64,000 nt of DNA, taken from assembly GCA_028726625.1 (NCBI GenBank), contig JAQYPT010000048.1, forward strand, positions 47,853-111,852, in the 5' to 3' direction. The notes beneath the pieces were generated by a model, which was not told the DNA's origin, did no database searches, and saw only the letters and a program-made list of their open reading frames with translations. This stretch comes from Prevotellaceae bacterium. GTDB lineage: Bacteria; Bacteroidota; Bacteroidia; Bacteroidales; Bacteroidaceae. The position numbers and the translations under genes are program-made. Shown in pieces: positions 1 to 64,000 of the stretch (within the stretch, counting starts at the first letter, position 1; each line of letters opens with the position of its first letter).

Positions 1-1474
1 CCGCAAGCAACCCATGCTGCGCGTGTCGCGAACCGACAGCAGAGGGCGCTTCACCATTCGCGGTATCGCCAACGGAAACTACCGCGTGTATGCTTTGCAA
101 GATGCCGACGGTGACTATGTCTTCAACCAGAAGAGTGAGAAGGTGGCCTTCTCGCGCGAACTCGTCACGACAACCTCTAAACCAGACGTGCGGCAAGACA
201 CCCTTTGGGCCGACTCGTTGCACATTAAAGCCATCAACCAGGTGAAGTACACGCACTTCCTGCCCGATGACATTACGCTGAGAGCCTTTACAGAAATACA
301 ATCGGACCGATACCTCATCAAGACCGAACGAAAAGATCCAAACAACTTTTCGCTGTTTTTCAGCTATGGCAGCAAAGAGGTTCCGCAGATCAAAGGCCTC
401 AACTTTGACGCCAAAGACGCTTTCATCATGGAGTCGAATCCGCGTGGGGACACCCTCACTTATTGGCTGCGTGACACCACACTTATCAACCAAGACTCGC
501 TTGAGATTAAGCTAAAATACCAAGCCAGCGATTCTACCGGCCAGCTACACCTACAAACAGACACTCTCATGATGCTGGCCAAACAGCCTTATGCCAAACG
601 GCTCAAGCAAGCGCAGAAACGCTTGGAAGAGTGGAAAAAGAAACAAGAACGGGCAAAGAAGCGGGGTGAACCTTACGATTCTATCATGCCAAAAGAGGCT
701 CTTGAGGTCAAGTTGAGTGTCAGTTCGGCTCTCGCACCCGACCAGAATATAGGATTCAGCTTTACCACGCCATTGGCCGTACTCGACACGTCCAAAGTAC
801 ATCTTTACTCAAAGCAAGACACACTGTGGTATGTTTCGCCCTTCGAAATAGAACAACAGCGCGACACCTCCATCGTACCGTTCAATGATGCCTACATTAA
901 AAACACGAGAAACTATGTGTTGAGGGGCGAATGGCGACCCAACATCGAATACAGTCTAGAACTGGACAGCGCTGCATTTGTGGACATTTATGGCAAAGCA
1001 TCGAACAAAATCAAACAAGGTTTCAAGGTAAAGTCAAACGATGAGTTCAGCACCATCTTGCTTACCATTACCGGAGCTGATGGCAAACCGCTGGTGGTTC
1101 AGTTGTTGGACAATTCGGACAAGCCCGTTAAACAGATTCGTACCTCCAATGGTATGGCTCAATTTTTCTACGTTGAACCGCGCGAATACTATGTCCGCCT
1201 GTTCATTGATACCAACAATAACGGCAAATGGGACACGGGCGATTACGACAAGGGCGTGCAGCCCGAAGAGGTGTATTATTATCCCAAGAAGATAACTTGC
1301 AGGGCCAAGTGGGACTTTAACGAGACATGGAATCTGACGAATACGCCCATTTACAGACAGAAACCAACAGAAATAACTAAACAGAAAGGCGAGAAACAGC
1401 GCAAAATACAAAGCCGAAATGCGAAACGCGCACTCGACCTGGGTAAAGAATACATTCCCGGAATGATGAAATAA
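1..1474 (+). CDS. Ig-like/carboxypeptidase-regulatory-like domain envelope protein (5'-truncated by window edge)
   Basis: The frame is open upstream of the ATG at 14. It has two 'Y.(V/L)..D.(D/N)G(D/N)..(F/W)' motifs (YALQDADGDYVF, FIDTNNNGKWDTGD) typical of this Bacteroidota family. Confidence 0.6.
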   Translation, partial: RKQPMLRVSRTDSRGRFTIRGIANGNYRVYALQDADGDYVFNQKSEKVAFSRELVTTTSKPDVRQDTLWADSLHIKAINQVKYTHFLPDDITLRAFTEIQSDRYLIKTERKDPNNFSLFFSYGSKEVPQIKGLNFDAKDAFIMESNPRGDTLTYWLRDTTLINQDSLEIKLKYQASDSTGQLHLQTDTLMMLAKQPYAKRLKQAQKRLEEWKKKQERAKKRGEPYDSIMPKEALEVKLSVSSALAPDQNIGFSFTTPLAVLDTSKVHLYSKQDTLWYVSPFEIEQQRDTSIVPFNDAYIKNTRNYVLRGEWRPNIEYSLELDSAAFVDIYGKASNKIKQGFKVKSNDEFSTILLTITGADGKPLVVQLLDNSDKPVKQIRTSNGMAQFFYVEPREYYVRLFIDTNNNGKWDTGDYDKGVQPEEVYYYPKKITCRAKWDFNETWNLTNTPIYRQKPTEITKQKGEKQRKIQSRNAKRALDLGKEYIPGMMK

Positions 1475-1547
1475 GCCTGTGCTGCCAGCTAAATAGTGCT
1501 GGCTAATCTATTATGTGCAGGCGTTTCTGGGAGATAAAAAAGAGAAC

Positions 1548-2366
1548 ATGAACATGAAATTATTCAGAAACTTAGCAATTCTTTCGCTTCTTTTAGGGGT
1601 GTTTACCACATCCCATGCACAGTGTAACATGACCAATACCGCCTTTAAATCAGGCGAGTACTTGTCATACAACCTATATTTCAATTGGAAATTTGTATGG
1701 GTCAGGGTAGGTTCAGCCACCATGTCGGTGGTACAGACGAGGTACAACAACCAGCCAGCCTATCGTGGTTCACTCATTACACGCGGCAACAGCAAGGCCG
1801 ACAACCTATTTATTCTGCGCGATACCCTACAGGCATACACCTCATTAAATCTCGTTCCACAATACTATCGCAAGGCTGCCAATGAGGGAGGTCGATACTA
1901 TGTCGATGAAGTATTCTATTCCTATCCCAACGGACGCATTCATGTCAAGCAACATCAGATATCCAGCAAAGGCGCTCACGAGTGGAAACAGTCTGACGTG
2001 AAAGACTGTGTTTACGATATGTTGAACATCTTCATGCGGGCCAGGTCGTTCGATCCGTCCAAATGGAAGAAAGGACATGCCTATAACTTCACGATGATAG
2101 ACGGGAATAAGTCAAGGCCCGCCCTACTGAAATACAGAGGGAAAACCACCGTTAAGGCCGACAATGGGAGGAAATATAGATGTCTGCACCTGTCGTACAT
2201 GGAACAGGATGGTGGCAAATACAAACGAATTGTCGACTTCTACGTGAGCGATGACACCAATCATGTGCCTGTACGTTTGGACATGTTTCTTAAGTTTGGA
2301 TCGGCCAAAGCATTCTTGGTGGGAATGAAAGGAGTGAGAAATAACATGGCTTCACAAGTAAGATAA
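1548..2366 (+). CDS. DUF3108 domain secreted protein
   Basis: Signal peptide ending SHA-QC, 'FKSGEYLSYNLYFNWKFVWVRVG', and C-terminal 'DDTNHVPVRLDMFLKFGSAKA'. The start is moved from 1515 to the ATG at 1548. Confidence 0.75.
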   Translation: MNMKLFRNLAILSLLLGVFTTSHAQCNMTNTAFKSGEYLSYNLYFNWKFVWVRVGSATMSVVQTRYNNQPAYRGSLITRGNSKADNLFILRDTLQAYTSLNLVPQYYRKAANEGGRYYVDEVFYSYPNGRIHVKQHQISSKGAHEWKQSDVKDCVYDMLNIFMRARSFDPSKWKKGHAYNFTMIDGNKSRPALLKYRGKTTVKADNGRKYRCLHLSYMEQDGGKYKRIVDFYVSDDTNHVPVRLDMFLKFGSAKAFLVGMKGVRNNMASQVR

Positions 2367-2389
2367 ACAAGAGGTACTATCCTCTAAAC

Positions 2390-2434
2390 AACGAAAACAG
2401 GCTGCCTTGCACATCAAGTCAGCCTGTTTTCGTT
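2390..2434. terminator. Bidirectional intrinsic terminator between convergent DUF3108 and glnA
   Basis: 15-bp inverted repeat AACGAAAACAGGCTG / CAGCCTGTTTTCGTT. Confidence 0.75.
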
Positions 2435-2497
2435 CTGAAGCAAACTACGCTTCCTTATCAATGAGTTTGGCCTGGGTTCACAAACAGACAACCTTGC

Positions 2498-4687
2498 TTA
2501 CCTGATGAACATCAGTTCGCGGTATTTGGGTAACGTCCAAAGCTCGTCGCTGACGATCAGTTCGAGTTTATCTATATGATAGCGTATGGTTTCTATCTTT
2601 GGTTCAACGTTGTCATGGTAGGCGATGGCCTTCTCTCTCTCGTTCTCTATCTTGTTGGCAACCTTGCGCGCATTGATCAATTCTTCCACTCCTGTTTCGA
2701 TGATCTTTGTACGCTCAGCAATCTCCAGAATAATCTTTTTGTTGCGACAGGTCAGCTTTTCCGCTTCCTCACGGTCAAAAATCTCGAACATACGCGCCAC
2801 GTTGTTGGCCAATTGACTTTGATAATAGGTCGCAACTGGAATGATATGGTTCATCGTAAGATCACCCATAACGCGTGCTTCAATCTGTATTTTCTTGGTA
2901 TACATTTCCCATTTCACCTCATTGCGCGCCACCAACTCGCTCCGTGTCATCACCCCTGTGCTTTCAAACATCTTGATGCTGTCTTCGTCAAGATAACGGT
3001 CAAAGATGACTGGACAACTGTTTTCACAGTCCAGACCACGTCGCTTAGCTTCTTCCACCCATTCTTCACTGTACCCATTGCCATCAAAATGGATGGGCTT
3101 GCATGTCTTAATATCCTCACGAAGGACATCAATGATTGCCGATGTTTGGTCTTCACCTTGCTCAATCAGCGCATCCACGCGCTTCTTGAAGTTAGTCAAA
3201 GCCTCCGCCATGGCCGCATTGAGCACCAGCATGGAACAGGCACAGTTGGCTTCTGAGCCTACGGCGCGGAACTCAAAGCGATTACCTGTGAAGGCAAACG
3301 GACTGGTTCTGTTGCGGTCTGTATTGTCTATGAACAGCTCAGGAATCTCTGGAATGTCCAACATCATCCCCTGTTTACCGTGCAAGGTGAACAAGTCTTC
3401 TTTGTCAGCCACCTCAATATGGTTCAACAACTCAGTGAGTTGCGTACCCAAGAACGATGAAATGATGGCGGGTGGTGCCTCGTTTGCACCCAATCGATGG
3501 GCGTTGGTGGCACTCATGATGGATGCCTTGAGCAGTCCGTTGTGTTTGTATACACTCATCAACGTTTCCACCAAGAACACTACGAAGCGCAAGTTGTCCT
3601 CGGCTGTCTTGCCTGGTGCATGCAGCAACACGCCCGTATCGGTGCACAAGCTCCAGTTGTTGTGCTTGCCACTGCCGTTCACTCCGGCAAAAGGTTTCTC
3701 GTGTAACAGCACACGAAAACCATGTCTACGTGCCACACGTTTCATCAGTGACATGAGCAACATATTGTGATCGATGGCCAAGTTGCACTCCTCGAAGATG
3801 GGAGCCAACTCAAATTGGTTGGGTGCCACCTCGTTGTGACGGGTCTTACACGGTATACCAAGCTCGAGAGCCTGTATCTCCAAGTCTTTCATGAACGCCT
3901 GCACACGATCTGGAATGGTACCCAAATAATGGTCATCCATTTGCTGATTCTTGGCAGAATCATGCCCCATGAGCGTACGACCCGTTAACATCAGGTCGGG
4001 ACGCGCATGGTATAAATCCTCGTCTACCAGGAAATATTCCTGTTCCCAGCCCAAATTGGCCCGCACTTTCTTCACGTTAGGATCGAAATAGCGACAAACT
4101 TGCGTTGCTGCCACATCCACTGCATGGAGCGAACGCAGCAGAGGAGCCTTGTAATCAAGGGCCTCACCCGTATACGATATGAAGATAGTAGGAATACAAA
4201 GCGTATCATCAATGATGAAAACTGGTGACGTTGGATCCCAAGCCGAATAGCCTCGCGCCTCAAAAGTGTTGCGAATGCCTCCGTTGGGAAACGAAGATGA
4301 GTCGGCTTCTTGCTGAACTAACAACTTTCCACTAAACTCTTCAATCATGCCACCCTTACCGTCAAACTCCACAAAGGCGTCATGTTTCTCGGCAGTTCCT
4401 TCCGTCAAAGGCTGAAACCAGTGCGTATAATGGGTCACACCGTTTTCCTGTGCCCAGTGTTTCATACCCGTTGCCACGGCATCTGCAATGGAACGATTGA
4501 AATGGGCACCATTGTCAATCACATCAGTGAGTTGCTGGAACACGTCTTCCGGCAGGTATTTTTGCATTTTTGCACGGTTAAAGACGTATTTACCAAAGTA
4601 CTCTGAAGGCCTTTCCTTAGGAGCCTTCACAGCCAATGGGGCTTTTTTTGAAGCCTCAATAACTGCTTTAAATCTGAAATTTTCCAT
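2498..4687 (-). CDS. glnA: Glutamine synthetase type III
   Basis: 729 aa with GSIII motifs THYTHWFQPLT, HNEVAPNQFE, NGSGKHNNWS, DRNRTSPFAFTGNRFEFR. Confidence 0.95.
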   Translation of the reverse strand: MENFRFKAVIEASKKAPLAVKAPKERPSEYFGKYVFNRAKMQKYLPEDVFQQLTDVIDNGAHFNRSIADAVATGMKHWAQENGVTHYTHWFQPLTEGTAEKHDAFVEFDGKGGMIEEFSGKLLVQQEADSSSFPNGGIRNTFEARGYSAWDPTSPVFIIDDTLCIPTIFISYTGEALDYKAPLLRSLHAVDVAATQVCRYFDPNVKKVRANLGWEQEYFLVDEDLYHARPDLMLTGRTLMGHDSAKNQQMDDHYLGTIPDRVQAFMKDLEIQALELGIPCKTRHNEVAPNQFELAPIFEECNLAIDHNMLLMSLMKRVARRHGFRVLLHEKPFAGVNGSGKHNNWSLCTDTGVLLHAPGKTAEDNLRFVVFLVETLMSVYKHNGLLKASIMSATNAHRLGANEAPPAIISSFLGTQLTELLNHIEVADKEDLFTLHGKQGMMLDIPEIPELFIDNTDRNRTSPFAFTGNRFEFRAVGSEANCACSMLVLNAAMAEALTNFKKRVDALIEQGEDQTSAIIDVLREDIKTCKPIHFDGNGYSEEWVEEAKRRGLDCENSCPVIFDRYLDEDSIKMFESTGVMTRSELVARNEVKWEMYTKKIQIEARVMGDLTMNHIIPVATYYQSQLANNVARMFEIFDREEAEKLTCRNKKIILEIAERTKIIETGVEELINARKVANKIENEREKAIAYHDNVEPKIETIRYHIDKLELIVSDELWTLPKYRELMFIR

Positions 4688-4863
4688 TGTCTATCTTACT
4701 TATATTTTGCCTTTATTGGCCGAATATCAACCCAATGAAAGGCCTTACAAAGGTACAATAAAGAAATGAAACCTGTGCATGGTGACACCAATTGTTAACT
4801 TTTCAACCTATGGCGCTTCAAGTAAAGAAAGATGTTTTCATTGGTAAAATGAAATGACCCTAT

Positions 4864-5865
4864 TTAATTGCTCTTATTGATTAAGTTAACAACCACCTTC
4901 ACCATGATGTCTTTTTCCTCCGTTCGGCTTTCGGCAATCATCAAAGTAAGCGCCACGAGAGTGTTGTCAGCGATGCGTTTGGATCCGTCCTCACGGTAAA
5001 GAATGCCGTTGTTATTCATAAACCAAAGAAAGAGTGTGGCAGCGATGCGTTTGTTTCCATCGCTGAACGAATGGTTCTTGGTAACAAGATAGAGAAGCAT
5101 GGCAGCCTTCTCCTCAACACTGGGATAGAGTTCCTCACCATCGAAGGTTTGATAAATCTGTCCGATGCTGCTTTTAAAGGATTCATCCTTCTCGTTGCCG
5201 AATAGTGTTGATGCACCAAACTTTTCTCGAAGCATCTCTATTTCTTGCATGGCATTTTCATAAGTAGCATAAAAGAGTTCATTCCGCGTAGTTTTGCTGA
5301 TATACAACCGCTGGTAGTCATAGTTATCCAATGTGTCTAAAGCATAGGTATAATCCACCACTACGTCAAATAGTGCATGGCTCTCATCGGTCGTGGCAAC
5401 AGGTTGCTGTTCTATTGTTCTGCCAACCACCAATACCAACTGACGCAGTTCGGCTATTTGCCGTTGCCGGATACGCTCATTCACAGCATAACCATTGATA
5501 AGAAACTGTTTCAAAATGCCATTTGCCCATCGTCTAAACTCTACGCCTCGCATACTTTTCACACGATAGCCAACAGATATAATCATATCAAGATTGTAGT
5601 ATTCTACCTCTCGGTTTACAAGTCTTGAGCCTTCTTTTTGAACTGTCGCAAATTTTGCGACAGTTGAAATTCCATCGTTCAATTCTTCCCTCAGTGCATT
5701 GTTGATGTGCTTGCCAATGGTTTTCACATCTCTTCCGAAGAGTTCTGCCATTTGTTGACGATTAAGCCATACGGTTTCTCCTTCCAACTTCACATCAAGT
5801 TGGGTCATGCCATCTTCACTCTGATAAAGCACAATTTGGTTATTCAAATTCAATCGTTCTGCCAT
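4864..5865 (-). CDS. RhuM-family / Fic-Doc fusion protein
   Basis: N-terminal RhuM motifs (TVWLNRQQMAELF, YNLDMIISVGYRVKS) and C-terminal Fic/Doc motif HSFSDGNKR. Confidence 0.85.
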   Translation of the reverse strand: MAERLNLNNQIVLYQSEDGMTQLDVKLEGETVWLNRQQMAELFGRDVKTIGKHINNALREELNDGISTVAKFATVQKEGSRLVNREVEYYNLDMIISVGYRVKSMRGVEFRRWANGILKQFLINGYAVNERIRQRQIAELRQLVLVVGRTIEQQPVATTDESHALFDVVVDYTYALDTLDNYDYQRLYISKTTRNELFYATYENAMQEIEMLREKFGASTLFGNEKDESFKSSIGQIYQTFDGEELYPSVEEKAAMLLYLVTKNHSFSDGNKRIAATLFLWFMNNNGILYREDGSKRIADNTLVALTLMIAESRTEEKDIMVKVVVNLINKSN

Positions 5866-5990
5866 ATCCGTATGTTGTTCTTTGATATAAGCACAAAATT
5901 ACTAAAATTATCGATGGTTTCATTTAAAAATTATGTTTGAATTGTTTATACATTCAACAACAAAACATCCAAATCACAAGGGATAAAAAG

Positions 5991-6029
5991 AGCGACACAA
6001 CTCCCACGATTCTTAGGACTTGTGTCGCT
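5991..6029 (-). terminator. Probable terminator of the ABM-domain gene
   Basis: Inverted repeat AGCGACACAA / TTGTGTCGCT, flanked by an A-run on + that reads as a U-tract on -. Confidence 0.55.
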
Positions 6030-6094
6030 TCTTATCTATGAATAATAAGCTTCTTACCTATTAATAATATAGGGTGTGGTTCTATGAATAAGCT

Positions 6095-6370
6095 TTAGAA
6101 CATGAATTTTTCCAACTTCATCTTGCCAAAAGTCTCTATCTCAGGTACCAGATGCAAGAAATGTGGAGCATTGGCATGTTTGTCCAGAGATTCTTGGTCT
6201 TTCCATGTTTCACAAAACATAAATACGCCAGGAATGGTTGTGCTTTCAAAGAAGTCGTAACTGATACAACCCTCGTCTTGACGCGACTTGTCTACGAGTT
6301 GGTTTGCAAGTGATAGTACTCGTTGACGATCCTTCTCATTTACTTTCAAGAATGCGTTTAGTCTGATCAT
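6095..6370 (-). CDS. Putative quinol monooxygenase (ABM domain)
   Basis: 91 aa with 'SRQDEGCISYDF', 'FCETWKDQESLDKHANAPHF'. Confidence 0.85.
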   Translation of the reverse strand: MIRLNAFLKVNEKDRQRVLSLANQLVDKSRQDEGCISYDFFESTTIPGVFMFCETWKDQESLDKHANAPHFLHLVPEIETFGKMKLEKFMF

Positions 6371-6439
6371 GATTGAATTTTGGTTTTAAATGGTTATAAA
6401 TATGATTTTTTTAAAAGGTTATGTACACAAAGTTAAAAA

Positions 6440-6474
6440 GGGGCTTATTCATCATTCTTCAATGAATAAGCCCC
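6440..6474 (-). terminator. pckA terminator
   Basis: 13-bp inverted repeat GGGGCTTATTCAT / ATGAATAAGCCCC with an adjacent A-run. Confidence 0.75.
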
Positions 6475-6503
6475 AGTCTATATGAATCGTGTCTTAATCA
6501 GAT

Positions 6504-8117
6504 TTAGAGCTGAGGACCAGCAGCTACAAGTGCCTTACCAGCTTCGTTAGTTGTGTACTTCACGAAGTTCTTCTGGAAGCGAGCAGCCAAGTCTTTTGCT
6601 TTCTCATCCCACTGTGATGCGTCTTTGTAAGTGTCACGAGGATCGAGAATCTCTGTAGCAACACCTTCCAACTTGGTAGGAACTACGAAGTTGAAGTAAG
6701 GTATAGTCTTGGTAGGAGCCTCGTCGATAGAGTGGTTCAAGATAGCATCGATGATACCACGCGTGTCACGGATAGAGATACGTTTGCCCGTACCGTTCCA
6801 ACCTGTGTTCACCAAGTAAGCCTTAGCGCCATTCTTCTTCATCTTCTTCACCAACTCTTCAGCATATTTTGTTGGGTGCAATTCAAGGAATGCCTGACCG
6901 AAACAAGCTGAGAATGTAGGAGTAGGCTCTGTAATACCACGCTCTGTACCTGCCAATTTAGCGGTGAAGCCAGAGAGGAAGTAGTACTTGGTTTGCTCCT
7001 CGTTCAAGATAGATACTGGAGGCAATACACCGAAAGCGTCAGCACTCAAGAAGATCACTTGCTTAGCAGCAGGACCAGCAGAGATAGGCTTCACGATGTT
7101 CTTAATGTGGTAGATAGGATAAGATACACGCGTATTCTCGGTGCGGCTCTTGTCTGTAAAGTCAATCTTACCATTTTCGTCTACAATTACGTTCTCCAAC
7201 AGAGCGTCGCGCTTGATGGCGTTGTAGATATCAGGCTCTGATTCTTTGTCAAGGTTGATTACCTTAGCATAGCAACCACCTTCGAAGTTGAAGATACCTT
7301 TATCGTCCCATCCGTGCTCGTCATCACCAATCAACAAACGTTTGGGGTCGGTAGACAAGGTTGTCTTACCTGTTCCAGACAATCCAAAGAAGATAGCGGT
7401 GTTCTCACCGTTCATGTCAGTGTTGGCAGAGCAGTGCATCGAAGCAATACCCTTCAATGGCAAGTAGTAGTTCATCATAGAGAACATACCCTTCTTCATT
7501 TCACCACCGTACCAAGTGTTCAAGATTACCTGCTCTTTGGTCGTTACGTTGAAAGCAACGCAAGTTTCAGAGTTCAAGCCCAGTTCCTTGTAGTTCTCTA
7601 CCTTAGCCTTAGAAGCATTGTAAACAATGAAGTCGGGCTCCTGGTCGAGTTCTTCCTGGTTGATAGGACGGATGAACATGTTGGTCACAAAGTGAGCCTG
7701 CCATGCTACCTCAACGATGAAGCGAATCTTCATGCGAGTGTCTTTGTTGGCACCGCAGAAACCGTCAACTACGAACAAACGCTTGTTGGAAAGTTCTTTC
7801 TTAGCCAACTCATTAACAACCTTCCAAGCGTCTTCTGTCATCTTGTGGTTGTCATTCTTATATTCATCTGAGGTCCACCAAACAGTGTCGTGAGAGTTTG
7901 CATCGTCAACGATAAATTTGTCCTTAGGTGAACGACCGGTGTAAATACCTGTTTGAACACAAACTGCACCCAGTTCGGTTTCTTGGCCTTTCTCAAAGCC
8001 TTCCAGACCTTCTTTGGTCTCTTCTTCAAACAACACTTCGTAAGAAGGATTGTAAACAACTTCTGTTGTACCTGTAATTCCGTACTTTTCCAGTACCGAT
8101 TTATCAAACTTTGCCAT
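6504..8117 (-). CDS. pckA: Phosphoenolpyruvate carboxykinase (ATP)
   Basis: [17 protein letters not shown]-loop [26 protein letters not shown]. Confidence 0.97.
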
Positions 8118-8300
8118 TATATTTAAATGTATTTAAGTGTGAATAATTATTCTGTTTTACGTCATTTCTTTGACGACTACAAAATTAACTAAAATAAATA
8201 GGTTGACAAATTTTAGCTTGTAAAAAATGTATATAGGCTGTACTCATTAGGTTAAAGAAATGAAAAAAGAACGCATGGCACTGACATTTGCAATTTTCAC

Positions 8301-8333
8301 TTTGCAAAAATAAACGGAAAATGCCTATTTTTG
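8301..8333 (+). promoter_or_regulatory. Bacteroidota sigma70-type promoter of upp
   Basis: TTTG at 8301-8304, then 21 nt, then TATTTTTG at 8326-8333 (TAnnTTTG consensus), 30 nt before the ATG. Confidence 0.65.
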
Positions 8334-8362
8334 CACGGTGAAAACATAACATACGCTACGCA

Positions 8363-9022
8363 ATGAAAATTATCAACCTAAGTGAGTCTAACTCTATTAT
8401 CAATCAATATTTGGCTGAGACGAGAGATGTAGACTACCAAAAGAACCGCTTGCTGTTTCGTAACAACATCCAGAGAATTGGCGAACTGGAGGCTTACGAG
8501 ATTTCCAAGCAATTGGATTACGAAACCAAGGATGTTACTACCCCATTGGGTATTTCACAAGTCAACGTTCCTGCCGACAAGATTGTCTTGGCAACCATCT
8601 TCCGCGCCGGTCTTCCCTTTCACAACGGATTCCTCAACATCTTCGACCATGCGGGCAACGCCTTTGTTTCTGCTTACCGCGAATATACCGACGAGGAACA
8701 CCACAACATTGGCGTTCATGTTGAATACTTGGCCACGCCGAGCATCGACGGTAAGACTTTGATTATAGCCGACCCCATGCTGGCCACTGGTGCCTCGATG
8801 GAATTGGGCTACAAGGCTTTCCTCACCAAGGGCACGCCCAAGCGTATTCACGTAGCATGTGTCATCGCCAGTCCGGAAGGTATCGAACACATCAAGAAGA
8901 CTTTCCCCGAGGACAAAACCACTATATGGTGTGCTGCCATCGATCCTGGACTGAACGAGCACCAATACATCGTACCGGGATTCGGGGATGCCGGTGACCT
9001 TTGCTACGGCGAAAAGCTGTAA
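8363..9022 (+). CDS. upp: Uracil phosphoribosyltransferase
   Basis: FRNNIQRIGELEAYE, IIADPMLATGAS, YIVPGFGDAGDLCYG. Confidence 0.95.
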   Translation: MKIINLSESNSIINQYLAETRDVDYQKNRLLFRNNIQRIGELEAYEISKQLDYETKDVTTPLGISQVNVPADKIVLATIFRAGLPFHNGFLNIFDHAGNAFVSAYREYTDEEHHNIGVHVEYLATPSIDGKTLIIADPMLATGASMELGYKAFLTKGTPKRIHVACVIASPEGIEHIKKTFPEDKTTIWCAAIDPGLNEHQYIVPGFGDAGDLCYGEKL

Positions 9023-9087
9023 CCACACTGCTATCGCAAGATGGTACTCGTCGATGAAAAGCATCATCACACATCAAAATTATGATG

Positions 9088-9454
9088 AATTTTCTTGACA
9101 ACATACTTCTTTATATTTGGCGTATTTGCAAACAACATCACACAAGGTTGCAAATACGCCAAAAATGAGCGTTTTTCGTATCTCATTCAGGCTCAATATA
9201 TTGCATCTTCACCCATATATCAAGCAACGTTCTCGTTATCTTTTTCAAACCAATAGCATTGCTTTTATCCCGCAATATACATGCTTTTGCGGCATGATGT
9301 CATAGATATTGCGGCGCAAAGTCATGCATATAGCAACCCTAACTCATGGCTATTGCACCGAAATCTTATTTTTCTCACTCAAAAATATCATTCTTGCTTC
9401 CTCCTTGCCTATTGATTTTTTCTAGATTACCAAATAAGAAGTGCCATTTTAAGG
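9088..9454 (+). repeat. ~366-bp dispersed intergenic element, copy 1
   Basis: Starts AATTTTCTTGACA, contains the hairpin GGCGTATTTGCAA-N16-TTGCAAATACGCC, and ends GAAGTGCCATTTTAAGG. It is collinear with 19924-20290 and with the reverse complement of 54520-54884. Confidence 0.8.
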
Positions 9455-9632
9455 CCATTATTTGGTAAATAATTAGGACATTTGTCAGGATAGCATTCGC
9501 TGCGTAAACATGATTTATCAGTGCAGTTTCATCCTCTTTCCACAACATTGGTGTTTGTCGTGTCACCAACGGTCAGACAGGTTATTATTAATAAAATTCA
9601 GTATTTATACAATCCATATCTTATTTTTTTCG

Positions 9633-9640
9633 TACTTTTG
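9633..9640 (+). promoter_or_regulatory. -7 promoter element of leuS operon
   Basis: TACTTTTG about 55 nt upstream of the leuS ATG. Confidence 0.5.
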
Positions 9641-9693
9641 CCACCTATTATATACACATCGAAACACAATAGAACGTTAATTTAGGATATCTT

Positions 9694-12546
9694 ATGGAAT
9701 ACAATTTCAGAGAAATTGAGAAAAAGTGGCAGCAACAGTGGGTGAAAAACAAAACCTATCACATTGTGGAAGATGCCCAAAAGAAGAAATTTTATGTGCT
9801 CAACATGTTCCCCTACCCATCTGGAGCGGGCCTTCATGTAGGCCATCCTTTGGGCTATATTGCCAGTGATATCTATGCGCGGTACAAGCGACAGAATGGA
9901 TTCAACGTTCTCAACCCCATGGGATACGATGCCTACGGACTGCCAGCCGAGCAGTATGCCATACAAACGGGGCAACATCCCTCCATCACTACTGAGGCAA
10001 ACATCAAGCACTATCGCGAGCAGTTGGACAAAATTGGATTTTCGTTCGATTGGGATCGTGAGATCAGAACCTGCGACCCGGCATATTACAAGTGGACACA
10101 ATGGGCGTTCATCAAAATGTTTCAATCGTATTATGACAACGATTTACAGAAAGCACAGCTTATCACGTCACTCGTACAGCATTTTGAAACCAAAGGTACT
10201 GACGGTTTGAATGCCGCTCAGAGCGAAGAACTACAGTTCACAGCCGAGGAATGGAAAGCTATGACTGAGCTTCAACAGCAGCAAACGCTTATGAACTATC
10301 GCATCGCTTACCTGGGCGAAACGATGGTAAACTGGTGTGCCGGACTGGGCACCGTGCTGGCCAACGATGAGGTGGTAGATGGCGTGAGCGAGCGAGGTGG
10401 CTACCCCGTGGTGCAAAAGAAAATGAAACAATGGTGTTTGCGCGTGTCTGCGTATGCGCAACGCTTGCTCGACGGACTGGAAAAAGTAAACTGGACGGAG
10501 TCGCTGAAAGAAACACAACGCAACTGGATTGGACGCTCGCAAGGAACCGAAGTGCAGTTTAAAGTAGCCAACCACGATGACCTGTGTTTGACGGTGTTCA
10601 CCACCCGCGCCGATACCATGTTCGGTGTTACGTTCATGGTGCTGGCTCCAGAGAGCGAATACGTCAGCCAAGTGACCACTCCCGAGCAGGCAACAGCGGT
10701 AGAAGAATATGTTGATGCGACGAAAAAGCGCACCGAACGGGAACGCATAGCCGATAGAAAAGTAACCGGAGTGTTCACTGGAAGCTACGCCATGAACCCA
10801 TTGACGGGCGAAAATATCCCTATCTGGGTGAGCGACTATGTACTGGCTGGCTACGGAACAGGAGCCATCATGGCCGTTCCGGCACACGACAGTCGCGACT
10901 ATGCCTTTGCCAAGCACTTCAATCTGCCCATCATTCCGCTAATCGAAGGGGCTGATGTGAGTGAAGAGAGCTACGATGCAAAAGAGGGAATCATGATTAA
11001 CAGTCCGGCAGAAGGAAAACAAACAGCGTTGAGCCTCAACGGATTGACGGTGAAAGAGGCCATTGCTGCCACCCGAAAATATGTGGTTGAACAGGGTATC
11101 GGGCGCGTTCGGGTGAACTGTCGCCTGCGCGATGCCATCTTCTCTCGTCAGCGCTATTGGGGCGAACCCTTCCCAGTATATTATCAAGACGGCATGCCTC
11201 ACATGATTCCCGAAGAATGCTTGCCGCTCGAATTGCCTGAGATTGACAAGTATGAGCCTACCGAGACAGGCGAACCACCATTAGGTAGAGCCAAGAAATG
11301 GGCCTGGGATGTGGAACAAAACAAGGTGGTGGACAAATCACTTGTCAACAATTCTACCATATTCCCGTTGGAACTAAACACCATGCCGGGCTTCGCCGGC
11401 AGCTCGGCTTATTATCTTCGTTACATGGATCCGCACAACGATGAAGCATTGGTGGATAAAAACGTAGCTGCTTATTGGCAGAATGTAGACCTTTATGTGG
11501 GTGGAACAGAACACGCAACGGGCCACTTGATTTATTCAAGATTTTGGAATAAGTTCTTGCATGATTATGGTTATTCCTTCAAAGAAGAACCTTTTGAGAA
11601 GTTAGTGAATCAGGGTATGATACAAGGACGCAGCAACTTTGTGTATCGTATCAACAATGATGACCATTCGGCAGCGCCTGTTTTCGTGTCATTGGGATTG
11701 AAAGAACAATATAAAACCACTCCCATTCATGTGGATGTGAATATGGTTCACGGCGACGTGTTGGACATAGAGGCCTTCAAGGCGTGGCGACCAGAATACA
11801 AACAGGCTGAATTTATCTTGGAAGGAGATAAATATGTGTGCGGCTGGGCCATCGAGAAGATGTCGAAATCAATGTACAACGTTGTCAATCCTGATATGAT
11901 AGTAGAACAGTACGGTGCCGACACGCTGCGCCTGTACGAAATGTTCCTTGGCCCGGTAGAGGCCAGCAAGCCATGGGATACCAACGGTATTGACGGTTGT
12001 CACCGATTCTTAAAGAAACTATGGGGACTGGTGTATGAATACAGAACTGACCAATTCCTGCCCAACGACGATGAGCCTACCAAAGAACAGCTGAAGTCTG
12101 TGCACAAACTCATCAAGAAAGTGACGGGCGATATCGAGCAGTTTTCGTACAATACGGCCATCTCTGCCTTCATGATCTGCATCAACGAACTGGCACAAAG
12201 CAAGTGCACCAACAAGGCACTGATCAAGGATGTCATCAAACTGTTATCACCCTTTGCGCCACACATCAGTGAAGAACTGTGGCATGTGTTGGGTGGAGAG
12301 AGTTCGGTTTGCGATGCCCAATGGCCTGCATGCAATGAGGAATATCTCAAAGAAAGCGATGTACAGATGACGGTATCGTTCAACGGAAAGGCTCGTTTCC
12401 AGATGGTGTTCGGCATAGACGACAGTCGTGAAGCCATCGAAGAAAAGGTGCTTGCCGACGAGCGCACACAGAAATATATCGCAGACAAAACAATTATCAA
12501 AACAATTATCGTTCCAAAAAAAATCATTAATATCGTACTAAAATGA
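9694..12546 (+). CDS. leuS: Leucine--tRNA ligase
   Basis: [14 protein letters not shown] (HIGH), KMSKS, 950 aa. Confidence 0.97.
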
Positions 12547-13520
12547 TTAAGAATAAAGAATATGTCATGAATGAAGTAAAAGACTATGTCTTTATCACGT
12601 TAGGCCTGTTGCTTTACAGCACTGCCTTCACCATCTTCCTGATGCCCTACGAAATCGTCACGGGTGGTGTTACCGGTATGTCGGCCATTGTGTTTTATGC
12701 CACGGGCTTTAAGTTGGAAAACACTTATATGATTATCAACTTTTCATTGTTAATCGTAGCCCTGAAAATTTTGGGCTTCCGATTTATGATGAAAACCATC
12801 TATGCCATCATTGCTCTTTACTTCATGTTAATGTTTGCACAAAGTCTAATGCCTTTGGATACTAACGGAAACTTTATCAAGGTATTGGGCGAGGGACAAG
12901 ACTTCATGTCAATGGTCATTGGATGCTGTATCACTGGTTCATCATTGGCAGTGGTATTTCTTAACAATGGTAGTACAGGAGGATCGGATATCATTGCTGC
13001 TTGTGTCAACAAATACAAGGATATGTCATTAGGACAGGTGCTGATATTGGTTGATATCTTTATAGTCAGCAGCTGTTTTTTCTTCCCGCAGTTTGGCGAA
13101 ATGGCTGAACGCGCCCACAAAGTGGTGTTTGGTTTTTGCACAATCATCATCGAATGTTTCATGCTCGACTTTGTGTTTGCCCGTCAACGGCAATCCGTTC
13201 AGTTCATGATTTATTCGAGAAAACACGAAGAAATCGCTGAAATTCTGTCCAAAGAAACGGATCATGGACTAACTATTCTTGATGGTCACGGCTGGTATAC
13301 TGGACAGGAAATCAAGGTAATCTGTTTGTTAGCCCGTAAAAGTGAAAGTCAATTAATCTTCCGACTCATCAAGATGACCGACCCAAATGCCTTTGTTAGT
13401 CAGAGTTCGGTCATCGGTGTATACGGCGAGGGATTTGATCAAATCAAGGTAAAAGTAAAGAAAAAACATGAAGATCGTATTCGCAACAAACAACAAGAAC
13501 AAGCTTCAGGAAATTCGTGA
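12543..13520 (+). CDS. YitT family membrane protein
   Basis: Multiple TM helices, 'TGGVTGMS', '[10 protein letters not shown]', C-terminal DUF2179-like '[19 protein letters not shown]'. ATGA overlap with leuS. Confidence 0.85.
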
Positions 13521-14106
13521 CATACTGGGAGAACGATTTGAAATAGTGTCTTTGCAAGATATCGGTTGTCATGAGGAGATTCCAGAGACAGGAGATACCT
13601 TGCAAGAGAATGCCTTACAAAAGGCCATGTATGTGGCAGAACACTATGGATTGGACTGTTTTGCCGATGATACGGGGCTCGAAGTGGATGCTCTTGATGG
13701 TAAACCAGGTGTTCACAGCGCACGCTATGCCGAGGGAACCGACCATGACAGCGAGGCAAACATGCAGAAATTGTTGCGTGAATTACAGGGAAAAAACAAT
13801 CGAAAGGCTCATTTTCGCACTGTCATTGCCTTGCTGCAACATCCCAAAAATCAACAAGAAAAAAATGTAGATAATGCTTGTGCAGCACCTGAAATCCATT
13901 ATTTTGAAGGACGTGTGGATGGCCTAATCGCAGAAGAAAAACGTGGTGATGCTGGTTTTGGTTATGATCCGCTGTTCATTCCCAACGGATATAACAAGAG
14001 TTTTGCCGAACTTGGCGAAGATATAAAGAACCACATTTCGCATCGCGCACTGGCAGTTGAAAAATTAGCAGCCTATCTTAACGAAGATATAGCACAATCT
14101 GTCTAA
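13468..14106 (+). CDS. rdgB: Non-canonical purine NTP pyrophosphatase (Ham1/RdgB)
   Basis: [31 protein letters not shown]. Overlaps the YitT 3' end by 53 nt. Confidence 0.92.
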
Positions 14107-14118
14107 TCGAATGACTCA

Positions 14119-16134
14119 ATGAAAACAACGATAGTATCTGTCCTTTTTCTCATCATGGGTTGCTTGCAAGGCTTGTCCCAAATAGGTTCTTGGAAAGTAT
14201 ATCCTGCCTATCACGACATAACGGACGTGCAACCGGCAGGTAACATCGTATATGTGTTGGCGTCGGGTGGATTATTTTGCTATGATAAAAATGACAACAG
14301 CATACAAACTTTTGATAAGAAAACAGGCTTGAATGATGTTGAAATAAGCCACATTGCTTATAGTTCTGCGGCAAAAAGATTGATTATTGTCTACAAAAAC
14401 AACAACATTGACTTGCTGGATGGTAAGGGAAATGTTACCAATATCGCTGACTATTATAAAAAATCGCTGACAGAAGACAAAACCATTCACAGCATCTATG
14501 TGAATGGAATCTATGCTTATTTGTCTACAGGATTTGGTATTGTCAAGCTCAATGTGAGTGATGCCGAAATTAGTGATACTTATTTTCTGGGTTTTCGCGT
14601 AGATTGGACATTTATACAGCAAAACAAAATCATTGCAGCATCAATGACCCATGGAAAATATGCTGCTGATTTGTCTACTAATTTACTTGACAAAAAGAAT
14701 TGGAAAAGAATAGGAAACTATTCTGAAAACAACAAAGAAGTAGACAAAGAACTATGGAATAAAATGGAAAGCATGCGTCCGGAAGGTCCGCAATACAACC
14801 ATTTTTATTTTCTAAAGTTTGTCAATAACCGCCTTTATACTTCGGGAGGAGGCTTTGAAGCAGAAGGTGTTAGCCTCTCACATCCAGGCATTATCCAAGT
14901 ACTTGACAATGGCCAATGGCACATCTATCAAGACGATATCCAAAAAACAACAGGCTATTCGTATGCAGATATCAATTGTTTAGCCATCGACCCTAAAGAT
15001 ATAAACCACGTTTTTGCAGGAGGAAGAACCGGAGTTTACGAATTTCAAAACGGTAAACTCACCAAATATTACAATAAAGACAACAGTATTCTGATGCCAG
15101 CAGTGGATAAAGGAAAAGAACTGGATAATGAATATGTTCCCATCAACGGCCTGCTGTTCGATGAAGAGCGTCATCTTTGGATATTAAATAACCAAACAAA
15201 GGGACAAAGCATCATCGAATTACTGCCAGATGGAACCATGAAATCACACCATCAACCATCGCTGATGCAAAATGGAGTGAGCCCCAGTTTGCTCTATCAT
15301 CCCATGTTTGACAGTCGAGGCTTATTGTGGTTCGGCAACGGGAACTACAAGTTTCCGGCACTGTTTTGTTATGATAGGAAGACTGAAACGCTGCACACGA
15401 TAACCAATTTCATCAACCAAGATGGAAACAGTCTAAGAACAACAGCAGTAAAATATATCGCTGAAGATATGGAGAACAATCTTTGGATTGGTACAAACAC
15501 AGGAGTATTGCTGCTTGAAGCTTCAAAAATGAATCAACTACCCGATGTTACTTTCACACAAATAAAGATTCCTCGCAATGACGGAACTAACTTAGCTGAC
15601 TATTTATTGGCAGGAGTAGACATTACCTGCATTGCAGTTGACAAGAGTAACCGCAAATGGTTTGGCACAGGAAGTAATGGAGTATATCTCATCAGTGCTG
15701 ATAACAACCAGCAAATTCATCATTTTACCATAGCAAACAGCGTATTACCTTCTAACCATATAGAAAGCATTGCCATCAATAATCAAACAGGAGAAGTGTT
15801 TTTTGGGACAGACAAAGGACTTTGTTCTTTTCAAAGTGACGCCACCGAGGCAGTGGAATCAATGAACAAAGACGTTACCTACGCATACCCAAATCCAGTA
15901 GAACCCTCTTACAATGGCCCTATAACGGTTGTCGGACTCAGCTATCAAGCCGACATCAAAATAGTAACTGTCAATGGCACCTTAGTGACTAAAGGCAAAA
16001 GCAATGGCGGAACTTTCGTGTGGGATGGTAACGATATGAATGGTAACCCGGTGGCATCGGGCATCTATATGGTACAAACTGCCGACCAAACTGGCAACAA
16101 AGGAACTGTATGCAAAATCGCTATCGTCAGATAA
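14119..16134 (+). CDS. porZ: PorZ-like beta-propeller protein with C-terminal Ig/T9SS-type domain
   Basis: Signal peptide, propeller repeats (IAVDKSNRKWFGT, LWIGT), 'GEVFFGTDKGLCSF', and C-terminal 'AYPNPV...WDG.DMNG.PVASGIY'. Confidence 0.75.
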   Translation: MKTTIVSVLFLIMGCLQGLSQIGSWKVYPAYHDITDVQPAGNIVYVLASGGLFCYDKNDNSIQTFDKKTGLNDVEISHIAYSSAAKRLIIVYKNNNIDLLDGKGNVTNIADYYKKSLTEDKTIHSIYVNGIYAYLSTGFGIVKLNVSDAEISDTYFLGFRVDWTFIQQNKIIAASMTHGKYAADLSTNLLDKKNWKRIGNYSENNKEVDKELWNKMESMRPEGPQYNHFYFLKFVNNRLYTSGGGFEAEGVSLSHPGIIQVLDNGQWHIYQDDIQKTTGYSYADINCLAIDPKDINHVFAGGRTGVYEFQNGKLTKYYNKDNSILMPAVDKGKELDNEYVPINGLLFDEERHLWILNNQTKGQSIIELLPDGTMKSHHQPSLMQNGVSPSLLYHPMFDSRGLLWFGNGNYKFPALFCYDRKTETLHTITNFINQDGNSLRTTAVKYIAEDMENNLWIGTNTGVLLLEASKMNQLPDVTFTQIKIPRNDGTNLADYLLAGVDITCIAVDKSNRKWFGTGSNGVYLISADNNQQIHHFTIANSVLPSNHIESIAINNQTGEVFFGTDKGLCSFQSDATEAVESMNKDVTYAYPNPVEPSYNGPITVVGLSYQADIKIVTVNGTLVTKGKSNGGTFVWDGNDMNGNPVASGIYMVQTADQTGNKGTVCKIAIVR

Positions 16135-17381
16135 GTCTGCTCTTTCTGGCTTTCCTATTGTTGGTGCTCTTCCTATTTGGCTATACACCCACAAATGATG
16201 GAGATGGCTATATTGAATACGCCAGGATGTGCATCGACTACGGAGAACCCTATCCTTGTGCGCCTACCATCAATGGACAACCCTTTATTTGGAACATTGG
16301 ACAGATTAATTTGGTGGCTCTCTCGCTGTATCTATTCCATTCTGTCTATCCCATCTTAGTGTTGATGTGCTTCCTCAAAGCCGCTTCAGCCTACTTATTA
16401 GCGCGCATAGCACAAAAAACATGCAACGACCAGATAGGACTCATTGCCCTATTATTATATGTATGCTATCCCAATAATTGGGGACAAAGCACGACCATAC
16501 TCTCCGAAATACCATCCATCACGCTCTTATTAGGGGCGGTTTTCATCATTCTACACACCTCCCGTGTGCGACATCTCTTCATAGCAGGCATGTTAATGGC
16601 TGTAGCCAATTGGTTTCGTCCCATCAGTTTGGTATTTATGGGTACGTTTCTTCTCTATTTCCTATTCTTCAAAAACAAACAATGGTTGCGTTCTTTCAGC
16701 TCCCTCCTGGCTGGATATGCCTTGTTCATCCTCGTAGTTGGCACCAGTTGCTGGCTGCGTACAGGCTATTTCTTGTACCAAAGTGAAACCTTGTGGTTCA
16801 ACATGGCAGCAGCAACATACGAAACCAGCGTAGAACCTCATTACAATGCCGAGGCTTATCCCAAAGGAACCATCAGGTATATTGAACACATGAAGGATAA
16901 AACGGCCATAGAATGCAACCAAATATGGAAACAAAGATGTTTGAAATGGCTCAAGGATAACAAAGCAAACTATTTGAGTAAAATCCCTGGCAGATTGATA
17001 TATATGTACATGAACGACATGGATAACATACCTGCTTTTATGCATGATAAATCGAAAGCCCAAAACAATTACGTCACACTTCCCTATCGAACGCTACTGT
17101 ACAACCTTCAAAATCTATCCTCCATACAGTGGTTTGGACTGCTCAACATGATTTATTACGCATTCCTACTGCTGACCTTTGCCTTTTCCCTCCATGTTTT
17201 ACGTTCAGAAAAAAAGTACGACACCTTGTTTCTTTTATGTTGTATCGTCATTGGAGGTTCATTAGCTTTGGTCTTGGCAGTACACGGAGAAACCCGATTT
17301 AAGGCTCCTTTCATGCCTTTTATCTTCATGGGTGCGGCGGTTGGCATCCATGAAATTACTCTCAAGCTACGATCCATTTAG
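16110..17381 (+). CDS. GT-C fold membrane glycosyltransferase (ArnT/PMT-like, GT39/83)
   Basis: Polytopic membrane protein with an acidic motif after TM1 (PTNDGDGY), 'ILSE', 'ANWFRP' and 'ETRFKAPFMP'. Overlaps porZ by 25 nt. Confidence 0.6.
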   Translation: MQNRYRQISLLFLAFLLLVLFLFGYTPTNDGDGYIEYARMCIDYGEPYPCAPTINGQPFIWNIGQINLVALSLYLFHSVYPILVLMCFLKAASAYLLARIAQKTCNDQIGLIALLLYVCYPNNWGQSTTILSEIPSITLLLGAVFIILHTSRVRHLFIAGMLMAVANWFRPISLVFMGTFLLYFLFFKNKQWLRSFSSLLAGYALFILVVGTSCWLRTGYFLYQSETLWFNMAAATYETSVEPHYNAEAYPKGTIRYIEHMKDKTAIECNQIWKQRCLKWLKDNKANYLSKIPGRLIYMYMNDMDNIPAFMHDKSKAQNNYVTLPYRTLLYNLQNLSSIQWFGLLNMIYYAFLLLTFAFSLHVLRSEKKYDTLFLLCCIVIGGSLALVLAVHGETRFKAPFMPFIFMGAAVGIHEITLKLRSI

Positions 17382-17409
17382 TACATACCGTTTCTCTTTC
17401 ATGGCTTAG

Positions 17410-17801
17410 TTGTCCACATCCTATTTATATATTCTTTTTATTTATTTTTTAAAAGAAAGAAATATGAAGAGAGATGATGTGCGGTGGATATGTTGATAAC
17501 TATCCATTGATTTATTTGCTTTTTTCGTTATTCCACTCTTACGTTGCTTTTTACACACTTCAACGGCATATCTTTCTATTGTTAATCAATTTGTTAGCTA
17601 ACTTTTCCACAATCTAGTGAAGTATCGAATGATGTGAATAAGTTGATAAATTTCTTGGCCGAATAATTGTGGAAATTGATGTATAACTTCGTCATAAGTG
17701 TGTGGATATGCACCAACTTTTATGTTGTTTACTTACTAAGTGGATAAACAGGCAGTTATTCGACGTTTATAAACAGAGTTATGCACAATGATTGTGTATA
17801 A
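17410..17801. other. Putative chromosomal replication origin (oriC)
   Basis: Four perfect TTWTNCACA boxes (17603-11, 17633-41 rc, 17779-87, 17793-801 rc) and six 1-mismatch boxes (17410, 17491, 17668, 17701, 17739, 17767) in an AT-rich ORF-free gap between convergent genes. Confidence 0.8.
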
Positions 17802-17829
17802 GTGTTTGTATGTTTCGTTTGAAGCAAAT

Positions 17830-17863
17830 AAATAAGGCAACGACACAAATCGTTGCCTTATTT
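17830..17863 (-). terminator. Terminator after rubredoxin
   Basis: 14-bp inverted repeat AAATAAGGCAACGA / TCGTTGCCTTATTT. Confidence 0.75.
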
Positions 17864-17882
17864 AAGTTCATCAAATGCTGTT

Positions 17883-18047
17883 TTATTCAGCTTGAGGAGT
17901 GAAATCTTCTTTTCCTACACCGCATAATGGGCATACCCAGTCATCTGGGATATCTTCAAATGCTGTTCCGGGAGCGATGCCTCCATCGGGATCGCCTTCT
18001 GCGGGGTCATAAACATAACCGCAAGTTTCACATACATACTTTTTCAT
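17883..18047 (-). CDS. Rubredoxin (54 aa; absent from the ORF track)
   Basis: Manual translation [54 protein letters not shown], with two CxxCG motifs. Confidence 0.95.
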
Positions 18048-18080
18048 AATCTTGTTTTTTAATAAGTGAATAAATTAATT

Positions 18081-19139
18081 TTATTTTCTGTTTTTATGTA
18101 TAATTTCATCAACTTTATTGATGATTTGTTCTGGTTTTATTTCATTTAAGCAAGCATAGTCATTCCTCCAGCACGGTTTATTGCCATAAATGGAACACGG
18201 GCGACACGTTAAGTCGGTCTGAACTGCAAGGTCTGCGCTTTGATTCCACCCCATAAATCCCGCAAAGGGATGTGTGGCACCCCAAACGCTGATGACGGGT
18301 GTGTTAACCAATGATGCCAGATGCATGTTGGCACTGTCCATACTAATCATCACATCCAAATGGTACATCAAAAGCAGTTCTTCCTGCAACGTGTTTAATA
18401 GCGTTGGTACACTGACACATCTTTCATATTTTTTTGCCCACAAAGATAGTTGCTCCTTTTCTTCTTTTCTGCCCCCAAATAGGAAAATTCGTGTATTTTC
18501 GTACTTGGTTTGTATCATCTCAATTGTTTTTTCCATTTTTTCCAATGGATAAACTTTACCCTTGTGTGCTGCGAAAGGCGCTATGCCAATCCACCGTTCA
18601 TCCTTACTTTTCGTTTCGATACCATTTGGTAAGTCAGGCATCGTGCCGTCTTGTCGTGGAAAGATGGATGTGAAATCTATCTCAATGGGGTAACCTAGTT
18701 TTGCTAATACATCCGCATAGTTTTGGAAAGACGTTTGTAGCGGCGTCAATATCTTGTTCCCTCTTGCGGTTAGCCTACGTCTGTCGGCCCGATGTTTGTC
18801 GATATGGGCAACTTTGAACCTGTCTAACGAAAATCTACATCGTAGATATTTCGAGCGCAGCGTATCATGAAAATCGGCTATGGCGGTGAATCTTTTGGCC
18901 GTCAGTCTGCGGTAAAGTTTATTCAGTCCGCGCAGATTCTTATATTCATTGTTCAGGTCGGCAGACATAAAGTCCACGTTTGGTGCCAATTTGTCAAAGA
19001 AATTCGCTGCAAAGGGTCGGCTCAACACGCTGATGCGAATGTTGGGATATTGTTTTGCCAATGAGTACACTACCGGAACCGTCATGGCTACGTCACCCAT
19101 AGCCGAGAACCGTATGATGAGCAGATGTTCGGTCTTCAT
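18081..19139 (-). CDS. Glycosyltransferase family 9 (heptosyltransferase-like)
   Basis: IRFSAMGDV, DSANMHLASLV, WGATHPFAGF. Confidence 0.88.
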   Translation of the reverse strand: MKTEHLLIIRFSAMGDVAMTVPVVYSLAKQYPNIRISVLSRPFAANFFDKLAPNVDFMSADLNNEYKNLRGLNKLYRRLTAKRFTAIADFHDTLRSKYLRCRFSLDRFKVAHIDKHRADRRRLTARGNKILTPLQTSFQNYADVLAKLGYPIEIDFTSIFPRQDGTMPDLPNGIETKSKDERWIGIAPFAAHKGKVYPLEKMEKTIEMIQTKYENTRIFLFGGRKEEKEQLSLWAKKYERCVSVPTLLNTLQEELLLMYHLDVMISMDSANMHLASLVNTPVISVWGATHPFAGFMGWNQSADLAVQTDLTCRPCSIYGNKPCWRNDYACLNEIKPEQIINKVDEIIHKNRK

Positions 19140-19742
19140 TTATTTTTTGTAGAGAACCGGATTGGTCGACGGATCATTGTACATCTTCATCTGTCGATAC
19201 ACTTTCATGTATTTTCGTCCCTCTTGGATGTCTTCCAGCAGCTGATTAATGGCTGTTCCCAAGTCTTGTTGTTGTTCCAGCAGCACATTTAGCTTGGCCG
19301 TACACGTATCTTTGTGCTCTTTTGAAGCATCTTGTCGTTCGACTTGCTCGCGCATGTGATAAATCTTCAGTGCCAGTATGGACAGTCTGTCTATTGCCCA
19401 GGCCGGACTTTCGGTGTTGATGTGTGCGTCGGGCAGCACTTTCACCTCACTGTATTTCTGCCTGAAATAGCTGTCTATCTGTTCAACAAGATCCGTACGG
19501 TCTTGATTTGAGCGGTCAATGCGGCGTTTCAAGGCCAACGCTTCCATTGGATCAATATTTGGGTCTCTGATGATATCTTCAAAATGCCATTGAACAGTGT
19601 CAATCCAGCACTTCAGATACAACCGGTTTTCGATGGTTCCATCGTCGTAGGGATTATTGATTGGTGTGTCAATATCATCATGGACGTGATAATCATCAAT
19701 AGCTCGTTGAAAGATTTTGTTACATTGTTCACTAAATGACAT
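19140..19742 (-). CDS. DUF4254 domain protein
   Basis: WIDTVQWHFEDIIRDP, NTESPAWAIDRLSILALKIYHM, KVYRQMKMYND. Confidence 0.85.
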   Translation of the reverse strand: MSFSEQCNKIFQRAIDDYHVHDDIDTPINNPYDDGTIENRLYLKCWIDTVQWHFEDIIRDPNIDPMEALALKRRIDRSNQDRTDLVEQIDSYFRQKYSEVKVLPDAHINTESPAWAIDRLSILALKIYHMREQVERQDASKEHKDTCTAKLNVLLEQQQDLGTAINQLLEDIQEGRKYMKVYRQMKMYNDPSTNPVLYKK

Positions 19743-19923
19743 GTTGCGTTTTCTTTTGGTTACTTATGCAAATATAAGTAATAAACGGTAATAGTCAAAA
19801 CAAAATCAAGGTTTTTTAGTACATTGTAACAAAGTATGCGTTGTTTAATTTGATTTTTATCGTTTTAAAAGTTCTAATCTTTCTGCTGTTTTGATCAATC
19901 AGAATAAATACTGAAAGCTGTGC

Positions 19924-20290
19924 GAATTTTCTTGACAAGCAACCGTTTTATTTTGAGCGTATTTGCAAGCAACTCTTCATCCGTTTGCAAATACGCCAAA
20001 TATACGTTGATTTTGTATATAATTGACACATAATAAAATACAGCTTTCAACCATGGTTATACCCCTTCATTTTTACTTTTTTCAGGTTAAACACATTGCT
20101 TTTAGGCTTCAATATGCATGCTTTTGGTGTGTTAAGCCTTGTAAATTGACCGGCAAAGTCGTATATATTGAACCTTAAACGCATTGCTGTTGTCTTAAAA
20201 TTTAATTTTTCTTGCTTCATGATAGCTAGTTTGCATACTCTATGCCTAGTGAATTTTTCCAGATTGAAAGTTTTGAAGTGCTGTTTTAGG
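19924..20290 (+). repeat. ~366-bp dispersed intergenic element, copy 2
   Basis: AATTTTCTTGACA ... GCGTATTTGCAA-N16-TTGCAAATACGC ... ATTGAAAGTTTTGAAGTGCTGTTTTAGG; same length and landmarks as copies 1 and 3. Confidence 0.8.
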
Positions 20291-20619
20291 GGTATTATTT
20301 GGTTAAAAAATTCTACATTTTTTTAGGTAGTGGCGTGATTTATCACGTTCAGAAATGCAGTAGTATTGCAAATCATCACGCATCTACCTATCTATTAATG
20401 TCTGTTTTCTATTTTTGTTGGTGTCACCTATTATATAACTCTATAAATTACAGCAATTTTCAACAAAACAAGTATTAAAATTGCACAATATAGGGTATAA
20501 TGTGCAATATGAGGTACTTTTTTCGATAAAACATTTGTAGATGTGAATAAAAATTTGTTCCTTTGCAACCGTATTTTTGATTGAGAATCACTTATAAACA
20601 TTTTAAAAAAGTTACAATT

Positions 20620-20856
20620 ATGTCAGAAATTGAAAGCAAAGTAAAGGCTATTATCGTAGATAAGTTGGGTGTTGATGAGGCAGAAGTAAAGCCAGAAGCA
20701 AGTTTCACTAATGATCTGGGTGCCGATTCATTGGACACTGTAGAGCTGATTATGGAATTCGAGAAAGAATTCGGCATCTCTATTCCAGACGATAAAGCTG
20801 AGAAAATTGCAACGGTAGGTGATGCCATTTCTTATATAGAAGAAAATGCAAAATAA
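20620..20856 (+). CDS. acpP: Acyl carrier protein
   Basis: [12 protein letters not shown]. The start is reassigned to the ATG at 20620 (MSEIESKV). Confidence 0.97.
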
Positions 20857-20859
20857 TTA

Positions 20860-20918
20860 AAAGCAAACGAATTGGGTTGAGCTGGGAGATTTCTTTCAGC
20901 TCAATTTCAATTTGCTTT
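20860..20918 (+). terminator. Long hairpin between acpP and fabF (partial terminator or processing site)
   Basis: Nested inverted repeats AAAGCAAA/TTTGCTTT and TTGAGCTG/CAGCTCAA, followed by T-rich sequence. Confidence 0.55.
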
Positions 20919-20943
20919 TAATCATTTTTTTTTTATTCAATCA

Positions 20944-22206
20944 ATGGAATTAAAAAGAGTAGTAGTAACAGGACTTGGTGCCGTGACACCTATTGGCAAT
21001 ACGCCTGAAGAAACATGGAAAAGCATGTTGGCAGGTAAGAGTGGTGCTGCTCCTATTACATTATTTGATGCTTCCAACTTCAAAACACAGTTTGCTTGTG
21101 AGGTAAAAGACCTGAATATCAACGATTACATTGATAGAAAGGCCGTACGCAAGCTGGATCGCTACACGCAGTTGGCCATGATTTCGGCCATGCAGGGTGT
21201 AAAAGATGCTGGACTTGACTTGGAAAAAGAAGACAAAAACCGTATCGGTGTCATCTATGGTGTGGGTATCGGAGGTATTAAAACCTTCGAAGAAGAGGTT
21301 TCGTACTATGCCTTGAACAAGGAAAACGGGCCTAAATTTAGCCCATTCTTCATTCCTAAGATGATTGCCGACATCGCTTCCGGACAGATTTCCATTCATT
21401 TTGGATTTCATGGTCCCAACTATACCACAACCAGTGCGTGTGCTTCTTCGAGCACAGCCTTGTCAGATGCATTCAATCTCATTCGTCTGGGCAAGGCGAA
21501 CATCATCGTTTCTGGTGGTGCCGAGGCAGCCATTACGGCCAGTGGTGTGGGTGGTTTCAACGCCATGCATGCGTTGTCAACCCGTAATGACGACCCTGAA
21601 CACGCTTCACGGCCGTTCAGTGCCAGTCGTGACGGTTTCGTCATGGGCGAAGGAGCAGGCTGTTTGATTCTTGAAGAGTTGGAACATGCCAAGGCGCGTG
21701 GTGCCAAAATCTATGCCGAAATGATTGGTGAGGGTGCCAGTGGCGACGCTTATCACATCACAGCCAGTCATCCTGAAGGTCTTGGTGCTAAGCTGGTGAT
21801 GACCGCAGCACTAGAAGATGCTGGTCTGAAGCCAGAAGATGTTGATTACATCAATGTGCATGGTACTTCTACACCTGTTGGAGATATCTCTGAGGTTAAA
21901 GCCATCAAGGATGTGTTTGGTGACCATGCCTACAAATTGAACATCAGTTCTACCAAGAGTATGACCGGCCACTTGCTGGGTGCAGCAGGTACTGTAGAGG
22001 CAATGGCCTGTGTGTTGGCCGTTCGGGACGGCATCATTCCTCCCACTATCAATCATGAGGAGGATGACAAAGACCCTGAAATTGATTACGAACTGAACTA
22101 TACGTTCAACCAAGCTCAAAAGCGTGAGGTGCGCGTAGCATTGAGTAATACGTTCGGGTTTGGTGGACATAACGCTTGCGTAGTATTCAAGAAATATGCT
22201 GAGTAA
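20944..22206 (+). CDS. fabF: 3-oxoacyl-ACP synthase II
   Basis: TSACASS (catalytic Cys), NVHGTST, TGHLLGAAG, NTFGFGGHN. Confidence 0.95.
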   Translation: MELKRVVVTGLGAVTPIGNTPEETWKSMLAGKSGAAPITLFDASNFKTQFACEVKDLNINDYIDRKAVRKLDRYTQLAMISAMQGVKDAGLDLEKEDKNRIGVIYGVGIGGIKTFEEEVSYYALNKENGPKFSPFFIPKMIADIASGQISIHFGFHGPNYTTTSACASSSTALSDAFNLIRLGKANIIVSGGAEAAITASGVGGFNAMHALSTRNDDPEHASRPFSASRDGFVMGEGAGCLILEELEHAKARGAKIYAEMIGEGASGDAYHITASHPEGLGAKLVMTAALEDAGLKPEDVDYINVHGTSTPVGDISEVKAIKDVFGDHAYKLNISSTKSMTGHLLGAAGTVEAMACVLAVRDGIIPPTINHEEDDKDPEIDYELNYTFNQAQKREVRVALSNTFGFGGHNACVVFKKYAE

Positions 22207-23248
22207 TATTCTCGATCGGATAAAGCTCCCCTTCCGTCGTGAAAGGGGGCTTTATTCGTCTTTATACCGTATCATCGGTTTCTATCCACACGATATCAGT
22301 TATTACAAATTGGCCTTGATGCATAAGAGCGTCATGCGTCGCAATGCCAAGGGCAAACCCGTGAATAACGAGCGTTTGGAGTTTCTCGGCGATGCCATTC
22401 TCGATGCTACCGTGGGACATATCGTGTACGAGCATTTTCCCGGTAAGCGTGAGGGATTTCTCACCAACACACGCAGTAAGCTGGTTCAACGCAGCACTTT
22501 GAACAAGTTGGCCAATGAGATGGGCATTTGCAAGCTCATTCTTAGTAGCGGACGCAACGCCTCGCATAACAGTTATATGGGCGGAAATGCGTTCGAGGCG
22601 CTTGTGGGTGCCATCTATCTGGATCGTGGTTATGATGCTTGCATGCGCTTCATGAAAGACCGAATCTTGAAGGAAATGCTCAACATCGATAAGGTGGCTT
22701 ACAAGGAAGTGAATTTCAAGAGTAAGCTGATTGAATGGAGCCAGAAAAACAAGGTGAAGATTAACTTTAAGCTGTTGAATCAAGGACAGGATAAAAACGG
22801 TAACCCGGTCTTTAAGTATGCAGCCGAATTGGAAGGAATTGAGGGGTGTTTTGGTGAGGGATTCAGCAAAAAAGAGAGTCAACAATTGGCCAGTAAGCTT
22901 ACGTTGGAACAACTGAAACGAAAGCCGCAGTTCATCGATGAGGTGTTTGCCGCCAAGACCAACCGCACCAAGATGGAAGAAGAACCGGTTGTCATCGTGC
23001 CGGATACGCATCCACAGGATGATTTCATCGTGGTGAAGAGCGAAGACCTACCGGTACAAAAGCATGAATCACCCTTCCAGGAAGAGGTCTTTACCGAGTC
23101 TCAAGATGAGGTTCGTGAAGAGTCGCACGTTATCTCCAACTTGGTTGATGAGATTGATGAGCTGCATTTAGACGATATTAGCGCTCAAAGAATGGGCGAT
23201 GAGGAAATCATTGCCAAGGCCGAAGAAGAAGCCTTCTCTAAAGAATAG
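22196..23248 (+). CDS. rnc: Ribonuclease III with long acidic C-terminal tail
   Basis: NERLEFLGDAILD signature, 'GNAFEALVGAIYLDRG', dsRBD 'NFKSKLIEWSQK...GEGFSKKESQQ'. Confidence 0.93.
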   Translation: MLSNILDRIKLPFRRERGLYSSLYRIIGFYPHDISYYKLALMHKSVMRRNAKGKPVNNERLEFLGDAILDATVGHIVYEHFPGKREGFLTNTRSKLVQRSTLNKLANEMGICKLILSSGRNASHNSYMGGNAFEALVGAIYLDRGYDACMRFMKDRILKEMLNIDKVAYKEVNFKSKLIEWSQKNKVKINFKLLNQGQDKNGNPVFKYAAELEGIEGCFGEGFSKKESQQLASKLTLEQLKRKPQFIDEVFAAKTNRTKMEEEPVVIVPDTHPQDDFIVVKSEDLPVQKHESPFQEEVFTESQDEVREESHVISNLVDEIDELHLDDISAQRMGDEEIIAKAEEEAFSKE

Positions 23249-23365
23249 CTACGTAAGTAGCGTGCATACAACTGCTCACTGTCGGCGTATCTGTCGGCAG
23301 CAGCCACGTATCGTCCTTTTAAATTCATGTCTATAGGTGTTTAAGTCTGTAGTGATGAGGTTGGT

Positions 23366-25189
23366 TTAAGTTTGTGAATTGGCCGTTTTCTGGTCATCAT
23401 GGATGAGTTTGAGCAAGTGTTCTACCGCCTCTTCTGTAGGAATGTTTTTCTCCACACAGGTTTGTTTTCTGTACAAAGAAACCTTTCCTGGGCCGGCACC
23501 TACATAACCATAATCGGCATCAGCCATCTCTCCAGGACCGTTGACAATGCATCCCATGATACCAATCTTGAGGCCTTTCATCTCTTTTGTGGCGTCTTTA
23601 ATGCGCGCAATGGTCTGTTGTAGGTCGTATAAGGTGCGTCCACAGCCCGGACAACTGATGTATTCGGTTTTGCTCATGCGCAATCTTCCTGCCTGTAAGA
23701 TGTTGAATGCCGTGTCTTCCAATACGCTGTCGGACAGTTTTCCATCGTTCATAAGCCAGATACCATCTGTCAATCCGTCGATCATCAATGCTCCCATGTC
23801 GGCCGATGCGTCCAGTTGGAAGTCGCTTTTCTCATCATGACGGTACATTTGAGCAAAAACTACGGGATTGTACACACCGTTGTTCATCATCTCGTGAACC
23901 AATGCTCGCTGGTCTCCTACCCTGTTTTGGTGGTTGCTCATGCACACCACAACAATCTCAGGATGGGCTTTTAGGCACGCAACATATTCCTCTGTAGGCG
24001 TTCCGAACTGCAATACCAGAAACTTGATGTCCGACTTCATGCTGCCAATGAATGGCATAGCCATGGCTGGAAAGATGGGATAGGTATGTTTTTCGCCATG
24101 ATATTCGCTGTAATCAACGATATATTTCCGGTCTTCTGCATATTTAGGAACTTGGTTTCCCACATAAATGTAGTCGGCCTTACAGCCTTCATTCGAAGTA
24201 ATGACAATGGGTACGTTGCTTCCACCGATGTTGCCAATTGCACGTGTTTTACGCCTTTCTGGTCGAAGATAGTTGAAGTTTTTGTTGGGTTCTGCTGGAA
24301 TCATCAGGTGTCCGGCACGCTTTGATATGTAATCTGCTAAGTGTTTGGCCACAGGTATCTCACATTCGGGTTCTTCAGAAAGCGATACACGGATGGTGTC
24401 TCCGATGCCATCTGCCAATAAAGCACCGATTCCCACCGCGCTCTTGATGCGTCCGTCCTCGCCTTCTCCAGCTTCTGTCACTCCAAGGTGTAAGGGATAG
24501 TGCATGTCTTCCTTGTCCATTGTGTCGACAAGCAAGCGCACTGATTGCACCATCACTACGGTATTGCTTGACTTGATGGAGATAACAACATTATCAAATT
24601 GCTGTTTTTTGCAGATACGAAGAAACTCCATGCAGCTTTCTACAATGCCTTCGGGCGTGTCACCGTATCGGTTTCGTATTCTATCCGATAGCGATCCGTG
24701 GTTTACCCCTATGCGAATGGCGGTGTGGTTGGCTTTACAAATATTGAGAAAAGGTACAAACCGGTCTTCAATCTTTTTGAGTTCGCGCGCATACTCTTCG
24801 TCCGTGTACTCTAATTGGATGAACTTTCGGGCGGGATCTACATAATTTCCCGGGTTAATGCGTACCTTCTCGGTATGCTGTGCAGCCACGTCAGCCACGT
24901 TAGCATTAAAGTGTACGTCGGCTACCAATGGTGTTTCATATCCTTTGGCATGCAATCCGGCATGGATATTCTTCAGGTTTTCAGCCTCTCTCCTACCCTG
25001 TGTGGTGAGTCGTACCAATTCTCCGCCAGCCTGAATGATGCGTTCTGCCTGCTCAATGCACGCCTGTGTGTCATTCGTGTCGGTTGTGGTCATCGACTGG
25101 ATGCGTACCGGATTATCGCCACCCATATCGATATTACCTACATGTACTACGTTCGATTTACGGCGTTGATAATTAAAAAGATCTGTCAT
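23366..25189 (-). CDS. ispG: 4-hydroxy-3-methylbut-2-en-1-yl diphosphate synthase (long form)
   Basis: RIQSMTTT, KVRINPGNY, RIGVNHGSLS, HLGVTEAG, SCPGCGRT, MGCIVNGPGE. Confidence 0.95.
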   Translation of the reverse strand: MTDLFNYQRRKSNVVHVGNIDMGGDNPVRIQSMTTTDTNDTQACIEQAERIIQAGGELVRLTTQGRREAENLKNIHAGLHAKGYETPLVADVHFNANVADVAAQHTEKVRINPGNYVDPARKFIQLEYTDEEYARELKKIEDRFVPFLNICKANHTAIRIGVNHGSLSDRIRNRYGDTPEGIVESCMEFLRICKKQQFDNVVISIKSSNTVVMVQSVRLLVDTMDKEDMHYPLHLGVTEAGEGEDGRIKSAVGIGALLADGIGDTIRVSLSEEPECEIPVAKHLADYISKRAGHLMIPAEPNKNFNYLRPERRKTRAIGNIGGSNVPIVITSNEGCKADYIYVGNQVPKYAEDRKYIVDYSEYHGEKHTYPIFPAMAMPFIGSMKSDIKFLVLQFGTPTEEYVACLKAHPEIVVVCMSNHQNRVGDQRALVHEMMNNGVYNPVVFAQMYRHDEKSDFQLDASADMGALMIDGLTDGIWLMNDGKLSDSVLEDTAFNILQAGRLRMSKTEYISCPGCGRTLYDLQQTIARIKDATKEMKGLKIGIMGCIVNGPGEMADADYGYVGAGPGKVSLYRKQTCVEKNIPTEEAVEHLLKLIHDDQKTANSQT

Positions 25190-25204
25190 GTGTACACGCT
25201 TCTC

Positions 25205-25720
25205 TTAGTTAGTCTTGTATTCGTAATCTTTTATTTGTGCCAAATCAGCATTTGCTTTTGTGATTTTGGCGCCCAATCCAGCTTTATGATCTTTGATTTT
25301 TTGCGCAATCGATTCGTCTGTCAGCGCCAATATCTCCACCGCAAGGATTGCAGCGTTCATGGAAGCGTTAACCCCTACCGTGGCAACTGGAATGCCCGGT
25401 GGCATCTGTATGATGCTGAGCATGGCGTCCAAGCCGTCCAACATCCCTTTAATAGGAACGCCGATGACGGGCAATGTGGTGTTGGCGGCAATCACACCAG
25501 GCAGCGCAGCAGCCATTCCGGCAGCGGCAATAATTACTTTGATACCTCTGTTTACGGCCTCTTTGGCAAACTCTTCAACGGCAGCGGGCGTGCGGTGAGC
25601 CGATAAAGCGTTTACTTCAAAGGGTATTTTTAGGTCGTTTAGAAACTTACATGCTTTCTCCATGACAGGGAGATCGCTTGTGCTACCCATGATGATGCTT
25701 ACTAATGGTTTCATATTCAT
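25205..25720 (-). CDS. purE: N5-CAIR mutase / phosphoribosylaminoimidazole carboxylase catalytic subunit
   Basis: [32 protein letters not shown]. Confidence 0.95.
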
Positions 25721-25740
25721 ATTGTTTTAAGAGTTTGATT

Positions 25741-26361
25741 TCAAATCATTGAGATTATATAGAAGGCGGATATCAGACCAACGATGAATCCAACGTTCAC
25801 CTGTGAAAGTGTGTGTTGCTTGAGAATGATGCGGCTCGAACCCACCAATCCCGCGAATAAGATGGCCAAACAGAGCCACCAAGTAGGATTGAAGTGAAAC
25901 AACAAGGCAAACGACATCAATGCGCCTGTCACGCCACCGATGGCTGCCGAGTGGGTAGATATCTTCCACCAGACGTTGATGAGCGCACAGATAATCTGGA
26001 TGGCGAGTGCCGTGATGAGGATACTGCTGATGAAATGTGGGATGTGATACAGGTTCATGATGTAGTAACATGCGAAGTAACACACAATCGAGATAATGTA
26101 AGGCACCATTCGTCGCTCCTTCATTCCCAGCTCGTGCAGTGTCCATCCCTGGTATTTTCGATATAGATGTATTAGTAAGGTTGGCAATAACACGGTGAAA
26201 AGATACACCATCATGATGACAGTCAGCTTGTAATACCAAGGAACCAGCCTGTTGAGATAACTCAACATGAATAGTGCTACCAACCCAAGCACGGGCAGAT
26301 AGAAAGGAGTGAAGACGATGCTTATCGTCTGAGCGGCCAAAATAATGTTCTTTTCTTTCAT
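25741..26361 (-). CDS. Conserved integral membrane protein (PAP2-like C-terminus)
   Basis: About six TM helices, 'WKISTHSAAIGG', 'SSRIILKQHTLSQV'. Confidence 0.6.
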   Translation of the reverse strand: MKEKNIILAAQTISIVFTPFYLPVLGLVALFMLSYLNRLVPWYYKLTVIMMVYLFTVLLPTLLIHLYRKYQGWTLHELGMKERRMVPYIISIVCYFACYYIMNLYHIPHFISSILITALAIQIICALINVWWKISTHSAAIGGVTGALMSFALLFHFNPTWWLCLAILFAGLVGSSRIILKQHTLSQVNVGFIVGLISAFYIISMI

Positions 26362-26442
26362 ATTGTGTCATCCGCAGGTTGTATCTTTGCGGATGGTTTC
26401 TTCTTCATGTTTTAGCGTCATTCATGTCAAACGATGCGCCAA

Positions 26443-27936
26443 TTATTCTTTTCTGAGCCGTGCAACCGATAGTCCTAATTGTTCTCTGTACTTGGCTACG
26501 GTGCGTCGAGCCACGGGGAATCCCATCTTTTTCAGTTCCTTGGCCAGCGCCTCATCACTGAACGGCTTGCGTTTGTCCTCGTGGTCGATTATTTCTTTCA
26601 GTGCCAGTTTGATTTTCCGGGTAGAGAGTTCTTCCCCATCTTCGGTGGTATAGCTGTCGGTGAAGAAGAATCTGAGCGGGAAAGTGCCCCATTTCGTCTG
26701 TGCATACTTGATGTTGCTCACGCGCGATATGGTAGAGATATCCAGTTCGGTCTTGTCGGAAATGTCTTTCAGAATCATGGGTTTGAGGTCTGACTCGTCA
26801 CCGTCGATGAAGAACTTACGCTGCCATTCTATAATCGCTTTCATCGTTATGTACAGCGTATGTCGGCGTTGTTTGATGGCATCGATGAACCCTTGCGCCT
26901 TGTCTACTTTCTGTTTGGCGTACAACAGCGCTTCCTTTTCCTGCCGGTTCATATTCTCCTTGTTGTTCTTGTAGGTGTCTACCATGTCGGAAAACGATGG
27001 AGAGATGGTCAGTTGTGGAATTTTTCCTTGGTTCAGTGTGAACGATATATTGTTATTGTCATCCACGTCAATGATAAAGTCGGGCGTGATTTGCTGGACG
27101 TTCCTGCCCATGGTCTCGCCCATTGATGCGCCGGGTTTGGGATTGAGCTTACGTATTTCTTCTTGAACTGCTTGCAGTTGTAAGTCGGATAGTTTGAGGT
27201 TGGCCTGTATCTTGTCCCAATGTTTCTTGGTGAACGCGTCAAACTGGTGGGTCACCACTTGCTGCAAGATGTCTTTGAGTTTGCTTTCCGGACGCCTTTC
27301 TACCTGCAACAGCAGACACTCTTGCAGCGACCTGGCGCCGATGCCCGCAGGGTCGAACCCTTGCAGGATATACAACACCTCCTCTATTTGCGTGGGCGTG
27401 ACGTCGATGTTATGGTAGATGGCCAGTTCGTCACTAATCGATTCTACATCCTTTCGCAGGTAACCGTCGTCGTCGAGCGAACCGATGAGATATTCCATCA
27501 CGTCTTTTTGCGTGTCCGTGAGGTTCTCCATCATCATCTGCTCTTTCAGTTTGTCGTAGAAAGATTTGGTGTCTCCGTAGACAATCTCCTCATAGTCGGC
27601 GTTGTCTTGCGGATGATAGGCTCCGTAAGCGTCAGGCATCTCATCATCTCTGCCGATGTTTTCCAGGGCTTTGTCCAATGCTTCTTCGCGCTCTTCTCGT
27701 TCAGTTCGCTCGGCAAAGTCTTCCTCGCGTTCGTCCCGGCCACCTATTTCATCCTCATGGCGTTCGTCACCTTCGGCTTTCTCCAACGCCGGATTGTCAT
27801 CCAATTCGGCATTAACGCTCTCCTCCAGTTCGGTCAACGGCATCTCCAACAGCTTCACTTGCAACATTTGTTGCTGTGACAGTCGCTGTACCTGCTGTTG
27901 TCGTTGTTCTTGAGTTTGTATGAGTTTGTTGGCCAT
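26443..27936 (-). CDS. rpoN: RNA polymerase sigma-54 factor
   Basis: Gln-rich N-terminus, 'PAGIGARSLQECLLLQ', RpoN box ARRTVAKYRE. The start is reassigned to MANKLIQ (27936), with TATTTTTG on - at 28002-28009. Confidence 0.93.
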   Translation of the reverse strand: MANKLIQTQEQRQQQVQRLSQQQMLQVKLLEMPLTELEESVNAELDDNPALEKAEGDERHEDEIGGRDEREEDFAERTEREEREEALDKALENIGRDDEMPDAYGAYHPQDNADYEEIVYGDTKSFYDKLKEQMMMENLTDTQKDVMEYLIGSLDDDGYLRKDVESISDELAIYHNIDVTPTQIEEVLYILQGFDPAGIGARSLQECLLLQVERRPESKLKDILQQVVTHQFDAFTKKHWDKIQANLKLSDLQLQAVQEEIRKLNPKPGASMGETMGRNVQQITPDFIIDVDDNNNISFTLNQGKIPQLTISPSFSDMVDTYKNNKENMNRQEKEALLYAKQKVDKAQGFIDAIKQRRHTLYITMKAIIEWQRKFFIDGDESDLKPMILKDISDKTELDISTISRVSNIKYAQTKWGTFPLRFFFTDSYTTEDGEELSTRKIKLALKEIIDHEDKRKPFSDEALAKELKKMGFPVARRTVAKYREQLGLSVARLRKE

Positions 27937-28112
27937 TGCTGTATATCCAGTCCCTTCTGATGATGTTCGCGTGCGTTCTTCATGTACTGTTGACGCACAT
28001 GCAAAAATACAAAAGATATTCTTATAATCCGCTTCTTTTGGGGGTAATTTTCCAAGATTGTCCAGTCGGCAGGCTCGCTTTCGGTTGGCACACGCAGAGA
28101 TAGCCCCTACCA

Positions 28113-28769
28113 TCAACCCTTAAAATAATCCTTGAGCTGTGCGGCCAGTGCGGCCAAGTGTTCCGGATTGGCATTGCCATAACGCTGCCAAATGTCCTGA
28201 CAGGGTACGAGCAGCGGGTGAATCATCATGTCATCACGATTCAGATATGGGTCACAGAACTTGAAAACCGTCATCACTTCCACGATTTTTCCTGGTTTCA
28301 GGCGCATCAATTTGGCCAGACTGGCAATCTCGGGTGTTTCGGCTACCATGGTAATGGGTACGAGCCTGAAATACAAATCCAAGATGATGATGAGCATCAT
28401 CGGTGTGAGTTCCGCGTCAACTGCGAGCGGTTTGAAGTCGTGTTCAAATGATTCGTTCACCTCTACCCCATCGTAAAACGACGCAGCTTGTCCAAATCCC
28501 CGCATCTTTCTCAGCAACTTAACCCCACGAGCCAATTTGTTAGGGTGCTCGGCATACTCGTTCCACAGCTTTTCCAAGCGTGGCGTGTCCAGTCGTCTCA
28601 GCCGAAACATCTGCTCGTATAAGGTCTGTGGCGGTATGTGTAGTTCCAAGCTAAGGTCAACCATGGCGCGCGAATACAAGGCTTTCACGCCAATAGGCTT
28701 CTTCAGGTACAGTTGCATCAACAGCAACCAATAGTCGTCCGACCATTCATTGGGTATTGACATGATCAT
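28113..28769 (-). CDS. Hypothetical protein with internally duplicated helical domain
   Basis: Two repeats: LLMQLYLKKP..MVDLSLELHIPP..LWNEYAEHPNKL and IILDLYFRLVP..IASLAKLMRLKP..IWQRYGNANPEHL. Confidence 0.7.
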   Translation of the reverse strand: MIMSIPNEWSDDYWLLLMQLYLKKPIGVKALYSRAMVDLSLELHIPPQTLYEQMFRLRRLDTPRLEKLWNEYAEHPNKLARGVKLLRKMRGFGQAASFYDGVEVNESFEHDFKPLAVDAELTPMMLIIILDLYFRLVPITMVAETPEIASLAKLMRLKPGKIVEVMTVFKFCDPYLNRDDMMIHPLLVPCQDIWQRYGNANPEHLAALAAQLKDYFKG

Positions 28770-28945
28770 TCATTGTTTTGACAAAAAGAGCAAGCGCAGA
28801 TTGTAAGGACGCGTGTTTTACACAGTTGCTGCGAAAACTCTTTGAGGCAAAGATAGCATAAGTTTTGCAAAGCATCAAGTAAACGCTTTGCTTTTTCTTG
28901 CAAAAGCATTACTTTTGCATCATTCATGAATCAATAGTTACCACG

Positions 28946-30238
28946 ATGAACAAAGCTTTAATCATCCTGTCTTTATGCTTTAGTTGGATTACCTCCAACG
29001 CTCAACTTTCTAAAACTGAGATTCGCAACAACCCTTTGTTGGCTGCCAACGGCTATTACGCTTATCCCGGGCCGCTAAAACCGCAGCTCACGCCTGCACC
29101 AAAGGGATATGTTGCGTTTTACATCAGTCATTATGGGCGGCACGGTTCGCGCTATCTCATCGACCCAAACGATTACAACGGTCCGCTTCGCACGCTGCAA
29201 AAGTCCGACAGCCTGGGCAAACTCACCCCTTTGGGCCAGGAGGTGTTGCGCAAAGTAACCCTGATTTGCAACGAGTCGAAAGGCAGATTGGGCGAGTTAA
29301 CCTTACGAGGAGCCGAGCAACATCAGCAGATAGCGCGCCGCATGTTCGAGCGTTTTCCCGAAGTGCTGAGTGGAAAAAGAAACGTAGATGCCAAGAGCAG
29401 CACCGTTATTCGCTGCATCTTGTCCATGGAAAATGCGTTGCTGCAACTGGCAAGGCTCAATCCTCAACTGCACATTACGCACGATGCCAGTGCGTATGAC
29501 ATGCCTTATTTGGTGTATGGCGACACGGCTTTATACAAAAACAAAATGCCCGAAAAGGTAAAAGAAATCTACGAGGCCTTTGCCAAGCGGCATGACAACC
29601 ATGTAGGGGTGATGAACCGAATTTTCAAGGATGAAAGCTATTGGCGCGAACACGTCGACGCTACACAATTAAACACCCAACTTTACAACCTTGCCAGCAA
29701 CGTGCAGAGCACCGAACTGCGCCATCAGCTGTCGCTCTTAGACCTCTTTACTCACGACGAGTTGTATGATGCTTGGCTGAAAACCAATGCCTGGTGGTAC
29801 ATCAACTATGGTCCGTCGCCCTTAAACGGAGCTGTTCAGCCCTATTCGCAGCGCATGTTGCTGCGCCGCATCATCACCGAGGCCGACAGTTGCGTGGCTC
29901 TCTCCCACCCCGGCGCAACGCTTCGTTATGGACACGACACGATGGTGATGCCTTTGGTGTGCCTGTTAGATATCAATGGTTACGGCAAACAGATAGAGGA
30001 TTTGGAGCGTTTGGATGACGAGAATTGGCTGGATTACCGCATCTTCCCTATGGCCTGCAACCTACAGTTTGTGTTCTATCGTTCGCAAGCGCGTCCACAC
30101 GACATCCTCGTGAAGGTGCTTCTGAACGAAGACGAGACCACTCTACCCCTCCCGACCGACATCGCTCCCTATTACCATTGGAACGATTTCAAGACTTATT
30201 ATCTGAACAAGATAGATCAATTTCAAACCAAGAAGTAG
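28946..30238 (+). CDS. Histidine acid phosphatase family, secreted
   Basis: Signal peptide, GRHGSR, LRYGHD, IFPMACNLQFVFY. The start is reassigned to 28946. Confidence 0.85.
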   Translation: MNKALIILSLCFSWITSNAQLSKTEIRNNPLLAANGYYAYPGPLKPQLTPAPKGYVAFYISHYGRHGSRYLIDPNDYNGPLRTLQKSDSLGKLTPLGQEVLRKVTLICNESKGRLGELTLRGAEQHQQIARRMFERFPEVLSGKRNVDAKSSTVIRCILSMENALLQLARLNPQLHITHDASAYDMPYLVYGDTALYKNKMPEKVKEIYEAFAKRHDNHVGVMNRIFKDESYWREHVDATQLNTQLYNLASNVQSTELRHQLSLLDLFTHDELYDAWLKTNAWWYINYGPSPLNGAVQPYSQRMLLRRIITEADSCVALSHPGATLRYGHDTMVMPLVCLLDINGYGKQIEDLERLDDENWLDYRIFPMACNLQFVFYRSQARPHDILVKVLLNEDETTLPLPTDIAPYYHWNDFKTYYLNKIDQFQTKK

Positions 30239-30358
30239 CCGCAGGTGATCCGTTTTTACGGTTGTCAAACGCTTGTAAAGAAACAATATTTTTGTTAAGA
30301 TAAATGAAAAAATAGCGACAATAATGGTATCTTTACCATGCGATTACCATATTTTGTC

Positions 30359-30366
30359 TATTTTTG
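30359..30366 (+). promoter_or_regulatory. -7 promoter element of uORF-TBDR-lipoprotein operon
   Basis: TATTTTTG 34 nt upstream of ATG 30400, preceded by the inverted repeat ATGGTA-TCTT-TACCAT (30323-30338). Confidence 0.55.
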
Positions 30367-30399
30367 CGTGCTAAAGATTGTAAGGTTATTTTAGTGCGA

Positions 30400-30726
30400 A
30401 TGACAACAAGAAGGACGAAACGCAGATTGATGGCGTGGATGATGGTGCTTACCTTCATCTCGGCTCTTCTCGTGAAAGACGTTCATGCGCACAGCATAAC
30501 TGTACAGCACTTAGACCCAATAGAGCAACACCAAACCACAGTACGGGCGTATTGTTATATTTGTAACTTTGACCTGTGCAAGATGAGCATGCCCAAACTC
30601 TTTGTTTGGCAGCCTGTGTTGCTTGTAAAACGTATTGTTAAACCGCTGTTTGCAGCACAAATCGTTTATCGTGAGCCGCTTGTGGTAAACGCTCATTCGC
30701 CGCCTTTTTTAATTCATAATTTTTAA
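30400..30726 (+). CDS. Small secreted CxxC protein / putative regulatory upstream ORF (DUF2946/CruR-like)
   Basis: MTTRRTKRRLMAWMMVLTFISALLVKDVHA-HS..., CYIC, C-terminal 'NAHSPPFL'. Lies directly upstream of a TBDR. Confidence 0.65.
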   Translation: MTTRRTKRRLMAWMMVLTFISALLVKDVHAHSITVQHLDPIEQHQTTVRAYCYICNFDLCKMSMPKLFVWQPVLLVKRIVKPLFAAQIVYREPLVVNAHSPPFLIHNF

Positions 30727-30885
30727 TTTATAATTCATACTTCAGATGAGAGATGATTCTTTCGTCTGTAGAATGATGATATTCATACCCCTGTTTTATT
30801 CAAAAATAGTGCAAACTGAAGGCTATTCAATCATGATTGAATGGCTGAGGCGAAGCCTATTGAATGAAAAGGAGAAATCATACAA

Positions 30886-33006
30886 ATGAATAAAAAGGAA
30901 AAATCATGGCTTATCATCCTATTGTCGTGTATGTTGATGAGCAATAGTACGTTGGTGAATGCGCAGGATGTAGAGCACATACCTAGGCATCATTTAAAAG
31001 ACACCATCACGCTGGGCGAAGTGGTAGTGAAGAGTAAACGACCAATTGTTACGCCCAACAGTGTGAGTGCCACGCTCACCCACGATGACATTGCCCGGGC
31101 AGCGGGCAAGTCTCTGGCCTCGATGTTAGAGAACGTCAGTGGGGTGAGCATGCTTCAAACGGGTTCTAACGTTGCCAAACCCGTGATACACGGCATGTAT
31201 GGCAACCGTATCTTGGTGGTGAGTCGAGGTGCTAAGCTTACCGGACAGCAGTGGGGGATAGACCATGCGCCAGAAATAGACAAGAATGCCTACAACGATG
31301 TGGTGGTAGTGAAAGGTTCTGAGTCGGTGAGATATGGCGCTGAGGCATTGGGTGGCATCATTTTGATGAACGGCAATCCCTTGCCGTATGGCACTCCTCA
31401 GGTGCAAGCCGACGTGATGAGCTACTATGGAAGCAACGGACAGCAGATGGGAATGGTAGGACAGATGCAGGGAACGATGCCTTTTAATCGCCAAATAGCG
31501 TGGAGTTTGCAAAGCACTTTTGAACAGTCGGGCGACCGAAGTACGGCGGCTTATCTGCTCAACAACACGGGCATGCGGCAACGTAACACCGCTTTTTCGC
31601 TTGGATACCTGCACGACCAGTGGCGCGTAGAAACAGGGTACAGCTTGTTTTGGCAGAAAATGGGGGTGATGCCTAGTGCGCAAATGGGTAACGAGCAGCT
31701 GTTGCAAGAGCGCATCAGGATAGGGCAACCAGTAGAGTTTACGCCTTTTACCTATCAAATAGATTATCCTTTTCAGCGTGTGGCGCACCATACCGCCTTT
31801 GTCAATGTGTATTATCAGCCCAGTAGGCGCGTGAAATGCAGTTGGCAAACCACCTATCAAGCCGACGATAGACGTGAGAATCGCATCCGTCGTATGAATC
31901 ATTCGGACATCCCTTCGGTTAGTCTTTTCTTGCAATCGCTGCAATCACAATGGCATTGGAGCAAGCTGTCTGACCGTTGGAAAACAGAGTTGGGGGCGCA
32001 AGGAATGCTCATGAAGAACAGCAATGAGCGTGGTACGGGTGTGGTACCCGTAATACCCAACTATACCGAGACGACCTTTGGCGCTTATGCGTTGCGCAAA
32101 TATTTGGGCGATACATGGGGTGTAGAGGGCGGAACCAGGTTTGATTATCAGCTTACTCGTGCTGATGGTTACGATTGGACCGGGCATCGATATGGGGGAA
32201 GCAGGCACTTTGAGAACGTTACCTTTACGCTTGGGGCGCATCAACACGTTACCAAACAACTGACACTTGCCTCGAACGTGGGCATGGCGTGGCGCGCACC
32301 TCACGTTTACGAACTGTTTAGTAATGGCAACGAGCTAAGCTCCGGCATGTTTGTGCGTGGCGACTCCACGCTCTGTTCAGAGCAGAGTTACAAGTGGGTG
32401 ACGTCGCTCAGCTATGCCAACACATGGGTGCAAGCTCGGGTGGATGGATATGTGCAATGGATCAATCATTACATTTACGATTATCCTACGCATGAGAACA
32501 TCGTCGTGGTGTCTGGGGCATATCCCGTGTTTCAGTATGTTCAGACCAATGCCTTGTTTCGCGGAGTGGACGTAGATACGCATTTTTACCCCTTGCGCAC
32601 GATAGATTATCGCGTGTTTGCATCGTGGATATGGGCGAACGAGCAACGGACCAAGGCGTATTTGCCGTACATTCCGGCGTTTAAGCTCACGCAACAACTG
32701 TCGTGGAAGCCTACCGTCAGTGGGGCTTGGCATCCTTCTGTGGGCATTGAACATCGCTATGTGGCCAAACAACGCAGGTTTAATGCGGCTACTGACCTGG
32801 TGGATGATACGCCTGCGGCATACCATTTGGTGGGTTTTAACTGTGGCGTCACCTGGAATATGCCTCACCATCAACATCTATCTTTGTCTTTAGAAGGAAC
32901 CAATGTGTTGAATCAATTATATAAGGAGTACACCAATCGGAGTCGTTATTACGCACATGATCTTGGGAGGGACATTCGTTGTATCCTTCGTTGGAAGTTT
33001 AATTGA
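30886..33006 (+). CDS. TonB-dependent outer membrane receptor (non-SusC type)
   Basis: TonB-box-like 'TITLGEVVVKS', plug 'LENVSGV..KPVIHGMYGNR', 'QQWGIDHAPEID', 'NVLNQLYKEYTNRSRYYA', terminal Phe region (WKFN). Confidence 0.9.
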   Translation: MNKKEKSWLIILLSCMLMSNSTLVNAQDVEHIPRHHLKDTITLGEVVVKSKRPIVTPNSVSATLTHDDIARAAGKSLASMLENVSGVSMLQTGSNVAKPVIHGMYGNRILVVSRGAKLTGQQWGIDHAPEIDKNAYNDVVVVKGSESVRYGAEALGGIILMNGNPLPYGTPQVQADVMSYYGSNGQQMGMVGQMQGTMPFNRQIAWSLQSTFEQSGDRSTAAYLLNNTGMRQRNTAFSLGYLHDQWRVETGYSLFWQKMGVMPSAQMGNEQLLQERIRIGQPVEFTPFTYQIDYPFQRVAHHTAFVNVYYQPSRRVKCSWQTTYQADDRRENRIRRMNHSDIPSVSLFLQSLQSQWHWSKLSDRWKTELGAQGMLMKNSNERGTGVVPVIPNYTETTFGAYALRKYLGDTWGVEGGTRFDYQLTRADGYDWTGHRYGGSRHFENVTFTLGAHQHVTKQLTLASNVGMAWRAPHVYELFSNGNELSSGMFVRGDSTLCSEQSYKWVTSLSYANTWVQARVDGYVQWINHYIYDYPTHENIVVVSGAYPVFQYVQTNALFRGVDVDTHFYPLRTIDYRVFASWIWANEQRTKAYLPYIPAFKLTQQLSWKPTVSGAWHPSVGIEHRYVAKQRRFNAATDLVDDTPAAYHLVGFNCGVTWNMPHHQHLSLSLEGTNVLNQLYKEYTNRSRYYAHDLGRDIRCILRWKFN

Positions 33007-33011
33007 GATAG

Positions 33012-33057
33012 TTGACGAGTAGACAAGTTAACAAGTTGACAAGTTAATAGTTAATGG
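33012..33057 (+). repeat. Octamer tandem array TTGACRAG (half element)
   Basis: TTGACGAG TAGACAAG TTAACAAG TTGACAAG TTAATAG TTAATGG, starting 5 nt after the TBDR stop. Confidence 0.85.
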
Positions 33058-33104
33058 GTTCATAAATATTAATAACCGCATTCATCATTTTATAAAAAAC
33101 AATC

Positions 33105-34772
33105 ATGAGTAAAATAAAAAAAACAATGAGAACAAAGACCATTTTTTCAACCGTTTTCGCATACCTCAGTATGTTGTTGGTATTCGTAGTGGTATCATGT
33201 AAGCCCGAAGAGGCAGTCGATGAAATAAAAAACAAGTTGCACGAAGACCCGGTGAAGGCCGTGTTTACCTTGCAAGAGGGGTCCATCAAGGGTAACAAAT
33301 CGTTTAACCAGCAGTTGATATTGGCTGATTTTACCCCATCGACAACGCCGGCACAACAAATCGTTTGGGAAATAACACCCAAAGAAGGGTGGCATGTTAG
33401 CAGTGCACTCAAGCACTTTCAAGTGAAGAGTGTGAAGGAGGATCCGGCGGTGGTGTATCACCTGTCCATTGAATATTATAATAGCAAGGGGGAGAAAATC
33501 AATCACCAGTTCTTCGATTTGGGACAAGATAAGATACACCAGCACTTCTTTTCGCTGTACAAAACCGCTACGGTGCTGGGTAAAACGAGCAAAGCTCGCG
33601 TGAAAGATAAGAGCCAATTGCCCTACGATTATTGCTATGTGGACCAATACAATGGCGTAGACATGGGGGCTACCAACCCCGTTGGCTTTGACGGGTTGTT
33701 GCAGATTGTGCATCCAGGTGAGGCGTTCAACCTGTCAGTCGACTTGCTGCATGCGGCACAAAGCAAATATGATAAGGACAATCGATTATCACCTTTCTAT
33801 CTTCCTGCTGCGGTTCTCACCTCTACCGGTCAGTGGGATATAACGGTGTCGCTGCCCTTTGATGTAGACGGACAGGTGGCTCACGGGGACGTGAAACCCC
33901 TCGATGCGTCGCTGTTTCAACCCAAAACGGTGGAAATTGAGGTGTATGAGGGACATTTGCACGGCAAAAAAGCGTTCCATCAAAACGGATATTCAAAGAA
34001 TAATGAATATTTTGGGAAGTCTTATCGGTTGAAATATACCTTAGAAAACAATCGGTGGGTGGCTGATAAAACTAATCCTGCATGGGTGAACGTGTTGGGG
34101 AGTGCCAAAGAATATGCCATCTATGCCTTCGCATTGCGTTATTTCAATGATGAGCATGAGGATATAACGGGGCAGATAGTTGACAAGGGTGAAGGCCAAC
34201 ACTATCAGCATTTCTTTAGTGTGAGCAACATCAAACCTTCGTATGGTGGGGTAGAGGAAGCGACGGATGCCAACAACTCCGACTTTTTCAGTTACACCTA
34301 TTGCGACACTGATCCATGGAATAAGACCAATCATGTCGACCATGCTGTTTTTAACGATGACAATCATCCCATTGGACTCAAAGGTTATTTTGCCTTTAAG
34401 CGTGCGCATAAGCAGTTTACGTTGAGCGTTAGGTTAATGCGTGCGAGGCAGACAAAGTTGGTGGGGGGGAAGCCTTCTGTCTTTTATCAGCCAACCAAGC
34501 AACAGCAAGCCGAAGAGGCATGGATGCCAAGCATAGACATTCCGGTGAGAGTGTATATGGACGTGGACGAAAAAAGCCTGGACATGATTGATGATGACAG
34601 TATTCAGAACTTTGAAACAATGAAGATGAGCGACCTTTCTACTCGTGACCAAGGCATCGTAACTACATTGATGAAAGCCTTTGGCTTAAAAGATTTTAAG
34701 GTGGCTTTGGCAGAGTTTTATTGGCTGATAAACGGGACTCCTGCTCACGACGGTAAGGGTTTTTGGTTTTAA
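33105..34772 (+). CDS. Surface lipoprotein with two tandem His-motif domains (putative metal capture)
   Basis: Lipobox VVS-C followed by KPEEAVDE (acidic export-signal-like). Repeated motifs HQHFF/YQHFF, NPVGF/HPIGL, LSVDLLH/LSVRLMR, plus LHEDP and GHLHG. Confidence 0.75.
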   Translation: MSKIKKTMRTKTIFSTVFAYLSMLLVFVVVSCKPEEAVDEIKNKLHEDPVKAVFTLQEGSIKGNKSFNQQLILADFTPSTTPAQQIVWEITPKEGWHVSSALKHFQVKSVKEDPAVVYHLSIEYYNSKGEKINHQFFDLGQDKIHQHFFSLYKTATVLGKTSKARVKDKSQLPYDYCYVDQYNGVDMGATNPVGFDGLLQIVHPGEAFNLSVDLLHAAQSKYDKDNRLSPFYLPAAVLTSTGQWDITVSLPFDVDGQVAHGDVKPLDASLFQPKTVEIEVYEGHLHGKKAFHQNGYSKNNEYFGKSYRLKYTLENNRWVADKTNPAWVNVLGSAKEYAIYAFALRYFNDEHEDITGQIVDKGEGQHYQHFFSVSNIKPSYGGVEEATDANNSDFFSYTYCDTDPWNKTNHVDHAVFNDDNHPIGLKGYFAFKRAHKQFTLSVRLMRARQTKLVGGKPSVFYQPTKQQQAEEAWMPSIDIPVRVYMDVDEKSLDMIDDDSIQNFETMKMSDLSTRDQGIVTTLMKAFGLKDFKVALAEFYWLINGTPAHDGKGFWF

Positions 34773-34880
34773 GGCAGCCCTGCAAACTGCTTGATACAAC
34801 ACAGCTTGGCAGGCCTTGCTGCGCCCCTTGCCGAACAACGAACCGCGCGGGTGCGAGATGAGCCTGCCAAGCTGTCTTCT

Positions 34881-34922
34881 AACCTCACCCATGCGTCACC
34901 CAACGCATGGGTGAGGTTTTTC
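34881..34922 (+). terminator. Strong intrinsic terminator of TBDR operon
   Basis: 16-bp perfect inverted repeat AACCTCACCCATGCGT / ACGCATGGGTGAGGTT followed by a T-run. Confidence 0.8.
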
Positions 34923-34930
34923 CCATCTCC

Positions 34931-35005
34931 ATGCTTTTGCCGTTCAATCTCTATGCTTTTGGTGCCCAAACTCAATGCTTTTGAAGGCCAAACTCAATGC
35001 TTTTG
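34931..35005 (+). repeat. 22-bp-period tandem array of ATGCTTTTG
   Basis: ATGCTTTTG at 34931, 34953, 34975 and 34997; the last two units share CCAAACTCAATGCTTTTGA. Confidence 0.8.
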
Positions 35006-35111
35006 AAAGGTGTGTTCTGGATGTTTTGTAACCAATTGCTATTCAGTTGGTTGTGATGTCGCAGTGAGTGAAGTTATCAGGCGTGGCCAACGTCTTCAAG
35101 ACATCATTCGC

Positions 35112-35318
35112 TTATTTGTTGCTATCGTGTGGAGTAGGGGGCTCGTTTGATTGCTGTCGCCATTCAATGGCTTTCAGGCGGTTGTACTCTTCCATGGAAA
35201 GTATCACCACACTTTTGTCTTCAGGGCGTTGTACCAACAGCGTTTCGTTGCCGTTGACCACTTCATCCATGTAGCTGATGGGGTCGGTCGCGTATCTTAC
35301 GATATCTATTATTTTCAT
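35112..35318 (-). CDS. Phd/YefM-family antitoxin (orphan)
   Basis: 'ISYMDEVVNGNETLLVQRPEDKSVVILSMEEYNRL' matches the YefM N-terminal fold. The start is reassigned to MKIID. Confidence 0.7.
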   Translation of the reverse strand: MKIIDIVRYATDPISYMDEVVNGNETLLVQRPEDKSVVILSMEEYNRLKAIEWRQQSNEPPTPHDSNK

Positions 35319-35378
35319 GTAAGTTGTTGTATGGATTTGAACGTTCGCCGTGCTTTGTCCCGCTAACGGCATGGGTTG

Positions 35379-38141
35379 TTAGTGCGCTTCCAGCCAGTTT
35401 TTACCCCAACCGCCATCGGCTATCAGTGGAACCCGCAGCGGATAAGCGTTTTGCATCTCTTCCATCACGATGCGTTCAACCAGCTCTTTCTCCTCAGGCA
35501 GCACGCTGAAATTGAGTTCGTCGTGTACCTGTAGAATCATTTTTGATTGGATGTTCTCTCGTTTGAATCGTTCGTAAATGCGTATCATCGCCACTTTGAT
35601 GATGTCGGCAGCCGACCCTTGGATGGGTGCGTTGATGGCATTGCGCTCCGCAAAACCACGAACGGTGGCGTTGCGGCTGTTGATATCGGGGAGATAGCGG
35701 CGACGATGGAAGAATGTTTCTACATATCCTTGCTCGCGAGCTGTTGCTTTGGCCTGTTCCATGTAGTCGTATACCTGCGGGAAGGTGGTAAAATAGCCGT
35801 CGATAAGCTGCTTGGCTTCGCTCCGATCGATACCCAATCGCTCTGCCAGGCCAAACACCGTGATGCCATAGATGATGCCGAAATTGGCGCGTTTGGCCTT
35901 GGTTCGTTCGTCACGCGTCACGTCTTTCATGTCCTTGCCGTAGATTTTGGCAGCGGTAGCGGCATGAATGTCATAGCCGTTTTGAAAGGCCTCGATCATG
36001 TGTTTGTCGCCACTAAGATGTGCCATGACACGCAATTCTATCTGACTGTAATCGGCAGAGAAGAACAAACAACCATCTTCAGGGATGAAACACTTGCGTA
36101 TTTCCTTCCCATCCTCACCCCTTACGGGGATGTTTTGCAGGTTAGGATCGCTCGAGGAGAGCCGTCCCGTGGCCGTAACCGTTTGGTTGAACGAGGTGTG
36201 AATGTGTCCTGTTCGGGGGTTGATGAGCTTGGGTAGCGCGTCAACATACGTTCCCAACAGTTTTTTGAGCCCACGATAATCCAAGATGAGGGTTACGATT
36301 TCGTTACCAGTGGCATATTTTTGTAGTTCCTCTTCACTGGTAACAAACTGCCCAGTCTTAGTCTTTTTGGGCTTTTCGGCTATTTGTAATTTGCCGAAAA
36401 GAATGTCGCCCACCTGCTTGGGAGATGACACATTGAATGACTCGCCAGCCAGTTTGTGAATCTGATGCTCCAAATCCAGCATCCGTTTGGTGAAGTTTTC
36501 TGACGTTTCCTTCAACGCTTCGGTATCTATGCGCACGCCGTTCATCTCCATTTCGGCCAGTACGTTTACCAAAGGCATTTCCATTTGGTAGAACAGATTA
36601 GCGACTCCAGCTTCCTTGAGCTTAGGTTCGAGCGCGTTTTTCAGTTGTAATGTGATGTCAGCATCTTCACAAGCGTACTCATAGATGTCGGTAGGAGAGA
36701 GGTCGCGCATGTTCTTTTGGTTCTTTCCTCGCTCGCCAATCAGTTCTTCAATATGAATGGTTTGATAGTTGAGGTACACCTCCGCCATGTAATCCATGTT
36801 GTGGCGAAGTTCGGGTTGCAGTACATAATGGGCAATCATGGTGTCGAACATCGGTCCTTTTAGTTCGATACCGTAATTGTGAAGCACCTCCATGTCGTAC
36901 TTGATGTTTTGCCCTACTTTCACAATCTCTTCGTTTTCATAGAGAGGTTTGAATATTTTAACAAGATTTACAGCATCTTCACGATTGGCCGGAACAGGCA
37001 CATAAAATGCCTTTATCGGCTCAACAGCAAAGCTCAAACCAACCAATTCTGCCTCCATGGGGTTGGTTGAAGTGGTCTCAGTGTCTAGACTGAGAATTTT
37101 ATTTGTTAAGAAAAAGTCACAAATTCGATGTGCTTCTTCTTGAGTATCAATGAGTTTGTATTCGTAATGACCCGTTTTAAGGCTCTCAAAACTCGCGTTT
37201 TTTGGCTCAACCTGCCCAACACCCGAGGATTCTGCAAAGAGATTGAGTTGTTTGTTTGTTATTTTTGGGCTATTTTGTGATTTATTAAGGATTCTATTGG
37301 CGAATGATTTGAATTCTAATTCGGTGAAGATTTCGGCCAATTTATTTTCGTCTGGCTGTTTCAACTTCAAATCTTCCAGGTTCAACTCAATGGGAACATC
37401 GGTGCGAATGGTTGCTAAGAATTGTGACATCTTAATATCATCGGTGGCATTTTCTACTTTCTCGCGCAACTTACCTTTAATCTCTGAGGTTCGTTTCAGC
37501 AGCTCCTCAATGGATCCAAACTGGTTAATAAGTTTTGAAGCGGTCTTTTCTCCCACGCCTGGACACCCTGGAAAGTTGTCGGAAGTGTCGCCCATGAGCG
37601 CCAAAAGGTCGATGACTTGTAGTGGGGTAGTGATGTTGTATTTGTCGCATATCTCTTTTTCACCCAGCGTTTCGTAGCCCCCTCCGTGTCGTGGTCGGTA
37701 CATGAAAACGTTCTCTCTCACCAATTGTCCATAGTCTTTGTCAGGGGTCAGCATATAAGTATCAATGCCTTTTTTTCCCGATTTCATCGCTAATGTGCCG
37801 ATAACATCGTCGGCTTCGAAGCCATCTACTTGCAAACTTGGAATGTGATAGGCCTCCAATATTTGTTTGATGATAGGCACCGCTTTCTTAATGTCTTCGG
37901 GTGTGGCTTCACGTTGCGCCTTGTAAGCGGGGAAAGCCTCGTTCCTAAAGGTCAGTCCATGGTCGAATGCCACGCCAATATACGTGGGATTCTCTTTTGT
38001 CAGCACCTCGTTGAGGGTGTTGCAAAAGCCCATGATGGCCGATGTGTTGAGGCCTTTGGAGTTGATGCGCGGGTTATTGATGAATGCGTAATACGACCTA
38101 TAAATGAGTGCATAGGCGTCCAAGAGAAACAGTTTGTCCAT
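35379..38141 (-). CDS. polA: DNA polymerase I
   Basis: LLDAYALIYRSYYAF, GFEADDVIG, TGRLSSSDPNLQNIP, ADYSQIELRVMAH, AKRANFGIIYG, LQVHDEL. Confidence 0.97.
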   Translation of the reverse strand: MDKLFLLDAYALIYRSYYAFINNPRINSKGLNTSAIMGFCNTLNEVLTKENPTYIGVAFDHGLTFRNEAFPAYKAQREATPEDIKKAVPIIKQILEAYHIPSLQVDGFEADDVIGTLAMKSGKKGIDTYMLTPDKDYGQLVRENVFMYRPRHGGGYETLGEKEICDKYNITTPLQVIDLLALMGDTSDNFPGCPGVGEKTASKLINQFGSIEELLKRTSEIKGKLREKVENATDDIKMSQFLATIRTDVPIELNLEDLKLKQPDENKLAEIFTELEFKSFANRILNKSQNSPKITNKQLNLFAESSGVGQVEPKNASFESLKTGHYEYKLIDTQEEAHRICDFFLTNKILSLDTETTSTNPMEAELVGLSFAVEPIKAFYVPVPANREDAVNLVKIFKPLYENEEIVKVGQNIKYDMEVLHNYGIELKGPMFDTMIAHYVLQPELRHNMDYMAEVYLNYQTIHIEELIGERGKNQKNMRDLSPTDIYEYACEDADITLQLKNALEPKLKEAGVANLFYQMEMPLVNVLAEMEMNGVRIDTEALKETSENFTKRMLDLEHQIHKLAGESFNVSSPKQVGDILFGKLQIAEKPKKTKTGQFVTSEEELQKYATGNEIVTLILDYRGLKKLLGTYVDALPKLINPRTGHIHTSFNQTVTATGRLSSSDPNLQNIPVRGEDGKEIRKCFIPEDGCLFFSADYSQIELRVMAHLSGDKHMIEAFQNGYDIHAATAAKIYGKDMKDVTRDERTKAKRANFGIIYGITVFGLAERLGIDRSEAKQLIDGYFTTFPQVYDYMEQAKATAREQGYVETFFHRRRYLPDINSRNATVRGFAERNAINAPIQGSAADIIKVAMIRIYERFKRENIQSKMILQVHDELNFSVLPEEKELVERIVMEEMQNAYPLRVPLIADGGWGKNWLEAH

Positions 38142-38227
38142 ATTTTAGTATATTATTCCTGTAAAATTACGAAAAAAATGGAACAAATAGGGATTTATTC
38201 TGTATTTTTGTGACAAAAATAGCAAGC

Positions 38228-39205
38228 ATGGACTATTTATCTTTGATACAACAACCTATTGTCGATGAATTGAATGATTTTGATTACCTGTATGATGAAT
38301 CATTGTCACACGGTGATGGACTGCTCTCGCAAGCACTTTCTCACATTCGTCAACGAAAGGGAAAGCGTATGCGGCCCATGCTTATTTTGTTAATAGCGAA
38401 GAATTTTTGTGGCGTTACCTCTATCGCCCAACATGCTGCGGTGGGCTTAGAACTGTTGCATACCGCCAGTCTTGTGCACGATGATGTGGTGGATGAGAGT
38501 GGCGAACGCCGTGGACAGGCATCGGTGAATGCTACCTATGACAACAAAGTGGCGGTGCTGGTGGGCGATTATATCCTGTCAACGGCTTTGTTGCAAGTTT
38601 CTTTTACCCATTCGGAAGCCATTATTCAAAACCTTGCTAACCTTGGTAGAACCTTGTCGAATGGTGAGATTTTGCAGCTTAGCAATATCCAGAATCAGGA
38701 CATTTCGGAAGAAGTATATTACCAAGTCATTAAGCAAAAGACGGCTGCCTTGTTCGAATCGTGTGCCGTGATTGGCGCACAAGCGGGTAAAGCCACACCC
38801 GAAGAGGTGGAGGCAGCTCGTGAATTTGGGCAGACCCTGGGTATTATTTTCCAGATTAGGGATGATATTTTCGATTATTTTGAATCGAAAGAGATTGGCA
38901 AGCCCACCGGCAATGATATGGCAGAGGGCAAACTTACCCTCCCTGTTATTTATGCTTTGAATTCTACGCGCAATGCCACCATGCTTCAATTGGCACATAA
39001 GGTAAAGGACAACACGGTGACACCCGATGAAATCGCACAATTGGTAGCTTTCACAAAGCAGCAGGGGGGCATTGAATATGCAGAGCAACGCATGGACGAA
39101 TTGCATCAACAAGCATTGGCTTTTATAGACAAGCATGTGATGGATGTAGATATTAAGACGGCTTTGCAAGCCTATATCGACTATGTGGTGAAGCGTACTA
39201 AATAA
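38228..39205 (+). CDS. ispB: Polyprenyl diphosphate synthase (octaprenyl-PP synthase-like)
   Basis: GKRMRP, HDDVVDES..RRG, FQIRDDIFD, GKPTGNDMAEGK. Confidence 0.85.
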   Translation: MDYLSLIQQPIVDELNDFDYLYDESLSHGDGLLSQALSHIRQRKGKRMRPMLILLIAKNFCGVTSIAQHAAVGLELLHTASLVHDDVVDESGERRGQASVNATYDNKVAVLVGDYILSTALLQVSFTHSEAIIQNLANLGRTLSNGEILQLSNIQNQDISEEVYYQVIKQKTAALFESCAVIGAQAGKATPEEVEAAREFGQTLGIIFQIRDDIFDYFESKEIGKPTGNDMAEGKLTLPVIYALNSTRNATMLQLAHKVKDNTVTPDEIAQLVAFTKQQGGIEYAEQRMDELHQQALAFIDKHVMDVDIKTALQAYIDYVVKRTK

Positions 39206-39283
39206 GGAGTACGCACACCTTTTACTGCCTTGTTTTTGTTTTGAGCGTGATAGATAACCTGTAAACATCATATTTTTTAAGTC

Positions 39284-40648
39284 ATGAAAACAAGATTTTT
39301 TACTTTTATGCTCCTGTTGTGTGCTTCCGTTTGCGTATCGCAAGCACAGAAATTGGAAGGTAGTTGGACGGGCAAACTGTCGGTTCAAGGTGTACAATTA
39401 ACGCTTGTCTTTCACGTTGAGAAGGACAAAAACAACGGTTTCATCGTAACGATGGATAGTCCTGATCAAAGTGTAAAGGGTGTTCCTGCCACAGTGAACA
39501 GTCTGACAGCCGACTCTGTGGATATTGCTGTCTCGTCGATTGGGGCTCGCTATCTCGGCAAACAGCAAGGAGACCACATTCAAGGAACGTTTACGCAGTT
39601 TGGTAGGTCTTTCCCCTTGATGCTCAATCCCGGTGTGGAAGAACTAAAAAGACCGCAAACTCCGCAAGTGCCTTATCCTTATCAAACTGAGGAAGTGACC
39701 TTTCAAAACACAAAGGCCAACGCTGTTTTCTCGGGAACATTGACTTATCCTGTGGGTTATGAGCAGATGAACAAACAGAAAGTACCCGTGGTACTGATGG
39801 TAACAGGTAGCGGTCAAGAAAATAGAAACGAGGAAATCTTCGATCATCAGCCTTTCTTAGTCTTGGCAGATTACTTGGCTCGCCATGGCATTGCATCGCT
39901 TCGATACGATGATAGAGGGTTTGCGAAGTCTACAGGTGATGCTTCCCAATCGACGATGAAAGACAATGCGGAGGATGCGCGCTGTGGATTCAACTACCTG
40001 AAAAGCTTGAAAAAGTTTGGAAAGATAGGTGTCATGGGACATAGTGAGGGTGGTAGTATTGCCATGATGTTGGCAGCAGAGGGCTTACCTGATTTCATTG
40101 TCAGTCTTGCAGGGGTCGCTGGACGTGGTGATAGCTTGATGTTGAAGCAAGTATATCAAGCGATGGAGGCGAGAGGTGGTGCCACTTTCGCGCGTGATTA
40201 CTGTAAGGTGTTGGGGGTTATTTATGCTTATAGAAATGCCAAGAAAGATATTTCTCATCCCGAAGTCGTTTTAGACTCCTTGCTGAAACAAACCAATGTG
40301 TCGCTCCCTGCATTGAGCCGGCAAAGTTTGTTGCCCGTTATCACCATGCAAACTCCATGGGTTCTCGATTTCATCGCTACCGACATGGCTTGCTATCTTC
40401 CTAAAATCAAGTGTCCTGTCATGGCGGTGAATGGTAGTAAAGATGTGCAGGTAGATGCGCACGACAATCTTTCTGCCTTGCGAAAAGGCTTGAAACCCAA
40501 CAAAAAGAACTTGATTAAAGAATACGAAGGACTGAACCATCTGTTCCAACACTGTACGACGGGGCAGACAACGGAGTATCGATTGATAGAAGAAACCTTT
40601 GCGCCAGAGGTGATGCAAGACATCGTTGATTGGATCAAGGCACTTTAA
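39284..40648 (+). CDS. Secreted alpha/beta hydrolase (peptidase S9/S15-like)
   Basis: Signal peptide, 'GSGQENRNEE', 'LRYDDRG', nucleophile elbow GHSEGG, 'GSKDVQV', 'GLNHLFQ'. Confidence 0.85.
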   Translation: MKTRFFTFMLLLCASVCVSQAQKLEGSWTGKLSVQGVQLTLVFHVEKDKNNGFIVTMDSPDQSVKGVPATVNSLTADSVDIAVSSIGARYLGKQQGDHIQGTFTQFGRSFPLMLNPGVEELKRPQTPQVPYPYQTEEVTFQNTKANAVFSGTLTYPVGYEQMNKQKVPVVLMVTGSGQENRNEEIFDHQPFLVLADYLARHGIASLRYDDRGFAKSTGDASQSTMKDNAEDARCGFNYLKSLKKFGKIGVMGHSEGGSIAMMLAAEGLPDFIVSLAGVAGRGDSLMLKQVYQAMEARGGATFARDYCKVLGVIYAYRNAKKDISHPEVVLDSLLKQTNVSLPALSRQSLLPVITMQTPWVLDFIATDMACYLPKIKCPVMAVNGSKDVQVDAHDNLSALRKGLKPNKKNLIKEYEGLNHLFQHCTTGQTTEYRLIEETFAPEVMQDIVDWIKAL

Positions 40649-40664
40649 TCATGCTAAAAAGCTC

Positions 40665-40702
40665 AAGCGGATATACATTTCTGAGGTGTATATCCGCTTT
40701 TT
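40665..40702 (+). terminator. Intrinsic terminator (likely bidirectional)
   Basis: Inverted repeat AAGCGGATATACA / TGTATATCCGCTT followed by a T-run. Confidence 0.7.
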
Positions 40703-40936
40703 TACAGGTTAGGGCGTTTCTATAAATTAGCTTTGTCAGATTGCGAGGCTCTTTTTGGTGGTCAATTTGTTGGTGAGTGAAGGAGTATAGCGAGCTATAC
40801 GACTGAACGAACAAGCAAATTGAACCCAAAAAAGACCGCAAGATGACAAAACGTAAACCGTCCAGCATAAATAAAACTTTACGGTGGTAATTTATAGAAC
40901 CGCCCGTTATTTTTTACAGTTGCCTCTATTGCATTA

Positions 40937-41887
40937 TTAGAAGAATTTTACTTCCTTTCCTTCAATTTCGCTGAGCAACATGTTAGCCAAACGACTGGTA
41001 CCGAGACGGAACCACTTGTTGGTAAGCCATTTTTCGCCTAACACTTCTTTCACAATGGTGTAGTAGATGAGGGCGTCCATCACCGAGTTGATGCCGCCAG
41101 CAGGCTTAAAACCTATCTGAATGCCCGTTTCATCGTAGTATTCCTTGATGGCTTGGCACATCACATACGCAGCTTCTGGTGTGGCTGCCACCTTCTCTTT
41201 GCCCGTAGAAGTCTTGATGTAATCGGCTCCAGCATACATGGAAAGGATAGAGGCTTTCTTTATATTTGACGCTGTTTTCAAGCATCCTGTCTCTAAAATC
41301 ACCTTCATGGCGGCGTCTCCGCAAGTCTCTTTCAACTCTTGTATATCCTCACACATCTCTTCGTAATTACCACTTAGGAACTTGCCTACGGGCATCACGA
41401 TGTCAATCTCAGTAGCTCCGTCTTTCACAGCCAATGCCGTTTCGGCTACCTTTACCTCGATGAGGGCTTGTGAAGAGGGGAAACTGCCCGATACGCAGGC
41501 TATTTCAACGCCTTCAACCTCCAAGGTATCACGTACCACCTGAGCAAAACAAGGATACACACAGATAGTGGCAACATGGGGTAAGTCAGCGTATTCCGTG
41601 TCAAACTGGTTTACCTTTTCGGTAAATGCCATGATGCTTTCGTCCGAATCAGTGCATTTCAGTGAGGTTAGTTCGATACTTCCAAACAGGAATTTCTTCA
41701 CTTCAAGGGTGTCATTGATATGTACTTTCTCTTCGATGAGCTTCTTAACCGCCTCTCGTACTTCATCATCATTGAAATTGGTGTTGTACTTTTTCAAGGC
41801 CTGTTCGTACTTATCGACTGTTTGCTTAGGCGCATTCTTAGCGTTCAATTGCTCTTTCGATGCTTCTATGTTTTGTTTGATAGCCAT
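40937..41887 (-). CDS. deoC: Deoxyribose-phosphate aldolase
   Basis: ATICVYP, GATEIDIV, MKVILETG, ADYIKTSTGK, GFKPAGGI, RLGTS. Confidence 0.93.
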   Translation of the reverse strand: MAIKQNIEASKEQLNAKNAPKQTVDKYEQALKKYNTNFNDDEVREAVKKLIEEKVHINDTLEVKKFLFGSIELTSLKCTDSDESIMAFTEKVNQFDTEYADLPHVATICVYPCFAQVVRDTLEVEGVEIACVSGSFPSSQALIEVKVAETALAVKDGATEIDIVMPVGKFLSGNYEEMCEDIQELKETCGDAAMKVILETGCLKTASNIKKASILSMYAGADYIKTSTGKEKVAATPEAAYVMCQAIKEYYDETGIQIGFKPAGGINSVMDALIYYTIVKEVLGEKWLTNKWFRLGTSRLANMLLSEIEGKEVKFF

Positions 41888-41890
41888 TTT

Positions 41891-42214
41891 TTATTGAAGT
41901 TTTGGGTTGTTAATATGTCTTGTTTTATCTCTGTTTGTTTTCTTCTTCATGTTTTCTTCAAAAGCTTCGGTCAGGTCAACCCCTGTTTGGTTGGCCAGAC
42001 AGATGAGTACCCACAGTACATCCGCCATTTCATCGGCAAGATTAGGTGTCTCTCCTGGCTTGAAACTTTGGTCGCCATAGGTACGTGAGATGATGCGCGC
42101 CAACTCGCCAACCTCTTCGGTAAGGCACGCCATATTGGTGAGTTCGGAGAAATAGCGTACACCATATTCCTTAATCCAGCGATCTACTTGTTGCTGTGCT
42201 TCTTTGATTGTCAT
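41891..42214 (-). CDS. MazG-like nucleotide pyrophosphohydrolase
   Basis: LTEEVGELAR, LADEMADVLWVLICLANQTGVDL. The start at 42214 (MTIKEAQ) gives an ATGA overlap with the upstream gene; 42229 is the alternative. Confidence 0.88.
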   Translation of the reverse strand: MTIKEAQQQVDRWIKEYGVRYFSELTNMACLTEEVGELARIISRTYGDQSFKPGETPNLADEMADVLWVLICLANQTGVDLTEAFEENMKKKTNRDKTRHINNPKLQ

Positions 42215-42942
42215 AGTATCTTTATCCATGAATGGTCAAATCCAATGGTGTCTAAGAATTTATCACAGTCCATGCTTTCAGATAATTTTATTTCAAATCT
42301 TGTCGCATTTACAGGAATGTCTGTATGGATAGTGAACTGTGAACCATGTGGCTGCCAAGTAAATTTTTGCTTGTTGGTTTTGATGTCGAGTCCGATTAAG
42401 TTGCCGTTCTCTTTTTCTTTCCAGATATAGTCATTGGTCCTAAACCTTTGATTTTCTTCTTCAAATAAGATGTACGACTTTAAATCGTTAGACCGTACAA
42501 GTATGTTTGTACGCACTTGCTTATAGTTGTCTTGTGCGATATTTATCCTTTCATTCCAAATTGCCAATACAGCTCTGCCTGTTTGTTGAATATCTTTATG
42601 TGGATCTGTTATGCCGTACGAGTAGTCTGGTGAACATCTACCGCTAATCAATCGTAACGTCTTCACGGAGTCGATATGAGAATGCTTGACAGTCTTCATG
42701 GACCAAGCCATGTCCTTGAGTGTTACATCAGCAATGCCGACGGGTGATTCTAAGTGAGATCCGTTGATGGCATAGGCGAAAGCATCTCCCCATTCGTTGC
42801 CTGTGATGTCTTTTCTCCCTGTTCCCGTCAAATAAATGAGATAGGCTCCTATCTTATACACTATGTCCTCGGGTATTTCGTTCAGTGGATAAAGTTCCTT
42901 TGTTTTGAGATATTTACTGTCTCGTAATTTGGGCCGTTGCAT
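42211..42942 (-). CDS. Putative type II restriction endonuclease
   Basis: 243-aa AT-rich ORF overlapping a C5-MTase, with PD-(D/E)xK-like 'IADV...WSMKT'. The identity is inferred from context. Confidence 0.65.
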   Translation of the reverse strand: MQRPKLRDSKYLKTKELYPLNEIPEDIVYKIGAYLIYLTGTGRKDITGNEWGDAFAYAINGSHLESPVGIADVTLKDMAWSMKTVKHSHIDSVKTLRLISGRCSPDYSYGITDPHKDIQQTGRAVLAIWNERINIAQDNYKQVRTNILVRSNDLKSYILFEEENQRFRTNDYIWKEKENGNLIGLDIKTNKQKFTWQPHGSQFTIHTDIPVNATRFEIKLSESMDCDKFLDTIGFDHSWIKIL

Positions 42943-43894
42943 TGTATGTATTATTACGGTTAAACGTATGGTTTTCTTTGCAGGCCAAGGCTTTCCTCAT
43001 TTCTTGTGCCACCGCCCTAATCATAGGCACGGCTACAGAGTTGCCTGTCTGCCTTCTTATGTCTGCATTGGGTACTACTATTTTGAAATTTTCGGGAAAT
43101 CCCTGCAATCTCAGAAGTTCTCTTGATGAAGGACGTCGTATTCCGTTTATCAATTGATAATTATAGGACGCTCCTGTTCGCAGGGCACAGGCATAGTTTA
43201 GCACGGAAATGTGTCCCGATTTGTTCTCATGCCATATTGATGGATAGAAGACATCTTGTGGGTTTACGGATTTTTTCCTTTTCTCTTTGATGTATTCTGA
43301 TGCAAATAGTGATTTGTCAATCATGTCATCTGTTTCGATAATATCTTTGAGAAAGGCTTTTTTCTTACAGAGAGGAAAATGGAAAGCACTTGACGAAGTG
43401 GCGTTTTTGAAGCCTACGATAATAATTCGTTCTCTTTTTTGTGGCACTCCATAGTCAAGGGCATTTAGGATTTTCCAATGAAGATGATAGCCTAAATCTG
43501 TCAAGGTTCTTCTTATTATTTCAAATGTTTTGCCGTGGTCGTGGGTTGTAAGTTGTTTGACATTCTCCAACAAGAATGCTTCTGGCTCGTGATGTTTCAA
43601 TATTCTCGCTATTTCAAAAAACATAGTGCCCCTGATGTCGTTGAAGCCTTGTCGCTTTCCAATGATGCTGAAGGCTTGACAGGGAAAGCCTGCAAGTAAT
43701 ATGTCATGTTGCGGAATGTCTGAAGCCTTTATCTTTGTTATGTCACCGGCTGGCCTTTCTCCAAAGTTTGCTTCGTATGTGATGCATGCTTTGTCGTCCC
43801 ATTCGGAAGAGAATACGCATTCATATCCCATTTCATCGAAAGGGATGCGTATGCCACCTATACCCGCAAACAGGTCTATAAACGTTTTGTTCAT
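42914..43894 (-). CDS. DNA (cytosine-5)-methyltransferase
   Basis: FIDLFAGIGG, AGFPCQAFS, LLENV, QKRERIIIVG, RELLRLQGFP, GNSVAVP. The start is reassigned to MNKTF, 1 nt after the dtd stop. Confidence 0.95.
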   Translation of the reverse strand: MNKTFIDLFAGIGGIRIPFDEMGYECVFSSEWDDKACITYEANFGERPAGDITKIKASDIPQHDILLAGFPCQAFSIIGKRQGFNDIRGTMFFEIARILKHHEPEAFLLENVKQLTTHDHGKTFEIIRRTLTDLGYHLHWKILNALDYGVPQKRERIIIVGFKNATSSSAFHFPLCKKKAFLKDIIETDDMIDKSLFASEYIKEKRKKSVNPQDVFYPSIWHENKSGHISVLNYACALRTGASYNYQLINGIRRPSSRELLRLQGFPENFKIVVPNADIRRQTGNSVAVPMIRAVAQEMRKALACKENHTFNRNNTYNATAQITRQ

Positions 43895-43895
43895 A

Positions 43896-44348
43896 TTACT
43901 CCTTGTTGTGTGTATCCATACAGATGGTGACCGGACCATCGTTCACTAATTTCACCTGCATATCAGCACCAAACTCGCCAGTGCCAACTTCTTTCCCCAA
44001 TTGAGCACTCAAAAGTTTGCAAAACAGCTGGTAGAGTGGAATCGAAATCTCGTGCCCTGCGGCATGTATGTAGGAGGGTCGGTTGCCTTTTTTGTACGAT
44101 GCCATGAGGGTAAACTGGCTCACTACCAATATTTCGCCATTGATATCGAGGATAGATTTGTTCATCACTCCCTGTTCATCATCGAACACACGAAGGTTGA
44201 CAACCTTCTTGACAAGCCATTCTATATCGTCCTCGCTATCATCTTCACCTATGCCTAAAAGGATAAGAAAACCTTGCTGAATGGCCGATTTCATCGTGCC
44301 TTTGATACTTACCGATGCTTCTGAAACTCTTTGTATGACAATTCTCAT
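43896..44348 (-). CDS. dtd: D-aminoacyl-tRNA deacylase
   Basis: MRIVIQRV, VVSQFTL, GNRPSY, FGADMQVKLVNDGPVT. Confidence 0.95.
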   Translation of the reverse strand: MRIVIQRVSEASVSIKGTMKSAIQQGFLILLGIGEDDSEDDIEWLVKKVVNLRVFDDEQGVMNKSILDINGEILVVSQFTLMASYKKGNRPSYIHAAGHEISIPLYQLFCKLLSAQLGKEVGTGEFGADMQVKLVNDGPVTICMDTHNKE

Positions 44349-44690
44349 ATTACAAAGATATTTATTTTTAGGATTCAAACCAAATAATCATTCGATTATT
44401 GAACTTATCTTTTATCCTCACGCACTTTTCCTTTGATTTATAGGTGGTTCTGGAGACGTTTTAATTGCATAGAGTTTGATGGCCAATATCAATCACTTTG
44501 GTGCTTAAACTCATTGACTTTGGCGCCCAATCTCCTTGCAATTGAAAAGTCATGTTATTCTCCTTGTTTCGCTGATGTTGTGCATCACGTTGTATGTAGT
44601 AGTTTGGTACATGAAAAATCTCCCATTTGTCATCGCTTGACAAGTGGGAGATAGGTTGAAAAAGGCCGATGAAATGGCTCCTTTTTGGTT

Positions 44691-45086
44691 TTACAACAGT
44701 GCAGCGATGGCTTGTGCTGCCTCGCCCTCAAAGTATTTTAATTCACAAATTGGCGTGTTGCGGAAGTCAGCATAACTCAGCACTTGGATGGCAACAAACT
44801 GTTGGTCGTCGGTTACGCACGCTTCGAGACGGTAGTTGCTGATGCTCAGCTTCGAGGGCGGTGTCACCTTTTTTGCCAGGCTTGCTACTTCTGTTTCCGC
44901 TGCATTGATGAGTTTCACGAATGCCTGGGCATCTTCTGCATTGTAGTAATTGATAACTGCATTCAGCTTGCTGTTTGTTGGTGTGTAGGTGGCTTTGCTG
45001 CCAATGCCTAAAAATCCCTTTGAAATCTTGATATTTGAATTGTTGGAAATGGTTTCTGCCATCTCTAAATTTTTTATACTTGCCAT
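44691..45086 (-). CDS. Conserved hypothetical protein (131 aa)
   Basis: ORF MASIKNLEMA...YFEGEAAQAIAALL with an A-rich translation-initiation region. No family recognised. Confidence 0.65.
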   Translation of the reverse strand: MASIKNLEMAETISNNSNIKISKGFLGIGSKATYTPTNSKLNAVINYYNAEDAQAFVKLINAAETEVASLAKKVTPPSKLSISNYRLEACVTDDQQFVAIQVLSYADFRNTPICELKYFEGEAAQAIAALL

Positions 45087-45362
45087 AATTTTCTTCTTTT
45101 TATTGATTGTCTTGTTGATTTTTTTCCGAGCTGCTTGATAAACGTGTATCATGTTGGTATACAGGTTATTGGCACTTCTTTTCGGCCGTTTTGAACCGAT
45201 TGAAGCTAAGGTAGCCATGTTTATGACCTCTCTGTGGGCGAGTGGTTGGCTACCTTGCTAACGACATGTTTGAAGCAGTTTTTACGATTTATTAGTAAAA
45301 TCTCACTGTGCACACATGCTTTGATTGCTTGCGATGTGCGTACGGATTAAAAAGAAGATGGG

Positions 45363-45791
45363 TCAACGAATGATTTGCCTCAATGCGATGACGTAATAAT
45401 CGCATGCGGCAGAGGATGGAATAGGGGTTGTGACCGTTGTGAGGTAGCGGTCAATTCCTTGAAATTGTAGGGAGTAAAACTTGTTGTGAAACGTGTTTCG
45501 GCTAAGCAGATGTGTTGGCTTCGCTGTAAACGAGGGCAGGATGCGCTGTGGACGGGTGTTGCACAGGCGTACGGTTTGACTGGTGTCGGTGATGAGTGCT
45601 GTTTGTCGTTGGGCCGGTTCTATCGTGTCTTCGTAGATGCGGTCTTTGCTCTTTTCATCATCGGAATACCCGGACGTGCCGCCATCTTCAGCCATGCCAG
45701 GTCTCATATCGTTGGCATGTGCTATGCAAGTGTTCTGGTTACCAAGTAGTAGGACCAGAAAAAGCAGTAGGGTTTGTATCCAGGTTTTCAT
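45363..45791 (-). CDS. Hypothetical secreted protein with C-terminal DYYVIALRQIIR motif
   Basis: Signal peptide MKTWIQTLLLFLVLLLG, low-complexity middle, C-terminal 'CDYYVIALRQIIR'. Confidence 0.55.
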   Translation of the reverse strand: MKTWIQTLLLFLVLLLGNQNTCIAHANDMRPGMAEDGGTSGYSDDEKSKDRIYEDTIEPAQRQTALITDTSQTVRLCNTRPQRILPSFTAKPTHLLSRNTFHNKFYSLQFQGIDRYLTTVTTPIPSSAACDYYVIALRQIIR

Positions 45792-45919
45792 CAGTCAGTT
45801 GACGTCTTTTGATAAGTTGTTTCTAAAGGATGCGGGTAGTGTGTGTTACTGTCAGCGGCTATGAGATTGCCCTCAAATAGCTGTTGCGCAGCCTATTGAC
45901 CGCAAAGATAAGCAATTTT

Positions 45920-47758
45920 TTATGGATTGTTGGTGTGAAAGTGATTGAAAATGATTTTTGCCTTTGCTTCTTTGATGATTTCGTTGAGCGTTTCAAGATC
46001 TGCGTCTTTGATCCTTTTCACGCTTTTCAGGGCTTTCAGGAGTTGCTCTTTGGTTTTGGGACCGATGCCTTTGATGTCGTCTAATTCGCTGTGCAGTGCG
46101 TGTTTGCTCCGTTTGTCGCGATGGAAGGTGATGGCATACCGATGCACTTCGTCTTGAATGTTCGTGAGGAGGTAGAAAAGTTCGCTATCTGCTTTTAAAC
46201 CAACGACTTGCGGTGGAAAACCGAATAGCAGTTCGTTGGTTCTGTGTCGGTCGTTTTTAGCAAGTCCTGCGATGGGTATTTGCAGGTTCAGCTCGTCTTC
46301 TACTACCTCTCTTACTACCTCCATCTGTCCTTTTCCGCCATCGGTGATAATCAAGTCGGGTAGGGGTGTTTGCTCTTCTATCATCCTGCTGTATCGGCGG
46401 CGCACCACCTCTTGCATCGATGCGTAATCGTCTGGGCCGGTCACGGTCTTGATGTTGTATTTGCGATAGTCTTTCTTTGATGGTTTCATGCCCTTGAATA
46501 CGATGCAACCTGCAACGGCATCGGTGCCGGATATGTTTGAGTTGTCGAAACATTCGATGTGATAGGGCAGCTTGGGGAGCTTGAGTTTGGTTTGCAATTC
46601 CTTCATCAAACGGGTCTGTTTTTGTTCCGGATTCAGCTTTTCCGATCGTTTGAGGCGATCGAATTTATACTGTTTTCCGTTCATTTCAGACAGGTCCAGC
46701 AGGTGTTTTTTGTCCCCACGTTGGGGAATGAAGAAGGTAGCATTGTTCAAACTCCAATTGATTTCAAAGGGAACGATGATCTCTTTGGCCGTGCTGTTGA
46801 ACCTGCTTCTGATCTCTTGGATGGCAGTGATGAGCAGTTCTTCATTCGTCTCATCAAGTTTTCGCTTATATTCAAAGGTGAAACTCTGGTTGATGGTGCC
46901 GTTTTTGACATGGATGTAGTTGATGAAAGCGTTCTTTTTCTGGTCGTCATCCGTGAGGGTAAACACGTCTAAGTCTTGGAGGGTGTTGCTTACCACCTCA
47001 CTCTTGGCTACGAAATTGTTGAGCATTTCGTATTTTTGTTTGAGCTCTTCAGCCTCTTCAAACTTGAGTTCTTCTGCCTTTTTTAGCATTTGTTGATAGA
47101 GTATCTTGCTCACTTCTCGGGTGTTTCCCTTTAATATTTCACAGGCCTGGGCGATGTTTTCTTGGTAGTTTTCATGCGTTTGTTTGCCCACACAGGGTGC
47201 TTTACAATTATGAATGTGATACTCCAAACAGGGTTTATACTTGCCTTGACTTATTCCTTCTGGGGTGATTGGGAAGCGGCAGGTGCGCAGTTTGTAGAGC
47301 TTTTTGATGAGTTCAAGAAGAGAATACATGATTGTGATTTGGCTATAGGGGCCATAATAGGTGCCAAATCGCCTGTCAATGCGCCTGGTTTTGAAGATTC
47401 TTGGCAGATATTCTTTCGTCACACAGATACTTGGGTAGGTCTTTCCGTCTTTCAACAGTACGTTGTAGCGTGGATTGTACTTCTTAATAAGGCTGTTTTC
47501 GAGTAGCAGTGCGTCCTCTTCTGTATTCACTACGGTGTACGTGATGTCCCAAACCTTGCTGACAAGGACCTTGGTTTTGTAGCGATCAACTTCCTTTCGG
47601 AAATACGAAGAAACACGATTTTTCAAGTTCTTGGCCTTACCTACATAGATAATTTGGTGATCTTGGTCATAGAATTGGTAGCTGCCAGGCTTCCCAGGCA
47701 TGCTCAATGCTATACTTTTTAAGCGGTCAATTCTTTTTAAGTTTTCCTCTTTGTTCAT
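45920..47758 (-). CDS. uvrC: Excinuclease ABC subunit C
   Basis: GIY-YIG-like 'YVGKAKNLKNRVSSYF', 'IECFDNSNISG', 'GPDDYASM', 'DGGKGQ', HhH 'GIGPKT'. Confidence 0.96.
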   Translation of the reverse strand: MNKEENLKRIDRLKSIALSMPGKPGSYQFYDQDHQIIYVGKAKNLKNRVSSYFRKEVDRYKTKVLVSKVWDITYTVVNTEEDALLLENSLIKKYNPRYNVLLKDGKTYPSICVTKEYLPRIFKTRRIDRRFGTYYGPYSQITIMYSLLELIKKLYKLRTCRFPITPEGISQGKYKPCLEYHIHNCKAPCVGKQTHENYQENIAQACEILKGNTREVSKILYQQMLKKAEELKFEEAEELKQKYEMLNNFVAKSEVVSNTLQDLDVFTLTDDDQKKNAFINYIHVKNGTINQSFTFEYKRKLDETNEELLITAIQEIRSRFNSTAKEIIVPFEINWSLNNATFFIPQRGDKKHLLDLSEMNGKQYKFDRLKRSEKLNPEQKQTRLMKELQTKLKLPKLPYHIECFDNSNISGTDAVAGCIVFKGMKPSKKDYRKYNIKTVTGPDDYASMQEVVRRRYSRMIEEQTPLPDLIITDGGKGQMEVVREVVEDELNLQIPIAGLAKNDRHRTNELLFGFPPQVVGLKADSELFYLLTNIQDEVHRYAITFHRDKRSKHALHSELDDIKGIGPKTKEQLLKALKSVKRIKDADLETLNEIIKEAKAKIIFNHFHTNNP

Positions 47759-47797
47759 CGCTATAAGTCTCTGTGTCACAGGAAATGATATTTTAAT

Positions 47798-47813
47798 TGT
47801 TTCATGTGAAACA
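47798..47813. promoter_or_regulatory. parS site (ParB loading)
   Basis: TGTTTCATGTGAAACA, 1 mismatch from the consensus TGTTTCACGTGAAACA; intergenic. Confidence 0.75.
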
Positions 47814-47853
47814 TCTGCATCTGCTTAATCATGATACGCTTCGCTGCAATTCT

Positions 47854-47894
47854 TGCAAGAGGGTAGTGGATTTTACGTTCCACTACCTCTTGCA
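47854..47894. terminator. Hairpin between apt and uvrC
   Basis: TGCAAGAGGGTAGTGGA / TCCACTACCTCTTGCA (one bulge). Confidence 0.5.
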
Positions 47895-47908
47895 TTTGTC
47901 ACTGTTGA

Positions 47909-48439
47909 TTAGAATTGCAACAGTGATTCAATCTCGATGTCTTTGTCAAACTGCTCTCTACAGTGTGGGAACTCGCTCTTGAGTTCAATGATAAAATTCG
48001 CATAAATCTTCTTGGGATGGAACTTCTTCACCAGATCACAGGCCGCTTTCATCGTCCCTCCGGTTGCTAACAGGTCGTCGTGTAATAGAACGATGTCATT
48101 CTCGTTAATGGCGTCTTTATGGATCTCAATGGTGTCGATGCCGTATTCCTTTGCGTAACTTTCTTGTACTGTTTCGCAAGGAAGTTTGCCTGGTTTGCGA
48201 CATAAGACGATTCCTGCACCTAATTTGATCGCGATGGCGGATGACATCACAAAGCCACGACTCTCGATTCCCACAATTTTTGTGATGCCTTTGTTTTTGT
48301 ATAATTCGTACATTTCATCGCTGATGGTACGTAAACACTCGGGACTTTTGAATAGAGTAGTAACATCTCTGAAGTTCACTCCTTTGATTGGCCAATCTTG
48401 TATGGTGCGCAAATTGTCCAAAAGTAATTTGTTGTTCAT
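47909..48439 (-). CDS. apt: Adenine phosphoribosyltransferase
   Basis: FRDVTTL, GIESRGF, RKPGKLP, YAKEYG, HDDLLATGGT. Confidence 0.94.
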   Translation of the reverse strand: MNNKLLLDNLRTIQDWPIKGVNFRDVTTLFKSPECLRTISDEMYELYKNKGITKIVGIESRGFVMSSAIAIKLGAGIVLCRKPGKLPCETVQESYAKEYGIDTIEIHKDAINENDIVLLHDDLLATGGTMKAACDLVKKFHPKKIYANFIIELKSEFPHCREQFDKDIEIESLLQF

Positions 48440-48473
48440 TATTAATGTGTTATGTTATTATTAAATATCTTAT

Positions 48474-48489
48474 TGTTTCATGTGAAACA
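48474..48489. promoter_or_regulatory. parS site (ParB loading)
   Basis: Second exact copy of TGTTTCATGTGAAACA, between mnmG and apt. Confidence 0.75.
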
Positions 48490-48519
48490 TACCTGTTGTT
48501 TGCTTCTATTTGATGATCG

Positions 48520-50400
48520 TTATCTTCCTAATAGAACCAGAAGTACGTTGATGTCGCTGGGTGAAATGCCAGGTATTCTGCTGGCTTGTGCGAGCGTGTC
48601 GGGGTCAATTCGCTCTAACTTTTGGCGGGCTTCGGTAGATAATTCATGTAATTCGCTATACTGAAAGCGCCCTTTTATCTTGATATCACTTAGGCGGTGC
48701 ATCTTTTCGGCCATGAGTTTTTCACGCTCAATGTAACCCTTATATTTGATTTTTATTTCTGTTGCCTCTGCAATCTCTTCCTTTCGGTTGCGAGGTTTGT
48801 TGAGCATTTCTTTCAAAGTCGTGATGTGTTCGGCAAGTTGTATCAGCGACACTTGTGGTCGTCCCACGAGGTCAGATATCTTGGAAGTGCCGTGAAGAGG
48901 AGAAGTTCCTATTCTTTCAAGGAAATTGTTGATTTCATTCGGTTTAATCGGTGTTTGATCACAGAAGTCAAGAAGAGCCTTAATACTTTCCTTCTTCTCC
49001 ACCCACCAATCGTAACGCTCGCGACTTGCCAGGCCTAATTGGTACGCTTTCTCCGTCAATCGTGCGTCAGCATCGTCTTGTCTCAATAGAATTCTGTATT
49101 CAGCGCGTGATGTAAACATGCGATAAGGCTCGTCAACTCCTTTGGTAGTCAAGTCATCTATCAGCACACCGATGTAGCTTTCATCGCGGTGCATGACGAA
49201 AGGATCGCTGTTTGAGCAATGCAGTGCAGCGTTCACTCCAGCCACCAAACCTTGTCCGGCCGCCTCTTCATATCCAGTAGTACCATTCACTTGTCCAGCC
49301 AAGAACAAACCTTTCAAAACCTTTGACTCCAACGTTTGTTTCAATTGGGTAGGGTCAAAGTAATCATACTCTATGGCATAACCGGCTCGGTAGATTTTTG
49401 CATCGCGAAAAGCGGGTATTTTGTGGATTGCTTCCAGTTGTATATGCAGTGGCATACTCGATGAAAAGCCGTTCAAATACATTTCGTTTGTGCTTTCTCC
49501 TTCTGGCTCTAAAAACAGTGGATGTTGGTCTTTGTCGGGAAAAGTAACAAGCTTTGTCTCCACTGAAGGGCAATAACGGGGGCCTGTACTTTGTATTTGA
49601 CCGTTGAAAAGGGGAGAATCTGGCAATCCTTGCCTTAATACTTCGTGACATTCTTGATTAGTATAGCACGTCCAACAGGGTAGTTGTTTCAGCTTCCTTG
49701 GTTCACTCATGTAGCTGAATTGATGAAAGTCGTTTTCGCCATCCTGCCGTTCCATGTCCTCAAAATGCACCGTCCGTGCGTCTATTCTGACTGGAGTTCC
49801 TGTCTTCATGCGATCCACACGGATGCCGTGTTGCGAAATACTTTCACTCAAATGATACACTGCTGGCTCGGCACAGCGTCCGCCTGGCAGTTGATGTTGC
49901 CCGATATGCATCAGACCATTCAAAAATGTTCCAGCTGTGATAACCACGCTTTTCGCTCTGAACTCAACTCCCCAAACCGTAATTATGCCAACGGCTTCTC
50001 CGTTTTCTACAATCAATTCCTGGGCTTCATCTTGCCAGATGTCAAGAAGTGGAGTATTGTCCAACACTTTTCTCCATTCCCAAATGTATTTTCCTCGGTC
50101 GCATTGGGCCCGAGGACTCCACACAGCAGGTCCCTTACCCTTGTTAAGCATACGAAATTGGATGGCCGTTGCGTCGGTAATAAGGCCCATCTGTCCCCCC
50201 AAAGCGTCAATTTCTCGAACGATTTGTCCTTTCGCTATGCCGCCAATGGCAGGATTGCAACTCATCTGTCCCACCTTGTTCATGTCCATGGTGATGAGAC
50301 ATGTTCTGGCTCCCATGTTGGCAGATGCTGTTGCTGCCTCGCAACCTGCGTGTCCACCACCTATTACTATAACGTCGTATTTGAATTTCATATTGATCAA
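48520..50400 (-). CDS. mnmG: tRNA uridine-5-carboxymethylaminomethyl modification enzyme
   Basis: IGGGHAGCEA, MSCNPAIGG, GPRYCPS, AGQVNGTTGYEEA, EPYRMFTSRAEYR. Confidence 0.97.
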   Translation of the reverse strand: MINMKFKYDVIVIGGGHAGCEAATASANMGARTCLITMDMNKVGQMSCNPAIGGIAKGQIVREIDALGGQMGLITDATAIQFRMLNKGKGPAVWSPRAQCDRGKYIWEWRKVLDNTPLLDIWQDEAQELIVENGEAVGIITVWGVEFRAKSVVITAGTFLNGLMHIGQHQLPGGRCAEPAVYHLSESISQHGIRVDRMKTGTPVRIDARTVHFEDMERQDGENDFHQFSYMSEPRKLKQLPCWTCYTNQECHEVLRQGLPDSPLFNGQIQSTGPRYCPSVETKLVTFPDKDQHPLFLEPEGESTNEMYLNGFSSSMPLHIQLEAIHKIPAFRDAKIYRAGYAIEYDYFDPTQLKQTLESKVLKGLFLAGQVNGTTGYEEAAGQGLVAGVNAALHCSNSDPFVMHRDESYIGVLIDDLTTKGVDEPYRMFTSRAEYRILLRQDDADARLTEKAYQLGLASRERYDWWVEKKESIKALLDFCDQTPIKPNEINNFLERIGTSPLHGTSKISDLVGRPQVSLIQLAEHITTLKEMLNKPRNRKEEIAEATEIKIKYKGYIEREKLMAEKMHRLSDIKIKGRFQYSELHELSTEARQKLERIDPDTLAQASRIPGISPSDINVLLVLLGR

Positions 50401-50710
50401 TTACCTTTTTTCTCCATGGGCATTTCTTGTTTCTGCGGACCTGAGAAGGCCTTTTGTTGCCCAAATCTGTTATCCTTTCGAATCGTTGTGTCGTTGCGCA
50501 GGCATTATTGTAAATGTCTGATAAACAAAGAACACAATACATCGCAAAAGTACGCAATAAATTTTAATTATGACTTGATTACGAATTAAAAACCCTCTTT
50601 GCTCCGATTTATTCAGTATATTTTATCTATCTTTGCGTCAAATTGTCGTGGATCATCCCGATAGAACAATGGTAGGATTGGATTCCTACCGCCCTTTATC
50701 TTTTTAAATT

Positions 50711-53272
50711 ATGAATTATCTTAAACTTGGAACTATTTTATTCGTAGGACTTTTGTCCTCCCATGTGAGCATGTCACAAGTGTCTGATTTCGATTTGTCA
50801 TCCCAACGCAAGGGAAGTGCAGACGTACCAAAGTTGACAGGGCATCAAGTTGATCACAAAGGATTGATAATCAATCCCGTACCAAACTATCTCAATCTAT
50901 CCATTAGTGGAACACTTGACGTCACGGCTGGGGTCAAATTAACTACTAAACTCGGTCAGCAGAAACGAGATATCCAAGAAGATTTGTCCTTTCTCTCCTT
51001 GCAATCTGCAGGCGTTCCTTTGAACATTGCCTTGGAAAAGACTGCTGGGAGCCATGCTGTGAAGTCCGTCAGCGGCGCTTATTCGTTGCGTATTCACCAG
51101 CAAGGTATTGATATTGTCGGCTATGATGATGCCGGTGTGTACTATGGCATCCAGACATTACGCCAGATATTGGAAAGCCCCATTGCCCAAAATGGCAAGA
51201 CCCTGCCTTATTTGGAGGTCGATGATTATCCCGTTTTCCCATATCGTGGCATCATTGAAGGATTCTATGGAACCCCCTGGTCACACAAGGTGCGCCTGTC
51301 GTTGATCGATTTTTATGGCAAATACAAGTTGAATACCTATATTTACGGACCCAAAGACGACCCCTATCACAGTTCACCCAACTGGCGAAAACCTTATCCA
51401 GCGGACGAAGCTAAGAACATTCATGAGCTGGTAGAGGCCTGTGATAAACACAGGGTAGAGTTTGTTTGGGCCATTCATCCAGGCAAAGATATCAAGTGGA
51501 ATGAAGAAGATTACAACAACCTGAAGCACAAATTCGACCTGATGTACCAGCTGGGAGTCCGCTCGTTTGCCATCTTCTTTGATGATATCTCTGGTGATGG
51601 AACCAATCCAGCCAGGCAAGTAGAGCTGTTGAACCGCCTGACAAAAGAGTTTGTCAAGGTCAAAGGAGACGTTTCGCCACTCATCATTTGCCCCACAGAC
51701 TATAGCCGCGCCTGGGCCAACCCAACGCCCGAAGGCAGCTTGTCGGTGTATGGCCGAACCTTAGACCCATCGGTGAGGGTGTTCTGGACAGGTGATGTCG
51801 TATGCAGTGACGTCACACGAACTACCTTAGCGTGGGTCAATTCACGCATCAAGCGGCCGGCTCTGTTTTGGTGGAACTATCCCGTGACCGACTATGTGCG
51901 CCACATCGTGTTGCAAGGACCCGTCTATGGACTTGAAAACACTGTTACCGCAGGCGAGATGACCGGTCTGCTGAGCAACCCCATGGAGCATGGCGAAGCC
52001 TCTAAACTTGCTTTGTACAGTGTTGCTGACTACGCTTGGAACCCCACAGCCTATAACGCATTGGACAGTTGGGAGCGTGGATTGGCGGTGATGGCACCGC
52101 AAGCAAAGGACGCATATCGCACCTTTGCCATCCATTCTGCCGACACAGAAACGGGTTATCGGCGTGACGAATCGTGGGAAACAACAACCTTCAGCTTCGA
52201 CCATTACATCCCAAAACAATATGATGACCTCATGCGTGAGTTCGAGAAGATAGAGAAGGTGCCTGCACAGTTGGAACAAGGATTGGCCAACCGAGGGCTG
52301 TTCAGCGAGTTACGTCCATGGCTCACCGAGTTCGGCAAGTTAGGAACGCGCGGTAAAACTGCGTTGAAACTCATGGAGATGTTTAAGCATGAAGCCCCGG
52401 AGGCCTTCTGGAACAGCTATGTGCAGAACCTCATGAGTGCGGAAGACAAGAAGGCTTATGACGCCCATCGGTCGGGAACCATGAAGCTACAGCCGTTTTA
52501 TGAAAAGGCCATGGAGGACATGAGCGAGGCCTTCTATGAGCAACTCGCGGGGAAAAAGTCAGCCATACAGCGTCCCATCGGATCTTATCCCAGCGTGTAT
52601 ACCACGCAGAGCAAGACCATGTTGGATGCCGATTCCCTCTCATTCTATCATTCGGGCATCGCACAAAAGACGAGTGATTGGGTTGGACTGGACCTGGGAA
52701 AGGTGATGCCGATTTGGGAAGTTGACCTCAAGCAAGGCCGCAATGCGACAGATGACGTAGATTATTTCGACCACGCCATCCTCGAATGCTCAGCTGACGG
52801 ACAGACATGGACCCCGCTCATCGCCGACCTTCGGAAGCAATACGATATTCATTGGATGGGGCTGGGCGTGCAGGGACGCTATGTGCGCTTACGCAAACTG
52901 CCTTCAGAGAAGACCCATTGGTTGGCCGTGCGCACGTTCAAGGTCAATCCTATCACGTTGTCACGCCTGGATTTTGACGTACATACAGACCAAGGCGAGC
53001 AGGCCGTCCGTGCTTTTGATGAACAACCTTTGACCTCTTTCCATCTTGCTGGCACCCTTTCGTTCGACATTCCAAAGCATACGCAGCGTTATATTTTGTT
53101 GATGAAGCTGCCCGAAAATCAGACGGTCAGAGTGAAACAACATGACAAGAAGGGACGTGTGGTGGCAGAAACTACCGTTACCTCATCTTTCTATCAGTGT
53201 GATGTCGCGAAAAAAGCTATCCGCCTATCCATCGAGGGCAATGCTGAAATCTTTGAAATCATCCGCAAGTAA
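50711..53272 (+). CDS. GH84 beta-N-acetylglucosaminidase (O-GlcNAcase/hyaluronidase-like) with F5/8C module
   Basis: Signal peptide, GIIEGFYGTPW, YIYGPKDDPYH, FAIFFDDI, WWNYPVTDY, CBM32-like C-terminal region. Confidence 0.9.
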   Translation: MNYLKLGTILFVGLLSSHVSMSQVSDFDLSSQRKGSADVPKLTGHQVDHKGLIINPVPNYLNLSISGTLDVTAGVKLTTKLGQQKRDIQEDLSFLSLQSAGVPLNIALEKTAGSHAVKSVSGAYSLRIHQQGIDIVGYDDAGVYYGIQTLRQILESPIAQNGKTLPYLEVDDYPVFPYRGIIEGFYGTPWSHKVRLSLIDFYGKYKLNTYIYGPKDDPYHSSPNWRKPYPADEAKNIHELVEACDKHRVEFVWAIHPGKDIKWNEEDYNNLKHKFDLMYQLGVRSFAIFFDDISGDGTNPARQVELLNRLTKEFVKVKGDVSPLIICPTDYSRAWANPTPEGSLSVYGRTLDPSVRVFWTGDVVCSDVTRTTLAWVNSRIKRPALFWWNYPVTDYVRHIVLQGPVYGLENTVTAGEMTGLLSNPMEHGEASKLALYSVADYAWNPTAYNALDSWERGLAVMAPQAKDAYRTFAIHSADTETGYRRDESWETTTFSFDHYIPKQYDDLMREFEKIEKVPAQLEQGLANRGLFSELRPWLTEFGKLGTRGKTALKLMEMFKHEAPEAFWNSYVQNLMSAEDKKAYDAHRSGTMKLQPFYEKAMEDMSEAFYEQLAGKKSAIQRPIGSYPSVYTTQSKTMLDADSLSFYHSGIAQKTSDWVGLDLGKVMPIWEVDLKQGRNATDDVDYFDHAILECSADGQTWTPLIADLRKQYDIHWMGLGVQGRYVRLRKLPSEKTHWLAVRTFKVNPITLSRLDFDVHTDQGEQAVRAFDEQPLTSFHLAGTLSFDIPKHTQRYILLMKLPENQTVRVKQHDKKGRVVAETTVTSSFYQCDVAKKAIRLSIEGNAEIFEIIRK

Positions 53273-53278
53273 GCGAAT

Positions 53279-53318
53279 AAAAATAAGGTGTGCCAGTTTG
53301 ATGACACACCTTATTTTT
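53279..53318. terminator. Bidirectional terminator between GH84 and YitT
   Basis: AAAAATAAGGTGTG / CACACCTTATTTTT. Confidence 0.75.
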
Positions 53319-53358
53319 ATGCCGATACAGCGGCACATCGTCCCGTGTCTTACCGCAA

Positions 53359-54279
53359 TCAACGGGTGGGTTCTTCTTTTTTAGCCTGTGCTGCTCGTGG
53401 TAATTTCTTCTTTTTGTTCACCTTGAACTTGTCAAATCCCAGTCCGTACACACCGATAACCGCACTCTGAGAGACAAAAGCCTCTGGGTCTATCTCGTCA
53501 ATCGTTCTGAAAATCATCGACGATTCAGTTTGTTTGGCCAGCACAAAAAGCATTTTCACGTCGCGTCCCGAGTAAAATCCGTTGCCCGTGAGCGTGGTAC
53601 ATCCTCGTTGAACCGTCGTATTGATGGCCCTACCTATCTCTTCGTATTTTTCTGAGATGATGAAGAACTGAACCGACCGCCGGTTCATGTTCACCACTTT
53701 GTCCACGCAGGCCGAAGAAACAATAAGTACCACATAGCCATACAACACCTGCTCCCAGTCGTGCAACACCAGGTAACTGGACGTGATGATGGTGATGTCG
53801 CAGAGAAGGATGACCTTTCCCAGCGAGATGTCATGATATTTGTTAATCATGGCCGCAATGACATCCGTTCCACCTGTGCTGCCGTTGCTCGACAATCCCA
53901 TTCCGATACTCGACCCCATCAGCACAGCTCCCAGAATGGCCGCCATGAAAGGTTGGTCGTTGATGATTGCCTCATCGTGTGTCACCTGTCTGATGAGCCA
54001 CACAAACATGGCGAACGTAAGGGCTGCATAGATGGTCTTGACGCAAAATCGCCACCCTAGAATCTTGAGCGCAAAGGCCAGCAGGGTGGCGTTGATGACT
54101 AAGTAGGTGACCTCTACGGGAATATTAAAGCCCCAATAGATGATAGACGAGATACCTGTGATGCCGCCCATACCGATGTGGTTGGGCAACAAGAAGACGG
54201 TTAGGCCCAAGCTGCCCATGAGCATGGCCAGTGTGATAATGGCGTAATCTTTCAGTTCTGATTTCTTTTTTCTTGGCAT
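53359..54279 (-). CDS. YitT family membrane protein (second paralogue)
   Basis: 'GMGGITGIS', 'GSTGGTDVIAAMINK', 'DPEAFVSQSAVIGVYGLGF'. The start is reassigned to MPRKKK. Confidence 0.85.
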   Translation of the reverse strand: MPRKKKSELKDYAIITLAMLMGSLGLTVFLLPNHIGMGGITGISSIIYWGFNIPVEVTYLVINATLLAFALKILGWRFCVKTIYAALTFAMFVWLIRQVTHDEAIINDQPFMAAILGAVLMGSSIGMGLSSNGSTGGTDVIAAMINKYHDISLGKVILLCDITIITSSYLVLHDWEQVLYGYVVLIVSSACVDKVVNMNRRSVQFFIISEKYEEIGRAINTTVQRGCTTLTGNGFYSGRDVKMLFVLAKQTESSMIFRTIDEIDPEAFVSQSAVIGVYGLGFDKFKVNKKKKLPRAAQAKKEEPTR

Positions 54280-54519
54280 GGTGAGTTTGTTTTTTAGCGT
54301 CTTGTTATTCCTTGTTGTACCTTGGATGGTACGAAAGGATGTCGTCGGCAAAGTTACAAAAAAGATGTTTATCTGTTTCTCATTGTCCCTAAAATGTGGT
54401 GCTGATGTGTTGTCTGTATTTCCAATGTAGCTGTTCTTGGCGTGTCCTCGAAACAATTCCCGAAAACGGTTTGATGGTGTTTCGTGTAAAAATGTTCCAT
54501 TTCTTTACTAAAAAACAGT

Positions 54520-54884
54520 CCTAAAATGGCACTTCAAAACTTTCAATATAGAAAAAATCAATAGGCAAGGAAGAAGCAAACAAGCTGTCATGAAGCAACA
54601 AAAATGAAATTTTAGAGCAATAGCAATGCGTTTAAGGTGTTAGATGCATGATATTGCCGCCCAATAGATAGGGTATTGCGCGGCAAAAGCATACAAATAT
54701 CTGCCTAAAAGCTATTTTTGTGCTTAAAAAAACGCGTAAATAGAGGAATATTTGTGTCTTGATTTTGTAATATGTTGTATGTCAGTCGAATACAAATGAT
54801 GCTCATCTTGGGCGTATTTGCAACGAAAGTGAAGGCTGTTCGTAAATACGCAAATTATAAGAGAGTGTGTTGTCAAGATAATTC
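54520..54884 (-). repeat. ~366-bp dispersed intergenic element, copy 3 (inverted)
   Basis: The reverse complement reads AATTATCTTGACA..GCGTATTTACGAA-N15-TTGCAAATACGCC..ATTGAAAGTTTTGAAGTGCCATTTTAGG. Confidence 0.8.
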
Positions 54885-55117
54885 ACCAGTAGGAGCGTGT
54901 TCAATCGCGTTTTATAGCATAGCCTTCATGTTTCATCAAACGGTTGTCAAGTTCGGACGTTGTCACCATGTTTAGCCGCATCAGGCACCCTGTTGTGTGC
55001 GAATAAAATCAGATGTGCACCTTAAAAGTGTTAAAATCATGAAGTTCAGCCTTGCATATAGAAAAAACTCACTATATTTACATTCATTTTAAAACAACTA
55101 AAAAACGTTTTGTCGAT

Positions 55118-55432
55118 ATGGAAGATAACACGCAGCAGCAGGGATTGCAATTGGAGTTGAATCCCGAGGTGGCTCAGGGTAAGTATGTTAATCTGGCCCT
55201 GATCTCACACTCCAGCTCAGAGTTTGTACTTGATTTTACCAGTATTTTGCCCGGTATCCCCAAGCCCCAGGTGGTGAGTCGTGTGGTGATGGCCCCCGAA
55301 CATGCCAAACGGCTTCTGATGGCCTTGCAGGAGAACGTCTATAAATATGAGCAACAGTTTGGCAAGATTCAACTGCCAGAGATGGCTGGCCGCACCATTG
55401 CTCCTTTCGAAGGCACCAAGGGGGAAGCGTAG
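55118..55432 (+). CDS. DUF3467 domain protein
   Basis: 'AQGKYVNLALISHSSSEFVLDF', 'RVVMAPEHAKRLLMALQENV..YE..FG.I'. Confidence 0.85.
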   Translation: MEDNTQQQGLQLELNPEVAQGKYVNLALISHSSSEFVLDFTSILPGIPKPQVVSRVVMAPEHAKRLLMALQENVYKYEQQFGKIQLPEMAGRTIAPFEGTKGEA

Positions 55433-55639
55433 ATTGCGCTCCCTTTGGCGATAGATAGTTCTTTCTCTGTCGATAGGTGGCTCTTTCTTCAGCGAATGTG
55501 TTAAAGACTGCGGTTCGTTCGTGAAACTATTTTCACGTTCTCTTGCTGTTTCCTTTTAGGCGTATCTGCGTAAAATCGGTTCCTCATCTTTATCTTTCTC
55601 GGCCCCCTGATGAGTTTTCTCGTATTTTTAACGAAAAGC

Positions 55640-55670
55640 TTTGAGTTATCATTAAATTGTAGTATTTTTG
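55640..55670 (+). promoter_or_regulatory. Promoter of sdhCAB
   Basis: TTTG (55640-43), 19 nt, then TATTTTTG (55663-70). Confidence 0.6.
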
Positions 55671-55808
55671 CAACGGCTGGCGGTATCTGATACCTATAAA
55701 TGAGGATGTTTGATGGTGAACATTTGTAAAGAACACCAGCCAAGGAACAACTATTTAAACGCACACATCAATATACTAACATTTAAATACTTTAATTATC
55801 AATCATTT

Positions 55809-56495
55809 ATGTGGTTAATCAATTCATCTATTGGTAGAAAAGTGGTCATGTCGGTTACCGGCATTGCGCTTATTCTGTTCCTGACATTTCACATGTCAAT
55901 GAATGTTGTCGCCCTCTTTTCAGGAGAAGCGTACAACATGATTTGTGAATTTTTGGGTGCCAACTGGTATGCAGTGGTAGCTACGATAGCACTTGCAGCT
56001 TTGGTTGTTTGTCATATCGTCTACGCATTCATCCTGACGGCACAAAACCGGCGAGCTCGCGGCAACGAACGTTATGCCGTTACGCAAAGAAGCTCTAAGG
56101 TAGAGTGGGCATCTCAAAACATGTTGGTGTTAGGCATCATTGTTCTTTTGGGCTTACTTCTTCACTTGTACAATTTCTGGTACAACATGATGTTTGCCGA
56201 GATCTTTCACATTGCCGACCCCTTAGGCGATCCCGCTAACGGATTCAGTTACATTCGTGAAACATTCGCACAACCTCTGTATGTGGTGCTGTATGTCATT
56301 TGGCTGGTTGCCATCTGGTTCCACCTCACGCATGGCTTCTGGAGTGCAATGCAAACACTTGGAATCAACAACAAAATCTGGTTCAATCGATGGAAGACTA
56401 TCGGCGAGGTATATGCCACGTTGCTGATGTTAGGCTTCCTTGTAGTTGTTCTCGCATTTGCCTTTGGCTGCGCGCCAAGTTTGTGCTGTGCGTAA
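55809..56495 (+). CDS. sdhC: Succinate dehydrogenase/fumarate reductase cytochrome b subunit
   Basis: SSIGRKVVMSVTG, haem-ligating His in FHM, CHI, LHL and FHLTHG. Confidence 0.9.
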   Translation: MWLINSSIGRKVVMSVTGIALILFLTFHMSMNVVALFSGEAYNMICEFLGANWYAVVATIALAALVVCHIVYAFILTAQNRRARGNERYAVTQRSSKVEWASQNMLVLGIIVLLGLLLHLYNFWYNMMFAEIFHIADPLGDPANGFSYIRETFAQPLYVVLYVIWLVAIWFHLTHGFWSAMQTLGINNKIWFNRWKTIGEVYATLLMLGFLVVVLAFAFGCAPSLCCA

Positions 56496-56529
56496 TTGTT
56501 TAATCTGATTACATGTAAGGAAGAATATT

Positions 56530-58509
56530 ATGACACAAATAAATTCAAAAATACCTGAAGGACCAGTAGCTGAGAAGTGGACCAATTACAAGGCTCACCA
56601 GCGTTTGGTTAACCCAAAGAATAAATTAAAATTGGATGTCATCGTTGTTGGTACAGGCTTAGCAGGTGCCAGTGCCGCCGCTTCATTGGGCGAGATGGGG
56701 TTCAATGTATTCAACTTTTGTATTCAAGACTCGCCTCGTCGTGCACACTCTATTGCTGCACAAGGAGGTATCAATGCTGCCAAGGATTATCAGAATGACG
56801 GTGACTCTGTTTATCGTTTGTTCTATGATACCGTAAAAGGTGGCGACTATCGTGCTCGTGAAGCTAACGTTTACCGTTTGGCAGAGGTGTCGAATGCTAT
56901 CATCGACCAATGTGTTGCACAAGGCGTACCATTCGCTCGTGAATACGGAGGCATGCTCGCCAACCGTTCATTTGGCGGTGCACAGGTAAGTAGAACATTC
57001 TATGCCAAAGGTCAAACAGGTCAGCAGCTGCTCCTGGGCGCTTACTCATCACTGATGTGTCAAGTACATGCAGGCAAAGTAAAGCTCTATACGCGTTACG
57101 AGATGGAGGACGTAGTCATCATTGACGGTCGTGCTCGTGGTATCATTGCTAAGAATTTGGTGACTGGTAAGTTAGAGCGATTCTCTGCCAATGCCGTAGT
57201 AATCGCCACTGGCGGATACGGAAATACTTATTTCCTTTCTACCAATGCAATGGGATGTAACTGTACCGCTGCCGTTCAGTGCTACCGTAAGGGTGCTTAT
57301 TTTGCTAACCCTTCGTATGTACAGATTCACCCCACCTGTATTCCTGTACATGGTGACAAGCAGTCTAAACTGACGCTGATGTCAGAATCGTTGCGTAACG
57401 ACGGACGTATTTGGGTTCCTAAGAAGATAGAAGATGCCAAGGCATTACAGGCAGGAACGAAACAAGGCTGGGAAATACCAGAGGAGGATCGCGACTACTA
57501 CTTGGAGCGTCGCTATCCAGCATTTGGTAACTTAGTGCCTCGTGATGTGGCTTCGCGTGCTGCGAAGGAGCGTTGCGATAAGGGCTTTGGTGTGAACAAC
57601 ACTGGTTTGGCAGTGTTCCTTGACTTCTCTGAGTCTATCAACCGATTGGGACTTGATGAAATCATGCAGCGTTATGGAAACCTCTTCGAGATGTATGAAG
57701 AGATTACAGACGTATTCCCTGGTGACATGGCGAACGAAATCAATGGCGAAAAGTACTACAAACCCATGATGATCTTCCCCGCTATCCATTATACCATGGG
57801 TGGAATCTGGGTAGATTATGAGTTGATGACCTCTGTCGCAGGACTGTTTGCCATCGGTGAATGCAACTTCTCTGATCACGGTGCTAACCGCTTGGGAGCT
57901 TCAGCGTTGATGCAAGGTTTGGCAGATGGTTACTTCGTGTTGCCATACACCATTCAAAATTATTTGGCAGACCAAGCTGTTTGGCCACGTCTTTCTACCG
58001 ATCTTCCTGAGTTTGAAGAGGCAGAAAAGAAGGTACAAGCAGAGATTGACCGTTTGATGAACATCAAGGGTAAGCGCTCTGTCGACTCTATTCACAAAGA
58101 GTTGGGTCACATCATGTGGGAACACGTGGGAATGGGTCGTACCAAGGAAGGTCTTGAAGAAGGCTTGAAGATGATAGCAGACTTGCGTAAAGAGTTCGAT
58201 ACCAACCTGTTTATCCCAGGTTCTAAAGAAGGTCTGAACGTTGAGTTGGATAAAGCTATCCATTTGCGTGATTTCTTATTGATGGGCGAACTCGTTGCCT
58301 ATGATGCCATCTCTCGTAATGAGAGTTGTGGAGGTCACTTCCGTGAGGAGTATCAAACACCCGAGGGAGAGGCAAAACGCGACGACGAAAACTATTTCTA
58401 TGTAGGTTGTTGGAAGTACCAAAACAATGATGAAACCGCCCCCGAGCTGCTCAAAGAGCCACTCGAGTACGAGGCCATCAAGGTACAGACACGTAATTAT
58501 AAGAATTAA
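56530..58509 (+). CDS. sdhA: Succinate dehydrogenase/fumarate reductase flavoprotein subunit
   Basis: [41 protein letters not shown]. Confidence 0.95.
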
Positions 58510-58510
58510 A

Positions 58511-58550
58511 TTGATGAGTTGACGAGTTAACAAGCTGACGAGTAGACAAG
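58511..58550 (+). repeat. Left octamer array of four-helix-bundle element
   Basis: TTGATGAG TTGACGAG TTAACAAG CTGACGAG TAGACAAG, starting 1 nt after the sdhA stop. Confidence 0.88.
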
Positions 58551-58605
58551 ATGATAGTGAATTCGTGAGGTTCTTCTCATAGCTAATATGTAATCCGAAT
58601 TGGAT

Positions 58606-58965
58606 ATGAAATCTACGCACAAAGACTTGATTGTTTGGCAAAAGAGCATCATTCTTGTGAAAAGGATTTATCAAGTAACGAGATGTTTTCCATATGAAGA
58701 ACTCATGGGAATCTCCTCTCAAATGCGTAGAGCTGCAATTTCAATACCTTCAAACATAGCTGAAGGTTATGGAAGAGGAACGACAAAAGAGTTGTTACAT
58801 TTCTTATATATAGCCTTGGGTTCAGCTTCTGAATTGGATACTCAAATTATTCTCTGTAAAGAGTTGGGCTTTATCATTGATTTGGAGGCTTACCAAGAAC
58901 TCTATCAATTAAATATAGAAGTCTTAAAAATGCTAACAGCACTCATTAAAAGTCAACAACAATAG
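58606..58965 (+). CDS. Four helix bundle protein (23S rRNA intervening-sequence protein / Avd-like)
   Basis: HKDLIVWQKS, FPYEE, SQMRRAAISIPSNIAEG.GR, FLYIALGSASELDTQ. Confidence 0.92.
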   Translation: MKSTHKDLIVWQKSIILVKRIYQVTRCFPYEELMGISSQMRRAAISIPSNIAEGYGRGTTKELLHFLYIALGSASELDTQIILCKELGFIIDLEAYQELYQLNIEVLKMLTALIKSQQQ

Positions 58966-59039
58966 ACAAAATATTCATAAAATCGTTGTATTTAAAATAT
59001 ATAGCAATCTATAAATTTGTTGTAACTATTGAAAAAAGT

Positions 59040-59080
59040 CTATTAACTTGTAAACTTGTCAACTCGTAAACTCGTAAACT
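59040..59080 (-). repeat. Right (inverted) octamer array of four-helix-bundle element
   Basis: CTATTAA CTTGTAAA CTTGTCAA CTCGTAAA CTCGTAAA CT, which is the reverse complement of TT(G/T)ACRAG units. It ends 15 nt before the sdhB ATG. Confidence 0.88.
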
Positions 59081-59095
59081 AAAAAAATACAAGCC

Positions 59096-59854
59096 ATGTC
59101 AAAAAATATAAGTTTTACAATTAAATTTTGGCGTCAGAACGGTCCTAAAGACAAGGGACATTTTGACACTCACGAGATGAAGAATATCCCAGACGATACT
59201 TCTTTCCTCGAAATGCTTGACATCCTCAACGAGGAACTCATAGAGGATGGGAAGGAACCATTTGTTTTCGATCACGACTGTCGTGAAGGTATCTGCGGTA
59301 TGTGCTCACTTTATATCAATGGTGTGCCACACGGAAAGACCGAACGAGGTGCAACTACCTGCCAGTTGTACATGCGTCGTTTCAACGATGGCGATGTTAT
59401 TACCGTAGAACCTTGGCGTTCAGCAGGCTTCCCTGTCATCAAGGATTGTATGGTAGACCGTAACGCTTTCGACAAAATCATCGCTGCCGGTGGCTACAAT
59501 ACCATTCGTACAGGACAGGCACAGGATGCCAATTCCATCCTTATTCCAAAGGAGAAGGCCGATGAGGCCATGGACTGTGCTTCCTGCATTGGTTGTGGTG
59601 CCTGCGTAGCAGCTTGTAAAAACGGCTCTGCCATGCTCTTTGTGAGCTCCAAGGTTAGCCAGCTGGCCCTGTTGCCACAAGGCCGTCCAGAGGCTGCCAA
59701 GCGTGCCAAGGCCATGGTTCTCAAGATGGATGAATTAGGATTTGGTAACTGTACCAACACTCGTTCATGTGAAGCCGTATGTCCAAAGAACGAGTCGATT
59801 GCTAATATCGCACGACTGAACCGTGAATACATCACGGCAAAGTTTAAAGATTAA
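59096..59854 (+). CDS. sdhB: Succinate dehydrogenase/fumarate reductase iron-sulfur subunit
   Basis: DCREGICGMC, CIGCGACVAAC, CTNTRSCEAVCP. Confidence 0.95.
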   Translation: MSKNISFTIKFWRQNGPKDKGHFDTHEMKNIPDDTSFLEMLDILNEELIEDGKEPFVFDHDCREGICGMCSLYINGVPHGKTERGATTCQLYMRRFNDGDVITVEPWRSAGFPVIKDCMVDRNAFDKIIAAGGYNTIRTGQAQDANSILIPKEKADEAMDCASCIGCGACVAACKNGSAMLFVSSKVSQLALLPQGRPEAAKRAKAMVLKMDELGFGNCTNTRSCEAVCPKNESIANIARLNREYITAKFKD

Positions 59855-59920
59855 GCTGCGCTTGTTTTGTAAATTCACGCTTTAAACGAGCGTATTTGCA
59901 AATCTTAAACTCATAAATAT

Positions 59921-59954
59921 AGCCCATACGTTCTCTTTGACGTATGGGCTTTTA
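59921..59954 (+). terminator. sdhCAB terminator
   Basis: AGCCCATACGT / ACGTATGGGCT followed by a T-run. Confidence 0.75.
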
Positions 59955-60001
59955 TGATGTTCGCAATAAGGTGACGCACCAAGTGGATGCTTGTTCATGG
60001 T

Positions 60002-61237
60002 TTAATGATTGGCGAGCAGGCGTTTACTAAAGTATCTTACGGGGTACCATACCGCCATCCAACCAACAGCAATCACCGTGATGAAGATTAAGAAAATATC
60101 CAAATAGTGCACACTAACGGGATAAGCATTGACAACAAAGTCGCCAGATCTTTGCCCAAGTGATACGAAACCGAAGGTCTGTTGAAGCCAACAGAGCAAC
60201 AAACCCAACAGAATGCCTATGAGAGCGCCTATGACTGATATCATTCGACCTTCGAAAAGAAAGATTTTAGTGATTTGTTTGTCGCTGGCTCCGATGTTTC
60301 TTAACGTCACCACGTCGTTCTTCTTGTCAATCATGAGCATGGAAAGCGAGCCGATAATGTTAAAGCATGCCACAACCAAGATAAACGTTAGGAAGAAATA
60401 AGCGATGATTTTCTCGATCTGCATAATCTTAAATGTGTCCGCTTGTTGTTCAAAACGGTCAAGCACCTTGTACCTACTTCCTACGATAGCCTGTATCTCT
60501 TTCTTCACCTCCTTGAGGTTACTGTTCTCTTGAAGACGGAGTTCAAGCGAGGAGATGCGCCCCTTCATGTCAAAAAGGTTGCGTGCAAATTCAATGGAAG
60601 TGAGTATATGTCCCTTGTCATATCTGGCTTGATTCACCGAGAACACCACGCCTGGTGACAGAAGAGAGTCTACCGCAAACCCGCTGGCAGGATTACTCAT
60701 GTCCAGCTGTCCTGACCGTTTGGGTGCGTAAATCTTGAGGTAACCGTTCCAAGTTGCGCCTACATCAAGTGTTTGAGCCAATCGAATGCCGATGATACCA
60801 TATTCCAAGTTGCCGGCGTGCAACTCATATTCGCCGTCTCCATACAGGATTTCCTTGATGTGAGTGAGCTTGTCAAAATTGTCATCCACGCCTTTGATGG
60901 TCACCATGGTTAGTTTGTCGCCATACATGGCCATTGCCATGTCCTCCACATTTTCTGTGGCTACATCCACCTGACGAAGCTGTTTAACCTTCGTAAGCAA
61001 GGGGTCGTTGGCGTTGGCTGATTTCCCTTCCGTAGGAACAACTTCGAGTTGTGGGTCGAAGTTGGTCAGAAAAGAGGCCACCAAGTCATGAAAGCCGTTG
61101 AAAACGCTCATCACAATGACCAATGCCATCGTTGCCACCGCGACACCTATCACAGAGATAATGGAGATGACATTGATGGCATTCGTGCTCTTTTTTGAAA
61201 AGAGATAACGACGTGCGACAAATAAAGGGAAGTTCAT
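60002..61237 (-). CDS. ABC transporter permease, FtsX/LolE-like
   Basis: 'ARRYLFSKKS', 'VMSVFNGF', 'FNIIGSLSMLMIDKK', 'FLFEG', 'YPV'. Confidence 0.8.
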   Translation of the reverse strand: MNFPLFVARRYLFSKKSTNAINVISIISVIGVAVATMALVIVMSVFNGFHDLVASFLTNFDPQLEVVPTEGKSANANDPLLTKVKQLRQVDVATENVEDMAMAMYGDKLTMVTIKGVDDNFDKLTHIKEILYGDGEYELHAGNLEYGIIGIRLAQTLDVGATWNGYLKIYAPKRSGQLDMSNPASGFAVDSLLSPGVVFSVNQARYDKGHILTSIEFARNLFDMKGRISSLELRLQENSNLKEVKKEIQAIVGSRYKVLDRFEQQADTFKIMQIEKIIAYFFLTFILVVACFNIIGSLSMLMIDKKNDVVTLRNIGASDKQITKIFLFEGRMISVIGALIGILLGLLLCWLQQTFGFVSLGQRSGDFVVNAYPVSVHYLDIFLIFITVIAVGWMAVWYPVRYFSKRLLANH

Positions 61238-61269
61238 CTATTGGAATATTTGTGCTCTAAGCCGTTGTT

Positions 61270-61605
61270 TTACTTCTTCAACAACTCGTCGATGTGTTCG
61301 ATGTAATCAAGGCTGTCGTCGATGAAGAAACGCAATTCGGGAACAATACGCAGCTGATTGCGTACGCGTGTGCCCAAGTCGTAACGAATGGTTTTCTCGT
61401 TTGCAGTGATGTTCTTAATGATTTCCTCCGCTTTTTCTGATGGGAAAATACTTAGATAGGCGGTGCAAATACTCAAATCAGGACTGACACGTACCCGGGT
61501 GACGCTTACCATGACACCATGGGTAGCTCTTGTTTGCGATTGAAATATGATGGCGAGTTCTTTTTGAAGCAGTCGCGCGATGCGGTTTTGTCTTGTCTCT
61601 TGCAT
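61270..61605 (-). CDS. rbfA: Ribosome-binding factor A
   Basis: VTRVRVSPDL, LRIVPELRFFIDDSLDY. Confidence 0.95.
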   Translation of the reverse strand: MQETRQNRIARLLQKELAIIFQSQTRATHGVMVSVTRVRVSPDLSICTAYLSIFPSEKAEEIIKNITANEKTIRYDLGTRVRNQLRIVPELRFFIDDSLDYIEHIDELLKK

Positions 61606-61707
61606 AAAATTTGTATTTTAAGGGTGTACAATTTAGTGGAAGACTTAGTGGAAGACAAAGATAATTATAATAGTTGACAATTAATTCTTTTTTCGTATTT
61701 TTGTGCG

Positions 61708-62664
61708 ATGGTGACTACTTCTCCTACAAAACAACAGACAAGAATCTTGGAGTTAGATTATCTCAAGTGTGTGTTTATTCTCTTGATGATAGTTTTTCAC
61801 CTTGTCTATATTGGCAATCGCTATCCCGTTGCCAAGGCTTTTGTGTACACGTTCCACATGCCTGGATTTCTCATTATTTCGGGTTATCTGCTTCATGTAC
61901 AGAAGCCTGTTCCGCAGTTCTTGCGCTATATACAGTGGATTCTCGTACCTTATTTGCTGATGGAGAGTGGGTATGTGGCCATGGCGTCCGTCTTACCCAT
62001 TCGTGAACATATTCAGCAGCTCACCTTTGGCTTGTTTCTTGATAAACTGTTTTTACACCCTTTAGGACCTTACTGGTACCTGCACACACTGATGTTGTGT
62101 GGAATCGTTACCTATGTAATAGCCCAATTTGCGGGTCGTCATCGTTTGTTAATGCTGATTGGCGTGTTGCTATGTTTGTGGGTGTTGGCACTTTTGGGAC
62201 TTGTTACTTTGATCAATGCCGTGTATTTTTGTGTAGGTGTCGCATTGCGTCTGTATCATCGTCCATTCGTTGATACATTTCACCCTGCATGGTGGTCGTT
62301 CATTGGGATTGTATTGGTTGTCACTTGTGTGCCAAATGCACTTCAAAGGCACACCATAGGTGGCATGCTCATCGTGTATTTCGTTATCTCTTTTTTGCTT
62401 TGGCTGTATCCCTATTTACCCAAAGAAGTGGTGAAAATCTCCCATTTCATCGGTAGAAATTCTCTTATCCTGTTGCTTTTCTCTCCCATGTTTACGGTGC
62501 TTTCCAAGCTGTTTCAGTCCTATCTGTTGTTCGAACCGTCAGGAATGCTTTTCATGTTGGTAGCTTTGCTGTTTACGGTAGTTGGCAGTTTCACCGTTGC
62601 CTATACCTTGCAAAAGTTGCATATAGCACAGTATATGTTTGGAAAGTCAAGGATTATCAAGTGA
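61708..62664 (+). CDS. Acyltransferase family 3 membrane protein
   Basis: 'RILELDYLKCVFILLMIVFH', 'YTFHMPGFLIISGY', 'GPYWYL', about 10 TM helices. Confidence 0.8.
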   Translation: MVTTSPTKQQTRILELDYLKCVFILLMIVFHLVYIGNRYPVAKAFVYTFHMPGFLIISGYLLHVQKPVPQFLRYIQWILVPYLLMESGYVAMASVLPIREHIQQLTFGLFLDKLFLHPLGPYWYLHTLMLCGIVTYVIAQFAGRHRLLMLIGVLLCLWVLALLGLVTLINAVYFCVGVALRLYHRPFVDTFHPAWWSFIGIVLVVTCVPNALQRHTIGGMLIVYFVISFLLWLYPYLPKEVVKISHFIGRNSLILLLFSPMFTVLSKLFQSYLLFEPSGMLFMLVALLFTVVGSFTVAYTLQKLHIAQYMFGKSRIIK

Positions 62665-62698
62665 CCACCCATCTGTTTGTCTTTTTTGGAGCTTCCTG

Positions 62699-63340
62699 TC
62701 ATTCGATTGGCTTTTTCCTAATGATGGTCAAACCGTCGCGAATGGGCAAGATTACTTTTTCCACTCGTGCATCTTGGGCGATGAAATCGTTAAATTGGGC
62801 AATCCCTTGTGTCTGTGCATCGTGTAGGTAGTGCGGATCGATGACATGTCCGTCCCACAACGTATTATCGGCAAGAATGAATCCACCAGGTCGCAATAGC
62901 TTCAACACCGTTTCGTATGTCTCTATATAAGTGCGCTTGTCACCGTCGATAAACGCCATGTCAAACACGACATTTAGCTTGGGAGCTTCCACGTTTGCGT
63001 CGCCAATGATGAAATGAATCTTGGATGCCACAGGACTGTTTTCTATCCATGGCCGTGTAAAATCCTCCATTTCATCGTTGATTTCAAACGTATACAGCCG
63101 ACCGTCTTCATCCAATCCCTCCGCCATACAAATGGCACTGTAGCCACTGAAGGTACCTACTTCTAAAACATTCTTAGGGCGAATCATTTCTACCAACATC
63201 TTGAGCAGCCGCCCTTGCAAATGTCCACTGGCCATACGTCCATGCACGGTGTGGATGTTTGTGGCGCGATAAAGGCGGTATAGATAATCGCCTTCGGCAT
63301 CAATGTGTGCGAGCAGATAGCGTTCTAATTCAGTATTCAT
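62699..63340 (-). CDS. SAM-dependent O-methyltransferase (CCoAOMT/TrmR-like)
   Basis: MASGHLQG, LEVGTFSGYS, FDMAFIDGDK, GGFILADNTLW, LPIRDGLT. Confidence 0.88.
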   Translation of the reverse strand: MNTELERYLLAHIDAEGDYLYRLYRATNIHTVHGRMASGHLQGRLLKMLVEMIRPKNVLEVGTFSGYSAICMAEGLDEDGRLYTFEINDEMEDFTRPWIENSPVASKIHFIIGDANVEAPKLNVVFDMAFIDGDKRTYIETYETVLKLLRPGGFILADNTLWDGHVIDPHYLHDAQTQGIAQFNDFIAQDARVEKVILPIRDGLTIIRKKPIE

Positions 63341-63354
63341 AGGTAGTTATTTAG

Positions 63355-63572
63355 TTTACGAGTTTACAAGTTTACGAGTTGACAAGTTGATAGTTTTGTT
63401 GTTGGAGTATTTCATGATCATTCCTCTTACAAGCCATTAACTCGTGAACTTGTGAACTCGTTAACTCGTCAACTATCCATAGTTGTTTTGTTGGACTATT
63501 TCACGTTCGTTCCTATAGCAAGCCATTAACTTGTCAACTCGTTAACTCGTAAACTTGTCAACTTATCAACTA
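63355..63572 (-). repeat. Gene-less octamer-array element between aroQ and O-methyltransferase
   Basis: Three arrays of TT(G/A/T/C)ACRAG units, two in sense and one inverted, separated by two ~50-nt spacers similar to each other. Confidence 0.88.
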
Positions 63573-63986
63573 TCTAACTACTGCCTCGATGGCCAATTTA
63601 TACGAGTTCAACCCAAAGCCTGCAATAACCCCTTTGCATGCCGATGAAATCATGCTTTTATGACGAAACTCCTCTCGGGCGTGAACGTTCGAGATATGAA
63701 CCTCAACGACAGGCGTGGTAATCGAGCGGATACAGTCGAGCAAGGCAATGCTGGTGTGGGTGTAAGCGCCTGCGTTGAGCACGATGCCATCGTACGAAAA
63801 GCCCACCTCTTGCAGCTTGTCAATAAGTTCCCCCTCAATGTTGCTTTGGTAATAATCAATCTCCATCTGTGTAAAATCGTGGCGCAACTTCTGTAAAAAC
63901 TCGTCAAACGAGCGATTACCGTAAATGTCTGGCTCCCGTTTGCCCAGCAAGTTGAGGTTCGGGCCGTTGATGATCATTATTTTCAT
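63570..63986 (-). CDS. aroQ: Type II 3-dehydroquinate dehydratase
   Basis: NGPNLNLLGKREPDIYG, NAGAYTHTS, EVHISNVHAREEFR. Confidence 0.96.
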   Translation of the reverse strand: MKIMIINGPNLNLLGKREPDIYGNRSFDEFLQKLRHDFTQMEIDYYQSNIEGELIDKLQEVGFSYDGIVLNAGAYTHTSIALLDCIRSITTPVVEVHISNVHAREEFRHKSMISSACKGVIAGFGLNSYKLAIEAVVR

Positions 63987-64000
63987 AATTCGCCTTATTT

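Follow-up and report, generated by a model that had tools for sequence, protein, structure and literature searches.

To our knowledge, work on metal-sensing arrest leaders (CruR, CutF) has been confined to Proteobacteria and to copper; from Bacteroidota, a phylum with abundant anaerobes of the human gut, mouth and vagina, members are known from bulk catalogues only. SecM from Escherichia coli (FxxxxWIxxxxGIRAGP), an exported leader that senses translocation force, keeps the essential Arg. The mechanisms of CruR and CutF have been described (PMC9426467, PMC9973294, 10.1101/2025.02.05.636593). CruR (Bp2923, DUF2946/PF11162) heads the cruR-bfrG(crtA)-bp2921 operon of Bordetella pertussis (Roy et al. 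2022, PMC9426467). Leaders of this family stand first in metal-homeostasis operons, which they control after transcription according to the metal supply. The spacing between CxxC and the motif equals 45 aa ± 1–2 in more than 2000 DUF2946 proteins (PMC9426467). An N-terminal export signal, either a signal peptide or an N-in/C-out transmembrane segment, is present in more than 95% of DUF2946/CruR members. In CutF from Rhodobacter capsulatus, the stall melts an mRNA stem that shields the downstream ribosome-binding site (Ozturk et al. 2023, PMC9973294; 10.1101/2025.02.05.636593). Four filters define CutF-like proteins: they are shorter than 150 aa, carry PP among their last 15 residues, have an N-terminal export signal and are followed downstream by a gene on the same strand within 1 kb (PMC9973294). 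In the CutF-like catalogue ("list D") Bacteroidota account for 19% of entries (40% when normalised), and TonB-like proteins are among the commonest neighbours (PMC9973294; 10.1101/2025.02.05.636593).

The RQH family consists of small proteins with localisation signals that carry C-terminal [R/Q/H]-[A/G]-P-P and are encoded 5' of the regulated gene (Fujiwara et al. 2024, PMC10987492; 2025, PMC12992588). RAPP/RGPP uORFs before TonB-dependent receptors have been called universal in Gram-negative bacteria (Fujiwara et al. PMC10987492; PMC12992588). A natural HAPP peptide from Lachnospirales, encoded upstream of secDF, stalls in vitro in a His-dependent manner (PMC10987492). The RQH surveys used fixed motifs (RAPP, RGPP, HAPP, HGPP, QAPP and others), and HSPP and NSPP are not listed in them (PMC10987492, PMC12992588). 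The leader class has already been catalogued in silico (2022–2025), and HAPP has a natural precedent among arrest peptides; the H/N variant of the receptor leader is the new part.

The studied locus lies in a 64,000-nucleotide stretch of Prevotellaceae DNA, further referred to as the window. The host is described as a Prevotella-like gut or vaginal bacterium. On the + strand, an ORF of 108 aa starts with ATG at 30400 and ends with TAA at 30724–30726 (30400..30726; MTTRRTKRRLMAWMMVLTFISALLVKDVHAHS...AYCYICNFDLC...VVNAHSPPFLIHNF); by direct reading and homolog alignments it is a small protein of CruR/CutF-like type and belongs to the [HN][SA]PP subfamily. The basic N-terminus is kept in homologs, which supports the ATG at 30400 as the start. 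The intergenic gap from the leader stop to the ATG of a TonB-dependent receptor (TBDR) at 30886 is 159 nt. Direct reading of the sequence thus confirms the first-pass annotation, which had reported a 108-aa ORF with CYIC located 159 nt 5' of a TBDR. The HSPP core that it had placed at the C-terminus is present at residues 99–102 (30694–30705), but six more residues (FLIHNF) separate it from the stop.

AlphaFold2 predicts one helix at residues 4–30, with coil for the remainder and no globular fold (pTM 0.29). This hydrophobic helix (30409..30489, + strand; core M11–V25) is a putative export signal or signal anchor. Its AW.LL..F motif is conserved in alignments A2 and A3, and relatives keep the basic N-terminus (+5) and a hydrophobic core of 15–16 residues, which at the sequence level would be compatible with export. 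The segment K26-D-V-H29-A-H31 (30475..30492, + strand) forms a conserved K-x-x-H-x-H whose residues are candidate metal ligands: in A2, both K26 and H29 reach a conservation of at least 90%; in A3, H29 is invariant and H31 reaches at least 90%. This is the conserved feature of the region, instead of the signal peptide cleavage exposing His that had been proposed earlier; the VHA/HS site is limited to the species group of the window, and relatives have Y, F, I, L, S or H in this column. The CxxC motif C52-Y-I-C55 (30553..30564, + strand), located 43 residues before H99, is invariant in both alignments. The information content further delineates a conserved C-terminal block, Q87-I-V-Y-R-E-P-L-V-V-N-A-H-S-P-P (30658..30705, + strand), a candidate arrest sequence for the exit tunnel. 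When the window ORF is aligned with family members, C52, C55, P101 and P102 are invariant, and K26, H29, V89, N97 and H99 are at least 90% conserved. Synonymous codons differ at the invariant residues of the leader, and hence selection acts at the peptide level.

A Bacteroidota-type −7 promoter motif, TATTTTTG (30359..30366, + strand), was found by pattern search 34 nt 5' of the leader ATG and is a putative promoter; a second upstream copy of TAnnTTTG is located at 30287–30294 on the same strand. Matches to TAnnTTTG number 77 in the window vs 50.8 expected. The first-pass annotation had placed TAnnTTTG before the small ORF only. This holds for the 159-nt gap (30727–30885), where the pattern search found no + strand copy, but not for the leader ORF itself, which contains + strand copies at 30556 and 30564, overlapping the Y-I-C-N-F codons. 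Since the gap has no + strand TAnnTTTG, the TBDR has no separate promoter motif. A scan for sigma-70-type promoters gave nothing above shuffled sequences. A second small ORF at 30746–30889, whose stop overlaps the TBDR start (ATGA), was rejected as a gene: it is broken or startless in L002, L004, L006, L007 and L010.

The receptor (30886..33006, + strand) is a TBDR of 706 aa, of the non-SusC type, recognised by Pfam Plug; its NCBIfam matches are all below cut-off. A PDB search gave OprC (Cu) and ZnuD (Zn) as its nearest relatives of known structure, by the plug domain alone. An OprC-type CxxxM/HxM copper site was sought in the TBDR: no Cys is invariant, and the invariant residues are H127, H301, H473, H623, H691, M104 and M262. 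The third gene of the conserved cassette (33105..34772, + strand) encodes a lipoprotein of 555 aa with no Pfam or NCBIfam match. It is an internal duplication of a module of about 340 aa that is present in a single copy in relatives, and the third genes of loci L072–L076 match both of its halves by BLAST.

To define the family, a profile was built from the window ORF and 8 close homologs and searched against 1.84 billion proteins (E<1e-3), yielding 31 representative clusters at this threshold, which sets the ORF well apart from a chance reading frame. The family consists of 85–130-aa ORFs and is Bacteroidota-wide; profile searches of genomes identified it in 65 of the 301 genomes of the GTDB family and in 53 of 401 Bacteroidota genomes. 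The locus set comprised 57 Bacteroidota loci with an extracted PP-terminal leader ORF, 30 family-level and 27 phylum-level. In 53 of them a same-strand signal-peptide (receptor-type) gene follows within 330 nt. For all 30 family-level loci the next same-strand gene is a TBDR by blastp vs the window TBDR (E from 1e-7 to 0), whereas for the phylum-level loci a next gene within 330 nt is found in 23 of 27 and is recognised by its signal-peptide start only. The gaps between leader and receptor across the family are structured and range from 46 to 325 nt.

CxxC is present in all 57 leaders. The spacer from CxxC to the motif equals 43 aa in 35 loci, 44 aa in 17, 45 aa in three and 42 aa in two; among the 31 representatives it is 43–44 aa, and the residues between CxxC and PP are not conserved. 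As the alignments indicate, a length "ruler" between CxxC and the stalling site is maintained phylum-wide. RAPP occurs in 28 loci, RGPP in 17, HSPP in eight, NSPP in three and RSPP in one, and the motif is followed by 2–7 aa before the stop. The conservation of CxxC and [RHN][AGS]PP upstream of receptor genes, which the first-pass annotation had offered as a check on its reading, is thus observed across the 57 Bacteroidota loci. To judge from the profile searches, the family of the window ORF is real and widespread, wider than Pfam DUF2946 detects.

The same annotation had named DUF2946 as the family to be searched, and its HMM does not recognise the window ORF: there was no match to PF11162 at E<=1 or E<=10 (gathering score 23.7 bits). 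Weak matches were obtained for 12 of 35 relatives, the best with E of 4.8e-4, far below family level; the leader of locus L011 scores 11.5 bits, and a second leader in the genome of the window (L042), 19.4 bits. Still, PF11162 is the only Pfam family matched by more than one family member. No Pfam or NCBIfam family was assigned to the window ORF, and NCBIfam gave only weak matches for the relatives (LIC10965_fam in 12 of 35 and CzcI in 3 of 35). The window ORF falls within the operational CutF-like filters, being 108 aa long, with PP at residues 101–102, a hydrophobic N-terminal helix, and the TBDR on the same strand 159 nt further on. DUF2946-type proteins are distinguished by RAPP near the stop; the window has H99-S-P-P followed by six residues, and in 46 of the 57 loci an R-type motif occupies the same column. 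The spacer of 43 aa in the window is 1–2 residues below that of CruR, at the edge of the published tolerance. The earlier description of a CruR/CutF-like leader with a variant motif is therefore retained in what concerns motif conservation, the spacer and the column match to RAPP, and revised in that the ORF has no DUF2946 match, the signal cleavage is not conserved and HSPP is not terminal.

HSPP and RAPP share columns one for one in alignment A3, and a profile made from H-type sequences only retrieves RAPP-type ORFs with E down to 5e-14. Most members end in LR[AG]PP; in the Hoylesella/Prevotella branch, [HN][SA]PP occupies this column, with HAPP intermediates in 5 of the 31 representatives. 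On the receptor tree, the 11 H/N loci are situated within a clade with 100/99 support that includes the RAPP loci L025–L027, and the RAPP locus L035 is sister to this clade. The H/N branch is therefore derived, as it is nested among RAPP loci, and one state change suffices for the motif pattern. The H/N and RAPP types share the same leader-TBDR-lipoprotein cassette. Two canonical leaders, RAPP and RGPP, are located 5' of CusA/CzcA-type efflux pumps in the same genome as the window ORF.

The H/N clade has the block QxVYRx[VI]xS[VI]N[AST][HN]SPP, with an information content reaching 3.5 bits between positions −15 and 0, whereas the R clade conserves L-R-[AG]-P-P only. Mean identity is 30% in the H/N clade vs 17% in the R clade; part of the extra C-terminal conservation may hence be phylogenetic, since the H/N clade is less diverged. 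Read from the tree and the alignments, the Hoylesella/Prevotella lineage has swapped the ancestral R[AG]PP for H[SA]PP and, further, NSPP, gaining a 16-residue conserved block. The conservation of the block arose together with the loss of the arginine, which suggests that tunnel contacts of the block compensate for this loss.

Experiments on known peptides bear on whether such motifs arrest the ribosome. Any Arg substitution in ApcA, ApdA, ApdP and SecM abolished the arrest (PMC12992588), and the R139A+A140S double mutant of CruR lost its function (PMC9426467). Given that Arg is irreplaceable in the tested peptides, HSPP cannot be taken for granted as a stalling motif. In vitro stalling has been found for natural HAPP and QAPP arrest peptides, and the H129A change impairs the arrest (PMC10987492); in ApdA and ApdP, RAPP tolerates Ala-to-Ser in part, and random arrest screens yielded HGPP and RSPP (PMC12992588). 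Of the core H-S-P-P, replaced by N-S-P-P in three loci, H at motif position 1 thus has a tested precedent (HAPP) and N has none. HSPP, and especially NSPP, may thus fail to stall, or may do so by a weaker, different, EF-P-dependent di-proline mechanism. In the proteome of the window's genome HSPP is observed 0 times vs 0.7 expected, which is uninformative, and R[AGS]PP, 0 times vs 4.9 expected, which fits avoidance in tiny numbers. We regard as tentative, and rather doubtful, the specific reading in which H/N leaders are functional arginine-less descendants of RAPP leaders, with stalling shifted from the contact of Arg with the peptidyl-transferase centre (PTC) to a SecM-like 16-residue tunnel motif and with a His2Cys2 sensor for a non-copper metal, zinc being the most plausible in these anaerobes.

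For the leader as a whole we propose a regulatory function. It is probably a cis-acting, metal-sensing arrest uORF of a leader/TBDR/surface-lipoprotein metal-uptake operon, and a diverged Bacteroidota relative of CruR/CutF. The operon would be transcribed from the TAnnTTTG promoter at 30359, and a ribosome translating the leader would pause when P101 occupies the P site and P102, the A site. During the pause, Q87...N97-A-H-S-P would occupy the exit tunnel and the PTC, the CxxC, 43 residues upstream, would be freshly out of the ribosome, and the N-terminal helix with K-x-x-H-x-H would be engaged by the membrane or the translocon. The paused ribosome would occupy positions 30703–30717 and, as these are otherwise predicted to pair with the receptor start region, the receptor start codon would be freed and translation would continue. 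If the leader acts like CruR, which likewise governs an uptake receptor, binding of metal to the nascent His2/Cys2 ligands would end the pause; with the helix closed again, or with access given to Rho, the receptor would be shut down under metal sufficiency.

The RNA part of this scheme was examined by MFE and partition-function folding. The segment CCUUUUUUAAUUCAU (30703..30717, + strand; codons P102–H106) is predicted to be the 5' strand of a long-range helix masking the TBDR initiation region and, for a ribosome stalled at P101/P102, falls within about 15 nt 3' of the P site. The initiation region (30864..30898, + strand) comprises AUGAAAAGG, the SD-like AGGAG (30870–30874), the start at 30886 and codons 2–4 (AUGAAUAAAAAGG). 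Two alternative 3' partners of the leader tail are predicted, namely, AUGAAAAGG with AGGAG, and the start codon with codons 2–4. When the footprint of the stalled ribosome is forced to be single-stranded, the mean unpaired probability at positions −18 to +12 grows from 0.34 to 0.56. In a longer folding context, the best partner of the region 5' of the start codon is an intergenic segment (+76) rather than the leader tail. Folding predicts the tail-to-start helix for 17 of 51 loci vs 9 of 255 control windows (Fisher p = 5e-9) and, with loci grouped at 50% identity, for 12 of 37 groups vs 5 of 185 controls (p = 3e-7). Within the H/N clade it is predicted in the species group of the window only (L014, L015, L018) and is absent in L012, L013, L016, L017 and L019–L022; as roughly two thirds of all loci lack it as well, it is not a universal output mechanism.

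The 159-nt intergenic region (30727..30885, + strand) is structured (fold z-score −3.6), with a hairpin/palindrome at 30821–30846. A perfect 18-bp palindrome, ATTCAATCATGATTGAAT, occupies 30825–30842, 44–61 nt 5' of the receptor ATG. It was considered as a regulon operator and rejected: at 0 mismatches it has no second copy in the genome, at up to 2 mismatches it has 24 matches vs 10 for the control, and it is kept in near-identical relatives only. The palindrome is more simply an RNA hairpin. The Rfam scan of 29800–31300 gave chance-level matches only, and thus no known riboswitch or leader RNA is present there.

The absence of the tail-to-start helix from most loci, including other H/N loci, together with the long and structured gaps, would favour a different output, namely a transcriptional one in which the position of the ribosome at the leader end sets Rho access or termination in the 159-nt gap. 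CruR acts in this way, and its gap of 162 nt is nearly identical (PMC9426467). However, the gap in the window is AT-rich with strong hairpins, and the terminator scan called no terminator-like site in it. The rut sites recognised in Rho-dependent termination are C-rich and unstructured, which is not obviously the case here; moreover, folding predicts the pairing of the tail with the start in the window, and across the family this pairing shows strong enrichment. We consider a CruR-like transcriptional output rather improbable as a replacement for the scheme above. As outputs of the leader, Rho-dependent termination as in CruR and unmasking by the helix are equally possible, and termination and unmasking of the receptor start are mutually compatible.

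It is unlikely that the leader is a stable protein that binds metal in the periplasm or anchored at the membrane, e.g. as a chaperone for the receptor/lipoprotein system or a partner in it, and whose C-terminal block serves as an interaction or metal-binding motif. H29, H31, C52 and C55 would indeed form a plausible His2Cys2 site and are the best conserved residues besides PP, the 16 conserved C-terminal residues of the H/N clade exceed the needs of canonical RAPP leaders, and the arginine "essential" for RAPP arrest is missing (PMC12992588). However, no fold is predicted past one helix, and the 43-aa segment from CxxC to PP is fixed in length and free in sequence, as expected of a ruler and not of a domain. 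The motif always lies 2–7 residues from the stop and the gene is always immediately 5' of the receptor; the ancestry from RAPP-type leaders also argues against a stable protein, and the homolog CutF is rapidly degraded and active only in cis (PMC9973294). That the H/N leaders have lost their arrest activity, the ORF decaying or being merely co-translated and the receptor being controlled otherwise, e.g. by a metalloregulator at the palindrome, agrees with the irreplaceable Arg of tested RAPP peptides (PMC12992588) and with the perfect palindrome ahead of the receptor, but is very improbable, since the 31 representative clusters (<=50% identity) all retain the frame, the ruler, PP and the 16-residue block under amino-acid-level selection, which is not decay, and the palindrome has a single exact copy in the genome and is kept in near-identical relatives only.

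The favoured reading, a metal-sensing arrest leader, matters in several ways. If HSPP and NSPP still stall, RAPP, HAPP, HSPP and NSPP form, in this order, a natural intermediate series for dissecting rewired ribosome contacts, and microbiome researchers gain a handle on the regulation of metal piracy in Prevotella-type bacteria. If they do not stall, the locus provides an example of leader re-purposing. Were the arginine-less, non-copper sensor reading true, this would be the first non-copper metal-sensing arrest peptide.

Among the described systems, CruR resembles the window leader in that both are small proteins, exported or anchored in CruR and putatively so in the window, that are encoded by the first gene of a TBDR operon and have an invariant CxxC and an uptake receptor downstream. 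The xxPP motif is located 3 residues from the stop in CruR, 6 in the window and 2–7 in the family; the spacers are 45 aa and 43 aa, and the gaps, 162 nt and 159 nt, in CruR and the window, respectively. Unlike CruR, the window leader has HSPP and not RAPP, does not match PF11162, and carries the extra K-x-x-H-x-H and the 16-residue C-terminal block. The third gene encodes a surface lipoprotein in the window and a PepSY_TM protein in the CruR operon, the receptor is no CrtA ortholog as far as tested, and the predicted output in the window is unmasking of the start region, whereas that of CruR is Rho termination.

An architecture like that of CutF, with a stem over the downstream initiation site that would be melted by the stall, is predicted for the window. 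However, CutF has CxxxC and a poly-proline motif instead of CxxC and HSPP, and its target is a detoxifying, metal-induced multicopper oxidase, whereas the target in the window is an uptake receptor expected to be metal-repressed. In the RQH family, the tested H-type peptide regulates secDF and not a metal system, whereas the H/N state of the window derives from RAPP inside one orthologous operon. SecM has no sequence relationship with the window leader and senses force, not metal; the likeness is that its arrest needs a PTC motif and about 17 tunnel-contacting residues, and that its stall opens a helix hiding the downstream start site.

The leader ORF (30400–30726, plus strand, 108 aa) lies between a histidine-phosphatase-type gene (28898–30238) and the TonB-dependent receptor (TBDR) gene (30886–33006, plus strand), which begins 159 nt after it. 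The TBDR gene is followed by the gene of a 555-aa lipoprotein (33105–34772) and, beyond it, by polA on the opposite strand. The leader product, MTTRRTKRRLMAWMMVLTFISALLVKDVHAHSITVQHLDPIEQHQTTVRAYCYICNFDLCKMSMPKLFVWQPVLLVKRIVKPLFAAQIVYREPLVVNAHSPPFLIHNF, has a strongly basic N-terminus and a single hydrophobic segment, followed in order by K26-x-x-H29-x-H31, C52-Y-I-C55 and H99-S-P-P102. The first-pass annotation, which had proposed a metal-sensing stalling leader, read the ORF, its motifs and the 159-nt gap correctly. The HSPP it called C-terminal is followed by six further residues before the stop codon, and the proposed VHA-HS cleavage that would expose a His falls at a site lacking conservation (Y, F, I, L, S or H at position −1 in relatives). 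The AlphaFold2 model, based on a 31-sequence alignment, contains one helix (residues 4–30) and coil at residues 31–108 (pTM 0.29), and no globular fold is predicted.

The Bacteroidota −7 promoter motif TAnnTTTG was found by pattern search on the plus strand at 30359–30366, with a second copy at 30287. The same search found none on the plus strand in the 159-nt gap between the leader and the TBDR gene. The promoter motif had been said to occur only in front of the ORF; it is also present twice within it (30556–30571), exactly over the Y-I-C-N-F codons. This pair is probably a by-product of the codons, or it may be an internal promoter.

Pfam and NCBIfam scans of the window ORF recognised no family. 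Word-indexed search yielded only close homologs (73–91% identical) in Hoylesella timonensis and uncultured Prevotella. The profile of these homologs, run against 1.84 billion representative proteins, retrieved 31 clusters at E<1e-3, all 87–130 aa long. In the alignment of the window ORF with H-type homologs (A2), C52, C55, P101 and P102 are invariant, and conservation reaches 90% or more at K26, H29, V89, N97 and H99. Synonymous codons vary at invariant residues in 11 loci of the H/N clade, i.e. leaders with [HN][SA]PP from Hoylesella and Prevotella (for example CCG/CCA/CCT/CCC for Pro, TCG/TCT for Ser, AAC/AAT for Asn, CGT/CGA/CGC for Arg); the peptide, rather than an RNA, is therefore under selection. 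Sequence comparison shows that the window ORF is no chance reading frame but a conserved gene.

The A2 profile, built from H-type sequences only, was searched against 301 whole genomes of the same GTDB family and found one copy in 65 of them (19 of 35 genera). Many of the matches, with E down to 5e-14, end with LRAPP, SRGPP or VRGPP instead of HSPP. The profile of the mixed alignment of H- and R-type sequences (A3) was run on 401 Bacteroidota genomes from 179 genera. It detected the family in 53 of the genomes and 26 of the genera, other classes among them, and single genomes have as many as four copies. PP-terminal leader ORFs could be extracted from 57 of the 59 fetched loci. The next same-strand gene encodes a TBDR in all 30 family-level loci (blastp against the window TBDR, E from 1e-7 to 0). 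At the phylum level, where the downstream gene was identified by its signal-peptide start only, such a gene is no more than 330 nt away in 23 of 27 loci; three further gaps measure 418–588 nt, and one downstream product resembles a lipoprotein rather than a receptor. An independent distant relative of the TBDR (24% identical, locus L011) has a leader-type ORF ending VRGPPAV directly upstream. In the same locus a DUF4625 lipoprotein follows the TBDR, in the position of the 555-aa lipoprotein of the window.

The motifs of the 57 leaders are RAPP (28), RGPP (17), HSPP (8), NSPP (3) and RSPP (1), with tails of 2–7 residues beyond PP. CxxC and [RH][ASG]PP, whose conservation upstream of homologous TBDRs the first-pass annotation had proposed as a check, are kept across these loci, with NSPP in three. 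CxxC and the motif are separated by 43 residues in 35 loci, 44 in 17, 45 in three and 42 in two, and by 43 or 44 in the 31 representatives. The spacer sequence itself is essentially unconserved (at most 0.7 bits per position in the R clade, i.e. leaders with R[AG]PP), and the spacer behaves as a length ruler.

A maximum-likelihood tree of the downstream receptors was built for 52 loci. The 11 H/N loci fall within a clade supported at 100/99, together with three RAPP loci (L025–L027); another RAPP locus, L035, is sister to this clade, R[AG]PP loci lie further out, and the three NSPP loci form a subclade inside the H/N group. One change of state is enough for this distribution, and the H/N variant is derived. 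The three-gene cassette has the same make-up in H, N and sister R loci. Single-step codon paths lead from R to H (CGY to CAY), from A to S (GCN to TCN) and from H to N (CAY to AAY), and HAPP intermediates are present among the representatives. In the R clade information is confined to L-R-[AG]-P-P. The H/N clade, less diverged overall (mean identity 30% vs 17%), has a conserved block at positions −15 to 0, Q-x-V-Y-R-x-[VI]-x-S-[VI]-N-[AST]-[HN]-S-P-P, which reaches 3.5 bits vs 0.5–1.4 bits just upstream in the same sequences; in one close relative (L018), C-C replaces Y-R. We infer that this block fits exit-tunnel contacts that would have gained importance after the loss of the arginine. SecM likewise needs 17 residues.

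All small ORFs of the window's own genome were scanned for arrest-type leaders, and two canonical ones were found besides that of the window. Contig C92 (locus L042, 1468–1884) has a His-rich ORF of 138 aa that starts with a hydrophobic helix, ends GRRGPPALS and gives a weak DUF2946 match (19.4 bits); the gene of a CusA/CzcA-type RND efflux pump follows after 275 nt (L042, 2159 onward). On the minus strand of contig C43, near one contig end, a 130-aa ORF (MKQKLYITILALTT...HHHH...GLRAPPFYRF) is followed after 139 nt by a 256-aa signal-peptide protein and then by a 1025-aa RND pump. Since these leaders precede RND pumps and the H-type leader precedes a TBDR, gene position suggests that in this organism R[AG]PP leaders serve efflux and the H-type leader serves uptake.

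The solved structures most similar to the plug domain of the TBDR are those of OprC (copper, E 2.4e-9) and ZnuD (zinc, E 1.7e-8); the matches of the TBDR to NCBIfam TBDR subfamilies are all far below the cut-offs. The TBDR orthologs have invariant His and Met residues and no invariant Cys, so an OprC-type site is absent. The invariant ligands of the leader, two His and two Cys, would fit Zn(II) or Cu(I). Some TBDRs behind RAPP or RGPP leaders (L036, L039, L040) have a His-rich start of the mature part, e.g. QDHHHHYNHEHP, which hints at divalent-metal substrates rather than siderophores. The 555-aa lipoprotein, for which no Pfam family was matched, is a tandem duplication of a module of about 340 aa. 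The module is duplicated in the window and L072, and L073–L076 have one copy of it behind their orthologous receptors; each half of the 555-aa protein shares 23–33% identity with these single-copy proteins.

The TBDR start is preceded, at a distance of 44–61 nt, by a perfect 18-bp palindrome, ATTCAATCATGATTGAAT (30825–30842), which has no second copy in the genome. Only near-identical relatives keep it, one of them with A changed to C at the centre; it may act as an RNA hairpin or as an operator. In five close relatives (L002, L004, L006, L007, L010) the gap contains an apparent extra repeated module ('...FY.KI...AE...' in frame translation), and hence the gap length seems to vary between strains.

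The region 30660–30900 folds better than shuffled sequence (z = −3.6). In minimum-energy structures, leader codons P102–H106 (CCUUUUUUAAUUCAU, 30703–30717) pair with one of two partners, either AUGAAAAGG, overlapping the SD-like AGGAG (30864–30874), or the TBDR start codon with codons 2–4, AUGAAUAAAAAGG (30886–30898). When P101 occupies the P site, the ribosome would shield roughly the next 15 nt, and these form the 5' strand of the tail helix. With this footprint forced to be single-stranded, the initiation region is predicted to open, its mean unpaired probability rising from 0.34 to 0.56; a footprint moved 36 nt upstream leaves it unaffected. At least four expected base pairs between a 24-nt window beginning 3 nt into the PP codons and the receptor initiation region were obtained in 17 of 51 loci vs 9 of 255 control windows (Fisher p = 5e-9), and in 12 of 37 vs 5 of 185 when loci were grouped at 50% identity (p = 3e-7). 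The helix sequences differ between groups, which indicates architectural covariation. Among H/N loci the helix is predicted in the window's own species group only, and when a longer stretch is folded, an intergenic segment (+76) is a rival partner for the sequence ahead of the start codon. For two thirds of loci no tail-to-start-region helix is predicted; a CruR-type Rho mechanism may operate there, and possibly in the window also.

CruR, a DUF2946 protein, is encoded at the head of the Bordetella cruR-bfrG-bp2921 operon, 162 nt ahead of the TBDR gene (Roy et al., PMC9426467). The protein combines an export signal with an invariant CXXC and, three residues before its end, RAPP; more than 2000 proteins share the CXXC–RAPP spacing of 45 residues to within 1–2 residues. 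A ribosome stalled at RAPP denies Rho access to the transcript, and copper sensed via CXXC relieves the stall and shuts off the receptor (PMC9426467). A catalogue of 5,334 'CutF-like' proteins, 19% from Bacteroidota (40% after normalisation), has TonB-like proteins among the most frequent neighbours (PMC9973294; 10.1101/2025.02.05.636593), and RAPP/RGPP uORFs ahead of TonB-dependent receptors have been described as universal in Gram-negative bacteria (Fujiwara et al., PMC12992588). The class, including its presence in Bacteroidota, was therefore already known in silico; new here are the natural replacement of the arrest-motif arginine and the extended conserved C-terminal block. In ApcA, ApdA, ApdP and SecM, no other residue is reported to substitute for the motif Arg; a change of Ala to Ser is tolerated in part, and random arrest screens yielded HGPP and RSPP (PMC12992588). 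The 'RQH family' defined by Fujiwara et al. includes natural peptides with HAPP and QAPP that cause stalling in vitro; arrest by the HAPP peptide is impaired by H129A (PMC10987492).

The first-pass annotation had also proposed an HMM search against DUF2946. PF11162 did not match the window ORF and matched 12 of 35 family members scanned singly weakly at best (best E 4.8e-4; 11.5 bits for the L011 leader vs the gathering score of 23.7 bits); it was the only Pfam family matched by more than one of the 35. In outline the earlier interpretation, a CruR/CutF-like leader, was right. Like CruR, the window ORF has CxxC, a similar spacing (43 vs 45 ± 2) and a place at the head of a TBDR operon; unlike CruR, it has HSPP instead of RAPP. 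Like CutF, it comes through all operational CutF-like filters, with the export signal judged from sequence. As PF11162 and RAPP are lacking and the shared features just named are present, we treat it as a distant relative that would work like CruR or CutF, and not as a demonstrable DUF2946 member. By this analogy, the window ORF represents, in Bacteroidota, the CruR/CutF-like class of metal-sensing leaders, in which translation would stall and respond to metal.

What the first reader, a model, noticed from the sequence alone, without database searches (positions are those of the whole stretch)
58511..59080. Four-helix-bundle (IVS/Avd-like) gene bracketed by inverted octamer arrays inside the sdhAB junction: a candidate intervening sequence of mRNA
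Seen: one base after the sdhA stop come five 8-bp units (TTGATGAG TTGACGAG TTAACAAG CTGACGAG TAGACAAG), then a 119-aa four-helix-bundle gene in an AT-rich stretch. After it come inverted units (CTTGTAAA CTTGTCAA CTCGTAAA CTCGTAAA), ending 15 nt before the sdhB ATG. The two arrays could pair as a ~40-bp imperfect RNA stem that loops out the ORF. Because the period is 8, their stop codons fall in all three frames (TGA 58512, TGA 58520, TAA 58528). Known: this protein family was first found in 23S rRNA intervening sequences, which RNase III excises through a terminal stem, and it is homologous to the RNA-binding Avd of diversity-generating retroelements. Inference: this is a selfish or mobile cassette that inserts just after stop codons in operons, keeps the downstream translation start intact, and may be processed out or folded away at RNA level. 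The same arrays recur twice more in the window without the gene, like non-autonomous derivatives.
Basis: partly seen in the sequence, partly recalled or inferred. Interest (0 to 1): 0.85.

Follow-up and report, generated by a model that had tools for sequence, protein, structure and literature searches.

The report
Swappable four-helix-bundle gene cassette with octamer arms
A 586-bp insert lies between the two fumarate-reductase genes of this Prevotella: a small, conserved gene of unknown function bracketed by mirror-image runs of the 8-base word TTNACRAG. The same packaging surrounds this gene family in many phyla, and it ties the gene to unexplained short tandem repeats scattered through bacterial genomes.

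Summary
The order is sdhA stop (58507-58509), five sense octamers (58511-58550), a 119-aa PF05635/TIGR02436 gene (58606-58965), four inverted octamers (59047-59078), then the sdhB ATG (59096).

It is an insertion: most same-genus genomes have 3-30 nt between sdhA and sdhB. A near relative (G075) has 93-99% identical flanks, but a different cassette (51-66% identity) fills exactly the space between stop and start.

Of 72 relatives of the gene across phyla, 63 have 7- or 8-nt arrays within 250 nt. Thirty-one sit in this same sdhA|sdhB gap across Bacteroidota, with at least four different words.

The word type follows the protein tree perfectly and the host tree poorly. It also predicts which word is scattered gene-less through the genome (121 Prevotella genomes; Fisher p about 1e-4 to 6e-8, not corrected for phylogeny).

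The arms are predicted to pair in RNA (z = -4.5). However, the word is what is conserved, not the pairing: there is no covariation and no G·U bias.

Best reading: an intervening-sequence (IVS)-type cassette whose protein recognises its own word arrays, in a relationship like that of REPIN repeats and their RAYT transposase.

The parts
56530..58509 (+). sdhA/frdA flavoprotein subunit (659 aa). Its native stop TAA is at 58507-58509.
   Evidence: PF00890 and PF02910. The C-terminus ...TRNYKN* is conserved in relatives that lack the insert.
58511..58550 (+). Left arm: five sense units of the word TTNACRAG, starting 1 nt after the sdhA stop.
   Evidence: It is identical in the close relative G109.
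58551..58557 (+). Inner boundary motif ATGATAG. The genome-wide form is TTGATAG after sense arrays, with its complement CTATCAA before antisense arrays.
   Evidence: Listing of all 38 array loci.
58606..58965 (+). Four-helix-bundle gene (119 aa; PF05635 / TIGR02436, the '23S rRNA IVS protein' family).
   Evidence: It is under purifying selection: dN/dS is 0.13 against G109 and 0.04-0.07 within other cassette types.
58966..59039 (+). AT-rich 3' spacer of the cassette. It contains TAAATTTG (59012-59019), which fits the Bacteroidota -7 promoter motif TAnnTTTG.
   Evidence: Sequence. The motif assignment rests on my own knowledge and was not tested. Other cassettes at this site have a much shorter spacer.
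59040..59078 (+). Right arm: inner boundary CTATTAA followed by four antisense units (CTYGTNAA) at 59047-59078.
   Evidence: The substitutions against G109 fall at the variable positions of the word, as read from the G109 right arm listed.
59079..59095 (+). Outer boundary and leader CTAAAAAAATACAAGCC ahead of the sdhB ATG.
   Evidence: The motif CTAAAAA follows antisense arrays genome-wide, with the ATG 7-24 nt further on. The tail ...ACAAG.C-ATG resembles the native spacer of empty sites, e.g. G020.
59096..59854 (+). sdhB/frdB iron-sulfur subunit (252 aa).
   Evidence: PF13085 and 4Fe-4S domains.
33012..33043 (+). Solo sense array (4 units), 5 nt after the stop of the upstream + strand gene.
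   Evidence: It is conserved in place in G109 and G075.
63355..63569 (-). Gene-less element between two minus-strand genes. Two sense arrays (63530-63569 and 63441-63472, read on the minus strand) are separated by about 50-nt spacers that form an 89-bp tandem duplication. One antisense array (63355-63386) ends 14 nt before the next start codon.
   Evidence: G109 and G075 carry it with one 89-bp unit fewer. The array-free genomes G020, G010, G022 and G015 have a short gap instead.

Best explanation
Window 58510-59095 is one copy of a cassette type found across bacterial phyla. The cassette is a roughly 120-aa four-helix-bundle gene (PF05635/TIGR02436, the family of the ORFs in 23S rRNA intervening sequences). 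It is enclosed by two opposed arrays of a lineage-specific 7-9-nt word, here TTNACRAG.

Shown:
- It is an insert that fills exactly the gap between the sdhA stop and the sdhB start.
- It is absent, swapped for another cassette type, or reduced to a stub at this same spot in close relatives.
- The protein is under purifying selection.
- Word type is inherited with the protein lineage, not with the host.
- Genomes with a given cassette type carry many gene-less arrays of the same word.
- Six of the eight word positions are nearly invariant, while the other two vary freely and do not covary between arms.
- Arrays have a fixed polarity in transcripts: sense after stop codons, antisense before start codons.

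Inferred:
- The cassette has no promoter requirement of its own and is co-transcribed with the operon.
- In RNA the arms zip into a long imperfect hairpin that sets the gene apart from its neighbours, as in rRNA IVSs, where RNase III cuts the stem.
- The word is the recognition unit of the encoded protein, which is probably a pentamer. The protein would bind its arrays and help maintain or spread them.

On this reading the gene-bearing copy relates to the gene-less arrays roughly as a RAYT gene relates to its REPIN repeats.
For: Insertion and turnover:
- Empty sdhA|sdhB junctions of 3-30 nt occur in most same-genus genomes.
- G000 against G075: flanks are 93-99% identical, identity drops to 51-66% exactly from the stop to the ATG, and the two carry different cassette types, A and D.
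- L032 (occupied) against G001 (95-96% identical flanks): G001 keeps only the stub TTAGTTGAC|AACTTAAAAAG.

Generality:
- 63 of 72 relatives across phyla have period-7 or period-8 arrays within 250 nt. Density is 2.65 per kb near the gene against 0.26 per kb farther away.
- 45 have flanking inverted repeats with z >= 5.
- All four PF05635-like genes of this genome sit next to arrays, with periods 7, 8, 9 and 9.

Gene and word travel together:
- On the 4HB protein tree the word type needs 7 changes, which is the minimum (0 of 200 shuffles as low).
- On the SdhAB host tree it needs 20 changes (minimum 8).

Genome-level co-occurrence in 121 Prevotella genomes:
- At least 16 type-A array hits occur in 8 of 9 genomes with an A or D cassette, 0 of 10 with a B or C cassette, and 7 of 100 with none (Fisher 6e-8 and 1e-4).
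- At least 25 type-C hits occur in 3 of 5 genomes with a type-C cassette against 1 of 116 others.

Word rather than stem:
- Among 245 units, positions 1, 2, 4, 5, 7 and 8 are 96-99% invariant. Positions 3 and 6 are nearly free.
- 56 of 59 arrays are distinct, and there is no covariation between arms.

Other support:
- Protein function: dN/dS is 0.04-0.13.
- Oligomer: the PDB relatives 2GSC and 2RLD are each deposited with five chains.
- RNA hairpin: the minimum-free-energy fold pairs the arms, z = -4.46.
- Polarity: 19 of 21 and 16 of 17.
- The Coxiella IVS has a 28-bp terminal stem cut by RNase III and tandem heptamers upstream of its ORF (PMC4990558).
Against:
- Only 1 of 38 type-A array loci in this genome carries the gene.
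- Seven array-rich genomes have no A or D cassette. One of them, G017, is 99% complete.
- G005 has a type-C cassette but only 3 type-C array hits.
- G073 and G075 are rich in type-A arrays but carry type D. The words are related (TTNNNRAG), which rescues the association only at superfamily level.
- The co-occurrence tests are not corrected for phylogeny.
- A four-helix bundle has no known nuclease or recombinase chemistry, so the spreading step lacks an enzyme.
- For the Coxiella IVS the authors concluded that the protein is probably not made in vivo (PMC4990558).
- The absence of a G·U bias does not favour an RNA-stem role.
Confidence: 0.55

Rival explanations
1. Pure IVS-of-mRNA reading. The arms matter only as a double-stranded RNA stem that RNase III cuts, so a selfish ORF can ride in any transcript. 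The protein has nothing to do with the repeats.
For: The predicted terminal stem loops out the ORF. The protein family and the terminal-stem layout match the 23S rRNA IVSs that RNase III excises (PMC4990558). The insert sits in a conserved central-metabolism operon that is presumably well expressed.
Against: The arms do not covary at their variable positions, and mismatches show no sense-strand G·U excess. A stem does not need periodic words or 6 of 8 invariant positions. It does not explain solo arms with fixed polarity. It does not explain why the dispersed word matches the resident cassette type.
Confidence: 0.2
2. The arrays are host cis-elements of mRNAs, such as G-poor unstructured leaders before start codons or 3' stabilisers after stop codons. 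The four-helix-bundle gene is merely a passenger that tends to lodge in such hairpins.
For: There is strict transcript polarity, and antisense arrays end 7-24 nt before ATGs. Of 38 loci, 37 lack the gene. Arrays persist in genomes without a cassette. A translational role was proposed for TAACTGA heptamers just upstream of start codons (PMC4679880).
Against: Ninety of 121 same-genus genomes have no type-A array at all, so this is not a general host requirement. Word type tracks the protein clade perfectly. The gene-array association holds across phyla with unrelated words.
Confidence: 0.13
3. The gene is an old resident accessory gene of the fumarate reductase operon, for example an assembly or regulatory factor. 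It is inherited vertically and often lost, and the repeats are incidental.
For: Thirty-one of the 72 closest relatives sit in the same sdhA|sdhB gap, in Bacteroidales and Flavobacteriales. Purifying selection is strong.
Against: Only about 20 of 121 Prevotella genomes carry it at this junction. Cassette type is nearly random on the host tree and is swapped between genomes with 95% identical flanks. Sister lineages of the gene occupy other operon junctions with other words. The family also sits in rRNA in other bacteria.
Confidence: 0.05

Closest known systems
ORF-bearing intervening sequences of 23S rRNA (Coxiella burnetii helix-45 IVS with 'S23p'; Leptospira)
   Same: Same protein family (PF05635). 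The ORF sits in the loop of a long terminal stem formed by inverted ends, inside a highly transcribed host RNA. Distribution among relatives is sporadic, at a conserved insertion site. The Coxiella IVS also has tandem heptamers (GACAGAT) before the ORF, with copy-number differences between strains (PMC4990558).
   Different: The host here is an mRNA intercistronic gap, not rRNA. The arms are arrays of an 8-nt word rather than a near-perfect 28-bp stem. Many gene-less copies of the word arrays are scattered through the genome. RNase III excision is shown for the rRNA IVS and is untested here.
REPIN-RAYT systems (REP sequences and their RAYT transposase; own knowledge, not searched here)
   Same: A single-copy gene is flanked by inverted copies of the same short repeat that is dispersed gene-less through intergenic regions. 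Each gene lineage has its own repeat type. The gene is held at a fixed chromosomal site. Repeats outlast loss of the gene.
   Different: RAYT is an HUH/Y1 single-strand DNA transposase with known chemistry. The gene here is a four-helix bundle with no known catalytic motif. The repeats here are tandem word arrays, not single palindromic REPs.
Dispersed heptamer tandem repeats: TAACTGA repeats of Beggiatoaceae, Cyanobacteria and Bacteroidetes (MacGregor 2015, PMC4679880); cyanobacterial STRR heptamers (own knowledge)
   Same: These are short tandem words of 2-6 or more copies in intergenic DNA. Most lie a few nucleotides upstream of start codons in one orientation, and some lie in reverse orientation just after stop codons. 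Their phylogenetic distribution is patchy.
   Different: That paper names no associated gene. It proposes S1, Csp or CsrA as binders and does not mention four-helix-bundle proteins (0 occurrences). The period here is 8, and the arrays come as opposed pairs around a gene.
Avd, the accessory protein of diversity-generating retroelements
   Same: A homologous small four-helix-bundle protein that forms a pentamer. In DGRs it works with nucleic acid (RT and RNA).
   Different: No DGR component was noticed around the gene. Only the ORFs of 54-62 kb were listed, and no RT, TR or VR search was run. The bAvd model scores 21.8 bits against a cut-off of 40.

Membership tests
PF05635 / TIGR02436 four-helix-bundle ('23S rRNA IVS protein') family | Full-length match to the family profile above its curated cut-off | tested here: met
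   PF05635 scores 129.4 bits against a cut-off of 33.8, covering 1-105 of 106 positions. TIGR02436 scores 131.7 bits against a cut-off of 24.
PF05635 / TIGR02436 four-helix-bundle ('23S rRNA IVS protein') family | Relative with a solved four-helix-bundle structure; pentameric assembly | tested here: inconclusive
   PDB 2GSC matches at E 1.9e-22 and 2RLD at 1.6e-4, each deposited with five chains. The oligomeric state of this protein was not modelled or measured.
23S rRNA intervening sequence (IVS) | Located inside a 23S rRNA helix (9, 25 or 45) | tested here: not met
   It lies between the sdhA stop and the sdhB start. There is no Rfam match in 58300-59300.
23S rRNA intervening sequence (IVS) | Complementary termini that form a long terminal stem | tested here: met
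   Arms of 41 nt are 78% complementary. The MFE and centroid folds pair them, z = -4.46. This is a prediction only.
23S rRNA intervening sequence (IVS) | Excised from the transcript by RNase III without re-ligation | not testable with these tools
Diversity-generating retroelement (Avd component) | Match to the bAvd profile; adjacent reverse transcriptase with a TR/VR pair | tested here: not met
   PF22296 scores 21.8 bits against a cut-off of 40. The neighbours are sdhA and sdhB. The window was not searched for an RT or a TR/VR pair.
Transposon / MITE | Terminal inverted repeats plus a target-site duplication, mobilised by a transposase | tested here: inconclusive
   Inverted ends are present. 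No duplication is visible when the occupied site is compared with empty sites. No transposase domain is present in the cassette.
REPIN-RAYT-type system | Gene flanked by inverted copies of the repeat that is dispersed gene-less in the same genome, with type-specific pairing | tested here: met
REPIN-RAYT-type system | Gene encodes an HUH/Y1 transposase | tested here: not met
   The only domains found are PF05635 and a weak bAvd match.
Dispersed heptamer/octamer tandem repeats (TAACTGA / STRR type) | Tandem 7-8-nt words, intergenic, oriented, ending a few nt before start codons | tested here: met
   There are 59 arrays, all intergenic. Nineteen of 21 start-proximal arrays are in one orientation, 7-40 nt from the ATG.

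The most novel reading that the evidence does not exclude
PF05635 four-helix-bundle proteins and the short-period (7-9 nt) tandem word arrays of bacterial intergenic DNA are two halves of one system. These arrays include the Prevotella octamers here, and probably TAACTGA- and STRR-type heptamers. Each protein lineage would recognise its own word. Its gene would live inside a hairpin made of that word at a fixed operon junction or in rRNA. Its presence would sustain a genome-wide population of gene-less arrays, which then shape the 5' and 3' untranslated regions of many genes. This would be a REPIN-RAYT-like partnership built on a non-enzymatic ring protein.
Probability: 0.35. Interest if true: 0.9.

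Novelty: new variant of a known kind. Interest (0 to 1): 0.75.

Why it matters
The IVS-protein family is large and present in many phyla, yet it has no assigned function. Separately, heptamer and octamer tandem repeats in bacterial intergenic regions have been catalogued for decades without a partner or mechanism.

This locus links the two, and it offers unusually clean natural controls:
- empty sites;
- an excision stub;
- a cassette-for-cassette swap between genomes whose flanks are 95% identical;
- four word types at one site;
- type-specific co-occurrence of the cassette with its dispersed arrays.

If the protein binds its word, that would define a new class of sequence-specific nucleic-acid-binding proteins with a readable code, in which the word changes with the protein clade. 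It would also give a mechanism for the spread of short repeats that sit directly in front of start codons. Finally, it would explain why the ORF is kept in rRNA intervening sequences.

Tried and rejected
- Rfam: no family matched 58300-59300 at E <= 1.
- Stem selection: I expected compensatory change between arms if the stem were the selected feature. I found none at the variable positions, and no strand-specific G·U excess.
- 'Stops in all three frames' as the purpose of the arrays: rejected as a general explanation. Other word types at the same site (e.g. AGGCACAG, GGGTTCGA in other phyla) carry no stops.
- Strict 'one cognate gene per array-rich genome': not upheld. G073 and G075 are rich in A arrays but carry D cassettes, and seven array-rich genomes have neither.
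- Import by homologous recombination through the flanks: same-type pairs are no more alike than different-type pairs in the 180 nt on each side of the cassette (0.744 v 0.742). The distal control in that script was ungapped and unreliable (60% identity), so the test is weak.
- Recent horizontal transfer between G000 and G109: rejected. The cassette and flanks are equally similar, 94-99%.
- Literature: six searches found no paper that links this gene family to tandem word arrays beyond the single-locus note on Coxiella heptamers.
- DGR membership: rejected.
Full report
**1. What is there.**
The window comes from a 2.7-Mb, 46% G+C genome. Its nearest named relative is an uncultured Prevotella.

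- At 56530-58509 lies the flavoprotein subunit of succinate dehydrogenase/fumarate reductase. At 59096-59854 lies the iron-sulfur subunit.
- One base after the sdhA stop come five units of an 8-nt word (58511-58550).
- A 119-aa gene follows at 58606-58965. It matches PF05635 (E 7.9e-38), TIGR02436 and the solved structure 2GSC (E 1.9e-22).
- Next come an AT-rich spacer and four inverted units (59047-59078). The sdhB ATG is 17 nt further on.
- The arms form a 41-nt, 78% complementary inverted repeat.

**2. Not chance, and not unique.**
A two-unit pattern has 21 matches in the window against 0.9 expected.

- The whole genome has 59 arrays of at least 3 units at 38 loci, against none in a shuffled genome. 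All are intergenic.
- Thirty-nine of the 59 arrays have exactly four units.
- They carry fixed boundary motifs: TTTTTAG-(TTNACRAG)n-TTGATAG, and the complement on the other arm.
- Eight loci are opposed pairs (hairpins) with loops of 14 to about 500 nt. Only the sdh locus holds a gene.
- Period 8 is over-represented among the genome's short tandem repeats: 105 arrays, against 26 for period 6 and 23 for period 10.

**3. It is an insertion, and the site turns over.**
In most same-genus genomes the sdhA stop and the sdhB ATG are 3-30 nt apart, with the same ...TRNYKN* C-terminus. Three comparisons are especially clean.

- (a) G075 has flanks 93-99% identical to the window right up to the stop codon and again from the ATG. 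Between those two points identity falls to 51-66%. There it carries a different cassette, with the word TTTTTRAG and a protein 55% identical.
- (b) L032 carries a type-A cassette. G001 has flanks 95-96% identical to L032 but keeps only TTAGTTGAC|AACTTAAAAAG, which is the outermost bits of the two arms.
- (c) G005 and G016 carry a third cassette at the same spot, with arms made of TAGTCGTT / AACGACTA.

G109, a close relative, has the same cassette as the window with equal similarity in cassette and flanks. That is ordinary vertical descent.

**4. The layout belongs to the gene family.**
I fetched 80 loci that encode relatives of the protein from named genomes. They span Bacteroidota, Planctomycetota, CPR groups, Nitrospirota, Acidobacteriota and others; 72 of them could be analysed.

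- Flanking inverted repeats well above shuffled controls are common: 45 loci have z >= 5.
- Sixty-three of the 72 have tandem arrays within 250 nt. These arrays have period 7 or 8 almost exclusively (48 and 45 of 98 rows).
- Array density near the gene is ten times that of the rest of each locus.
- The words differ between lineages, e.g. GTGAATA, AGGCACAG, GGGTTCAA, GGGACTT, GGCAATG.
- Within this genome, all four PF05635-like genes sit beside arrays: TTNACRAG (8), GTTCAAW (7), and two 9-mers. The heptamer and one 9-mer family are also dispersed elsewhere in the genome.

I reached this point before consulting earlier notes of this scan. Those notes report the same layout in many other genomes. 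They are leads, not independent evidence.

**5. One site, many cassette types.**
Thirty-one of the 72 loci have the gene in this same sdhA|sdhB gap. They come from Bacteroides, Prevotella, Phocaeicola, Paludibacter, Parabacteroides, Alloprevotella and three Flavobacteriales.

- In every case the arrays start 0-10 nt after the sdhA stop and end about 5-15 nt before the sdhB ATG.
- The word types are:
  - A: NNNACRAG, with a 7-nt derivative GTTACGA;
  - B: AGGTTNTN;
  - C: TAGTCGTT;
  - D: TTTNNRAG/TTTGAGTT;
  - two heptamers in Flavobacteriales.
- On a maximum-likelihood tree of the proteins, word type needs 7 changes, the minimum possible. None of 200 label shuffles is as low.
- On a tree of the flanking SdhA+SdhB sequences, including empty sites, it needs 20 changes (minimum 8, shuffled mean 25.7).

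So gene and arms travel as one unit, and that unit is gained, lost and exchanged at a fixed site. Proximal flanks of same-type pairs are no more alike than those of different-type pairs (a weak test). Other lineages of the gene occupy other fixed operon junctions in Prevotella with other words, e.g. GGAGTTAA.

**6. The cassette type predicts the scattered word.**
I scanned 121 same-genus genomes.

- Type-A arrays are bimodal: 90 genomes have none, and 15 have 16-151 hits.
- At least 16 type-A hits occur in:
  - 8 of 9 genomes with a canonical A or D cassette;
  - 0 of 10 with a B or C cassette;
  - 7 of 100 with none (Fisher 6e-8 against all others; 1e-4 against B/C).
- Type-C arrays give the same picture. 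The three richest complete genomes (51, 32 and 29 hits) all carry a type-C cassette, so 3 of 5 C-carriers reach 25 hits against 1 of 116 others.

There are caveats.
- These tests ignore phylogeny.
- G073 and G075 are rich in A arrays but carry D cassettes. The two words are related and occur mixed within single arrays, and G000 and G075 are near relatives that differ by a swap.
- G005 has a C cassette but few C arrays.
- Arrays persist in genomes that have lost the cassette, such as G001.

**7. Word or stem?**
Among 245 units, positions 1, 2, 4, 5, 7 and 8 are 96-99% invariant. Position 3 is G/T/C/A at 48/31/11/10%, and position 6 is A/G at 51/47%.

- Fifty-six of 59 arrays are distinct, so they are not fresh copies of one master.
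- Between G000 and G109 the right-arm substitutions fall at the variable positions, as read.
- In the eight hairpins the variable positions of opposite arms match no more often than random units do (0.56 v 0.64, p = 0.94).
- Across 45 cassettes, transition mismatches between arms are not biased towards G·U in the sense transcript (62 v 70).
- The RNA fold does pair the arms, with z = -4.46. That follows from two opposed arrays sharing six fixed positions.

What selection preserves is therefore the word, as expected for a recognition unit. Precise pairing is not preserved.

**8. Polarity.**
Arrays within 40 nt upstream of a start codon read CTYGTNAA in that mRNA in 19 of 21 cases. Arrays within 20 nt after a stop codon read TTNACRAG in 16 of 17 cases.

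- Of the 35 loci with a called gene on both sides, 31 lie between co-directional genes (counted).
- The upstream arm is C-poor across phyla (A 487, G 429, T 361, C 173).
- The elements therefore have a fixed orientation relative to transcription.
- This may reflect function in RNA. It may instead reflect a filter on what is tolerated before a Bacteroidota start codon.
- My ORF calls are crude, and the arrays contain stops, so some 'distance 0' values may be ORFs that run into an array. For sdhA the stop is the native one.

**9. The protein is in use.**
dN/dS is 0.13 between G000 and G109, and 0.04-0.07 within types B and C. The two PDB relatives are each deposited with five chains, in line with the pentameric Avd (own knowledge).

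**10. Mechanism, and how sure.**
*Shown:* a gene-plus-arms unit is inserted between stop and start. It is swappable and losable. Word, protein lineage and dispersed arrays are linked in a type-specific way. The word and the protein are both under constraint.

*Inferred:* the cassette is co-transcribed with the sdh operon. The arms form an RNA hairpin, and RNase III cuts it as in rRNA IVSs (PMC4990558). The protein binds its word arrays and helps maintain or spread them.

I put about 0.9 on the descriptive part and about 0.35-0.45 on the binding/spreading part. The stated overall confidence is 0.55. The enzyme for movement is unknown, and a four-helix bundle is unlikely to supply it.

**11. Comparison with the known.**
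- The closest known thing is the ORF-bearing 23S rRNA IVS. It shares the protein family and the terminal stem, and in Coxiella even tandem heptamers before the ORF. This element fails the defining location test, and its excision is untested.
- In behaviour it resembles REPIN-RAYT systems (own knowledge), but it lacks a transposase.
- The scattered arrays match the phenomenon described for TAACTGA heptamers (PMC4679880), a paper that names no associated gene.
- Six full-text searches found no description of the gene-array link. The library lacks most subscription journals, so prior description cannot be excluded.

**12. Verdict.**
The locus is a new variant of a known kind: an IVS-type element in an mRNA gap with word-array arms. 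It comes with natural controls that make the larger hypothesis directly testable.

Noticed in passing
window 59012-59019: TAAATTTG lies inside the cassette's unusually long AT-rich 3' spacer, 77 nt before the sdhB ATG. It fits the Bacteroidota -7 promoter motif TAnnTTTG (own knowledge). It could give sdhB a promoter of its own downstream of the insert. Other cassettes at this site have a much shorter spacer.
   Followed up: no
window 63390-63563: The gene-less element contains an 89-bp tandem duplication (spacer plus array; TRF score 243). G109 and G075 have one unit fewer at the same site, so the element changes length between near relatives.
   Followed up: partly
G000 C19:13868-14179 (outside the window): This is the second four-helix-bundle gene of the genome. 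It sits just upstream of an Obg-like gene and is flanked by arrays of the heptamer GTTCAAW. Here the arrays on both sides are in the same orientation, with an inverted set further upstream. The same heptamer occurs at 9 other loci.
   Followed up: partly
G000 C23:2799-3700 and C51:300-1200 (outside the window): Two longer PF05635-related genes (about 210-255 aa, four-helix bundle plus a C-terminal extension) sit beside 9-nt arrays: TAATNAGCC-like upstream in C23, and CCTAGNNNN-like downstream in C51.
   Followed up: partly
L013 (G014) 1355-1495; L005 (G015) junction: The same sdhA|sdhB gap holds other small hairpin inserts in two genomes. G014 has a 127-nt insert with CTTATGTCGAC...GTCGACATAA ends. 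G015 has a 38-nt gap with the palindrome GGTGCTGTGTCACAGCACC. The gap seems to attract hairpin-forming inserts generally.
   Followed up: no
G000 C24:1660-1700, 3430-3470, 15230-15270; C52:4840-4880 and others: A second dispersed repeat, the G+C-rich hairpin CCCCTCCCnnnnGGGAGGGG, often lies directly next to the octamer arrays, on their upstream side.
   Followed up: no
L116-L134 (several Prevotella genomes): Other lineages of the gene sit at other fixed operon junctions in several species, with words such as GGAGTTAA and GCAAGAAG. One junction precedes an ORF that starts MKILVLNCGSSSIKY, which is acetate-kinase-like by my own knowledge. Each lineage keeps to its own junction.
   Followed up: partly
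G045:C46:71040-71399; G132:C135:7085-7447: The tblastn matches to the type-B cassette genes at sdhA|sdhB in these two genomes were reported with in-frame stops (2 TAA; 1 TGA + 1 TAA). These may be decaying copies, or the match may have run past the gene end. The arms are intact.
   Followed up: no

Follow-up and report, generated by a model that had tools for sequence, protein, structure and literature searches.

Octamer-array foldback repeats at the aroQ–O-methyltransferase junction of a Prevotella genome and in related intergenic regions

The DNA analysed here (the window, 64,000 nt) comes from a Prevotella genome of 2.70 Mb with 45.8% G+C and 99.7% completeness (G000), and gene calls throughout were made with an ORF heuristic. 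As listed in Table 1, the genes for a type II 3-dehydroquinate dehydratase (aroQ) and a class I SAM-dependent O-methyltransferase lie on the minus strand and are separated by an intergenic region of 229 nt. Read directly from the minus-strand sequence, this region passes from the aroQ stop codon TAG into five TTNACRAG octamers, a 57-nt spacer (S1), four further units, a 54-nt spacer (S2), four inverted CTYGTNAA units and the leader CTAAATAACTACCT, which leads to the ATG of the methyltransferase gene; the layout that a first-pass annotation of the same DNA had described at this junction is thus confirmed exactly. The partner of the first sense array (A1) in the minimum-free-energy (MFE) fold is the inverted array, the second sense array (A2) is identical in the sister species G214, and the S2 loop is related to the loops of the sister species G114 and G109. 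The loop-proximal linkers TTRATRG and CTATCAA recur at further copies. AroQ, with 138 aa, has the modal length among relatives, and truncation of aroQ by the insertion was rejected for this reason.

Table 1. Features of the aroQ–methyltransferase junction and of related arrays in the window (positions counted from the first nucleotide of the window).
Feature	Position	Strand	Evidence or remark
aroQ, type II 3-dehydroquinate dehydratase, 138 aa	63570-63986	-	ORF; TIGR01088 1.7e-55
aroQ stop codon TAG, abutting the first octamer	63572-63570	-	sequence
Sense array A1, five TTNACRAG units: TTGATAAG TTGACAAG TTTACGAG TTAACGAG TTGACAAG	63530-63569	-	pattern search; MFE fold
Spacer S1, 57 nt, from TTAATGG to CTATGGATAG	63473-63529	-	diverged duplicate of S2
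Sense array A2, four units: TTGACGAG TTAACGAG TTCACAAG TTCACGAG	63441-63472	-	pattern search
Spacer S2, the hairpin loop, 54 nt, from TTAATGG to CTATCAA	63387-63440	-	alignment
Inverted array, four CTYGTNAA units: CTTGTCAA CTCGTAAA CTTGTAAA CTCGTAAA	63355-63386	-	3' arm of the hairpin
A/C/U-rich leader CTAAATAACTACCT, from the last degenerate unit (CTAAA...) to the start codon	63341-63354	-	unpaired in folds
Class I SAM-dependent O-methyltransferase, 213 aa, downstream gene of the operon, ATG at 63340	62699-63340	-	ORF; Methyltransf_3 PF01596 1.6e-52
Solitary sense array, 5 nt past the stop codon of a TonB-dependent receptor gene, no inverted partner	33012-33043	+	TTNACRAG family
sdhA/sdhB copy with cargo	58510-59095	+	sense array 58511-58550; inverted array 59047-59078; then CTAAAAAAATACAAGCC-ATG
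Four-helix-bundle (FHB) gene in the sdhA/sdhB copy	58606-58965	+	TIGR02436 1.1e-38

Nine assemblies of the species, independent of one another, contain these 229 nt, each with no more than one substitution, and the element is therefore not an assembly artefact; five of the nine public contigs of the species end inside it or just past it. An elevated SNP rate of the arrays within the species was considered and set aside, as the nine contigs showed two substitutions in total, both within an otherwise identical block. Within the window, a search with the unit pair TTNACRAGTTNACRAG, allowing at most one mismatch, gave 19 matches against 0.12 expected from shuffles, and all 19 fall at four junctions (33012-33043; 58511-58542 with 59047-59078; aroQ/methyltransferase).

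The RNA fold of the 229-nt element has a predicted energy of −70.8 kcal/mol (z = −6.8 against shuffles), with a hairpin that spans the region from the stop codon to about 14 nt before the ATG and leaves those last ~14 nt open. The variable positions of the two arms agree at 27 of 54 places, against 46% expected, which is the level of chance; the stem is therefore imperfect, with a mismatch about every 8 bp, and both a perfect palindrome and selection on variable-position pairing were rejected. At gene-less copies, selection on exact pairing thus appears not to be detectable. No ORF of 40 aa or more lies within 63341-63569. Both spacers begin with ATG-GCT-TG (MACYRNEREIVQQNNYG, MACKRNDHEILQQQNYQLVNS), and a small loop peptide encoded by the short MAC... 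frames was rejected, since the frame has 3 codons in S1 of G214 and 8 in G075. Terminator-like sites number zero in 62600-64000, and instead of a G+C-rich stem with a U tract behind it there is an A/U-rich one that is mismatched periodically and has CUAAAUAAC after it; a terminator was rejected because there is no U-tract hairpin and because the element is located within operons. Similarly, an internal promoter was rejected as unsupported, with no sigma-70-type site, no TAnnTTTG motif on the sense strand and one on the antisense strand. The window contains no Rfam match at the gathering score, and the sole match of a permissive Rfam search was to a plant miRNA-precursor model, with 24.8 bits where the threshold is 95 bits.

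The element belongs to a family found across the genome. Counted at three or more units, 62 TTNACRAG arrays occur in 38 intergenic regions and none in long ORFs, though ORFs occupy about 84% of the sequence. With 124 against 51 at period 8 and 47 against 2 at period 16, tandem repeats of these two periods form the sole class with a strong intergenic excess, and the TTNACRAG unit predominates among them. Positions 3 and 6 of the unit vary freely, and the other six are constant over more than 300 units from many species. Arrays are preceded at the 5' side by TTTTTTAG, GATAG or TATAG and followed at the 3' side by TTGATAG or TTAATRG; relative to transcription, 21 arrays are sense and 25 inverted. 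In co-directional gaps, all sense arrays are closer to the upstream stop codon, mostly 0–13 nt away, and nearly all inverted arrays are closer to the downstream start, mostly 7–24 nt from the ATG; where both occur, the order is always sense then inverted and never the reverse, and the ending CTAAAAAA, 0–12 nt and ATG is found at more than 12 other copies. By composition, these gaps comprise 15 with an inverted array only, 8 with a sense array only, 2 with two inverted arrays, 2 with sense-inverted, 2 with sense-sense-inverted (aroQ/methyltransferase and C56:53072-53318), and 1 each with sense-inverted-inverted, sense-sense and four sense arrays. The copy at C56:53072-53318 is a hairpin nested at the centre of another hairpin, and higher-order duplications are seen at further loci of the genome. 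Loops are locus-specific and range from 14 to about 500 nt, and some hold a gene. As read from these copies, the canonical element is a predicted foldback of the form TAG-(TTNACRAG)n-TTGATAG-loop-CTATCAA-(CTYGTNAA)n-CTAAAAAA.

Other unit families in the same genome, namely AAAGTTC, ATAATTC and TTCTAGG, behave alike. Linkers such as TTGATAGYTCAGCTAATCATAAAG connect the TTNACRAG arrays to AAAGTTC heptamer arrays or to CCCCTCCC hairpins, and TTCTAG-type arrays and CCCCTCCC/GGGGAGGGG hairpins are further joined modules. Since the arrays are linked to other modules by conserved linkers, the family is, to judge from its sequence, a mosaic in the sense of the Escherichia coli BIMEs, which are mosaics of repeat modules.

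The two spacers at the aroQ–methyltransferase junction are identical at 41 of 51 positions (80%), with an alignment score of 57 against 13.3 ± 2.4 for shuffles (p < 0.0005), which indicates a tandem duplication of a unit of about 89 nt consisting of an array and a spacer. It had been claimed in the first-pass annotation that the element shares its architecture with a copy at sdhA/sdhB and that it is a non-coding, internally duplicated or deleted version of the latter. The shared architecture holds: the units and the order of stop codon, sense array, middle part, inverted array, CTAAA leader and ATG are the same, the sdhA/sdhB junction reads as had been quoted, and its outer arrays pair in the predicted fold. 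The proposal of a BIME-like, non-coding element with an internal duplication is likewise borne out by the mosaic linkers and by the identity between the spacers. In the alignment of the two elements, the arrays and end motifs are common but the interiors are unlike, and it is S1 and S2 that resemble each other. No similarity was found by alignment between S1 or S2 and the flanks of the FHB gene at sdhA/sdhB (p = 0.01 to 0.98), neither spacer has another match anywhere in the genome, and the loops of other copies are unrelated. The genome contains only two stand-alone FHB genes (at sdhA/sdhB and on C19) against 38 array-bearing intergenic regions, so that the gene-less state is the norm and cargo the exception. 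With spacers unlike the FHB flanks or the rest of the genome, and with gene-less arrays as the rule, the idea of a deleted derivative of the FHB cassette is not supported.

In an initial sample of 23 genomes of the same genus, 22 have the methyltransferase gene immediately after aroQ, mostly with a spacer below 60 nt, and TTNACRAG arrays occur at the junction in none of these 22; in the larger set of 73 genomes in which the two genes adjoin, the spacer has a median length of 50 nt. These short, array-free spacers are the empty sites for which a search in relatives had been suggested. The arrays of another array-rich genome, G001, lie at non-orthologous junctions, whose counterparts in the source genome are 34–35 nt long and empty. 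No direct target duplication is obvious between filled and empty sites in the species compared, which are 70–85% identical and whose spacers are not alignable base by base. In contrast to the 22 genomes without arrays, all four sister species with methyltransferases 94–98% identical (G214, G114, G109 and G075) carry a TTNACRAG hairpin at the same junction. It is 222 nt long in G214, with the duplicated layout as in the window, 163 nt in G114, with seven sense units and one loop, 141 nt in G109, with four sense units, and 139 nt in G075, with a 22-nt loop. These hairpins have 4–7 sense units in one or two sense arrays, one inverted array and loops of 22 to about 50 nt, and they fold significantly (z = −3.5 to −6.4). 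In G161, whose methyltransferase is 78% identical, there is only an inverted array, which is unstructured (MFE −2.0).

The junctions show an insertion into an originally short spacer in the common ancestor of the five-species clade. Because the hairpin is present in the four sister species, the element dates to the clade ancestor, and because G214 has the same duplication, the duplication dates to the ancestor of the source species and G214. The same comparison shows a fast turnover of unit number, unit spelling and loop length, while the flanking genes have changed by only a few per cent. In 17 other genomes, the junction holds unrelated arrays of 7–9-nt units (for instance AATTCAT, TTTTGAA, AATGAGN, GAGTTAN, TTCTTAA and GTCTTATAG), several of them as inverted pairs. 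It was also observed that, in other species, foreign arrays provide the last aroQ codons and the stop codon.

A gene of about 1.5 kb lies between aroQ and the methyltransferase gene in Bacteroides, Phocaeicola, Parabacteroides and Tannerellaceae, and in B. xylanisolvens it encodes pyruvate kinase (PF00224, 1.5e-115); the statement in the first-pass annotation that pyk occupies this position in Bacteroides was therefore correct. Its suggestion that the element marks the loss of pyk was not upheld, since the 73 Prevotella-type genomes with direct adjacency mostly have short spacers and no TTNACRAG arrays, and the loss of pyk is thus much older than the insertion. A further suggestion, that the element is a recombination site, finds limited support. 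The identity of G214 to the window is 93–99% from 61200 to the inner half of the element, falls to 65–75% over aroQ and recovers past 64350, and that of G075 is about 90% on the methyltransferase side and about 72% on the aroQ side; these steps place a mosaic breakpoint at the element in two of the four sister genomes, but chance could also account for them.

Of 300 Prevotella species sampled, 54 contain the three-unit pattern, about 16 of them with at least 20 matches, and the reversed-pattern control gave approximately zero. In addition, an exact-pattern scan found TTNACRAG arrays in 29 stretches of IMG/VR viral contigs. Phage late-gene junctions follow the same array grammar, and at one orthologous phage junction present in six contigs, the unit number and the loop orientation differ between fixed arms. 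A blastn search of GenBank phages gave no similar sequence.

The FHB genes show a close association with inverted arrays. The two most abundant array families of the genome, TTNACRAG and AAAGTTC, each embed one FHB gene, that on C19 lying among AAAGTTC arrays. All 17 stand-alone FHB genes sampled from 25 Bacteroidales genomes lie between inverted arrays; their flanking inverted repeats all reach at least the 93rd percentile of 269 control genes, 12 of them exceeding the 99th, and their arms consist of tandem arrays whose unit differs from locus to locus in almost every case. At least eight of the Prevotella genomes sampled carry the FHB cassette at sdhA/sdhB, and most others have a spacer of 1–46 nt there. 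The arms of this cassette are TTNACRAG arrays in G000, G100, G107, G109 and G214, TTTTTAAG/CTCAYAAA arrays in G075 and G225, and GTCGTTTA/AAACGACC arrays in G005. The arms thus exchange their sequence but keep their complementarity, and no other observation argues as strongly that pairing matters, at least around an enclosed gene. In G069, an FHB gene lies directly upstream of sdhB and is followed by inverted TTNACRAG units, the downstream arm being the one that was read. The complete genome G231 has 26 array windows, and its only FHB gene has other arms (GGAGTAAGG); G114 has 44 array windows and no FHB match at E ≤ 1e-10. An FHB gene with matching arms is therefore not needed for an abundant array family, and the FHB gene as driver of its own array family was rejected on these counter-examples. 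Proteins of the FHB/Avd family are not known to have DNA-breaking or DNA-joining activity.

On balance, the element is probably a REP/BIME-like, self-expanding, lineage-specific, non-coding foldback repeat that is transcribed within an operon. Since aroQ and the methyltransferase gene form an operon, the element would be transcribed within their mRNA, where it would form a long imperfect hairpin from the stop codon to about 14 nt before the start. Arrays may grow by replication slippage together with unequal or ectopic recombination between arrays, and new sites may be seeded by recombination or by some trans factor; as to the mechanism of spread, no autonomous copy, enzyme or evident target-site duplication was found. 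The all-frame stops at the 5' end and the unstructured A-rich leader at the 3' end may be what allows the element to be tolerated, and any effect it has, such as protection of the 3' end of the aroQ segment, provision of a processing site or uncoupling of translation, would be putative and secondary. Two kinds of evidence count against this reading: the constancy of six of the eight unit positions looks more like selection on a recognition motif than like neutral slippage, and persistence in five species, fixation in the nine sampled assemblies and use by phages would equally fit a useful function. Because of this conservation, the persistence in the clade and the phage use, rival explanations are still alive.

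One such explanation, unlikely in our judgement, is that the element is a selected cis-acting RNA signal, an intercistronic punctuation mark made up of the stop-codon hairpin and the open leader, with possible roles as a 3'-end stabiliser, a site of processing by RNase III or another enzyme, a weak factor-independent terminator, or an uncoupler of translation that offers a re-initiation platform; the array families would then have spread through the usefulness of the signal. The strict placement of sense arrays 0–13 nt from stops and of inverted arrays mostly 7–24 nt from starts agrees with this, as do the leader left unpaired in every fold, the structure-free solitary inverted array of G161, the retention of the hairpin in five species despite changed unit content, the exchange of the FHB arms at sdhA/sdhB for other units that are still complementary, and the phage late-gene junctions with the same grammar. 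A published analogue exists in the TAACTGA repeats, which lie just upstream of starts and for which a role in translation has been proposed (PMC4679880). However, the signal would be dispensable, as most aroQ–methyltransferase and sdhA–sdhB operons of Prevotella have spacers of 0–50 nt without the element; many unrelated units occupy the same junction in different species, the arms show no covariation at variable positions, neither a U-tract terminator nor an Rfam family was found, and the element sits inside operons that require read-through (sdhCAB). Alternatively, the octamers may be sites for a sequence-specific RNA- or ssDNA-binding protein that recognises the constant TT-AC-AG with two free positions, in the manner of ring-shaped or multi-domain RNA-binding regulators such as TRAP or HutP, for which spaced NAG triplets are the sites read, or of the S1, Csp and CsrA-type factors proposed for the TAACTGA repeats. 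Such sites would explain why six positions are invariant and two free in more than 300 units from many species, why 15 inverted-only and 8 sense-only regions lack a hairpin partner, and why the arrays are placed right at the regions where translation starts and stops; both orientations are nevertheless similarly frequent (21 sense, 25 inverted), the several unrelated unit families per genome and a dozen more in related species would need many specific proteins, and no candidate protein was identified, which makes binding sites of this kind distinctly improbable.

The model of the first-pass annotation, in which the element is a MITE-like deleted derivative of the FHB cassette, the FHB-bearing copy is the autonomous master and the FHB protein is the trans factor, is highly improbable. 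The arms and end motifs are indeed those of the sdhAB cassette, the two FHB genes of the genome lie within its two most abundant array families, inverted arrays bracket 17 of 17 sampled FHB genes, and TTNACRAG arms flank an FHB cassette in several genomes rich in TTNACRAG. Against it stand spacers unlike the FHB gene or its flanks, copies without a common internal sequence, the different FHB arms of G231 (GGAGTAAGG), which weaken the model, and the array-rich G114 without an FHB match; moreover, close kinship accounts for the co-occurrence in G109, G214 and G075, and FHB is not generally known as a transposase. A broader view, speculative and unlikely, is that foldbacks with array arms make up a general and so far undescribed kind of self-renewing DNA between the genes of Bacteroidales and their phages, of which gene-less hairpins and FHB cassettes would be two states. 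The hairpin would then be an 'intervening sequence' of a polycistronic mRNA, cut at its stem as the intervening sequences (IVSs) of 23S rRNA are by RNase III, FHB genes, which belong to the 23S-IVS protein family, would specifically colonise such stems, and the arms would be kept complementary, despite drift of the unit sequence, by selection for excision or by foldback-templated repair.

The single locus is moderately interesting, and it is more valuable as a well-resolved example of a repeat class. Prevotella is a dominant genus of the gut, mouth and rumen, and the repeat class fills its operon junctions and differs between sister species; the element breaks short-read assemblies, is a ready strain-typing marker, and array differences are a probable source of expression differences between strains. 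One junction offers, as natural states, an empty site, a single hairpin, a duplicated hairpin, an inverted array only and unrelated units, and this series is a tractable case for the question of what REP, STRR and TAACTGA intergenic repeats are for. The side result on FHB genes is possibly the most useful lead, as the near-universal pairing of FHB genes with inverted arrays in the Bacteroidales sample ties an enigmatic and very common family to a defined nucleic-acid structure.

A literature search found no published description of the repeat sequence or of Prevotella REP/MITE elements of such a type, and the repeat class is apparently undescribed. Its closest parallels include the REP/BIME/REPIN elements of Proteobacteria (PMC3733652). 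Like them, the TTNACRAG repeats are high-copy, extragenic, imperfect palindromes, often placed just after stop codons in operons, joined by linkers into mosaics and predicted to be transcribed as hairpins, with a lineage-specific copy number. Unlike REP, which is a single palindrome of 20–40 bp, their arms are tandem arrays of 8-nt units. The REP palindrome has a conserved tetranucleotide head, GTAG or CGTC (PMC3733652); no fixed head of this kind is present here, where arrays are preceded by TTTTTTAG, GATAG or TATAG. A search for the RAYT transposase (Y1_Tnp, PF01797) gave no match in the source genome or in the array-rich G001, while six reference genomes gave control matches, and a RAYT-driven REP was rejected because there is no Y1 transposase gene. 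A MITE-like identity, which had also been proposed, finds no support: no conserved IS-derived internal sequence is shared, as nothing else in the genome matches S1 or S2, and no transposase-bearing partner appeared in a non-exhaustive search, in which an FHB gene was the only gene between paired arrays. In G001, the array pairs that bracket genes enclose ordinary housekeeping genes.

Another parallel is provided by heptamer STRR / long simple sequence repeats (LSSR; Mrazek 2007, as cited in PMC4679880) and by the intergenic TAACTGA heptamers, direct repeats that occur in marine Beggiatoaceae, in cyanobacteria and in a few Bacteroidetes (MacGregor 2015, PMC4679880). Of the TAACTGA sets, 169 are direct and one is inverted, and they are oriented toward the start codon (PMC4679880). 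The TTNACRAG arrays resemble these short-unit intergenic repeats in their head-to-tail units of 7–8 nt, in their position beside starts and stops, often a few nucleotides from a start, in their all-frame stop codons, in their sporadic phylogeny, in whole-unit indels between strains and in having no mechanism known. They differ from the TAACTGA repeats in forming inverted pairs that act as hairpin arms, with a fixed sense-then-inverted order, linkers, loops and degenerate unit positions.

Inverted ends and hairpins are also found in other small repeats. The Correia elements of Neisseria (CREE/NEMIS) and the BOX elements of Streptococcus pneumoniae are small intergenic repeats with inverted ends that are co-transcribed and form long hairpins; Correia elements are RNase III substrates with TA target duplications, and BOX elements have a variable number of boxB modules. 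Neither is known to have a transposase of its own. The present family is similarly non-coding, modular and hairpin-forming, with inverted ends, but Correia and BOX have a full-length consensus, whereas conservation in the present family is confined to the unit and the short linkers, and each locus has its own interior. Drosophila has foldback (FB) transposons, kilobase-sized eukaryotic elements of which some copies come with an associated transposase; they share with the present elements inverted arms made of a variable number of short tandem repeats and a middle part that is variable, absent or gene-bearing, although there is no evidence of transposition here. The intervening sequences of 23S rRNA consist of an inverted-repeat stem around an optional PF05635 FHB ORF and are excised by RNase III. 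The sister copy at sdhA/sdhB has the same content, a stem and an FHB gene, whereas the aroQ–methyltransferase copy has no ORF and lies in a predicted mRNA rather than in rRNA. Among all of these systems, the TTNACRAG family shares features with both the REP/BIME elements and the TAACTGA repeats and fits neither definition.

Inverted tandem arrays of 7–10-nt units flank essentially all of the stand-alone four-helix-bundle (FHB; PF05635) genes sampled, and the array unit differs at almost each locus. The comparison covered loci L194–L252 from 25 + 12 Bacteroidales genomes, together with C19:13868-14179 on a contig of the window's own genome. At 12 of 17 stand-alone FHB genes, the flanking inverted repeats lie above the 99th percentile of control genes.

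At least eight of the Prevotella genomes sampled have an FHB cassette between sdhA and sdhB, and its arms belong to three different families. The FHB protein of genome G005 shares only 55% identity with that of the window, while the SdhB proteins of the same pair are 88% identical. In G069 (L228), the FHB gene also adjoins sdhB, the upstream arm not being resolved. The sdhA/sdhB spacer is 1–46 nt in most other genomes sampled. That of G001 (L155) has 32 nt, TTTCTCTTAGTTGACAACTTAAAAAGACAAAA, and resembles a remnant or seed of the TTNACRAG octamer element with just one unit, TTAG-TTGACAAC-TTAAAAAG.

When identity was followed along window positions 61200-64930, mosaic breakpoints were found to fall at the octamer-array hairpin beside aroQ in two sister species. 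G214 (L253) is 93–99% identical to the window on the methyltransferase side, 65–75% across aroQ (63750-64200) and again 91–97% past 64350; G075 (L256) shows ~90% on the methyltransferase side versus ~72% on the aroQ side. In an uncultured Prevotella MAG from a Hadza sample, aroQ is separated from the methyltransferase gene by a 1.2-kb insertion (L046:2911-4119) coding for a 180-aa protein with no match in Pfam. In several other Prevotella species (L067, L049, L043, L065), the 3' end of aroQ is overlapped by a foreign 7-nt array, which provides the final codons and the stop codon, such as ...FELGVKS*, translated from GAGTTAN units.

A TTGACRAG hairpin also occurs at one orthologous phage gene junction (IMG/VR contigs L168, L170, L172, L179, L182 and L189), where the number of units varies among contigs and a 27-nt loop is found in either orientation between fixed arms.

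Inverted octamer arrays located just 5' of start codons follow a G/C-rich hairpin of the form CTCCCCTCCC-TTCG-GGGGAGGGG and a conserved linker. This hairpin is a second repeat module and may be the genome's terminator-like element.

Locations of hairpin–array modules and of FHB cassettes at sdhA/sdhB
Feature	Location	Genome
G/C-rich hairpin + inverted octamer array	C24:1648-2290, 3404-3523, 15218-15409, 20261-20503	window's own
G/C-rich hairpin + inverted octamer array	C52:4788-4940; C38:23810-24474	window's own
FHB cassette	58510-59095	window copy
FHB cassette	L150/L214	G005
FHB cassette	L224	G075
FHB cassette	L227	G107
FHB cassette	L229	G225
FHB cassette	L230	G109
FHB cassette	L232	G214
FHB cassette	L236	G100

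Elsewhere in the window's own genome, a hairpin-in-hairpin is present at C56:53072-53318; the inner element, with ends TTTAG...CTAAA, is placed between the loop-proximal linkers of the outer one, an arrangement that points to one copy having been inserted in the middle of another. Higher-order tandem duplications of an array plus short spacer were observed at C56:68675-68850 (a 48-nt unit in four copies), C89:1757-2061, C99:900-1194 and C35:5561-5812, and are the same type of event as the duplication that gave the two spacers, S1 and S2, at aroQ.
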